A program made the translations under genes and the position numbers. A stretch of DNA of 64,000 nt, taken from the NCBI RefSeq assembly GCF_003334355.1, contig NZ_QOWP01000019.1. The stretch is one strand, 5' to 3'. Under the pieces are notes generated by a model. The model worked only from the letters and a program-made list of their open reading frames with translations. It made no database searches and was not told the DNA's origin. Each line of letters starts with the position of its first letter. Position 1 is the stretch's first letter. Origin of the DNA: Escherichia coli (GTDB lineage: Bacteria; Pseudomonadota; Gammaproteobacteria; Enterobacterales; Enterobacteriaceae). Of this stretch, positions 1 to 64,000 are shown piece by piece.

Positions 1-35
1 TATTCGCTTATTTCCTGGCGATCTCCTACAGAGTC

Positions 36-53
36 TGTAAGAGATCTCTCACA
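36..53. promoter_or_regulatory. 18-bp imperfect palindrome tgtaagagatctctcaca, matching the UvrY/SirA response-regulator box known upstream of csrB
   Basis: Palindrome read directly; csrB lies immediately downstream of syd in K-12, which would be just beyond the window start. Confidence 0.5.
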
Positions 54-72
54 ACCAGATGGGGTATTTGGA

Positions 73-618
73 TTACAGAAGAGGCTTAAGTTGATTAAGG
101 AATTCCGCAAGATTTGAGGCTAAATGCGTCCGTTTACGTGTTCCCAGCGTCTCTTTGCACACTTCACCGGAGAGATTACACACCGAGATGACCTCTAACT
201 CTTCTTCCAGCGTCGCGATAAATAGCGTGGGCGGCAGTTTTAGCCTTTTCTGAGTCACCAGATGACCAATCAGATTTTCCTGCACCCGACGGAAGTCGTC
301 TTCACTCCAGGTTTGCAGCAATGTCAGTTTGATATCGCCAAACTGCGCGTGCATATCCCCGGCAAACTGAGTCGTATAAAAGGTATGAATTGTGGGTTGT
401 ATCACAATATCAAAAGCGCGTTCAACCGCGTTTACATTTTGTTCCCCGGTAAACGGCTGGGGTTGCCAGTATACGGCATCTTCGGTAGTTGAAATAATGC
501 ACGGTGAAGGAACACCGTACAGTTCCTCACTTAACGGCCAGCTTTTATGCTCTTCATGCCACGCATCGCAGTAGCGTGCAGTAAAATCTTTCAGGGCTTG
601 TGCGGTCAAATCGTCCAC
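73..618 (-). CDS. syd: SecY-interacting protein Syd
   Basis: 181-aa ORF recognised as Syd; same length as the K-12 protein. Confidence 0.93.
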
Positions 619-685
619 TAATTTCTCTCTTCACTTAAACCAGATACACTTGTCGTTTAGTTTATCTGGTTTATGACGGTGAAAC

Positions 686-1534
686 ATGTCTTCTTATGCA
701 AACCATCAGGCACTTGCGGGCCTGACTCTTGGAAAATCAACCGATTACCGGGATACCTATGACGCCAGCCTACTGCAAGGCGTTCCACGCAGCCTGAATC
801 GCGACCCGCTGGGTCTGAAAGCGGATAACCTGCCTTTTCACGGTACGGATATCTGGACGCTGTATGAACTTTCCTGGCTGAATGCGAAAGGTTTGCCGCA
901 GGTCGCTGTCGGTCATGTTGAACTTGATTACACCAGCGTAAATCTGATTGAGTCGAAGAGTTTTAAGCTCTATCTCAACAGTTTTAACCAGACGCGTTTT
1001 AATAACTGGGATGAGGTGCGCCAGACGCTGGAGCGCGACTTAAGCACTTGCGCTCAGGGTAAGATTAGCGTGGCGTTATATCGTCTTGATGAACTGGAAG
1101 GCCAGCCGATAGGTCATTTTAATGGCACTTGCATTGATGACCAGGATATCACTATCGATAACTATGAATTCACTACTGACTATCTGGAGAATGCCACCTG
1201 TGGTGAAAAAGTAGTGGAAGAGACGCTTGTCAGCCACCTGCTGAAATCAAACTGCCTGATCACCCATCAACCAGATTGGGGTTCGATCCAAATTCAGTAT
1301 CGTGGACGCCAAATTGACAGAGAAAAACTGCTGCGTTACCTGGTCTCATTCCGTCATCACAACGAGTTCCACGAACAGTGCGTGGAACGCATCTTTAATG
1401 ACCTGTTACGCTTCTGCCAGCCAGAAAAATTGAGCGTTTACGCACGTTATACCCGTCGTGGCGGTCTGGACATTAACCCGTGGCGCAGTAATAGCGATTT
1501 TGTCCCATCGACCACAAGACTGGTTCGGCAATAA
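686..1534 (+). CDS. queF: NADPH-dependent 7-cyano-7-deazaguanine reductase (queuosine biosynthesis)
   Basis: 282-aa ORF recognised as QueF (YqcD). Confidence 0.93.
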
Positions 1535-1645
1535 ATTTTTTCTCAATTTTGCGTGCTGGATTCACGCAGAAGGTTGTGAAAGGTCATCAGGCAGGGCTAT
1601 TGTAATCAAAGGGAATGACGATATTCGTCCCATAAGGAGTTTTTC

Positions 1646-3010
1646 TTGATTACACATATTAGCCCGCTTGGCTCCATGGATATGTTGTCGCAGCTGGAAG
1701 TGGATATGCTTAAACGCACCGCCAGCAGCGACCTCTATCAACTGTTTCGCAACTGTTCACTTGCCGTACTGAACTCCGGTAGTTTGACCGATAACAGCAA
1801 AGAATTGCTGTCTCGTTTTGAAAATTTCGATATTAACGTCTTGCGCCGTGAACGCGGCGTAAAGCTGGAACTGATTAATCCCCCGGAAGAGGCTTTTGTC
1901 GATGGGCGAATTATTCGCGCTTTGCAGGCCAACTTGTTCGCGGTCCTGCGTGACATTCTCTTCGTTTACGGGCAAATCCATAACACCGTTCGTTTTCCCA
2001 ACCTGAATCTCGACAACTCCGTCCACATCACTAACCTGGTCTTTTCCATCTTGCGTAACGCTCGCGCGCTGCATGTGGGTGAAGCGCCAAATATGGTGGT
2101 CTGCTGGGGCGGTCACTCAATTAACGAAAACGAGTATTTGTATGCCCGTCGCGTCGGAAACCAGCTGGGCCTGCGTGAGCTGAATATCTGCACCGGCTGT
2201 GGTCCGGGAGCGATGGAAGCGCCGATGAAAGGTGCTGCGGTCGGACACGCGCAGCAGCGTTACAAAGACAGTCGTTTTATTGGTATGACAGAGCCGTCGA
2301 TTATCGCCGCTGAACCGCCTAACCCGCTGGTCAACGAATTGATCATCATGCCAGATATCGAAAAACGTCTGGAAGCGTTTGTCCGTATCGCTCACGGTAT
2401 CATTATCTTCCCTGGCGGTGTGGGTACGGCAGAAGAGTTGTTGTATTTGCTGGGAATTTTAATGAACCCGGCCAACAAAGATCAGGTTTTACCATTGATC
2501 CTCACCGGCCCGAAAGAGAGCGCCGACTACTTCCGCGTACTGGACGAGTTTGTCGTACATACGCTGGGCGAAAACGCGCGCCGCCATTACCGCATCATCA
2601 TTGATGACGCCGCTGAAGTCGCTCGTCAGATGAAAAAATCGATGCCGCTGGTGAAAGAAAATCGCCGCGACACTGGTGACGCTTACAGCTTTAACTGGTC
2701 AATGCGCATTGCACCAGATTTGCAAATGCCGTTTGAGCCGTCTCACGAGAATATGGCTAATCTGAAGCTTTACCCGGATCAACCTGTTGAAGTGCTGGCT
2801 GCCGACCTGCGCCGTGCGTTCTCCGGTATTGTGGCGGGTAACGTAAAAGAAGTCGGTATTCGCGCCATTGAAGAGTTTGGTCCTTACAAAATCAACGGCG
2901 ATAAAGAGATTATGCGTCGTATGGACGACCTGCTACAGGGTTTTGTTGCCCAGCATCGTATGAAGTTGCCAGGCTCAGCCTACATCCCTTGCTACGAAAT
3001 CTGCACGTAA
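1646..3010 (+). CDS. ppnN: Nucleotide 5'-monophosphate nucleosidase PpnN (YgdH)
   Basis: 454-aa ORF recognised as PpnN/YgdH. Confidence 0.9.
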
Positions 3011-3020
3011 TCTCCCCTCC

Positions 3021-3056
3021 CCCGGTGACGTTTGTTGCCGGGTTTTCTCGTTTTTG
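3021..3056 (+). terminator. Rho-independent terminator after ppnN
   Basis: Short GC stem (cccgg...ccggg) followed by a T-rich run ttttctcgttttt. Confidence 0.5.
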
Positions 3057-3566
3057 GTCACTTACTCATCAACTCATTTCATTTGTTATATGAATGTTTC
3101 TTACCACCCTCACGCGACAAATATCATCACAGTTAATATGTCATACAATTTATATTGCAACGCAAACGTTTCCCTATTTTCATAAACCGTATTTTATCGC
3201 TATGAAAAAGAAATTATCGCCATGATTAACTAAAAGTATTGATTTTTTCAGTTCAACCTACATATATTGCGCGCCCCGGAAGAAGTCAGATGTCGTTTAA
3301 TGGGCAAATATTGCCCTTAAATTCTCTTTTACTTTTAATTTACAGAGTAAAGCGTTGGGATAATCTATCTTCCAAGTAGATTATTGTATTTGGGATCAAG
3401 ATCACTGATAGATACATAACTTGTGTGTATCTTTCCGCCCTCAAATTATTACGGCGGTAAATGATTAAGCCATCGCCGATAGACAGATTTCATTTTTACG
3501 GTCAGGCACCTTCCCGGGCTGAACTGGCTAAAAGCTGAATTATTTGCATTCCTCCAGGAGAAATAG

Positions 3567-4856
3567 ATGGAAACGACTCAAACCAGCACGATTGCGTCGA
3601 AAGACTCTCGTAGTGCCTGGCGCAAGACAGACACCATGTGGATGCTGGGCCTTTACGGCACGGCAATCGGCGCGGGCGTGCTGTTCCTGCCAATCAACGC
3701 CGGTGTTGGCGGTATGATCCCGCTGATCATCATGGCTATCCTTGCGTTCCCGATGACGTTTTTTGCTCACCGCGGCCTGACTCGCTTCGTACTGTCTGGT
3801 AAAAACCCGGGCGAAGACATCACCGAGGTTGTAGAAGAACACTTTGGTATTGGCGCAGGTAAACTGATTACCCTGCTCTACTTCTTCGCTATCTACCCGA
3901 TCCTGCTGGTTTATAGCGTGGCAATCACCAATACCGTTGAAAGCTTCATGTCTCACCAGCTGGGTATGACGCCACCGCCGCGTGCGATTCTGTCGCTGAT
4001 CCTGATCGTGGGTATGATGACCATCGTTCGCTTCGGTGAGCAGATGATCGTTAAAGCGATGAGTATTCTGGTATTCCCGTTTGTTGGCGTACTGATGCTG
4101 CTGGCTCTGTACCTGATCCCGCAGTGGAACGGCGCTGCACTGGAAACGCTGTCTCTGGACACTGCATCTGCAACCGGAAACGGTCTGTGGATGACCCTGT
4201 GGCTGGCAATTCCGGTAATGGTGTTCTCGTTCAACCACTCTCCGATCATCTCTTCTTTCGCCGTTGCGAAGCGTGAAGAGTACGGCGATATGGCAGAACA
4301 GAAATGCTCGAAGATCCTGGCATTCGCACACATCATGATGGTGCTGACCGTAATGTTCTTCGTCTTCAGCTGTGTACTGAGCCTGACTCCGGCAGACCTG
4401 GCTGCGGCTAAAGAGCAGAACATCTCGATTCTGTCTTACCTGGCTAACCACTTTAACGCACCGGTTATCGCGTGGATGGCTCCGATTATCGCGATTATCG
4501 CTATCACCAAATCCTTCCTCGGTCACTACCTGGGCGCACGTGAAGGCTTCAACGGTATGGTGATTAAATCTCTGCGTGGTAAAGGTAAGTCTATCGAAAT
4601 CAACAAGCTGAACCGTATCACTGCGCTGTTCATGCTGGTAACGACCTGGATTGTTGCCACCCTGAACCCGAGCATCCTGGGTATGATTGAAACCCTGGGC
4701 GGTCCAATCATCGCGATGATCCTGTTCCTGATGCCGATGTACGCAATTCAGAAAGTACCGGCAATGCGTAAGTACAGCGGTCACATCAGCAACGTATTCG
4801 TTGTCGTGATGGGTCTGATTGCAATCTCCGCAATCTTCTACTCTCTGTTCAGCTAA
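3567..4856 (+). CDS. sdaC: Serine:H+ symporter SdaC (HAAAP family)
   Basis: 429-aa polytopic membrane ORF recognised as SdaC; preceded by a ggag RBS. Confidence 0.95.
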
Positions 4857-4913
4857 GTCCTTTCGCGCCGCTTTCGGGCGGCGCTTCCTCCGTTTTAACG
4901 CGATGTATTTCCT

Positions 4914-6281
4914 ATGATTAGCGTATTCGATATTTTCAAAATCGGCATTGGCCCTTCCAGTTCTCATACCGTTGGACCAATGAAAGCGGGTAAACAATTT
5001 ACCGACGATCTGATTGCCCGTAACCTGCTTAAAGACGTGACCCGCGTGGTGGTTGACGTGTACGGCTCGCTCTCTCTGACCGGTAAAGGCCACCACACTG
5101 ATATCGCCATTATTATGGGCCTGGCGGGTAACCTGCCGGATACCGTGGATATCGATTCCATCCCTGGTTTTATTCAGGATGTGAATACTCATGGTCGCCT
5201 GATGCTGGCAAACGGTCAGCATGAAGTGGAGTTCCCGGTTGATCAGTGCATGAACTTCCATGCAGACAACCTTTCTCTGCATGAAAACGGTATGCGCATT
5301 ACCGCGCTGGCGGGCGATAAAGTCGTTTACAGCCAGACTTACTACTCTATTGGCGGTGGCTTTATCGTTGATGAAGAGCATTTTGGCCAGCAGAATAGCG
5401 CACCGGTTGAAGTTCCTTATCCGTACAGTTCAGCAGCCGATCTGCAAAAACATTGTCAGGAAACCGGGCTGTCACTCTCTGGCCTGATGATGAAAAATGA
5501 GCTGGCGCTGCACAGCAAAGAAGAGCTGGAACAGCACCTGGCGAACGTCTGGGAAGTCATGCGCGGCGGTATTGAGCGCGGTATTTCTACCGAAGGCGTG
5601 TTGCCTGGCAAACTGCGCGTACCACGCCGTGCTGCGGCACTACGCCGGATGCTGGTCAGCCAGGATAAAACCACCACTGACCCGATGGCGGTTGTTGACT
5701 GGATCAACATGTTTGCACTGGCAGTGAACGAAGAGAACGCCGCTGGCGGTCGCGTGGTGACTGCGCCGACTAACGGTGCGTGCGGGATTATCCCGGCTGT
5801 GCTGGCGTACTACGATAAGTTTATCCGCGAAGTGAACGCTAACTCACTGGCTCGTTACCTGCTGGTAGCCAGCGCCATTGGTTCTCTTTATAAGATGAAC
5901 GCGTCAATTTCTGGTGCTGAAGTCGGCTGCCAGGGTGAAGTTGGTGTGGCGTGCTCAATGGCGGCGGCTGGTCTGGCAGAACTGTTAGGTGCAAGCCCGG
6001 CGCAGGTGTGCATCGCGGCGGAAATCGCCATGGAGCACAACCTCGGTCTGACGTGTGACCCGGTCGCCGGACAGGTCCAGGTGCCATGCATCGAGCGTAA
6101 CGCCATTGCGGCAGTAAAAGCGGTGAACGCCGCACGTATGGCGCTACGCCGTACCAGCGAGCCGCGCGTCTGCCTCGATAAAGTTATCGAAACCATGTAC
6201 GAAACAGGTAAAGATATGAACGCCAAGTACCGCGAAACCTCTCGCGGCGGCCTGGCAATGAAGATCGTTGCCTGCGATTAA
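4914..6281 (+). CDS. sdaB: L-serine dehydratase 2 (iron-sulfur)
   Basis: 455-aa ORF recognised as SdaB, directly downstream of sdaC. Confidence 0.95.
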   Translation: MISVFDIFKIGIGPSSSHTVGPMKAGKQFTDDLIARNLLKDVTRVVVDVYGSLSLTGKGHHTDIAIIMGLAGNLPDTVDIDSIPGFIQDVNTHGRLMLANGQHEVEFPVDQCMNFHADNLSLHENGMRITALAGDKVVYSQTYYSIGGGFIVDEEHFGQQNSAPVEVPYPYSSAADLQKHCQETGLSLSGLMMKNELALHSKEELEQHLANVWEVMRGGIERGISTEGVLPGKLRVPRRAAALRRMLVSQDKTTTDPMAVVDWINMFALAVNEENAAGGRVVTAPTNGACGIIPAVLAYYDKFIREVNANSLARYLLVASAIGSLYKMNASISGAEVGCQGEVGVACSMAAAGLAELLGASPAQVCIAAEIAMEHNLGLTCDPVAGQVQVPCIERNAIAAVKAVNAARMALRRTSEPRVCLDKVIETMYETGKDMNAKYRETSRGGLAMKIVACD

Positions 6282-7148
<867 letters not shown>

Positions 7149-7154
7149 CGGCGA

Positions 7155-7184
7155 GCCGGATACGCCGCAAACGTCGTATCCGGC
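7155..7184. repeat. REP-type palindrome between convergent xni and fucO, probably a bidirectional terminator
   Basis: gccggatacg...cgtatccggc 10-bp perfect inverted arms. Confidence 0.6.
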
Positions 7185-7202
7185 ATTATCACATCAGCGC
7201 AT

Positions 7203-8351
7203 TTACCAGGCGGTATGGTAAAGCTCTACAATATCCTCAAGCGTTGCTTCACGCGGGTTGCCACCGGTACAAACATCATCCAGTGCCGCCTGCGCCAGTG
7301 CCGGAATGTCTTCCTTGCGTACACCAACATCACGCAAATGTGGCGGAATACCGACATCACGGTTGAGAGCAAACACCGCTTCAACAGCGGCATTACGCGC
7401 CTCTTCCAGGCTCATACCTTCCACTTTCACGCCCATAACGCGCGCGATATCGCGGTACTTCTCACCGGTAAAGTCAGCGTTATAACGCATGACATGCGGT
7501 AACAGGATGGCGTTCGCAACACCGTGTGGAGTGTTATAAAACGCGCCCAGTGGATGCGCCATACCATGCACCAACCCTAACCCAACATTCGAGAAGCCCA
7601 TACCCGCAACATACTGCCCGAGCGCCATTTCTTCTCCGGCATCCTTATCACCAGCAACCGATCCTCGCAGCGCCCCAGCAATGATTTCAATCGCTTTAAT
7701 GTGCAGTGCATCGGTTAGCGCCCACGCGCCACGGGTAATATACCCCTCAATAGCATGAGTGAGCGCATCGACACCCGTCGCAGCTTTCAGCGCTGGAGGC
7801 ATACCATCCATCATGTCAGCGTCAATAAACGCCACCTGCGGGATATCATGCGGATCAACGCAAACAAACTTGCGCCGTTTCTCTTCGTCAGTGATCACGT
7901 AGTTAATGGTCACTTCTGCCGCAGTACCTGCTGTGGTAGGAATTGCCAGAATCGGTACACTGGGTTTATTGGTCGGGGAAAGCCCTTCCAGGCTACGCAC
8001 ATCGGCAAACTCCGGGTTGTTGCTGATAATGCCAATCGCTTTACAAGTATCCTGTGGAGAACCACCACCAATAGCGATCAGGTAATCCGCGCCGCTATTC
8101 TGGAATACACCGAGCCCTTCTTTGACGACAGTAATTGTTGGGTTGGGCACTACGCCGTCGTAAATCGCCCATGCCAGCCCTGCAGCATCCATCTTATCGG
8201 TCACTTTCGCCACCACGCCGCATTGCACCAGCGTTTTATCGGTGACGATCAGCGCCTTCTGATAACCACGGCGTTTCACCTCATCGGTTAAAGCCCCAAC
8301 AGCACCCCGACCAAACCATGCCGTTTCGTTCAGAATCATTCTGTTAGCCAT
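7203..8351 (-). CDS. fucO: L-1,2-propanediol oxidoreductase (lactaldehyde reductase)
   Basis: Iron-type alcohol dehydrogenase ORF recognised as FucO; two adjacent in-frame ATGs, so the start is 8351 or 8354. Confidence 0.93.
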   Translation of the reverse strand: MANRMILNETAWFGRGAVGALTDEVKRRGYQKALIVTDKTLVQCGVVAKVTDKMDAAGLAWAIYDGVVPNPTITVVKEGLGVFQNSGADYLIAIGGGSPQDTCKAIGIISNNPEFADVRSLEGLSPTNKPSVPILAIPTTAGTAAEVTINYVITDEEKRRKFVCVDPHDIPQVAFIDADMMDGMPPALKAATGVDALTHAIEGYITRGAWALTDALHIKAIEIIAGALRGSVAGDKDAGEEMALGQYVAGMGFSNVGLGLVHGMAHPLGAFYNTPHGVANAILLPHVMRYNADFTGEKYRDIARVMGVKVEGMSLEEARNAAVEAVFALNRDVGIPPHLRDVGVRKEDIPALAQAALDDVCTGGNPREATLEDIVELYHTAW

Positions 8352-8378
8352 CATCCTTCTCCTTGTTGCTTTACGAAA

Positions 8379-9026
8379 TTACTCTTCAATCCGTAACCCA
8401 TAGGTTTTGAATTTCTCCAGCACTACGGCAATCTCTTCATCGCTCAGCACTGGCACCGGGTCCGTAATCGCCAGGGTCGTCAGGTAAAGTTGCGCCAGCA
8501 CTTCAACTTCATGCGCCAGCCATAACGCTTTTTCCAGATTCACCTCACAAGCGATAAGCCCATGATGTTGTAACAAAGTTGCCTTACGATTTTTGAGAGC
8601 CAGCGCAACATGTTCAGAAAGTTCGCGTGTTCCAAAGGTCGCATAAGGCGCGCAAGGAATAGAATTACCACCTGCCGCCGCAATCATGTAGTGAATAGCG
8701 GGGATCGGTCGGTTAAGAATGGAAACTGCTGTGCAATGAACGGCATGATTGTGAACAACCGCGTTGGCATCCGGTCTGCTTTGATAGGCCGCCATATGGA
8801 AACGCCATTCGCTTGAGGGGAGCTTTCCTTCCTCATGTTTACCGTTGCCATCAATAAAGACAATATGCGACTCCGTCAGTTTTTCATATGGAATGCCTGT
8901 AGGCGTAATCAGCATCCCATCCTGATAACGTACACTGACGTTCCCCGCTGTCCCCTGGTTCAGTCCCAGGCGGGTCATTTCCAGGCAAGTGTCAATAATC
9001 TGACGAGCAAGTTTATTTCGTTCCAT
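8379..9026 (-). CDS. fucA: L-fuculose-1-phosphate aldolase
   Basis: 215-aa class II aldolase ORF recognised as FucA. Confidence 0.95.
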   Translation of the reverse strand: MERNKLARQIIDTCLEMTRLGLNQGTAGNVSVRYQDGMLITPTGIPYEKLTESHIVFIDGNGKHEEGKLPSSEWRFHMAAYQSRPDANAVVHNHAVHCTAVSILNRPIPAIHYMIAAAGGNSIPCAPYATFGTRELSEHVALALKNRKATLLQHHGLIACEVNLEKALWLAHEVEVLAQLYLTTLAITDPVPVLSDEEIAVVLEKFKTYGLRIEE

Positions 9027-9572
9027 TAGCTACCTCTCTCTGATTCAAAACAGGGCAATAATGTTGTTCCTTTCACACTATTGAATTAGCCGTTTAATTA
9101 CCCACCATCTTCTTCCTGATTAACCAGAAAGAAATTCACAAGCTTATATTTTGTGACATGGTTCAACTAATCACAGTAAATAACTGCAAGTTCTCTTTTT
9201 ATAACCCCATTAAAAATGACCGCTCTTAAAAATATTTATCAAAACGGTCATTTTTCTATTCACCCAAGCCAGGAATGCCCGTTTTCGGCATAAACAATTA
9301 ATACGGTCATCTGGTTTGTGTTTTTTATGATTTATTTTCTGAAACGGGCATGAAATTTCGATTATTAAAGTGATGGTAGTCACATAAAGTCACCTTCCAG
9401 CTAATAAGTGTGACCGCCGTCATATTACAGAGCGTTTTTTATTTGAAAATGAATCCATGAGTTCATTTCAGACAGGCAAATATTCACTGATATGAAGCCC
9501 GAACTCGCTGGTTTTGCACTTTTGAAAACATAACCGATTACGTGCTTAAGCTTCTGAACCTAAGAGGATGCT
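9027..9572. promoter_or_regulatory. Divergent fucAO / fucPIK control region
   Basis: 546-bp AT-rich spacer between divergent operons; contains an 11-bp perfect inverted repeat (9213-9223 / 9245-9255) and a CRP-like site agtgatggtagtcaca at 9369-9384. Confidence 0.6.
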
Positions 9573-10889
9573 ATGGGAAACACATCAATACAAACGCAGA
9601 GTTACCGTGCGGTAGATAAAGATGCAGGGCAAAGCAGAAGTTACATTATTCCATTCGCGCTGCTGTGCTCACTGTTTTTTCTTTGGGCGGTAGCCAATAA
9701 CCTTAACGACATTTTATTACCTCAATTCCAGCAGGCTTTTACGCTGACAAATTTCCAGGCTGGCCTGATCCAATCGGCCTTTTACTTTGGTTATTTCATT
9801 ATCCCAATCCCTGCTGGGATATTGATGAAAAAACTCAGTTATAAAGCAGGGATTATTACCGGATTATTTTTATATGCCTTGGGCGCTGCATTATTCTGGC
9901 CCGCTGCAGAAATAATGAACTACACCTTATTTTTAGTTGGCCTATTTATTATTGCAGCCGGATTAGGTTGTCTGGAAACTGCCGCAAACCCTTTTGTTAC
10001 GGTATTAGGGCCAGAAAGCAGTGGTCACTTCCGCTTAAATCTTGCGCAAACATTTAACTCGTTTGGCGCAATTATCGCGGTTGTCTTTGGGCAAAGTCTT
10101 ATTTTGTCTAACGTGCCACATCAATCGCAAGACGTTCTCGATAAAATGTCTCCAGAGCAATTGAGTGCGTATAAACACAGCCTGGTATTATCGGTACAGA
10201 CACCTTATATGATCATCGTGGCTATCGTGTTACTGGTCGCCCTGCTGATCATGCTGACGAAATTCCCGGCATTGCAGAGTGATAATCACAGTGACGCCAA
10301 ACAAGGATCGTTCTCCGCATCGCTTTCTCGTCTGGCGCGTATTCGTCACTGGCGCTGGGCGGTATTAGCGCAATTCTGCTATGTCGGCGCACAAACGGCC
10401 TGCTGGAGCTATTTGATTCGCTACGCTGTAGAAGAAATTCCAGGTATGACTGCCGGCTTTGCCGCTAACTATTTAACCGGAACCATGGTGTGCTTCTTTA
10501 TTGGTCGTTTCACCGGTACCTGGCTCATCAGTCGCTTCGCACCACACAAAGTCCTGGCCGCCTACGCATTAATCGCTATGGCACTGTGCCTGATCTCAGC
10601 CTTCGCTGGCGGTCATGTGGGCTTAATAGCCCTGACTTTATGCAGCGCCTTTATGTCGATTCAGTACCCAACAATCTTCTCGCTGGGCATTAAGAATCTC
10701 GGCCAGGACACCAAATACGGTTCGTCCTTCATCGTTATGACCATTATTGGCGGCGGTATTGTCACTCCGGTCATGGGTTTTGTCAGTGACGCGGCGGGCA
10801 ACATCCCCACTGCTGAACTGATCCCCGCACTCTGCTTCGCGGTCATCTTTATCTTTGCCCGTTTCCGTTCTCAAACGGCAACTAACTGA
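9573..10889 (+). CDS. fucP: L-fucose:H+ symporter (MFS)
   Basis: 438-aa membrane ORF recognised as FucP; RBS aagagga upstream. Confidence 0.95.
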   Translation: MGNTSIQTQSYRAVDKDAGQSRSYIIPFALLCSLFFLWAVANNLNDILLPQFQQAFTLTNFQAGLIQSAFYFGYFIIPIPAGILMKKLSYKAGIITGLFLYALGAALFWPAAEIMNYTLFLVGLFIIAAGLGCLETAANPFVTVLGPESSGHFRLNLAQTFNSFGAIIAVVFGQSLILSNVPHQSQDVLDKMSPEQLSAYKHSLVLSVQTPYMIIVAIVLLVALLIMLTKFPALQSDNHSDAKQGSFSASLSRLARIRHWRWAVLAQFCYVGAQTACWSYLIRYAVEEIPGMTAGFAANYLTGTMVCFFIGRFTGTWLISRFAPHKVLAAYALIAMALCLISAFAGGHVGLIALTLCSAFMSIQYPTIFSLGIKNLGQDTKYGSSFIVMTIIGGGIVTPVMGFVSDAAGNIPTAELIPALCFAVIFIFARFRSQTATN

Positions 10890-10921
10890 ACATATTTTCC
10901 GAATAAAGTGAGGAATCTGTA

Positions 10922-12697
10922 ATGAAAAAAATCAGCTTACCGAAAATTGGTATCCGCCCGGTTATTGACGGTCGTCGCATGGGTGTTCGTGAGTCGCTTG
11001 AAGAACAAACAATGAATATGGCGAAAGCTACGGCCGCACTGCTGACCGAGAAACTGCGCCATGCCTGCGGAGCTGCCGTCGAGTGTGTCATTTCCGATAC
11101 CTGTATCGCGGGTATGGCTGAAGCCGCTGCTTGCGAAGAAAAATTCAGCAGCCAGAATGTAGGCCTCACCATTACGGTAACGCCTTGCTGGTGCTATGGC
11201 AGTGAAACCATCGACATGGATCCAACCCGCCCGAAAGCCATTTGGGGCTTTAACGGCACTGAACGTCCCGGCGCTGTTTACCTGGCAGCGGCTCTGGCAG
11301 CTCACAGCCAGAAAGGCATCCCGGCATTCTCCATTTACGGTCATGACGTTCAGGATGCCGATGACACATCGATTCCTGCCGATGTTGAAGAAAAACTGCT
11401 GCGCTTTGCCCGCGCCGGTTTGGCCGTCGCCAGCATGAAAGGTAAAAGCTATCTGTCGCTGGGCGGCGTTTCGATGGGTATCGCCGGTTCCATCGTTGAT
11501 CACAACTTCTTTGAATCCTGGCTGGGAATGAAAGTCCAGGCGGTGGATATGACCGAACTGCGTCGCCGTATCGATCAGAAGATTTACGACGAAGCCGAAC
11601 TGGAAATGGCACTGGCCTGGGCTGATAAAAACTTCCGCTATGGCGAAGATGAAAATAACAAACAGTATCAACGCAATGCCGAGCAAAGCCGCGCAGTTCT
11701 GCGCGAAAGTTTACTGATGGCGATGTGTATCCGCGACATGATGCAAGGCAACAGCAAACTGGCCGATATTGGTCGCGTGGAAGAATCACTTGGCTACAAC
11801 GCCATCGCTGCGGGCTTCCAGGGGCAACGTCACTGGACCGATCAATATCCCAATGGTGACACCGCCGAAGCGATCCTCAACAGTTCATTTGACTGGAATG
11901 GCGTGCGCGAACCCTTTGTCGTGGCGACCGAAAACGACAGTCTTAACGGCGTGGCAATGCTAATGGGTCACCAGCTCACCGGCACCGCTCAGGTATTTGC
12001 CGATGTGCGTACCTACTGGTCACCAGAAGCAATTGAGCGTGTAACGGGGCATAAACTCGATGGACTGGCAGAACACGGCATCATCCATTTGATCAACTCA
12101 GGTTCTGCTGCGCTGGACGGTTCCTGTAAACAACGCGACAGCGAAGGTAACCCGACGATGAAGCCGCACTGGGAAATCTCTCAGCAAGAGGCTGACGCTT
12201 GCCTCGCCGCTACCGAATGGTGCCCGGCGATCCACGAATACTTCCGTGGCGGCGGTTACTCTTCCCGCTTCCTTACCGAAGGCGGCGTCCCGTTCACCAT
12301 GACTCGTGTCAACATCATCAAAGGCCTGGGACCGGTACTGCAAATCGCGGAAGGCTGGAGCGTGGAATTGCCGAAGGATGTGCATGACATCCTCAACAAA
12401 CGCACCAACTCAACCTGGCCAACCACCTGGTTTGCACCGCGCCTCACCGGTAAAGGGCCGTTTACGGATGTGTACTCGGTAATGGCGAACTGGGGCGCTA
12501 ACCATGGGGTTCTGACCATCGGCCACGTTGGCGCTGACTTTATCACTCTCGCCTCCATGCTGCGTATCCCGGTATGTATGCACAACGTTGAAGAGACCAA
12601 AGTGTATCGTCCTTCTGCCTGGGCTGCGCACGGCATGGATATTGAAGGCCAGGATTACCGCGCTTGCCAGAACTACGGCCCGTTGTACAAGCGTTAA
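10922..12697 (+). CDS. fucI: L-fucose isomerase
   Basis: 591-aa ORF recognised as FucI. Confidence 0.96.
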
Positions 12698-12718
12698 TAC
12701 ATTACTCCCTGATGTGAT

Positions 12719-24359: not shown

Positions 24360-25691
24360 GTGGTAAAGGAACGTAAAACCGAGTTGGTCGAGGGATTCCG
24401 CCATTCGGTTCCCTATATCAATACCCACCGGGGAAAAACGTTTGTCATCATGCTCGGCGGTGAAGCCATTGAGCATGAGAATTTCTCCAGTATCGTTAAT
24501 GATATCGGGTTGTTGCACAGCCTCGGCATCCGTCTGGTGGTAGTCTATGGCGCACGTCCGCAGATCGACGCAAATCTGGCTGCGCATCACCACGAACCGC
24601 TATATCACAAGAACATACGTGTGACCGACGCCAAAACACTGGAACTGGTGAAGCAGGCTGCAGGAACATTGCAACTGGATATTACTGCTCGCCTGTCGAT
24701 GAGTCTCAATAACACGCCGCTGCAGGGCGCGCATATCAACGTCGTTAGTGGCAATTTTATTATTGCCCAGCCGCTGGGCGTCGATGACGGCGTGGATTAC
24801 TGCCATAGCGGGCGTATCCGGCGGATTGATGAAGACGCGATCCATCGTCAACTGGACAGCGGTGCAATAGTGCTAATGGGGCCGGTCGCTGTTTCAGTCA
24901 CTGGCGAGAGCTTTAACCTGACCTCGGAAGAGATTGCCACTCAACTGGCCATCAAACTGAAAGCTGAGAAGATGATTGGTTTTTGCTCTTCCCAGGGCGT
25001 CACTAATGACGACGGTGATATTGTCTCAGAACTTTTCCCTAACGAAGCGCAAGCGCGGGTAGAAGCCCAGGAAGAGAAAGGCGATTACAACTCCGGTACG
25101 GTGCGCTTTTTGCGTGGCGCAGTGAAAGCCTGCCGCAGCGGCGTGCGTCGCTGTCATTTAATCAGTTATCAGGAAGATGGCGCGCTGTTGCAAGAGTTGT
25201 TCTCACGCGACGGTATCGGTACGCAGATTGTGATGGAAAGCGCCGAGCAGATTCGTCGCGCAACAATCAACGATATCGGCGGTATTCTGGAGTTGATTCG
25301 CCCGCTGGAGCAGCAAGGTATTCTGGTGCGCCGTTCTCGCGAGCAGCTGGAGATGGAAATCGACAAATTCACCATTATTCAGCGCGATAACACGACTATT
25401 GCCTGCGCCGCGCTCTATCCGTTCCCGGAAGAGAAGATTGGGGAAATGGCCTGTGTGGCAGTTCACCCGGATTACCGCAGTTCATCACGGGGCGAGGTTC
25501 TGCTTGAACGCATTGCCGCTCAGGCGAAGCAGAGCGGCTTAAGCAAATTGTTTGTGCTGACCACGCGCAGTATTCACTGGTTCCAGGAACGTGGATTTAC
25601 CCCGGTGGATATTGATTTACTGCCCGAGAGCAAAAAGCAGTTGTACAACTACCAGCGTAAATCCAAAGTGTTGATGGCGGATTTAGGGTAA
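24360..25691 (+). CDS. argA: N-acetylglutamate synthase
   Basis: GTG start at 24360 preceded by aaagagg gives the 443-aa [13 protein letters not shown]-terminus. Confidence 0.92.
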
Positions 25692-25703
25692 GCGACGAAA
25701 ATC

Positions 25704-25744
25704 GCCGGATGCGACATGCGTAACACTCGTGCGTCGCATCCGGC
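25704..25744. repeat. REP-like palindrome between convergent argA and recD
   Basis: gccggatgcgac...gtcgcatccggc 12-bp inverted arms. Confidence 0.6.
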
Positions 25745-25752
25745 AATTACGT

Positions 25753-27579
25753 TTATTCCCGCGAACTAAACAACGCCGCCAGACCACTGCGCCGCTCAGT
25801 ACGAGTGGCGATTGCCGCACTTAATATACGCTCATCGGCATACAGCGACAGACGGCGACGCGCGCGGGTCACCGCGGTGTATACCAGCTCTCGCGTTACT
25901 ACCGGCGTGCGTTGGCTCGGTAAAATCAACGCCGCATGGTCGAACTCCGATCCCTGCGATTTATGTACCGTCATCGCCCACGTAGTTTCGTGCTCTGGCA
26001 AGCGACTCGGTTGCACAGACTTAATATTGCCGTCCGGCATCGCAAACCAGACGCGCGTCCCCTGCCCGCGATCCAGCGCAATACCGATATCGCCATTAAA
26101 CAACCCAAGCGCGCTGTCATTACGGGCAATCATCACCGGTCGGCCTTCGTACCAACGAGAGTGCGGATGACGATGAATTTTGCGCTTCTGTTGCATAAAC
26201 TGCTCAATTCGCTCATTCAGTCCAGCCACGCCAAACGGCCCTTCCCGCAGGGCGCACAAAAGCTGGTACTCATTGAACGCCTGAATGATTAAATCCGGCT
26301 CGGCACGCGCTTGCAGCAGATCCAGATAACGTCCGTAACCCGCAAGAGCTTCCTCAAGCATCGCAATATAATCTTCGCCGCTCTGTAAAAGTCGTTTTTC
26401 GATATCAGTAAAATCCTGCTGAAAAACGGTTTTCACTGCCGTTTTATCACCACGATTGATCGCCGCAGCTAACTGACCAATGCCAGAATCGCTGCCGAAA
26501 CGATAGCTTTTTTGCAGCAGGCAGAGACTGTCGCGCAAAGATGCCGCTTCTGTGCCGGTTCCTGCCGGAACGTGAGTCCCCGTCAGGCGGCTTAGCTGCC
26601 TGGCACGCTCGGCGGTAAAGCCCGCGTTGGCATAAGCGCAGATATCGCCCAGCACAGCCCCAGCCTCAACCGAGGCCAGTTGATCACGATCGCCGAGAAA
26701 GATCACTCGCGCATGATCTGGCAAGGCGTCGATCAGTCTCGACATCATAGGCAGATCGATCATTGACGCTTCATCTACCACCAGCACATCAAGATGCAGC
26801 GGGTTACCGGCATGATGACGTAAACGCTGGCTACCCGGCTGCGCACCCAGCAATCGGTGCAAAGTGCTGGCATCTTCCGGAATGCGTTTCTTTTGTTCAT
26901 CGCTCAGCGGTAACTGTCGCAAAGCCTTGCCGAGAGATTCGGTTAAGCGCGCGGCAGCTTTACCCGTTGGTGCAGCCAGACGGATACGGCAGCGTTCGCC
27001 GTCGGCCATTTGAATTAACGCTGCCAGCAACTTCGCCACGGTGGTCGTTTTACCGGTGCCTGGGCCGCCGGAAATCACCGAGATCCGCCGCGTCAGCGCC
27101 ACTGCCGCCGCAACTTTTTGCCAGTTAATTTCATCGCTTACTGGAAAAAGTTTGTCCAGGGTTTGCGCCAGTAGAGCTTCATCAACCTCGATGGCATGAT
27201 TCACCTCATTGAAGAAGCGCGCTACCGTCCGCTCGTTACACCACATGCGATTCAAATAAAGACGATCGCCACAGAGGATCATCGGCGTGGGTTCATCTCC
27301 CCGGCTGACCGCTTGTGAAGCCAGCAAGCATTCTTCCCAATTTTGTAGCTCACCGATTTCACTGACACAGGTCGCCAACAGCGGATGCGACGCCTCGTTA
27401 TTTTCCAGTCGTGAAAGCGGTAAACAGACATGCCCTTCCCCGGCGTCGTGGCTTAACAGGGCTGCCGCGAGGGTGACGGCAGGATGTTCATCTCCCGCCA
27501 CGGTCAGGGCAAATTGCACATCCAGCGGGCGTAGCTGTTTGTGCTCCACAGCTTCCAGTAATTGCTTTTGCAATTTCAT
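25753..27579 (-). CDS. recD: Exodeoxyribonuclease V alpha subunit RecD
   Basis: 608-aa ORF with Walker A ([10 protein letters not shown]); start overlaps the recB stop. Confidence 0.96.
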
Positions 27580-30500
27580 TACGCCTCCTCCAGGGTCATA
27601 CCGGCAAACATCTCATCCATCAGGTCAATCAACCCTGCATTGGGTCGGGTTGTGTAAATCCCCTGTTGCGGATGTTCTTTATCAACGCCACGCAGGAACA
27701 GATAGATAACGCCGCCAAAGTGACGATCATAGTCGTAATCAGCAATGCGATGGCGCAGATAACGATGCAGCGCCAGGGTATAAAGCTGATATTGCAGATC
27801 ATAGCGGTGTGCCTGCATCGCTGCTGCCATAGCCTGTTGGGTGTAAGCCGAACTGTCTTCACCCAACCAGTTGGATTTATAGTCGAGCAGGTAATAACGC
27901 CCTTCGTGGCGGAACACCAGGTCGATAAAGCCTTTTAACATGCCACGTACCTGCATGAACTCCAGCGGCGGGCAGCCTGCGGATAGCGGGTCAAACTGGC
28001 GGATTAACGTATCAAGCTGACTGGCGATAAGCGGTTCACTAATCGGCAGATAAAACTCCATCTCCACCTGTTTATTGCGGGCGGAAAGTTGACTCAGGCT
28101 TACGCCGGTTTCATTGAGAGGTGCCTGGAGGACAGCCGTGATCCACTCGGTCAATACCGGTTCCCACTGCGATTCAAAGCCGCCGAGTTCCAGTTTTTCC
28201 CGCACCCAGTTCGGGTCAACCGGCTGGGTAAAATCCAGGTCTTCAAACAAACTGTGCAAGAACGTCCCCGGTGACGCACCGCGCGGAAACTGATGTGGTG
28301 TTAACGTCGGTTCTTCAACGACGCTGGCAACGCCTGCAGCATCGACATCCAGCCGAGGCATCAAATCCTGGGCGATACCGTGACCACGCTGTTGCAAACC
28401 AGAGTAGCTGGTGACGCGCCAGTTATCGCCGGGCAATCGTTGTAACGTCTTCGCATTCAGCTCTGCTGTAGAAACATCATTAACCTGCCAGGGTTGGTTA
28501 TCACCAATTTGTGCCGTTTGCCAGGCAATATCATCATCGCACAATGCTTCAATACAGGTGCGAAGCCCTGCCGCATCTTGCGGTTCCCCTTTTTGCAGCA
28601 AACGCCCGAGCGCACTTTGGTGGACGTCGGTGTCACCTTTTTTATCGCCACGACGGCTCACCAGCGGTGCAACGCCGAGACTACAATGCCAAACCGAACG
28701 CGTCAGCGCCACGTAAAGCAAACGCAGATCTTCCGCCAGACGTTCGGCCTCCGCGAGGTCGACGCTTTCTGGCGCAGCATTAAGATCCAGAACTGCCTCA
28801 AACGAGTGGCGATCGTGATAAAACGCCTGCTCCTGGACGCGGAAATTGGTGATAAACGGCAGCCAGACCAATGGATATTCCAGCCCTTTCGATTTGTGGA
28901 TCGTGACAATCTGCACCAGATGTTTATCACTTTCGAGACGCATTTGTTGGCTGGAGGCATTACTGTCTGGCTCGAGGATATGTTGCGATAACCAGCGTAC
29001 CAGCGCATGTTCACTTTCCAGCTGCGTTCCGGCTTCTTGTAGCAGTTCGCTGATATGCAAGATATCGGTAAGACGCCGCTCACCGCCTGCCGTTGCTAGC
29101 AAGTTTTCTGCAATGTTACGCGCCGACATCAGCGCCCGCAGCATCGGCATAACGCCACGTTTGCGCCAGATTTGCCGATAACCATCGAACTCTTCAACTA
29201 CCGCATCCCACGCATGTTCGTCATTATTCAGCGTTTCGATATCCAGCGCGTTCAGCCCCATCATTGACGTTGCCAGCGCACTACGCAGGGTGTTCTCACG
29301 TTCGGGCGTCATCACCGCCTGCAACAACCAAAGCATTTCCTGCGCTTCCAGAGTTTCAAAAACACTGTCGCGGTTCGAAAGGTAAACGGAAGGGATTTCC
29401 AGCAACGTTAAGGCATCGAGCACCTGGGCGGCCTCCTGGCGGCTGCGCACCAGCACACTGATGTCCGAAGCACGCACCGGACGCGCGTCGTCGCCGTTCA
29501 TCAGCAACGCTTCGCCCCTCTGTCCGGCTTGTAGCCAGTCGCGGATTTGCGCAGCACATACCTGCGCCATGGTACTTTGATAATCGCCAACGCCGCAGCT
29601 TTCGCCTTCCATCAGCCACATTTTCATCGCAGGCTGCGTTTCACCTTTAAATACAAAACGTAACGCCTGATTTTTCCCGGCTGATTTCACTGGAATAAAC
29701 GGTATTTCGCGAAACATGAACGCGTCATCAGTCTGGCTGAAAAGCTTATTCACGCTGTTCACCATTCCTGGTGCGGAACGCCAGTTGGTGTCTAAAGTGT
29801 AGTGGGCGTGAACTTCGCTACGCGCCTTCATATAAGTGAAGATATCCGCACCCCGGAATGCATATATGGCCTGCTTCGGGTCGCCAATTAGCAACAATGC
29901 GGTTTCCGGCTGATGGTGCCAGATACGGCGAAAAATTCGGTACTGCTGGGGGTCGGTATCCTGAAATTCATCGATCATTGCCACCGGGAATCGCGTACGG
30001 ATCGCCGCTGCCAACACCTCACCGCTTTCGCTACGCAGCGCGGAATCGAGCCGACTTAACATGTCATCAAAACCCAATTCGCCACGGCGGCGTTTTTCAC
30101 GCGCTACTGTTTCGCGGATCTCAGCCAATGCGCGGGTGATCACCAGATCGCGGATCGACAATGGTTCTGCAAGCAGTTGATCGATCGCCTCAAACAGTGG
30201 ATGTCGCGGGGTTTCCCCCCCGGCCTTCGTGCGATCTTCTAAGAAACGCTGGGAGAATTTTTCCAGCGACTCCGGCAACTGATAACTGTTTGTCTCTTCT
30301 TCTGCCCAGGCGCTGATCTTGTCGATCCATTTAGCCTGATTGCTACGGTTAAACTTGCGTCGATCAATACCAGAAGATTCGATCAGCGCATCCAGTTCAC
30401 CCACTGCGTCGCGCCACTGCTGTTTTACCGTATCAATACGCGCCACAATTTGCGCGTGACGGGAAGCCAGCGTTTCATCATCGGGCGGCGGTGCTTTGAT

Positions 30501-31121
30501 AACCGGCGCTTCGCCTTGCAGATAACGATTAATATCGCGCAGCAACGCCTGCGGCCCTTTCCAGGTTTCAAAGACGACCTGGGCTATTTCACGCGGCAGC
30601 GGGTAGCAGTGGCGACGCCAGAAATCGGCGCAGGCCTGGTAGCGTAGCAGAGACTCATCTTCAATCAGCTGCTGCTCAAACAGCATGCCGGATTCAAAGG
30701 CATTCAGGTTGAGCATGCGCTGGCAAAAGCCGTGAATAGTAAAGACTGCCGCTTCATCCATCTGCCGTTCGGCTAACAACAACCACTGCGCGGCTTGCGC
30801 TTTATCGTCGATCTCTTCCAGCAGGCGTTCGTACAGTGGATTGTCGGTGGTTTCACGCAGACAGGCGATGCGCAACTCGTGGATATTGCTACGGATACGA
30901 CCGCGCAATTCTGCCGTGGCAGCCTCGGTAAAGGTGACCACCAGCAGTTCTTCAACGGTCAGCGGGCGGGGAAAGGCGGCGGAACCGCCTAGTCCAAGTA
31001 ACAGGCGCAAATAGAGCGCCGCAATCGTAAAGGTTTTGCCTGTGCCGGCAGAGGCTTCAATCAGGCGCTCACCCTGTAAGGGCAAGCGCAAAGGATCTAG
31101 TGTCTCGGCGACATCACTCAT
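27579..31121 (-). CDS. recB: Exodeoxyribonuclease V beta subunit RecB
   Basis: 1180-aa product from the ATG at 31121 ([11 protein letters not shown]); the ORF-track start at 31130 is a GTG three codons upstream. Confidence 0.96.
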
Positions 31122-34002
31122 TCTTTTCACTCATCAGGGGCATTGTTTGCTGCAACGCGCTGACGTTCTCCCACACTTTCCAGCCTTCAGGGTGTACATA
31201 TTCGGCTTTCCCGTTCTGGCTGCCGGAAATCTGCGACAGAATAGCCATGCCTTGCGGCTCGACCACCGCCTGATGGAAGAAATCAGCAAGTTTTTGCGGC
31301 GTCAGCAGTTTTATCTGGGCCACGATTTTATCACGCGAATCGAAGCGCATATTGCCGCGATCGAAATCTTTACTTAACTTCGATGCTTCTTCGCCGAGCG
31401 TTTGCGGTGCCTGCAGCATCTGGGTAATTACCGCCTGCTGGATTTGCGCAAACTCATCTGGCTTCATCGCTCGCAATTTTGCCTCTGCGGTTGGGAAAAA
31501 CGCCTTGTAACGCTCCCACAAGAATGAAGGCTGTTTATCATTGCTTTGCAAAAGGAAGCCCATGCCCCACTGACGCCCCACGCTCATTGGAAACGCAAAC
31601 ACGGCATAGCCCAATTGTTCTTCGGTACGCAACTGATTGTAGAACCACGGCTGTACGATCTGCCCCAATAGAGAGCTATAGGCTGAGCTGGTGTATTCAT
31701 CGTAGCCAGTCGGTACAAATACCGCTGCCAGTGCGGAGTCGGTGCTGTTACCGGCTTTTTCAAAGATGACGGATTGTTTTTTATCGACCACTACATCTTT
31801 GTTTCGACACCACTCTGAACCATCAGCGCCCAACTGTTTTTGCACATCGCGTGCCAGCGTTGTTGCCTGGGCCTCGGTCATGTTGCCGATAACCATAAAC
31901 TCTGGTCGAGCCCCTGATTTTAAGGCGTCGCGATAGGCCAGCACCTCTTTCAACGTAATGGAGGGCAAAATTTTACGCCGTTCATCTCGCGAGAAGTACG
32001 GCACTTGCGAGAGCATCTGCGCGGGCATAATCGCCTGCTCAAACGCTTTACCCTTTTCTGCGGAATCCATCATCTGGTTATACCAGGACTTCGCCTGCTC
32101 AAGCTGATCTTCCGTGGCGGTATAGCTAAAGTAGCCTTCCAGCAATGCCTGGAACAGCTGCGGCAGACGCTGGGTGTAACCATTAGCATTAACCATAAGG
32201 CCGTTGTTAGCGTTGGTGGAAAAACTTATGCCACCAACCGACGCCTGGTTGCTTAACTGATCAAGCGCCAGCCCTGCGAGATAATCATTGAGCGCAAACA
32301 TCACCTGATTGCGGGCGCTGTCCATGGCTTTCGGATTACGCAAAATCAGGCTGACATCGGCTTTTGGCTCGCTGGCAAAATAACGGCTTGGCGCATACAC
32401 TACGCGCAGATTCGACTCATCAACAATCAGCTCTGGATGGTCATATTTCTTGTCTGACTTAATCAGCGAGAAATCGTCAGGAATATAAGGGTTAAGCTCT
32501 GGCAAAGAGAGCGCAATGTCGGCGGCTTTTTTCTGCCAGTCGGCGAAAGTTTGTGCGCTGATTTTATCGACCTGATACGGCGCATCGACAAAGTAAGCCG
32601 TTTTGTTGTGCGGCTCTTTCGGGCTGATATACCAGATACGCGCATTCTGCGGCGTCATCATCGCCAGACGTTCCTTTACTGCTTTAGCATCGTACCGATC
32701 GGCAATATTGACTGCATCCAGCGTATGCTCAACAGGAACGCGAATCATGGTATCTGCCAGCCATTCGACGTAATCCATATCACGGGTGATTGACGGATAA
32801 CGGAAGTCGATATCCAGCACATTCGCCAGTTCATCGAAGTATTGTTTATCGATCCCTTTTTCACGTAACAAATTGAGGTAGCTAAAAATAGCCGCCACAA
32901 CCTGATCGCGATTCGCCAGACCTTTATCGGTTAAAGACGCAGAGATCGCTAATACGCCGCTGTTGCCGTTGACGATAGGATCGGAGTTGGCGCTAATGCC
33001 CTCAACTAATCCCTGCTTTTGCAGCCAGTCGGAAAGTGTACCTGGGCTGCGATTACCAATCAGATAGGTAATCAATTCATCGGTTTTGCTACGGAATTTC
33101 GCCGAGTTGTTATCAATACGAAACTCTACGCGCAACACTTTACGCGGCAGCGCCGGGACGTAATGAATGATAATGCCCTTTTGCGCGTCGGTGACTACCG
33201 GCACGGTGATTTCCGGTTTTTTGCTCTCTTTGTTCGGCACGCGACCAAAGGTGTCCGCCGCCATTTTTGCCAACTCCGGCAGCGGTTTATTGCTGTAAAT
33301 AACCGCCTTCATCAGATTGGCGGAATAGTACTTCTCGTGGAAATCTTTCAGCGCCTGCTGCACCGGATTACCAGGTTTGTCGCTTAAAGTTTCGAGGTTA
33401 CCACCAGAAAACTTTGAACCGGGGTGTGCCGGGTTAATGGTTTCTGCGCTGACCTGCGCCATGCGCATCCCGTCACGCGTACGCGCCATGGTTAATTCGG
33501 CATTCACTGCATTACGTTCACGTTCGGCGTATTTCTTGTCGAGCAAGGGTTCTGCAATAGCGTCCGCCAGGCGGTCTACCGCACCGGGCAAGGCGTCGTT
33601 CTCAACTTCCAGATAGAAAGCCGTGCGATACGGTGCCGTGCTGGCATTGTGACTGCCGCCGTGCATTTTGAGATATTCGGCCAGACTGTCAGCCTGCGGG
33701 TACTTTTTCGACCCCATCAGACTCATATGTTCAAGGTAATGTGCCAGCCCCTGGTACGCCTCGGGATCTTCCAGCGACCCAACGGGCACCACCAGCGCCG
33801 AGAGCGATTTAACCGCCTGCGGATCAGAAACCAGCAAGACCACCATACCGTTATCCAGACGTATAGCCTGATACTGGCGGTTATCTTTATCACTTTTACG
33901 GATGGTTTCCTGAATCGGCTGCCATCCCGTTTCTGCCTGACTTAAGGGTGCCCAAAGGGCAACAAACAACAATAATGCTTTGAACCAGGTGCTGCGGGGC
34001 AT
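31114..34002 (-). CDS. ptrA: Protease III (pitrilysin), periplasmic M16 metalloprotease
   Basis: 962-aa ORF with signal peptide and HxxEH zinc motif (HYLEH). Confidence 0.96.
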   Translation of the reverse strand: MPRSTWFKALLLFVALWAPLSQAETGWQPIQETIRKSDKDNRQYQAIRLDNGMVVLLVSDPQAVKSLSALVVPVGSLEDPEAYQGLAHYLEHMSLMGSKKYPQADSLAEYLKMHGGSHNASTAPYRTAFYLEVENDALPGAVDRLADAIAEPLLDKKYAERERNAVNAELTMARTRDGMRMAQVSAETINPAHPGSKFSGGNLETLSDKPGNPVQQALKDFHEKYYSANLMKAVIYSNKPLPELAKMAADTFGRVPNKESKKPEITVPVVTDAQKGIIIHYVPALPRKVLRVEFRIDNNSAKFRSKTDELITYLIGNRSPGTLSDWLQKQGLVEGISANSDPIVNGNSGVLAISASLTDKGLANRDQVVAAIFSYLNLLREKGIDKQYFDELANVLDIDFRYPSITRDMDYVEWLADTMIRVPVEHTLDAVNIADRYDAKAVKERLAMMTPQNARIWYISPKEPHNKTAYFVDAPYQVDKISAQTFADWQKKAADIALSLPELNPYIPDDFSLIKSDKKYDHPELIVDESNLRVVYAPSRYFASEPKADVSLILRNPKAMDSARNQVMFALNDYLAGLALDQLSNQASVGGISFSTNANNGLMVNANGYTQRLPQLFQALLEGYFSYTATEDQLEQAKSWYNQMMDSAEKGKAFEQAIMPAQMLSQVPYFSRDERRKILPSITLKEVLAYRDALKSGARPEFMVIGNMTEAQATTLARDVQKQLGADGSEWCRNKDVVVDKKQSVIFEKAGNSTDSALAAVFVPTGYDEYTSSAYSSLLGQIVQPWFYNQLRTEEQLGYAVFAFPMSVGRQWGMGFLLQSNDKQPSFLWERYKAFFPTAEAKLRAMKPDEFAQIQQAVITQMLQAPQTLGEEASKLSKDFDRGNMRFDSRDKIVAQIKLLTPQKLADFFHQAVVEPQGMAILSQISGSQNGKAEYVHPEGWKVWENVSALQQTMPLMSEKNE

Positions 34003-34177
34003 TCACGGACCTCATAATCAACTTTATTTTCTGGCCAGATTCAACAGGTTAACGCAAATCATCTGCCAGAATTTAATCTTGTGCTGCACGAGTCAGCCTA
34101 TGTCTATATATCCATCAGTCCGTGACTGGTGCGCATCATAATGTAAGCGAATGAATTGCGCAATTTTTATACAGCAC

Positions 34178-37100
34178 TCATGACTGATTAAAGCGAAACA
34201 GCGGTAACAGGAAACGTTGCGACTGTTCAACGATGGCCTCCATTGTCTCTGGTGTTAATTGCCGCCAGAGCCGTTGATACCAGATATCATCACCTTCGCC
34301 ACGCACCATCATGTTGCCTTCGTAAGCCTGAAGGAATTTCGTACGGGCTTTTTGCAACGTGGAATCGTCATCCAGCATGGCATCGTTTTGCGCGTCATAA
34401 CAGGTTTTTAGCCACGCGCCGCCACTTTCAGGTAACACCAGCAATGGCGCGGACATTCCTTCACGATACCCCTCAATCAGTTGTGAGAGGTAATGCAAAG
34501 CCTGTTCGGCTGCAAGCGGCGGAAAACGCCACTCACCGTCTTTGCGTAGAAAAAGGCGACTTTCGCCATTACCACCGCTGGCACAGTAGACAAGGTGTTC
34601 CAGCCAAAGTTGCATTCCCTGCGCCACACTTAATAAAGAGGGACGCCAGCGCAACAGGCCATCCGGCTGCACCTGCGGCAACCAGCCAGTTATCTGCACA
34701 CCGTTGCAGGCGAGATCAATTTCCATACTCTGCCCCGGCTGGCGACAGGCAATGACTCTGTCGGCAAGCTGCTGCATCTCCTGGCACTGTGTTTCCCAGA
34801 AAATTTCACCAAAAGCGCCATACGGTAAATCCCCTGCCGCCCGGAAGCGGCGGAACAAGCGTTCGGCATCATCCTGCTCAACCAGTGCATTCAATAACTG
34901 CTGATTGATTTGATAACGGCTAAGTCCTTCCAGAATAAATGGCTCGGTGTCTGGGATTTCGCTGTCTTCAGTACGGAAGTTCACCTGCAAACGCATCTGG
35001 AAGAACGCCCGCACCGGATGTGCCCAGAATCGTTGTAGCGTTTCCAGCGGTACGGTTTCCGGTAAGGTAAACGGCAGCGGCTGAACAAATTCAGAATGTG
35101 CTTTACCAGCCTGGCTGGCCGCAGGTAGCCATTCACGAGCATAGCTTTGTCGTTCGCCTGGCTGGTAGTTTTGTGGATCAAACGGCATCCGGGTATGGAG
35201 GCAAGTAAGATGCGCTTTTACCCTTGCCTCGCTTTCATCACAGTTGAGCGCTTCATCGCCCGGTAGATAATGACTTTGCCCGATGTAGTCGATCAGTTCC
35301 TGCACCAGTACCGACGGGAAACGTTCACTGTTATCCTGAATGGAACGCCCGATATAGCTGATATAGAGTTTTTGCTGCGCGGAAATTAACGCTTCCAGGA
35401 ACAGGTAGCGGTCGTCATCGCGACGGCTACGGTCGCCACGCTTCGGTTTCTGGCTCATCAGGTCAAAGCCCAATGGCGCAAGCTGACGTGGATAAACGCC
35501 GTCGTTCATTCCCAGCAGGCAAACCACTTTGAACGGAATTGAACGCATTGGCATCAGAGTACAAATGTTAACCGGTCCGGCGAGAAAACGCTGGCTGATA
35601 CGTTCTTGATCCAGACGCTGCGCCAGTTCATCACGCAATAGTGACAGCGGCACCGCGTCGCCATACTGCGCACCTAAACCTTCGGCGATAATCGCCTGCC
35701 ATTGTTGTTCGATCAGCGTCATCGCCGCTTCGGTTTCCGCATCCGGCAGGAAGAAGGCGTTGAGCATATCGCGACAAACCGGCAACCACTCTTCTAGCGG
35801 ACGCTCCTGTGCCAGCCCGCGACGCCAGATGTTTAGCTGCATTAGCAGTGAAGCCAGATGCCCCACCAGTTCTGCAATTAAGCCGCTCGATTCATCATAA
35901 GGTAGAACCGATTGCCACTCGCCCTGCGCGCTCTCCATCGCGTAGCCCAGCAACATACGCGTCAGGCCAAATCGCCAGGTGTGTTGTCCGGTGGCGGGGA
36001 GTTCCAGCTCGCGAACGTTGTCGTCATCTATCCCCCAACGAATGCCGGATTCGTTGACCCACTGGCGTAAATAACGCAGCCCTTCTTCGGTGATGTCAAA
36101 CCGCGCCGCCAGCACCGGCACATCCAGCAGCGCCAGCACATCCTCTGACACAAAGCGACTGTCAGGCAGTGATAACAGGCTGATAAACGCTTCCAGTACC
36201 GGATGTGACTGCCGCGCACGACGGTCGGAAATGGCGTAAGGCAGGTAACGATCCGCAGGTGCGCTACCAAACACTGCCTGAATAAACGGACTGTAGCTGT
36301 CGATATCAGCCACCATCACGATGATGTCGCGCGGAGTAAGTGTCGGGTCTTCCTCCAGCATCGCCAGCAAGCGATCGTGTAAAACTTCAACTTCACGCTG
36401 CGGGCTATGGCAAACGTGGAATGTGATACTGCTATCCAGTGGATCAAGCGGGCGTTTGTTATCGCTACGGGAAAACTCTTCGATGTTCACACCCGCAACG
36501 GCGCGGTTTTCCAGTTCCAGAATGTCAGACTGAATGTTATGCAGCAGGTTATCTGGCGTGACATCGACAAAGGCGTCCAGCTCCTGGCTGCTCTCCAGGT
36601 CAGAAAGGAGATAAATGTAGTCGCGCCCAAGCTTACCCCATGAAGCCAGCAGCGGGTTGCCGACATCCTGTTCACCATCGCTGTTAAAGAGCTGCCCGGC
36701 ATTTTCGCTATCACGAAATAGCGGCAATTCGCGATCTTCAAAACTGTGTCGACGCTGACGGGTCAGCAGTTTCGCCAGATAAGCAGGATCTTTAATATCG
36801 CCCCAGTAATAACGGCAGGGGTTGGTAAACAGGAGATGGATTTCAATATGTTTACCCAGCGCCTGGAGCGCCTGGAGATAAACAGGCGGTAACGCGGAAA
36901 TACCGCATATAAAGACGCGCGAAGGTAACCCCGGCGGGCAGGTCGTCGCGGACTCCAGCGTTTCGATAAAGCGCTGATAGAGATTGGCGCGGTGCCAGCG
37001 CGGTTGTCCGAGTTCATGGGTATATTCCACCAGCGCCTTCCACAACGGCGCTTGCCAGGCCTGTGCTTCTCCCAGCCCTTCAACCAAATGTCCTGTTTCC

Positions 37101-37546
37101 CATTGTGCCAGCCACTCCGGGCGATAGACCAGATACTGGTCAAACAGGTCCGCCGCTTTTGAGGAAAGCTGGAACAGTTTTCGCTTGTCGCTATCGTCAG
37201 TCAGATAATGCCGCAACAGGGTAAAGTCTTCGCGCTCCAGCAATTGCGGCAGCAGAGTCATCAGTTTCCAGCTCATGCTCTGTTTGTTAAAGGCGCTCTC
37301 TTTGGGGATTTCCGGTAACACCCGGACGAACATATCCCAGATAAAGCTCGCTGGCAGCGGAAAATCAATGTTTGCCGCAATACCAAACTTTTGCGACAGG
37401 GTCATTTGCAGCCACTGCGCCATACCGGTACTTTGCACCAGAATCATCTCTGGTTCGAAAGGATCGTCCAGCCGTTCGCGTTCGACAATAAACTCCATCA
37501 ACGCTTCCAGCACGTCCAGACGATTGGAATGGTAGACCCTTAACAT
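34178..37546 (-). CDS. recC: Exodeoxyribonuclease V gamma subunit RecC
   Basis: 1122-aa ORF recognised as RecC. Confidence 0.96.
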   Translation of the reverse strand: MLRVYHSNRLDVLEALMEFIVERERLDDPFEPEMILVQSTGMAQWLQMTLSQKFGIAANIDFPLPASFIWDMFVRVLPEIPKESAFNKQSMSWKLMTLLPQLLEREDFTLLRHYLTDDSDKRKLFQLSSKAADLFDQYLVYRPEWLAQWETGHLVEGLGEAQAWQAPLWKALVEYTHELGQPRWHRANLYQRFIETLESATTCPPGLPSRVFICGISALPPVYLQALQALGKHIEIHLLFTNPCRYYWGDIKDPAYLAKLLTRQRRHSFEDRELPLFRDSENAGQLFNSDGEQDVGNPLLASWGKLGRDYIYLLSDLESSQELDAFVDVTPDNLLHNIQSDILELENRAVAGVNIEEFSRSDNKRPLDPLDSSITFHVCHSPQREVEVLHDRLLAMLEEDPTLTPRDIIVMVADIDSYSPFIQAVFGSAPADRYLPYAISDRRARQSHPVLEAFISLLSLPDSRFVSEDVLALLDVPVLAARFDITEEGLRYLRQWVNESGIRWGIDDDNVRELELPATGQHTWRFGLTRMLLGYAMESAQGEWQSVLPYDESSGLIAELVGHLASLLMQLNIWRRGLAQERPLEEWLPVCRDMLNAFFLPDAETEAAMTLIEQQWQAIIAEGLGAQYGDAVPLSLLRDELAQRLDQERISQRFLAGPVNICTLMPMRSIPFKVVCLLGMNDGVYPRQLAPLGFDLMSQKPKRGDRSRRDDDRYLFLEALISAQQKLYISYIGRSIQDNSERFPSVLVQELIDYIGQSHYLPGDEALNCDESEARVKAHLTCLHTRMPFDPQNYQPGERQSYAREWLPAASQAGKAHSEFVQPLPFTLPETVPLETLQRFWAHPVRAFFQMRLQVNFRTEDSEIPDTEPFILEGLSRYQINQQLLNALVEQDDAERLFRRFRAAGDLPYGAFGEIFWETQCQEMQQLADRVIACRQPGQSMEIDLACNGVQITGWLPQVQPDGLLRWRPSLLSVAQGMQLWLEHLVYCASGGNGESRLFLRKDGEWRFPPLAAEQALHYLSQLIEGYREGMSAPLLVLPESGGAWLKTCYDAQNDAMLDDDSTLQKARTKFLQAYEGNMMVRGEGDDIWYQRLWRQLTPETMEAIVEQSQRFLLPLFRFNQS

Positions 37547-37558
37547 AGCGGCTCCTGA

Positions 37559-37882
37559 CTACTGACGATTCGGGCAATGCAGGCGGGTCATCTCGCCTTC
37601 TCTGCCCCCGGGTGAAACTAGCGTAACGCTGATGCTGACACATCCCGCCTGCGATGTCTGCATTCGGTTGACCTGCCAGTTGGCAGGTGGCGAAATCGCG
37701 CGCAGTTGCGTTTGCTGCCAACCATGCCGCCAGAGCTGTTGGTACTGGTTTCTGCTGGCGAGACTGTTCATTAATGTTCGCTGGATACCCGATAACGCAG
37801 TGACAATCATCACCATCAGCACCATCGCAACCATTACCTCCGGCAGGCTAAAGCCTTGTTGATTCTTCAGGGAAGCTGACAT
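37559..37882 (-). CDS. ppdC: Prepilin peptidase-dependent protein C (minor pseudopilin-like)
   Basis: 107-aa product from the ATG at 37882 ([19 protein letters not shown], prepilin-type N-terminus). Confidence 0.85.
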
Positions 37883-38274
37883 AATGCCCCCTCTTTCAGC
37901 GGACAAAAATCGCTCCAGCCGCGTGGCGAAAAAACAATTTTTCCATCAATGACTTCGCCTGTTCGCCACAACGAAACGCCTTCATAACCGGCAATCAATA
38001 AGGCTTCATTATCTGCCAGTAAACGCAAACAAACCTGGGCATCGGTTCCAGCGTACTGCGAGCACTGAACTGCTGGCTGCGTCTGCCAGGAGTGCATTTT
38101 TCCCCACGCCAGCGCCGACTGAACGATGGCCTGGCGGCGCAATGACTGACTTTCCATGCTCACGCGAGAGGCAAAACTGCGATCCTGCTGACTCATTCCT
38201 TGCAATAGCAAGCTACCCAAAACCAGCAGCATCAGGACCAGAGCCAGTGACGAAACACCTTTTTCGCGGTTCAC
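37867..38274 (-). CDS. ygdB: DUF2509 protein YgdB
   Basis: 135-aa ORF with an N-terminal hydrophobic segment, embedded in the ppd operon. Confidence 0.85.
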
Positions 38275-38834
38275 AGGTTGAATCCTGTCACGCTATAGCT
38301 GGCATCCACCACGGTTTGCGGTTCAGACTTACTGGCAGCACGCATATTAACCGTCAACACCGGCGAGAAGCCGCTGACATCCTGACGTACGACCTGAAAA
38401 GTGTCGATAATGATGGCATCCGGATTAGTGACTTTATCCCAGCCCTTACCTTCACAGGATGTCGCACCGCGTAGCGTTTCCAGCACATGCTCCTTCAGAC
38501 GAAATCCAATCTGGTCGGACTCTTTTACCGGTTCGCGATCCCAGATACCGTTACTGTTCGCATCCCACTGCACAATGATACAGTCACCCTGTCCGACAAT
38601 TTCCAGCCCTTCGCCGGTACAGCTGCCATGACAATAACCCGCCCTCTGGAGATGCTTCGCGACGGTAAATACCCGCAGCCAGATTTCATCTTCCAGCGCC
38701 AGCTTACGGGTGCCCGTTAAACTTTCACGCTGTAACGCAGGCAGAAAGCGTGCCGCTCCCAGCAACAATACGCTACTGATCGCCATAGCAATCAACACTT
38801 CCAGCAGAGAAAAACCTTGCTCTTTTACAGGCAT
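38271..38834 (-). CDS. ppdB: Prepilin peptidase-dependent protein B
   Basis: 187-aa product from the ATG at 38834 ([19 protein letters not shown]); the 267-aa ORF-track call is an extension. Confidence 0.88.
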
Positions 38835-39295
38835 CCTTCTGTTTCTCCTTGCTGACAAAGCCGGAGTCTTCCCCACGGCGAAACCACCAGCCACCACTCG
38901 CCCGTTGAGTTTTTGAAGCGAATATGCCCGGCCCATGCGGTATTGCGCAGGCCAAAGAAAGCAAGCGAAGGTGTCAGGTCGCTCATTTCGACTTCGGGCC
39001 AGCGTGGCACAAAGACCAATGGTGAACTGCCATGACAGGTATTCGCCCCAGCAACGGAACTCACAAGGCACCATAACGTCCCCTCTCTGATAACACTGAT
39101 ACTGTGGTCGCGGTTATGCCAGTTGGCATCTTCACGTAAATAGAGCAAATAGTCCCGCGCCTGGCTGGCGGTTTGCCAAAGCCGTTGCGACTGCTGCCAG
39201 TATTGCCAGCCATAGAGTCCACTTGCGCTTAGCATGACCAGAATCAGCATCGCGACCAGCGTTTCAATCAGCGTATAACCACGTTGTGTTTTCAT
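38825..39295 (-). CDS. ppdA: Prepilin peptidase-dependent protein A
   Basis: 156-aa ORF with prepilin N-terminus [16 protein letters not shown]. Confidence 0.9.
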
Positions 39296-39430
39296 GCCGG
39301 CAGTATGGAGCGAGGAGAAAAAAAGACGAGGGCCAGTTTCTATTTCTTCGGCGCATCTTCCGGACTATTTACGCCGTTGCAGGACGTTGCAAAATTTCGG
39401 GAAGGCGTCTCGAAGAATTTAATGGAGGGT

Positions 39431-39459
39431 AAAAAAAACCGACGCACACTAGCGTCGGC
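39431..39459 (-). terminator. Rho-independent terminator downstream of thyA
   Basis: On the minus strand ccgacgc...gcgtcgg hairpin followed by tttttttt. Confidence 0.8.
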
Positions 39460-39479
39460 TCTGGCAGGATGTTTCGTAA

Positions 39480-40274
39480 TTAGATAGCCACCGGCGCTTT
39501 AATGCCCGGATGCGGATCGTAGCCTTCAATCTCAAAATCTTCGAAACGGTAGTCGAAGATGGATTCGGGTTTACGTTTGATAATCAACTTCGGCAGCGGA
39601 CGCGGTTCGCGGCTTAATTGCAGATGAGTTTGATCCATATGATTGCTGTACAGGTGCGTGTCGCCCCCCGTCCAGACAAAATCGCCCACTTCCAGATCAC
39701 ACTGCTGCGCCATCATATGCACCAGTAACGCGTAGCTGGCAATGTTAAACGGCAGGCCGAGGAAAACGTCACAGGAGCGCTGATAAAGCTGGCAAGAGAG
39801 TTTGCCGTCTGCCACATAGAACTGGAAGAACGCATGGCACGGTGCCAGCGCCATTTTATCCAGTTCGCCTACGTTCCACGCTGAAACAATAATGCGGCGC
39901 GAATCCGGGTCGTTTTTCAGCTGGTTCAGTACCGTAGTGATCTGGTCAATATGACGACCATCCGGCGTTGGCCAGGTGCGCCACTGTTTACCATACACTG
40001 GCCCGAGGTCGCCGTTTTCATCGGCCCATTCGTCCCAGATGGTGACATTGTTTTCGTGTAGATAAGCAATGTTAGTGTCGCCCTGCAGAAACCACAGCAG
40101 TTCATGGATGATGGAACGCAGGTGGCAACGTTTAGTTGTCACCAGCGGGAATCCATCCTGCAGGTTAAAACGCATCTGATGACCAAAAATGGAAAGCGTT
40201 CCGGTTCCGGTACGGTCGTTTTTCTGTGTGCCTTCGTCGAGCACTTTTTGCATCAGTTCTAAATACTGTTTCAT
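39480..40274 (-). CDS. thyA: Thymidylate synthase
   Basis: 264-aa ORF recognised as ThyA. Confidence 0.97.
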
Positions 40275-40280
40275 GGTTCC

Positions 40281-41156
40281 TCAGGAAACGTGTTGCTGTG
40301 GGCTGCGACGATATGCCCAGACCATCATGATCACACCCGCGACAATCATCGGGATGGAAAGAATTTGTCCCATGCTGATGTACTGCACCCAGGCACCAGT
40401 AAACTGCGCGTCGGGCTGGCGGAAAAACTCAACAATGATGCGAAACGCGCCGTAACCAATCAGGAACAAACCTGAGACAGCTCCCATTGGGCGCGGTTTA
40501 CGAATATACAGGTTGAGGATAATAAACAGCACTACACCTTCCAGCAACAGCTCGTAAAGCTGTGATGGGTGGCGCGGCAGCACACCGTAAGTATCGAAAA
40601 TGGATTGCCACTGCGGGTTGGTTTGCAGCAGCAAAATATCTTCTGTACGGGAGCCAGGGAACAGCATGGCAAACGGGAAGTTCGGGTCAACGCGGCCCCA
40701 CAATTCACCGTTAATAAAGTTGCCCAGACGCCCGGCACCAAGACCAAACGGAATGAGTGGTGCGATAAAATCAGAGACCTGGAAGAAGGAACGTTTAGTA
40801 CGGCGGGCGAAGATAATCATCACCACGATAACGCCAATCAGGCCGCCGTGGAAAGACATGCCGCCGTCCCAGACACGGAACAGATACAGCGGATCGGCCA
40901 TAAACTGCGGGAAATTGTAGAACAGAACATAACCAATACGTCCCCCGAGGAAGACGCCGAGGAAGCCCGCATAGAGTAAGTTTTCAACTTCATTTTTGGT
41001 CCAGCCGCTGCCCGGACGATTCGCCCGTCGTGTTGCCAGCCACATTGCAAAAATGAAACCCACCAGATACATCAGGCCGTACCAGTGAAGCGCCACGGGT
41101 CCTATTGAGAAAATGACCGGATCAAACTCCGGAAAATGCAGATAGCTACTGGTCAT
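40281..41156 (-). CDS. lgt: Prolipoprotein diacylglyceryl transferase
   Basis: 291-aa polytopic membrane ORF recognised as Lgt. Confidence 0.96.
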
Positions 41157-41306
41157 CTGTCACCACAAGTTCTTGTTATTTCGCTGAAAGAGAACAGCGA
41201 TTGAAATGCGCGCCGCAGGTTTCAGGCGCTCCAAAGGTGCGAATAATAGCACAAGGGGACCTGGCTGGTTGCCGGATACCGTTAAAAGATATGTATATGA
41301 TCCGCG

Positions 41307-43553
41307 CTATAACCCTCCGCGAATCAGCCCGCCCATGCCGCGACGCTCCATAAAGGCTGCAACCTGATGGCGAACTTCGGTCGCCAGTTGCGCTTCCAGA
41401 CTACGCTGCGCAAGATTTTCTGCTTCGGCATAATCAATGCGCCGCAGCAGGTATTTTACCCGCGCTACAGAACGTCCGTTCATAGACAGATGGCGATACC
41501 CAAGCCCAATGAGGATTGCCACGCACATGGGATCGCCCGCCATTTCACCGCACAAACGGAGATCGATTCCATGTATTTCCGCTTCCCGGGCGATCATCGC
41601 CAGAGCTCGTAACATTGCAGGATGAAGACTGTCATAAATGTTCGCCACCCGGGTATTGTTGCGATCAACGGCCAGAATGTATTGAGTCAGATCGTTGGTG
41701 CCAACAGAGATGAAATCGACCCGCTTTGCCAGATGCGGCAGCATAAATACCATTGACGGCACTTCCAGCATGATGCCGATACGTGGTTTGGGAATTTCGT
41801 AACCGATCATCTCCTCGACTTCACGTCCGGCACGTTCAATCAGGCGGCGTGCTTCGTCAACTTCATCGAGACTGGTGACCATCGGCAACAGAATATTCAG
41901 GTTGCCCGTAGCGGCATTAGCACGCAGCATCGCCCGCACCTGGATCAAGAAGATCTCCGGCTGATCGAGCGTAATGCGAATCCCACGCCAACCCAGGCAT
42001 GGATTCTCTTCGCTGATCGGCATGTAAGGCAGCTGCTTATCTGCTCCGACATCCAGCGTACGCAAGGTGACGGGTTTATCATTGAACATTTGCAGCATCC
42101 CCTGATACTGCGCCACCTGTTCTTCTTCCGACGGGAAACCACTTTGCAGCATGAATGGGATTTCAGTGCGATAAAGACCGATGCCATCAATACGGCTGCC
42201 CAGTTTTTCTTCATGTTCCGGGCTTAAACCAGCATTGAGCATGACTTTTATACGCTCACCGCTTTTTAACTGCGCGGGTAAATTGACGTCATCTTCCGCC
42301 AGACGGCTAAGCTCAATCTCTTCACTAATTAGCCGCTGATATTCTTGCAGCAGTACCGGCTCCGGATCGACCAGCAATTCACCGCGATAGCCATCAACGA
42401 TCAGCGTCCTACGATGCAGCACCGAAGGCTGAATATCCGCGCCCATCACGGTAGGGATCCCCAGCGCACGTACCATGATCGCAGCATGGGAGTTGGCTGC
42501 GCCATCTCGCACGACAACACCGACTAAGCGATCCTGGGGCAGCTCAGCAAGAGTTGTCGCTGACAGTTCATCTGCCACCAGAATGAAACGTTCCGGCCAG
42601 GCGTTCGGCCCTTGATTAGCGTCATCAAGATGAAACAGCAATCGCTGACCCAGCGCACGTAAATCGCCAGCCCGCTCTTTGAGATAGTTATCGCTTAGCG
42701 CGGCAAACTGTTCGGCAAATTTTTCAATGACCGTTTTTACCGCCCACTCTGCCACCGAGCCTTTATCAACCTCGGCAAACAATTCGCGACGCAGCCGGGT
42801 GTCCGAAAGCAGGTGCGAGTAAAGATCGAAAATAGCCGCCGTTTCTTTTTGTGCACCGGCGGCAAAGCGTTTGCTGTAGCGGCGAAACTCGTTTGCCGCT
42901 TCTTCCAGCGCCCCGGTCAGTCGTTCGCGTTCCAGAGCCGGATCCAGCGTTGATGCCTGATACACCTGTTCCATTAAAGGTAACGTGGCATCCTGCCAGC
43001 CTTCGGCAATCGCCACACCAGGTGCTGCCGGTAATGCGCGGATTCGCGTCTGGCGATATTGCCCAAACAAGGCAGTCAACTGCGACTGAGAAAGAATAGC
43101 TGCCATCTGGGTGGCAAGCGTCACCAGGAAGGATTCTTCACTTTCGTCATACTGGCGCAACTCTCGTTGCTGTACCACCAGTACACCAAGCAACTGGCGA
43201 CGTTGAATAATTGGTACGCCTAAAAACGCGCGGAAACGTTCTTCTTTTACGGAGGGGATGTATTTGAAGCTGGGGTGCTTTTGCGCATCTGCAAGGTTTA
43301 TCGGTTCCGCCAGCCTGCCAACCAGGCCGACGATCCCTTCATCAAACGCGAGCGTTACAGTGCGACCGCGTGGTTTTTTCAGCCCCCGGGTCGCCATCAG
43401 GTAGTAACAACGTCGATCATGATCGGCCAGGTAGACCGAACAGACCTCGGTATCCATCGCAAGACAGATGTCGGTAACCAGAATATTTAACGCCTCATTC
43501 AGGCGTGGTGCGCTGGCTACCTTTTCGACTATTTCGCGCAGGCGAGTGAGCAT
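41307..43553 (-). CDS. ptsP: Nitrogen-PTS enzyme I (GAF + PEP-utilising domains)
   Basis: 748-aa ORF recognised as PtsP. Confidence 0.95.
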   Translation of the reverse strand: MLTRLREIVEKVASAPRLNEALNILVTDICLAMDTEVCSVYLADHDRRCYYLMATRGLKKPRGRTVTLAFDEGIVGLVGRLAEPINLADAQKHPSFKYIPSVKEERFRAFLGVPIIQRRQLLGVLVVQQRELRQYDESEESFLVTLATQMAAILSQSQLTALFGQYRQTRIRALPAAPGVAIAEGWQDATLPLMEQVYQASTLDPALERERLTGALEEAANEFRRYSKRFAAGAQKETAAIFDLYSHLLSDTRLRRELFAEVDKGSVAEWAVKTVIEKFAEQFAALSDNYLKERAGDLRALGQRLLFHLDDANQGPNAWPERFILVADELSATTLAELPQDRLVGVVVRDGAANSHAAIMVRALGIPTVMGADIQPSVLHRRTLIVDGYRGELLVDPEPVLLQEYQRLISEEIELSRLAEDDVNLPAQLKSGERIKVMLNAGLSPEHEEKLGSRIDGIGLYRTEIPFMLQSGFPSEEEQVAQYQGMLQMFNDKPVTLRTLDVGADKQLPYMPISEENPCLGWRGIRITLDQPEIFLIQVRAMLRANAATGNLNILLPMVTSLDEVDEARRLIERAGREVEEMIGYEIPKPRIGIMLEVPSMVFMLPHLAKRVDFISVGTNDLTQYILAVDRNNTRVANIYDSLHPAMLRALAMIAREAEIHGIDLRLCGEMAGDPMCVAILIGLGYRHLSMNGRSVARVKYLLRRIDYAEAENLAQRSLEAQLATEVRHQVAAFMERRGMGGLIRGGL

Positions 43554-43565
43554 AATTGGCGTGAC

Positions 43566-44096
43566 TTAACCTCTTTTACGTCGATAAGCAGATGCGTTTT
43601 GTGGTTTTGGCGTATTTTCCTGCAGTGACATCACCACACTCGCGAACTCTTTCATTACCCTACGGTAGACATCACGTTTAAATGACACCACCTGTCTGAC
43701 CGGATACCAGTAACTTACCCATCGCCAGCCGTCAAACTCTGGTGTACTGCTGGTTTGCATATTGATTTCTGCATCGCCGCTCACCAGCTGCAAGAGAAAC
43801 CATTTTTGTTTTTGGCCGATACAAACCGGCTTCGTGTCCCAACGCACCAAACGTTTCGGTAATTTGTAGCGCAACCAGTTACGCGTTGAAGCAAGGATTC
43901 GAACGTCTTTGCGGCTTAATCCTACTTCTTCAAACAATTCACGGTACATCGCCTGCTCTGCGGATTCTCCGGGGTTGATTCCGCCTTGCGGAAATTGCCA
44001 GGAGTGCTGACCAAATCGCCGGGCCCACATTACCTGCCCCTGGCGATTACAAATCACGATACCTACGTTTGGGCGGTAGCCATCGTCATCAATCAC
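43566..44096 (-). CDS. rppH: RNA pyrophosphohydrolase RppH (NudH)
   Basis: 176-aa ORF with a Nudix box ([22 protein letters not shown]). Confidence 0.95.
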
Positions 44097-44240
44097 CGGA
44101 CTACCTCAAAATAAAGCTTTATATACGAATGATTGTTTCATACTCCAGGAAGACGGTAAACCACTCTCTGCAGGGCATTACACACTAATAACAATTGAAT
44201 AACTCACAGTTATGTGCAGAGTTATAAACAGAGGAAGGGG

Positions 44241-44720
44241 TGGATAGCCGTTTTTATTCACCTTTTCTGTGGATAGAGTTGTGAAGAACTACGGAATTAC
44301 TACGGGAAAACCCGGAGCATTCTGAATAAGCCCGATATAGACATTTTAAAATATTCATTATTAGTCAATGCATTACATGTAATTTGAGTAATGAAAAAGA
44401 GTAATTCGTGACCCAGGTCACACCTCTCATTTACGGGTTGGCGAAAGATCAACCAATGCCGTATTTATCCACAGAATGTGCCACTAAGTTAAGCACTGAA
44501 CCACTAAAAACTGGAGTTTCGTCGCACGTCAAGGCTGTAAATGGAAACAGTAGTGGAGGTTTTTCACAGTTATCCCAGCTTTCTGTGGATAACATGGTGT
44601 AAGATCCTGTTTATTTTCAGTGACCAGATTTGGAAAACCCGTTGCAGTGTTGCGCAACTCGATTACCGGCAACCTAAAAAGCAATATAAATCAGAGAATT
44701 GAACAACGCATGTGGAAAAA
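44241..44720. promoter_or_regulatory. DnaA-box cluster consistent with DARS2 (DnaA-reactivating sequence 2)
   Basis: Perfect TTATCCACA boxes at 44465-44473 (+) and 44584-44592 (-), 8/9 matches at 44268-44276 and 44711-44719; DARS2 is known to lie in the rppH(ygdP)-mutH intergenic region. Confidence 0.6.
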
Positions 44721-44780
44721 GTTACACTGCGAATATTCGGCACATAATTGCTGTTTGTTTTTTAACCAAGGTATCATGAC

Positions 44781-45470
44781 ATGTCCCAACCTCGCCCACT
44801 GCTCTCTCCTCCCGAAACTGAAGAACAGTTGTTAGCGCAAGCACAGCAACTTTCTGGTTATACATTGGGAGAACTGGCGGCACTTGCCGGGCTGGTTACG
44901 CCAGAGAATTTAAAACGCGATAAGGGCTGGATTGGCGTGTTACTGGAGATCTGGCTAGGTGCCAGCGCAGGGAGTAAACCTGAGCAAGATTTTGCTGCTC
45001 TGGGCGTGGAACTTAAAACTATCCCTGTGGATAGTCTTGGTCGTCCGCTGGAAACAACATTCGTTTGTGTTGCCCCGTTAACGGGCAATAGCGGGGTGAC
45101 CTGGGAAACCAGCCACGTGCGCCACAAACTCAAACGCGTACTGTGGATACCGGTTGAAGGCGAGCGCAGCATCCCGCTGGCGCAGCGTCGCGTTGGATCA
45201 CCGTTGCTGTGGAGCCCGAATGAAGAGGAAGACCGGCAGCTACGCGAAGACTGGGAAGAATTAATGGATATGATTGTTCTCGGTCAGGTTGAGCGGATTA
45301 CCGCTCGTCACGGGGAGTATTTACAGATACGACCGAAAGCAGCGAATGCGAAAGCGCTTACCGAAGCCATTGGTGCCCGGGGCGAACGGATTCTGACGCT
45401 GCCGCGCGGCTTTTATTTGAAGAAAAATTTCACCAGTGCGCTGCTGGCCCGTCATTTTCTGATCCAGTAG
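44781..45470 (+). CDS. mutH: Methyl-directed mismatch repair endonuclease MutH
   Basis: 229-aa ORF recognised as MutH. Confidence 0.96.
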
Positions 45471-45538
45471 CCATCGCTTTGACCTGCCGCTTTCCGGGCA
45501 TATAATTACCGCTTCATTTTTTTGGCAGGGCTTTTTAG

Positions 45539-46252
45539 ATGTTATTTGCATGGATAACCGATCCTAACGCCTGGCTTGCGCTCGGTACGCTGACGCTGCT
45601 GGAGATCGTTCTTGGGATCGACAATATTATTTTCCTTTCTCTGGTGGTGGCAAAGCTTCCCACAGCACAACGTGCTCATGCGCGCCGTCTGGGGTTGGCG
45701 GGAGCCATGGTTATGCGTCTGGCGCTGCTGGCATCAATCGCCTGGGTTACGCGCCTGACAAATCCGCTTTTTACAATATTCAGTCAGGAAATTTCTGCCC
45801 GTGACTTGATTCTGCTTCTGGGTGGCTTGTTCCTTATCTGGAAAGCCAGCAAGGAAATCCACGAATCCATTGAAGGTGAAGAAGAAGGGCTGAAAACACG
45901 CGTTTCATCATTCCTCGGCGCTATCGTGCAGATTATGCTGCTGGATATTATCTTCAGCCTCGACTCGGTGATTACCGCTGTGGGTCTGTCAGATCACCTG
46001 TTTATTATGATGGCAGCCGTGGTGATTGCCGTAGGCGTGATGATGTTCGCCGCGCGCTCGATTGGTGATTTTGTCGAACGCCATCCTTCGGTAAAAATGC
46101 TGGCGCTCTCTTTCCTGATTCTGGTGGGCTTTACCCTGATTCTGGAAAGTTTCGACATCCACGTACCGAAAGGTTACATCTACTTCGCGATGTTCTTCTC
46201 TATTGCGGTTGAAAGCCTCAACCTGATTCGCAACAAAAAGAACCCGCTCTGA
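45539..46252 (+). CDS. ygdQ: TerC-family inner-membrane protein YgdQ
   Basis: 237-aa polytopic membrane ORF recognised as YgdQ. Confidence 0.88.
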
Positions 46253-46389
46253 TACTCCGTACGCTCTCCTGCGGGAGGGCGTACTCACTCCTGTTACCCT
46301 CACAGTTTAAGATTTTCCTGCTTTCAAGATATATAACGTCAGTTTATAAACAGACTATTATCATAGGTGGGCCAAATGAGGATAACCGG

Positions 46390-46608
46390 ATGAAAAAATG
46401 GGCAGTAATAATTTCTGCAGTCGGACTGGCGTTTGCTGTTTCCGGGTGTTCCAGTGATTACGTCATGGCGACCAAAGATGGCCGTATGATTTTGACCGAT
46501 GGAAAACCTGAAATTGATGATGATACCGGGCTGGTGAGTTATCACGATCAGCAAGGTAACGCGATGCAAATTAACCGTGATGATGTTTCGCAAATTATTG
46601 AACGTTAA
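46390..46608 (+). CDS. ygdR: DUF903 small lipoprotein YgdR
   Basis: 72-aa ORF with signal peptide and lipobox (VSGC); clear paralog of YgdI at 18256-18483. Confidence 0.88.
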
Positions 46609-46715
46609 CAAATAAGGTCAGCATCCGGCTGGCCTTAAGATTTTTCTCTTTCCCTTTTCCCTTCCCTCTGCCATTTTTATATTCCTTATGTCGTGATTAT
46701 AAAAAGGAAACGGCT

Positions 46716-47756
46716 ATGCAATATCACCGTATACCCCACAGTTCGCTGGAAGTCAGCACGCTGGGGCTTGGCACGATGACGTTTGGTGAACAGAACAGCG
46801 AAGCCGACGCCCACGCACAACTCGACTATGCCGTCGCTCAGGGCATTAACCTTATCGACGTTGCCGAAATGTACCCAGTACCTCCGCGCCCCGAAACGCA
46901 AGGGTTAACCGAAACCTACGTCGGCAACTGGCTGGCGAAACATGGCAGCCGCGAAAAGTTAATTATCGCCTCCAAAGTGAGCGGACCGTCGCGCAATAAT
47001 GACAAGGGCATCCGCCCGGATCAGGCGCTGGATCGGAAGAATATCCGCGAAGCGTTGCATGACAGCCTCAAGCGTCTGCAGACTGATTACCTCGATCTTT
47101 ATCAGGTGCACTGGCCGCAGCGCCCAACCAACTGCTTCGGCAAACTCGGTTATAGCTGGACAGATTCTGCGCCTGCGGTTTCGCTGCTGGATACGCTGGA
47201 CGCACTGGCAGAGTACCAACGAGCGGGAAAAATTCGTTATATCGGCGTGTCGAACGAAACTGCATTTGGCGTAATGCGCTACCTGCATCTGGCGGACAAA
47301 CACGATCTGCCGCGCATTGTCACCATTCAGAACCCTTACAGTCTGTTAAACCGCAGTTTTGAAGTAGGTCTGGCAGAAGTCAGCCAGTATGAAGGGATCG
47401 AACTGCTGGCCTATTCGTGCCTGGGTTTCGGCACGCTGACCGGGAAATATCTCAACGGTGCAAAACCCGCTGGCGCACGTAATACGCTCTTTAGTCGGTT
47501 CACCCGCTATAGCGGTGAGCAAACGCAAAAAGCCGTCGCGGCGTATGTTGATATCGCCAGACGTCATGGACTGGATCCTGCTCAGATGGCGCTCGCTTTT
47601 GTACGTCGTCAACCGTTTGTTGCCAGCACTCTGCTGGGCGCAACCACGATGGAGCAGCTGAAAACTAACGTCGAAAGTTTGCATCTGGAGTTGAGCGAAG
47701 ACGTATTAGCTGAAATTGAAGCGGTGCATCAGGTTTATACGTATCCTGCACCATAA
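46716..47756 (+). CDS. tas: NADP(H)-dependent aldo-keto reductase Tas
   Basis: 346-aa ORF recognised as Tas. Confidence 0.94.
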   Translation: MQYHRIPHSSLEVSTLGLGTMTFGEQNSEADAHAQLDYAVAQGINLIDVAEMYPVPPRPETQGLTETYVGNWLAKHGSREKLIIASKVSGPSRNNDKGIRPDQALDRKNIREALHDSLKRLQTDYLDLYQVHWPQRPTNCFGKLGYSWTDSAPAVSLLDTLDALAEYQRAGKIRYIGVSNETAFGVMRYLHLADKHDLPRIVTIQNPYSLLNRSFEVGLAEVSQYEGIELLAYSCLGFGTLTGKYLNGAKPAGARNTLFSRFTRYSGEQTQKAVAAYVDIARRHGLDPAQMALAFVRRQPFVASTLLGATTMEQLKTNVESLHLELSEDVLAEIEAVHQVYTYPAP

Positions 47757-47760
47757 GATT

Positions 47761-47782
47761 AACGCCGGTTAAAACCGGCGTT
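47761..47782. terminator. Palindrome between convergent tas and lplT, probably a bidirectional terminator
   Basis: aacgccggtt-aa-aaccggcgtt perfect inverted repeat. Confidence 0.6.
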
Positions 47783-47787
47783 AAATA

Positions 47788-51154
<3,367 letters not shown>

Positions 51155-51220
51155 TCAGTAAAAGCGAATGGAGGGAGATTACACGAGATAAAGAACGCGA
51201 GCGACAGTAAATTAGGTGCG

Positions 51221-51308
51221 AAAAAAAACCTGCGCATCCGCGCAGGTTGGTGCAAGAGACAGGGTACGAAGAGCGTACCGAATAATCTCACCAATCAATA
51301 CCTCTGGG
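51221..51308 (-). ncRNA. omrA: OmrA small RNA (RygA)
   Basis: Minus-strand sequence cccagaggtattgattggtgag...cctgcgcggatgcgcagg plus U8 matches OmrA from recall. Confidence 0.92.
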
Positions 51309-51422
51309 ATCTTGATTGTGGTCTGCACGACGACTCTTCGCCAGCGAGAAAACGCAAAGGAATGAAGGGAAATGCAACGAGGTGTGTAAATTGTCGGTTA
51401 CTGTTACAGATTGATGACCGGC

Positions 51423-51505
51423 AAAAAAAAACCTGCGCATCTGCGCAGGCTGGTGTAATTCATGTGCTCAACCCGAAGTTGACTTCACCTATCAATACCT
51501 CTGGG
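51423..51505 (-). ncRNA. omrB: OmrB small RNA (RygB)
   Basis: Minus-strand sequence cccagaggtattgataggtgaagtc...cctgcgcagatgcgcagg plus U9; shares 5' and 3' ends with OmrA. Confidence 0.92.
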
Positions 51506-51718
51506 ATCACCACTTTAGCAACCTGAAGCCAAACGCCACCAGCGGTCAATCGCAACAGCGTTTCGCAAAGTGTAACCAAAGGTTTGCAATCTCTTTTTTT
51601 GTCTTACTTATTTGCGTTTGGCTCACATTCCCACGATGAAAACACGCCACCCCTTGAACCAACGGGCGTTTTCCGTAACACTGAAAGAATGTAAGCGTTT
51701 ACCCACTAAGGTATTTTC

Positions 51719-52750
51719 ATGGCGACCATAAAGGATGTAGCCCGACTGGCAGGCGTTTCAGTCGCCACCGTTTCCCGCGTCATTAATAATTCACCCAAAG
51801 CCAGCGAAGCTTCCCGGCTGGCTGTGCATAGTGCAATGGAGTCTCTTAGCTATCACCCGAACGCCAACGCCCGTGCGCTGGCGCAGCAGACCACTGAAAC
51901 GGTCGGTCTGGTCGTTGGTGATGTTTCCGATCCGTTTTTCGGTGCAATGGTGAAAGCGGTCGAACAGGTGGCTTATCACACCGGTAATTTCTTATTGATT
52001 GGCAACGGTTACCACAACGAACAAAAAGAGCGTCAGGCTATTGAGCAACTGATCCGCCATCGCTGTGCTGCGTTGGTCGTCCATGCCAAAATGATCCCGG
52101 ATGCCGATTTAGCCTCATTAATGAAACAAATGCCCGGTATGGTGCTGATCAACCGTATCCTGCCTGGCTTTGAAAACCGTTGTATTGCTCTGGACGATCG
52201 TTACGGTGCCTGGCTGGCAACGCGTCATTTAATTCAGCAAGGTCATACCCGCATTGGTTATCTGTGCTCTAACCACTCTATTTCTGACGCCGAAGATCGT
52301 CTGCAAGGGTATTACGATGCCCTTGCTGAAAGTGGTATTCCGGCCAATGATCGGCTGGTGACATTTGGCGAACCAGACGAAAGCGGCGGCGAACAGGCAA
52401 TGACCGAGCTTTTGGGACGAGGAAGAAATTTCACTGCGGTAGCCTGTTATAACGATTCAATGGCGGCAGGTGCGATGGGCGTTCTCAATGATAATGGTAT
52501 TGATGTACCGGGCGAAATTTCGTTAATTGGCTTTGATGATGTGCTGGTGTCACGCTATGTGCGACCGCGCCTGACCACCGTGCGTTATCCAATCGTGACG
52601 ATGGCGACCCAGGCTGCCGAACTGGCTTTGGCGCTGGCGGATAATCGCCCTCTCCCGGAAATCACTAATGTCTTTAGTCCGACGCTGGTACGTCGCCATT
52701 CAGTGTCAACTCCGTCGCTGGAGGCAAGTCATCATGCAACCAGCGACTAA
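51719..52750 (+). CDS. galR: Galactose repressor GalR (LacI family)
   Basis: 343-aa ORF starting MATIKDVARLAGVSVATVSRV (HTH). Confidence 0.95.
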   Translation: MATIKDVARLAGVSVATVSRVINNSPKASEASRLAVHSAMESLSYHPNANARALAQQTTETVGLVVGDVSDPFFGAMVKAVEQVAYHTGNFLLIGNGYHNEQKERQAIEQLIRHRCAALVVHAKMIPDADLASLMKQMPGMVLINRILPGFENRCIALDDRYGAWLATRHLIQQGHTRIGYLCSNHSISDAEDRLQGYYDALAESGIPANDRLVTFGEPDESGGEQAMTELLGRGRNFTAVACYNDSMAAGAMGVLNDNGIDVPGEISLIGFDDVLVSRYVRPRLTTVRYPIVTMATQAAELALALADNRPLPEITNVFSPTLVRRHSVSTPSLEASHHATSD

Positions 52751-52756
52751 CCGCAG

Positions 52757-54019
52757 TTAAAGCAATTCCAGCGCCAGTAATTCTTCGATGGTCTGGCGAC
52801 GGCGAATCAACCGCGCCTGACCATTATCAAACAGAACTTCTGGTAACAGTGGACGGCTGTTGTAGTTGGATGACATTGATGCGCCATATGCCCCTGTATC
52901 ATGCAGTACCAGATAATCACCCGCCTTCACTTCCGGCAAGGCGCGGGTTTCGACATTTCCCCCTTCCTGCTGGGTAAAGACATCGCCCGATTCACATAAC
53001 GGCCCGGCGACGACGGTTTCCACCGTTGGCGCGTGTTCCAGAGAACGACCATCAGCTGCCAGAGCACTGATATGGTGGTAACTACCGTACATTGCCGGGC
53101 GCATCAGATCGTTGAACCCGGCATCAACAAGCACAAAGTGGCGGCTACCCATTTGTTTGACGCTCCGCACCTGAGTAATTAATACGCCAGACTGCGCTAC
53201 CAGGAAGCGACCCGGTTCAATTTCCAGTTTCACAGGGTGGCCCAAATGGCGGGCAATTTGCTCACGCGCGGCATTCCACAGACCATAATAATGTTCGGTA
53301 TCAACCGCCTCTTCACCCTGTTGATAAGGAACAGAAAGCCCACCGCCTGCAGAAATAGCCTGTAAATCCTGACCGAATTCGAGGACCTGACGCACCATCG
53401 CACCACACACCTGTTCCAGATGGGCATAATCAACGCCAGAACCAATGTGCATGTGAATGCCGACCAGCTGCAGATGATGACGTTGTATCACGTCCAGTGC
53501 GGCGGGCAGATCGGTGTACCAGATACCGTGCTTGCTGTTTTCGCCACCAGTATTGGTTTTTTGGCTATGTCCGTGACCAAACCCCGGGTTAACGCGCAGC
53601 CATACCCGATGCCCTGGCGAAACCTGGCCCAGTTGGTCGAGCATATCAACAGAACCCGCATTCACCGGAATTTGCAATTCACTGACGCGTTCAAGCGTCG
53701 CCTGATCGATAACATCTGCCGTAAAAACAATATCATCGGGGTGCGTTTGCGGATTGTAACCCGCCGCCAACGCACGCTCTATTTCGCCTAACGAGACGGA
53801 ATCCACTTTCACGCCCTGCTCACGCATTAATCGCAAAATATGAATATTGGAACAGGCTTTCTGTGCAAAGCGCACCACATCAAACTGTTTCAGCGCTGCA
53901 ATCTGCCGACGAATAATTTGCGCATCGTAGACCCACACCGGGCAGCCAAATTCTGCGGGCAAACGCAGCAGATTTTCGGCGGTGAGATCCGTATCGGTAC
54001 TGAACAGTGAATGTGGCAT
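52757..54019 (-). CDS. lysA: Diaminopimelate decarboxylase
   Basis: 420-aa product from the ATG at 54019 (MPHSLFSTDTDL); ORF-track start at 54064 is an extension. Confidence 0.93.
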   Translation of the reverse strand: MPHSLFSTDTDLTAENLLRLPAEFGCPVWVYDAQIIRRQIAALKQFDVVRFAQKACSNIHILRLMREQGVKVDSVSLGEIERALAAGYNPQTHPDDIVFTADVIDQATLERVSELQIPVNAGSVDMLDQLGQVSPGHRVWLRVNPGFGHGHSQKTNTGGENSKHGIWYTDLPAALDVIQRHHLQLVGIHMHIGSGVDYAHLEQVCGAMVRQVLEFGQDLQAISAGGGLSVPYQQGEEAVDTEHYYGLWNAAREQIARHLGHPVKLEIEPGRFLVAQSGVLITQVRSVKQMGSRHFVLVDAGFNDLMRPAMYGSYHHISALAADGRSLEHAPTVETVVAGPLCESGDVFTQQEGGNVETRALPEVKAGDYLVLHDTGAYGASMSSNYNSRPLLPEVLFDNGQARLIRRRQTIEELLALELL

Positions 54020-54141
54020 AGCAAACTCCAGATAAGTGCTTTTTTTATGATTACGCCACATCATAAAAAGAATAAAAAATATCGATTTATGTCGAGTCTA
54101 TGCAAAAATGATATGGATTACCGGATTGCGAGAGAGCGCTA

Positions 54142-55077
54142 ATGGCCGCCGTTAACTTACGTCATATTGAAATTTTTCATGCGGTAATGACCGCCGGAAG
54201 CCTGACTGAGGCAGCACACCTGCTACACACCTCACAGCCAACCGTCAGCCGCGAACTGGCGCGCTTTGAGAAGGTGATCGGGCTGAAATTGTTTGAGCGC
54301 GTACGTGGACGATTACATCCTACCGTGCAAGGACTGCGTCTGTTTGAAGAAGTGCAACGATCCTGGTACGGACTGGATCGCATTGTCAGCGCCGCAGAAA
54401 GTCTGCGCGAGTTTCGCCAGGGAGAACTGTCTATTGCCTGCCTGCCGGTCTTTTCGCAATCTTTTTTACCGCAGCTCCTGCAACCCTTTCTGGCACGTTA
54501 TCCCGATGTCAGCTTAAATATCGTGCCCCAGGAATCACCGCTACTTGAAGAGTGGCTCTCGGCCCAGCGTCATGATTTAGGACTCACTGAGACACTCCAT
54601 ACGCCTGCGGGAACAGAACGTACCGAATTACTCTCTTTAGATGAAGTGTGTGTGTTACCTCCGGGTCATCCGCTGGCGGTAAAAAAGGTATTAACGCCGG
54701 ATGATTTTCAGGGTGAGAACTACATCAGCCTTTCCCGTACTGACAGCTATCGCCAGTTGCTGGATCAGCTATTTACTGAACATCAGGTTAAACGACGCAT
54801 GATCGTAGAAACCCACAGCGCCGCGTCAGTCTGCGCAATGGTACGGGCGGGGGTAGGTGTTTCGGTGGTTAACCCGCTCACCGCACTGGATTATGCGGCA
54901 AGCGGTTTAGTGGTGCGGCGGTTCAGTATTGCGGTTCCGTTCACCGTCAGCCTGATCCGCCCTCTGCACCGCCCGTCATCAGCGCTGGTGCAGGCGTTTA
55001 GTGAGCATTTACAAGCTGGGTTACCGAAACTGGTCACTTCTCTTGACGCTATTCTGTCGTCAGCTACGACAGCATAA
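54142..55077 (+). CDS. lysR: LysR activator of lysA
   Basis: 311-aa ORF divergent from lysA. Confidence 0.94.
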
Positions 55078-55756
55078 AAGCGACAGCATCCTCGGCATGG
55101 ATCGCCGCGGTATCAAACACAGGCAGAACACTGCGCTCTTCTGGAACCAATAAACCAATTTCTGTGCAGCCAAAAATGACGCCCTGTGCGCCCTGTTCTG
55201 CCAGGCGAGCAATCACTTGCGCATAATAAGCGCGTGACGCTTCGGTGAATTGCCCCAGACACAGTTCTTCAAAAATAATCTGATTAATCTTCGCCCGTTC
55301 ATCCGCTTCAGGAATAAGACAGTTGATGGAAAATTGTTCCGTCAGCCGCCCGCGATAAAAATCCTGTTCCATGGTGTAACGCGTACCCAGCAGCGCCACA
55401 CGAGTCATTCCTGCCCCGGTAATTGCACGTCCAGTGGCGTCCGCTATGTGTAAGAAAGGCAGAGAGCAACGAGACTCAATGGCATCCGCCACTTTATGCA
55501 TCGTATTGGTACATAACACAATGCCTTCTGCGCCCGCCCGCTGTAAGCCAAGCGCCGCCTCAGCCAGAATATCCCCGGTTTTGTCCCACTCGCCGCGACG
55601 CTGGCACTCTTCTATTTCATGAAAATCGACGCTATGTAGCAGCACTTGCGCAGAGTGAAGCCCACCAAGCCGCTGTTTAATGCCTTCATTTATCAGACGA
55701 TAGTAAGGAATAGTGGATTCCCAGCTCATTCCTCCCAGCAAACCAATTGTTTTCAT
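55064..55756 (-). CDS. ygeA: Asp/Glu racemase-family protein YgeA
   Basis: 230-aa product from the ATG at 55756 ([15 protein letters not shown]); the 355-aa ORF-track call is an extension; 3' end overlaps lysR by 14 nt. Confidence 0.88.
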
Positions 55757-55884
55757 TCCTCTCTCCTGATGTGTGTTACCGCAACAAGGCTGAATAAGGA
55801 ACGAGACAAACGCCTCAACGGCCAGGTGCCCAATCTCTATTAACGAAAAAAGGGCCGGATGTACAGCACATCCAGCCCGTGAAA

Positions 55885-57303
55885 TCAGACGCCGATATTT
55901 CTCAACTTCTCGCCTGCCATCAGTTTGCGTTCGATATGTTCCAGGGTGACATTTTTGGTTTCCGGAATGAGCCAGAAAGTGATGCCCACAAACGCAATGT
56001 TCAGCGCAGTGTAGAGCCAGAACGTACCGGCAGCGCCAATGCTGTCGAGCAGCGTCAGGAAGGTCGCGCCGATAATCATATTCGACACCCAGTTCGTGGT
56101 GGTCGAACAGGTAATACCGAAATCGCGGCATTTCAGCGGCTGAATTTCAGAGCACAGGATCCACACCACTGGCGCGGCGCTCATCGCATAACCGGCAATA
56201 CACATCATCGTCATGCCAACAGAGAGCCAGGACAAGCCACTGGAAGCCGTACCGTTATCAAACTGCATCAGGCAATAGCCCAGCACCAGAGTGCCTAACG
56301 CCATCACGCTGAAACCAATTTTCAGAGCCGGTTTACGACCTGCTTTATCTACCGTAAAGACCGCAATGAAGGTCGCGAACATAAAGGTCAGTCCCACGAC
56401 CAGAGTCGCAATCATCTGTTGTTCTGTGGTCGTAAAGCCCGCCATTTTGAAGATACGCGGCGCGTAGTACATGATGATGTTCATACCGGTAAACTGCTGC
56501 ATCGCCTGCAACAACATACCGAGAAACACAGCACGACGGACGTTACGGTTGATCTTAAACAGTGCCCAACCGCCCTGTTTTAACTTCAGGCTTTCACGAA
56601 TTTCGTTGAGTTCTTCTCGCGCTTTTTCCGACGTATCGCGCAGCATACGCAACACTTCTTCCGCCTCAATATGACGCCCCTTTTCCGCCAGCCAGCGCGG
56701 GCTATTTGGCAGGAAGACCACCAGAATAATCAGCAGGACTGCTGGTAAAGCAAGAACCCCCAACATTGCGCGCCAGTTACCGCTATAACTGAACGCTGTA
56801 TCGGATAAAAACGCCAGCACGATGCCGAGTGTGACCATCAACTGGTACATACTGATCATCTTACCGCGAACGTTTTCACTTGCCATTTCAGAAAGATACA
56901 GAGGAGCGGTGTAAGACGCGATCCCGACAGCAATGCCCAGCACCACACGAGCGGCGATTAACATCTCTACGCTGGTCGCAAAAGCGGACCCTATAGAACC
57001 GAGTACAAACAGGATGGCCCCCGCCATCAGGCTGTATTTACGCCCCAGGCGGAACGACAGCCAACCATTAAACAGCGCACCAATTGCTGCGCCGAGCATC
57101 ATGCTACTAACCACCCATTCCTGCAAACGACTGGTCAGCACAAAGTGATCGGTAATGAACGGCAACGCTCCGGCGATTACGCCGATATCAAGACCAAATA
57201 ACAATCCTGCGACCGCAGCAGCTACCGAAACAAACATATTCATACGCCGCGTATCCCGCAAAGAACGTGGCGTTAAAGCAGATTCCGTATTGATAGTAAC
57301 CAT
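55885..57303 (-). CDS. araE: Arabinose:H+ symporter AraE (MFS)
   Basis: 472-aa product from the ATG at 57303 ([15 protein letters not shown]); ORF-track start at 57432 is an extension. Confidence 0.94.
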
Positions 57304-57519
57304 TTTTTCCTGCCAGCAGAGAGTAAGACATAGTGAAAAAATACGTGAACAACTCACACAGGTGTCAGGTCGGAAACAGCATAAATATGGATTAAATTGC
57401 TGCGACATGTCGTTATGTGATGGATATTCCAATTTTCAAATTAAGTTGAATTATTGAGATTATTATTAACCACCTAATTTTACAGCAGATAAAATTCATA
57501 AAGTTCATTAATTGATAAT

Positions 57520-57555
57520 TGATATGGATTATTTCATAACCATGATATGGATTAT
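57520..57555. promoter_or_regulatory. Two 13-bp direct repeats tgatatggattat upstream of araE, candidate AraC half-sites
   Basis: Exact repeats at 57520-57532 and 57543-57555; each carries TCCATA on the araE strand. Confidence 0.5.
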
Positions 57556-57571
57556 GATGATCTACAGGTAT

Positions 57572-57596
57572 AAAAAACCCTGCCATGCGGCAGGGT
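57572..57596 (-). terminator. Rho-independent terminator downstream of kduD
   Basis: On the minus strand ccctgcc-gcat-ggcaggg hairpin followed by tttttta. Confidence 0.75.
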
Positions 57597-57617
57597 CATA
57601 AAAGTAAGAGAAATGAA

Positions 57618-58379
57618 TTAACGAGCCAGCCAACCGCCATCCACGGCAATGGTATAACCATTCACATAATCTGAAGCGCTGGAGGCAAGGAACACTACCG
57701 GCCCCATCAGGTCACTCGGCAGTCCCCAACGGCCAGCTGGAATGCGGTCGAGAATTTCCGCGCTACGTTGTTCATCTGCCCGTAGTTGTTGAGTATTGTT
57801 GGTCGCCATGTAACCCGGAGCTATCGCATTAACATTAATGTTGTGTTTAGCCCATTCGTTCGCCATCAATCGCGTCACGCCCATCACACCGCTTTTTGAT
57901 GCGGTATAAGAAGGCACACGGATCCCGCCCTGGAAGGAGAGCATTGACGCGATATTGATAATCTTGCCGCCATTGCCTTGCGCGATAAAGTGTTTCGCCG
58001 CTGCCTGAGACATGAAGAATACGCTCTTGATATTCAGGTTCATGACATCGTCCCAGTCTTTTTCGCTGAACTCGAGAGCATCTTCGCGGCGAATCAATCC
58101 GGCGTTATTCACCAGGATATCAATATGACCAAACTCCGCTACCGCGCGATCCAGCAGTGCTGGAATGCCATCAATCTTTCGCAGATCGGCGGTCAGGCTT
58201 AAAAAACGACGCCCCAGCGCCGTGACCTGCTTGATGGTTTCAGTCGGTTCAACGATGTTAATGCCAACAATGTCACAGCCCGCTTGCGCCAGCCCCAACG
58301 CCATCCCCTGGCCCAGCCCAGTATCACAACCAGTGACGACCGCAACTTTACCTTCGAGAGAAAATGCACTTAAAATCAT
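57618..58379 (-). CDS. kduD: 2-dehydro-3-deoxy-D-gluconate 5-dehydrogenase (SDR)
   Basis: 253-aa ORF recognised as KduD. Confidence 0.95.
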   Translation of the reverse strand: MILSAFSLEGKVAVVTGCDTGLGQGMALGLAQAGCDIVGINIVEPTETIKQVTALGRRFLSLTADLRKIDGIPALLDRAVAEFGHIDILVNNAGLIRREDALEFSEKDWDDVMNLNIKSVFFMSQAAAKHFIAQGNGGKIINIASMLSFQGGIRVPSYTASKSGVMGVTRLMANEWAKHNINVNAIAPGYMATNNTQQLRADEQRSAEILDRIPAGRWGLPSDLMGPVVFLASSASDYVNGYTIAVDGGWLAR

Positions 58380-58408
58380 AACAATACCTTATTCGTTTAT
58401 GCCCACAA

Positions 58409-59245
58409 CTAGCGCAAATCTTTAACGGCCACATGGTCCATATCATCAAAGACCTGGTTTTCACCGACCATGCCCCAGATAAAGGTATAAGCTTTGGTTC
58501 CGACGCCGGAATGAATCGACCAGCTCGGGGAGATCACCGCCTGCTCGTTATGCATCACAATATGACGCGTTTCTTGCGGCTGCCCCATCATGTGGAAAAC
58601 GCAGGCGTCATCATCCATATTGAAATAGAAATAAACTTCCATCCGGCGCTCGTGGGTGTGACACGGCATGGTGTTCCACAAGTTACCCGGAGCCAGCTCC
58701 GTCAGCCCCATACTCAATTGGCAGGTTTCCAGTACATCCGGGACAAAATATTTGTTAATCGTGCGACGGTTACTGGTGAGGTTATCGCCTAACGTGACTG
58801 GAGATACTTCGTCCGGTGTGACTTTTTTGGTGGGATACGTCGTATGCGCGGGTGCGCAATTGTAATAAAACTTCGCCGGAGTGCCGGTATCAATACTGGC
58901 AAAGACAACTTCTTTTGCACCTTTACCAACATACAGGGCGTCGCGGTGACCGATTTCATAGCATTGGCCATCGACAGTAATCGTACCGGCACCGCCAATA
59001 TTGATAACACCTAACTCGCGACGTTCAAGGAAATAGCTTACGCCGAGTTGTTTACCAACTTCCCCGCCAACGGAAACCGTTTTAGTTATCGGCATAATGC
59101 CGCCAACAATAATTCGGTCAATGTGGCTGTAAACCATGGTGTACTCATCGGCGACAAATACCTTTTCAACCAAAAATTCATTGCGCAGCCCTTGGGTATC
59201 CAGCGTTTTTGCGTGCGCACTGTGGATGCTCTGTCTTACGTCCAC
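58409..59245 (-). CDS. kduI: 5-keto-4-deoxyuronate isomerase
   Basis: 278-aa ORF recognised as KduI. Confidence 0.95.
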
Positions 59246-59290
59246 ATCAACCTCCGATAATCAGTGAAGCGTGAAAATAGAAAACGATAG

Positions 59291-59305
59291 TGAAACACTG
59301 TTTCG
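59291..59305. promoter_or_regulatory. KdgR-like operator half-palindrome upstream of kduI
   Basis: tgaaacactgtttcg (GAAACA/TGTTTC inverted motif). Confidence 0.5.
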
Positions 59306-59355
59306 TTTTCTCTATAAAGGGATGATATGCCCATGGGCTAGGGTTTTCAATTAAA

Positions 59356-59378
59356 AATAAAACAATGTTTCATTTTTA
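59356..59378. promoter_or_regulatory. KdgR operator (AATAAAACAATGTTTCATT-type palindrome)
   Basis: aaataaaacaatgtttcattttt, near-perfect palindrome fitting the KdgR box of pectin-catabolism regulons. Confidence 0.6.
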
Positions 59379-59531
59379 AGTTAAGGATTAAAAAAAGTGC
59401 AGTGTCGATCACGAATATGTCATGAGAATGGAAAAATGAGGGAGCCCAGAAAATGTATGTCGACTTGCCAGCCATCATTATTCAACAGATTAATGACGGC
59501 AGATATTTATCGGTAAGGAGGAAATGCAGAG

Positions 59532-60713
59532 CTATTCGTCACGTTCAATGGTCAATGCCACACCCTGGCCCCCGCCGATACAAAGCGTTGCCAGTCCTTT
59601 GCGGGCATTACGTTTCACCATTTCATGAACCAGAGAAACCAGGATTCGGCAACCGGAAGCGCCTATCGGGTGACCAAGTGCGATCGCACCACCATTGACA
59701 TTGACCCGACGCTCATCCCACTCAAGCATCTTGCCAACCGAAAGCGCCTGTGCAGCAAACGCTTCATTAGCCTCGATAAGATCGACATCAGCCAACTGCC
59801 AGCCTACACGCTCCAGGCAACGGCGGGTCGCATACACCGGCGCAATTCCCATCAATGCCGGATCTACACCAACGCTGGCAAATGCGCGAATGCGGGCCAG
59901 CACGGGTAAATTCAACGCTCGTGCTTTGGCTTCGCTCATCATCATTACCGCAGCTGCGCCATCGTTTATGGATGATGCATTACCCGCTGTCACAGAACCG
60001 AGACTATCAAATGAAGGATTTAAACGGGCTAAACCTTCTGCACTGGCGTCAGTGCGTGGCTGTTCATCGGTATCAACAACCAACGTCTGACCGTTACTTT
60101 GGGTCATTACCGGGACGATCTCATCTTTAAATCGTCCGGCGTCAATCGCCGCTCGCGCTTTTTGTTGCGAGCTAAGTGCGTAAGCATCCTGCAATTGACG
60201 GCTGATGCCATATTCGCGAGCCAGATTTTCGGCGGTGACACCAATATGATAATCATTGAAGGCATCCCATAACCCATCATGCACAAGACTGTCAACCAGC
60301 TGGCTATTGCCAAGCTGTGCACCGGTGCGGCTATCAGTCAGAACATGTGGTGCGCGGCTCATGTTTTCCTGGCCACCGGCGATGACAATATCAGCCTCGC
60401 CACACTGTATCGCCTGAGTAGCCAGATGCAGTGCTTTAAGTCCGGAACCGCAGACGTCATTAATCGTGATTGCAGAAACGCTATTAGGCAGACCACCTTT
60501 AATAGCCGATTGCCTTGCCGGATTCTGCCCTGCCCCTGCAGTCAACACCTGACCAAGAATTACTTCATCCACCGCATATGCAGGAACGCCGGTACGTTCT
60601 ATTAACGCTTTCACGACCAGACTACCAAGTTCCACGGCGGAATGACCCGCTAACGCACCGCGAAAGCAGCCGATAGGTGTCCGTAACGCCCCGACAATCA
60701 CAACGTCTTTCAT
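59532..60713 (-). CDS. yqeF: Acetyl-CoA C-acetyltransferase (thiolase II family) YqeF
   Basis: 393-aa thiolase ORF from the ATG at 60713; an in-frame GTG lies one codon upstream. Confidence 0.92.
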   Translation of the reverse strand: MKDVVIVGALRTPIGCFRGALAGHSAVELGSLVVKALIERTGVPAYAVDEVILGQVLTAGAGQNPARQSAIKGGLPNSVSAITINDVCGSGLKALHLATQAIQCGEADIVIAGGQENMSRAPHVLTDSRTGAQLGNSQLVDSLVHDGLWDAFNDYHIGVTAENLAREYGISRQLQDAYALSSQQKARAAIDAGRFKDEIVPVMTQSNGQTLVVDTDEQPRTDASAEGLARLNPSFDSLGSVTAGNASSINDGAAAVMMMSEAKARALNLPVLARIRAFASVGVDPALMGIAPVYATRRCLERVGWQLADVDLIEANEAFAAQALSVGKMLEWDERRVNVNGGAIALGHPIGASGCRILVSLVHEMVKRNARKGLATLCIGGGQGVALTIERDE

Positions 60714-60785
60714 CACAACCTCGCACCAATTAACAGTGCAATAGTAAATGATTGTTAATTACAGTTATCTTAATTGTTTAAAAAA

Positions 60786-60801
60786 AGTGATTTTTATCAC
60801 A
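60786..60801. promoter_or_regulatory. CRP-like site aGTGA-N6-TCACA upstream of yqeF
   Basis: agtgatttttatcaca, centred about 80 bp upstream of the yqeF start codon. Confidence 0.4.
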
Positions 60802-60966
60802 AAGGAAATATGCCTGAGCAGTAGTCAGAGTCATAACTGGCACGTAAGGTTTGCAACCACTAACCCACCAATAGAGGGGTAGATAGGCGTTAATCTCCCA
60901 TACTTAACCTGGTTTATGGTAAATTGCCCTCCATTTTGTTTAATTTGTAGATGATACGTTCAGATA

Positions 60967-62196
60967 ATGTCTAATATTTGGTCTAAAGAAGAAACTCTGT
61001 GGAGTTTCGCGCTCTACGGCACAGCCGTTGGTGCAGGCACGCTCTTCCTTCCTATTCAGTTAGGTTCGGCAGGGGCTGTGGTCCTGTTTATTACTGCTCT
61101 GGTCGCCTGGCCTTTAACATATTGGCCACATAAAGCCTTATGCCAGTTCATCCTCTCATCGAAAACATCAGCAGGTGAAGGGATAACGGGCGCAGTAACA
61201 CACTACTATGGCAAGAAGATTGGTAATCTGATTACCACGCTGTACTTCATCGCCTTTTTTGTCGTCGTGTTGATATATGCAGTGGCAATTACCAACTCAC
61301 TTACGGAACAGCTGGCAAAGCATATGGTTATTGATCTTCGCATCCGTATGTTGGTGAGTCTGGGTGTTGTATTAATCCTGAATCTCATTTTTCTGATGGG
61401 ACGCCATGCAACCATTCGGGTAATGGGTTTTTTGGTATTCCCATTGATTGCCTATTTCTTATTTCTTTCCATTTACCTTGTCGGTAGTTGGCAACCTGAT
61501 CTATTAACGACCCAGGTAGAGTTCAATCAGAATACCCTTCACCAGATATGGATATCGATTCCCGTGATGGTTTTCGCCTTTAGCCATACGCCCATTATTT
61601 CTACGTTTGCCATAGACAGACGTGAAAAATATGGCGAACACGCTATGGATAAATGCAAAAAAATTATGAAAGTCGCTTATCTCATCATCTGCATAAGTGT
61701 ACTGTTCTTTGTCTTTAGCTGCCTGCTTTCTATTCCACCTTCGTATATTGAAGCGGCTAAAGAAGAAGGGGTCACCATTTTATCGGCGCTTTCTATGCTG
61801 CCGAACGCCCCAGCATGGCTGTCAATTTCCGGGATTATTGTCGCAGTAGTTGCGATGTCGAAATCATTCCTGGGTACGTACTTTGGCGTTATTGAAGGTG
61901 CCACGGAGGTCGTCAAAACAACACTACAGCAGGTTGGTGTAAAGAAAAGTCGTGCATTTAACCGCGCACTATCAATTATGTTGGTATCGCTGATCACCTT
62001 CATTGTTTGTTGCATTAACCCGAACGCGATTTCGATGATTTACGCGATCAGCGGCCCGCTCATTGCCATGATACTTTTCATCATGCCTACGTTGTCAACG
62101 TATCTGATCCCGGCGCTTAAACCCTGGCGTTCCATCGGAAATCTGATTACGCTGATCGTGGGTATCCTGTGCGTATCGGTAATGTTCTTTAGCTGA
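60967..62196 (+). CDS. yqeG: HAAAP-family transporter YqeG (paralog of SdaC)
   Basis: 409-aa polytopic ORF sharing conserved blocks with SdaC (IPVMVFAFSHTPIISTFA, LFFVFSC). Confidence 0.9.
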   Translation: MSNIWSKEETLWSFALYGTAVGAGTLFLPIQLGSAGAVVLFITALVAWPLTYWPHKALCQFILSSKTSAGEGITGAVTHYYGKKIGNLITTLYFIAFFVVVLIYAVAITNSLTEQLAKHMVIDLRIRMLVSLGVVLILNLIFLMGRHATIRVMGFLVFPLIAYFLFLSIYLVGSWQPDLLTTQVEFNQNTLHQIWISIPVMVFAFSHTPIISTFAIDRREKYGEHAMDKCKKIMKVAYLIICISVLFFVFSCLLSIPPSYIEAAKEEGVTILSALSMLPNAPAWLSISGIIVAVVAMSKSFLGTYFGVIEGATEVVKTTLQQVGVKKSRAFNRALSIMLVSLITFIVCCINPNAISMIYAISGPLIAMILFIMPTLSTYLIPALKPWRSIGNLITLIVGILCVSVMFFS

Positions 62197-62206
62197 TATC
62201 CATTGT

Positions 62207-62250
62207 GAATGGTTCAAAATTGCTACAATTTTGAACCATTCCAGTTTTCA
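62207..62250 (+). terminator. 16-bp perfect inverted repeat plus T-run after yqeG
   Basis: gaatggttcaaaattg-cta-caattttgaaccattc followed by cagttttca. Confidence 0.7.
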
Positions 62251-62655
62251 TAATGTTCATTCGTTATTATTCCGCACTATCACTTCCCTCATCATATCCT
62301 AGTATTATCAGTTAGTTAAACACACAAAGAGATCTGAACATCTTATATAAGACTATTTAAGATGCATAACTTAGATTCGCAAGATATCTTCTGGTCATTC
62401 AAAAACAATTTGCGATATAGATATTCTCATACCATGAGATAGTTATCTGAACCACCCTCAACCAGGTAAGATTAAATCAGTGAAACATAATCATATTTAA
62501 TAACGAGAAATGCATTTTAAAATGTCTTAATCAGAATTATAGCAAATACAGATTAATCGCAATTTTTCCCAGCAAAATTACAAAATCATGGTGTATTGAC
62601 ATCATCAATCACCAATGAAATTATGCAATTATATACGGATAGGGAGGTTCTTAAC

Positions 62656-64000: not shown

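Follow-up and report, generated by a model that had tools for sequence, protein, structure and literature searches.

The DNA analysed here is a stretch of 64,000 nucleotides from Escherichia coli, hereafter the window, in which the thiolase gene yqeF and the permease gene yqeG are divergent neighbours separated by a 253-bp spacer. This spacer contains, at positions 60786-60801 of the + strand, the 16-mer AGTGATTTTTATCACA. The region is chromosomal: the 700 bp surrounding the 16-mer matched 5418 of 5426 complete E. coli genomes, in which the annotated genes are yqeF (acetyl-CoA C-acetyltransferase) and yqeG (amino acid permease). With respect to protein family, YqeF scored 652 bits against the NCBIfam model PRK05656 (acetyl-CoA C-acetyltransferase), below its cut-off of 688, and 470.6 bits against TIGR01930, above the cut-off. 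Just past yqeG, in the yqeH-yqeI-yqeJ region at the edge of the ETT2 island (about 62600-64000; 7503-8787 in locus L002), yqeI and yqeJ are members of the ArcA-1 iModulon (Sastry et al. 2019). The genes and the box are the following:

59532..60713, - strand: yqeF coding sequence, ATG at 60713, 393 aa, thiolase / acetyl-CoA C-acetyltransferase (RefSeq annotation)
60783..60804: 22-bp span, aaaAGTGATTTTTATCACAaag, that a CRP dimer would be expected to contact, judging from the sequence
60786..60801: 16-bp cAMP-CRP box, AGTGA-TTTTTA-TCACA on the + strand and TGTGA-TAAAAA-TCACT in the yqeF sense, dyad centre at 60793.5
60967..62196, + strand: yqeG, serine/threonine-transporter family permease, the divergent neighbour in Escherichia and a possible secondary target only

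The first-pass annotation of this DNA had proposed that a CRP-like site, fitting 9 of the 10 core positions of TGTGA-N6-TCACA and lying about 80 bp upstream of the yqeF start codon, places yqeF under catabolite control. Both the fit and the distance were confirmed. The sole mismatch in the core is an A in place of the first T, the spacer is exactly 6 bp long, and the dyad centre lies 80.5 bp 5' of the yqeF ATG and 173.5 bp 5' of the yqeG ATG. The palindrome also continues inward, as GTGAT-N4-ATCAC, and the 22-bp span agrees with the CRP consensus AAATGTGATCTAGATCACATTT at 15 of 22 positions.

On its own, a match to TGTGA-N6-TCACA with at most one mismatch is weak evidence for a CRP box. Six such matches occur in the 64-kb window for 1.95 expected, and 3 of 100 shuffles reached the same number. 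This excess is explained by the fact that four of the six matches (at 391, 9369, 44407 and 60786) are also CRP sites in Table S3 of Shimada et al. (2011). More informative was the matrix scan that had been suggested as a check on the site, run with a CRP matrix derived from 150 SELEX boxes of that table, among which the yqeF site is not included. The yqeF box scored 16.4 of a maximum of 19.9 bits, the highest value in the window, and would rank 12 of 150 among the training boxes, whose median score is 11.0 bits. The other three matches found in the table (391-406, 9369-9384 and 44407-44422) correspond to syd/queF, to the known fucAO/fucPIKUR site and to ptsP/ygdT, respectively, and the coordinates of the listed sites, when compared, imply that this DNA and K-12 differ by an indel of about 220 bp somewhere between 9.4 kb and 44 kb of the window. 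We also noticed TGCGATCGTTATCACA at 14579-14594, fourth in the window with 14.4 bits and absent from the table of Shimada et al., which lies close to where a 140-aa ORF (14226-14648) ends and about 110 bp before the start of the following one (14697).

Physical binding of cAMP-CRP to this 16-mer has been documented in vitro. In the genomic SELEX-chip experiments performed with cAMP-CRP by Shimada et al. (2011, PLoS One 6:e20081), Table S3 lists the identical 16-mer at 2.98369 Mb (U00096.2). In K-12 MG1655 we located it at 2985665-2985680 of NC_000913.3 and, by our own calculation, the two positions agree after a genome-version offset of about 1976 bp. In that table, the SELEX-chip peak is located "on yqeF", with kduI and ">yqeG" as its flanking genes; yqeF is not named as the target, nor is it mentioned in the main text. 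The "DB" column is blank for this row, which indicates that the site came from SELEX-chip and stood outside RegulonDB at that time. Thus, the CRP site upstream of yqeF is already catalogued and constitutes no discovery: the box listed by Shimada et al. between yqeF and yqeG and the one described here are the same object, which was reported there without assignment to the yqeF promoter. New here are the attribution of the site to yqeF, its footprint across species, the finding that it keeps a constant distance from a conserved -10, and explicit promoter coordinates.

Published expression data point indirectly to a CRP-dependent expression of yqeF. In the analysis of Sastry et al. (2019), yqeF belongs to the "Crp-1" iModulon, together with acs, actP, cstA, aldA, aldB, fadH and tnaA, and belongs neither to the FadR iModulon nor to the ArcA iModulons. 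Such membership is a statistical, hence indirect, link to CRP. Moreover, in a reconstructed mutant of the DNA-binding domain of CRP (V140W), yqeF was reported to decrease 6.7-fold in RNA-seq and 52-fold in qPCR, accompanied by fad genes including fadB, by tdcB and by flagellar genes. Since V140W alters 48% of all genes, its effect on yqeF is weak evidence. Expression of yqeF also rose at the transition from exponential to stationary phase in O157:H7 Sakai grown in glucose minimal medium, and the gene was induced along with fad and prp genes in a ptsA mutant growing on dihydroxyacetone. Our literature search for yqeF in combination with CRP, cAMP or ArcA retrieved no dedicated regulatory study, no reporter assay in a crp-null strain and no in-vivo ChIP evidence at the site, and a search for "b2844" returned unrelated papers only.

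We then scanned one genome per species for the upstream regions of 16 enterobacterial yqeF orthologues sharing 75-96% amino acid identity, a set including Escherichia, Citrobacter, Enterobacter, Kluyvera, Phytobacter, Pluralibacter, Superficieibacter, Shimwellia and Mangrovibacter. All 16 have a CRP box that scores 11.1-16.4 bits and whose centre lies 80.5-87.5 bp from the yqeF ATG, and in every 500-bp upstream region it was the sole match of at least 9 bits. Over the 92 kb of orthologue loci, 16 of the 27 matches of at least 11 bits are the yqeF box. No comparable match to the CRP matrix was detected in the 300 bp upstream of 58 non-enterobacterial (Pseudomonas-type) or paralogous loci. Together with the SELEX listing, the Crp-1 membership and the drop in V140W, the presence of the box in 16/16 orthologues supports the catabolite control of yqeF proposed at the outset. 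As a separate observation, four non-Escherichia loci (L010, L012, L013 and L014) carry additional matches of 11-14.5 bits just past the yqeF stop codon (about 1350-1540 bp from the ATG), where they presumably precede the following gene, kduI in the case of L010.

By aligning 17 sequences, we found that conservation concentrates on the half-sites rather than on the spacer or the flanks. The left and right half-sites reach 1.87 and 1.68 bits per column, respectively, for 0.84 bits in the N6 spacer and 0.46-0.50 bits in the upstream flank of the box. GTGA and TCA are invariant and the N6 spacer is variable; the other invariant columns are a few A/T positions, a T-A-n-n-A-T element and the start of the coding sequence. 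A similar picture emerged within the species. In E. coli AVS0787 and Esc18 the box reads AGTGA-CCATTA-TCACA, with three substitutions that all fall in N6 (60791-60796) and leave the half-sites intact, which, as far as the sequence can tell, would be a within-species case of selection on the half-sites only. Also, among the E. coli strains sampled, the 110 bp nearest to yqeF are invariant, and polymorphism is seen in the half of the spacer that adjoins yqeG. In E. coli NT1N28, an IS903B element is inserted about 31 bp past the CRP box on the yqeG side (around 60832), cutting yqeG off from the spacer and leaving the CRP box and the yqeF promoter intact.

The gene order around these orthologues bears on which gene the site serves. 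Only 5 of the 16 orthologous loci have yqeG adjoining yqeF, and the position of the box is kept in the other 11. In Citrobacter, Enterobacter and Kluyvera, a divergent pair made of a PACE-family efflux gene and an AceR-like LysR gene lies between yqeG and yqeF (L005, L006, L008 and L009; about 950-2400), the LysR gene being co-directional with yqeF and ending about 100 bp before it. In the remaining loci, the upstream gene is either co-directional (MetQ-like or MFS) or divergent (ClC or PPOX-like). The box stays fixed relative to yqeF while the upstream neighbour changes, and therefore belongs to yqeF.

Between the box and the yqeF start codon, the alignment delineates the following elements (bits per column refer to the 17 sequences):

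60771..60785, - strand: T/A-rich block, TTTTTTTAAACAATT in the sense orientation, directly downstream of the CRP box, 1.23 bits per column
60751..60757, - strand: block TAACAAT, in the predicted -35/-10 spacer, with TGTTAA at 60753-60758 on the + strand, 1.65 bits per column
60741..60746, - strand: putative -10 hexamer TACTAT, conserved, 1.84 bits per column
60734, - strand: predicted transcription start (G), 7 nt after the -10 and placed from the conserved hexamer
60718..60721, - strand: Shine-Dalgarno GAGG of yqeF, partly conserved in the alignment

In TACTAT, T1, A2, A5 and T6 are invariant in the 17 sequences and variation is restricted to positions 3-4 (TAAGAT, TACCAT), a pattern characteristic of -10 hexamers. 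The distance from the CRP dyad to the first base of TAnnAT is 47.5 bp in 16 of the 17 sequences and 48.5 bp in the remaining one, and the distance from the hexamer to the ATG varies from 33 to 40 bp. CRP activation is known to have a helical-phase requirement, which predicts a fixed spacing between activator and promoter such as the one seen here. The hexamer located 17 bp 5' of TACTAT is GATAAC, which is not -35-like, and a consensus scan of 60600-61100 found no sigma-70-like promoter, both of which are consistent with an activator-dependent promoter. A start at 60734 would put the dyad at about -59.5, and a start 1-2 nt further downstream would shift it to -60.5 to -61.5. The TTTTTTTAAACAATT block is a candidate docking site (UP-like) for the alpha C-terminal domain (alpha-CTD) of RNA polymerase. 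The TAACAAT block, kept in 16 of the 17 sequences, may be the site of a second regulator.

Other assignments of the yqeF promoter were considered and rejected. Taking AACAAT (60756-60751) as the -10 would set CRP on the wrong face of the helix, at about -49.5, and this hexamer is missing in Mangrovibacter. Pairing TTAACA (60758-60753) as a -35 with GTTAAT (60734-60729) as a -10 would give a neat -71.5; most species, however, are without the conserved A at position 2 of GTTAAT, and the transcript would begin inside the Shine-Dalgarno sequence. TGTAAT (60763-60758) as the -10 of a Class II promoter is not conserved. Likewise, the sigma-70 ChIP-exo "TSS" that S1 Table of Latif et al. (2018) gives for the yqeF transcription unit, at 2982432(-) (U00096.2), lies at the 3' end of the gene (about position 59529 of the window, at the stop-codon end of yqeF) and is probably a mis-assigned kduI promoter. 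The published data that we searched, including the Cappable-seq supplements of Ettwiller et al. (2016), contain no mapped yqeF TSS, and Shimada et al. (2014) reported a constitutive RpoD promoter together with H-NS in the kduI-yqeF spacer. By inspection of the yqeF/yqeG spacer, we found no resemblance to sigma-54, KdgR, FadR, PdhR, IHF or NarL sites that stood up.

Taken together, we consider it likely, with a probability of about 0.8, that the element is a genuine cAMP-CRP operator of the yqeF promoter, and that it most likely works by Class I-type activation. According to this model, glucose exhaustion would raise cAMP and a CRP dimer would occupy the near-perfect palindrome GTGAT-N4-ATCAC, from which it would recruit RNA polymerase to a weak promoter made of the conserved -10 TACTAT (60746-60741) with no recognisable -35. 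At Class I promoters the dyad is found near -61.5, -71.5, -82.5 or -92.5 relative to the TSS. With a dyad lying 47.5 bp upstream of the -10 and at about -60 from the predicted start, a Class I arrangement as at lac P1 would be the most likely one, in which activating region 1 of CRP would touch the alpha-CTD docked on the T/A-rich block just 3' of the box. The identity of the -10, the position of the start, the Class I mechanism and the docking of the alpha-CTD are inferred from the sequence. The model leaves the conserved TAACAAT block unaccounted for.

Like lac P1, the proposed promoter has a poor -35 preceded by a single CRP dimer, a box about five helical turns from the -10, and A/T-rich DNA between CRP and the core promoter that could accommodate the alpha-CTD. 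It also differs from lac P1. The lac P1 dyad lies at -61.5, with 49.5 bp from box to hexamer by our own count, whereas the yqeF box-to-hexamer distance is 47.5 bp, which puts the predicted -59.5 position 2 bp closer than the lac optimum. Moreover, the yqeF box is far nearer to the consensus in both half-sites than the lac box. As to the regulatory context, the thiolase YqeF co-varies with fad genes in two transcriptome studies, which sets it beside the CRP-activated genes of fatty-acid and short-chain acyl-CoA catabolism (fadBA, fadE, fadH, fadD, acs and atoB), and acs, actP and fadH are fellow members of the Crp-1 iModulon. The yqeF gene falls outside the FadR iModulon, and inspection of the spacer revealed no FadR-like operator.

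Several other explanations were weighed against this one. The box might be a fortuitous or non-regulatory CRP-binding sequence with no transcriptional consequence, given that chance alone would yield about 2 matches with no more than one mismatch in 64 kb and that genomic SELEX shows in-vitro binding only. Yet its position and half-sites are kept in 16 species while N6 and the flanks drift, its spacing to a conserved -10 is constant, and yqeF both belongs to the Crp-1 iModulon and is lower in the V140W mutant, so that we regard a chance site as very improbable. It is even harder to see the palindrome as an operator for FNR or another protein of the CRP/FNR family instead of CRP. GTGAT-N4-ATCAC does match 8 of the 10 positions of the FNR consensus TTGAT-N4-ATCAA, and cross-recognition between CRP and FNR is documented to some extent. 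Both mismatches, however, fall on the positions that discriminate CRP (G/C) from FNR (T/A), and the site carries G and C there, invariant in the 17 sequences, rather than T and A. This 16-mer was, in addition, selected by cAMP-CRP in SELEX, and yqeF is a Crp-1 member. A different question is whether the permease gene yqeG, divergent from yqeF in Escherichia, is the target there, alone or alongside yqeF, since the site lies within the divergent spacer, Shimada et al. (2011) give ">yqeG" as the right-hand gene of the peak, and bidirectional use of one CRP site is well known at other loci. We find this unlikely. In the 11 loci without an adjacent yqeG, the position of the box relative to yqeF is unchanged, and several of them have a co-directional upstream gene ending about 100 bp before yqeF, which leaves no divergent promoter there. 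Within E. coli, the dyad is 173.5 bp away from the yqeG ATG, yqeG is not among the listed members of the Crp-1 iModulon (Sastry et al. 2019), and the half of the spacer next to yqeG varies between strains and is interrupted by IS903B in one of them, in contrast to the invariant yqeF-proximal 110 bp. In any case, use by yqeG cannot be the reason why the site is conserved.

A second regulator may also be involved, occupying the conserved blocks that separate the box from the -10 and either assisting or opposing CRP. One candidate would be ArcA-P, in which case yqeF would behave as a fad-like gene, activated by CRP and repressed anaerobically. Read on the + strand, TAACAAT and TTTTTAAACA become TGTTAA (60753-60758) and TGTTTA (60775-60780), direct repeats 22 bp apart, with a weaker AGTTAT (60763-60768) between them. 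The two blocks are kept in 15-16 of the 16 orthologues and would lie in the predicted -46 to -19 region. TGTTAA resembles the repeat sequence of ArcA sites, a likeness that we judged by eye. ArcA sites consist of direct repeats 11 bp apart centre to centre, often more than two of them, and ArcA represses fad genes (Park et al. 2013). The 22-bp spacing recalls this architecture, and yqeF moves together with fad genes in the two transcriptome studies. The middle repeat, however, is 1 bp out of register, the TGTTTA block can be read equally well as an alpha-CTD/UP-like site, yqeF is not in the ArcA iModulons (Sastry et al. 2019), and our literature search found no paper linking yqeF to ArcA binding, so that we hold a second regulator, with ArcA as a candidate, to be a tentative and rather doubtful idea. 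Equally speculative is a broader arrangement in which the yqeF control region would form a conserved composite module, with CRP at an unusual fixed -59.5 and a second regulator, possibly ArcA-P, on TGTTAA/TGTTTA overlapping the core promoter, and in which the same dimer might also drive yqeG in Escherichia.

We return to our preferred reading, a CRP-dependent yqeF promoter. Knowledge of CRP itself is unchanged by the yqeF site, and what is gained in practice is modest: the SELEX peak of Shimada et al. (2011) can be attributed to yqeF and not to kduI or yqeG, and the promoter receives precise coordinates. YqeF is among the remaining poorly characterised enzymes of E. coli and has found use as a thiolase in pathways engineered for reversed beta-oxidation. 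Should its native promoter indeed be conserved, dependent on CRP and devoid of a -35, this would explain why yqeF is largely silent on glucose, and would suggest a catabolic, carbon-scavenging role for YqeF rather than a biosynthetic one. The composite module, should it exist, would place YqeF in an aerobic, catabolite-derepressed programme of acyl-CoA catabolism across the Enterobacteriaceae.
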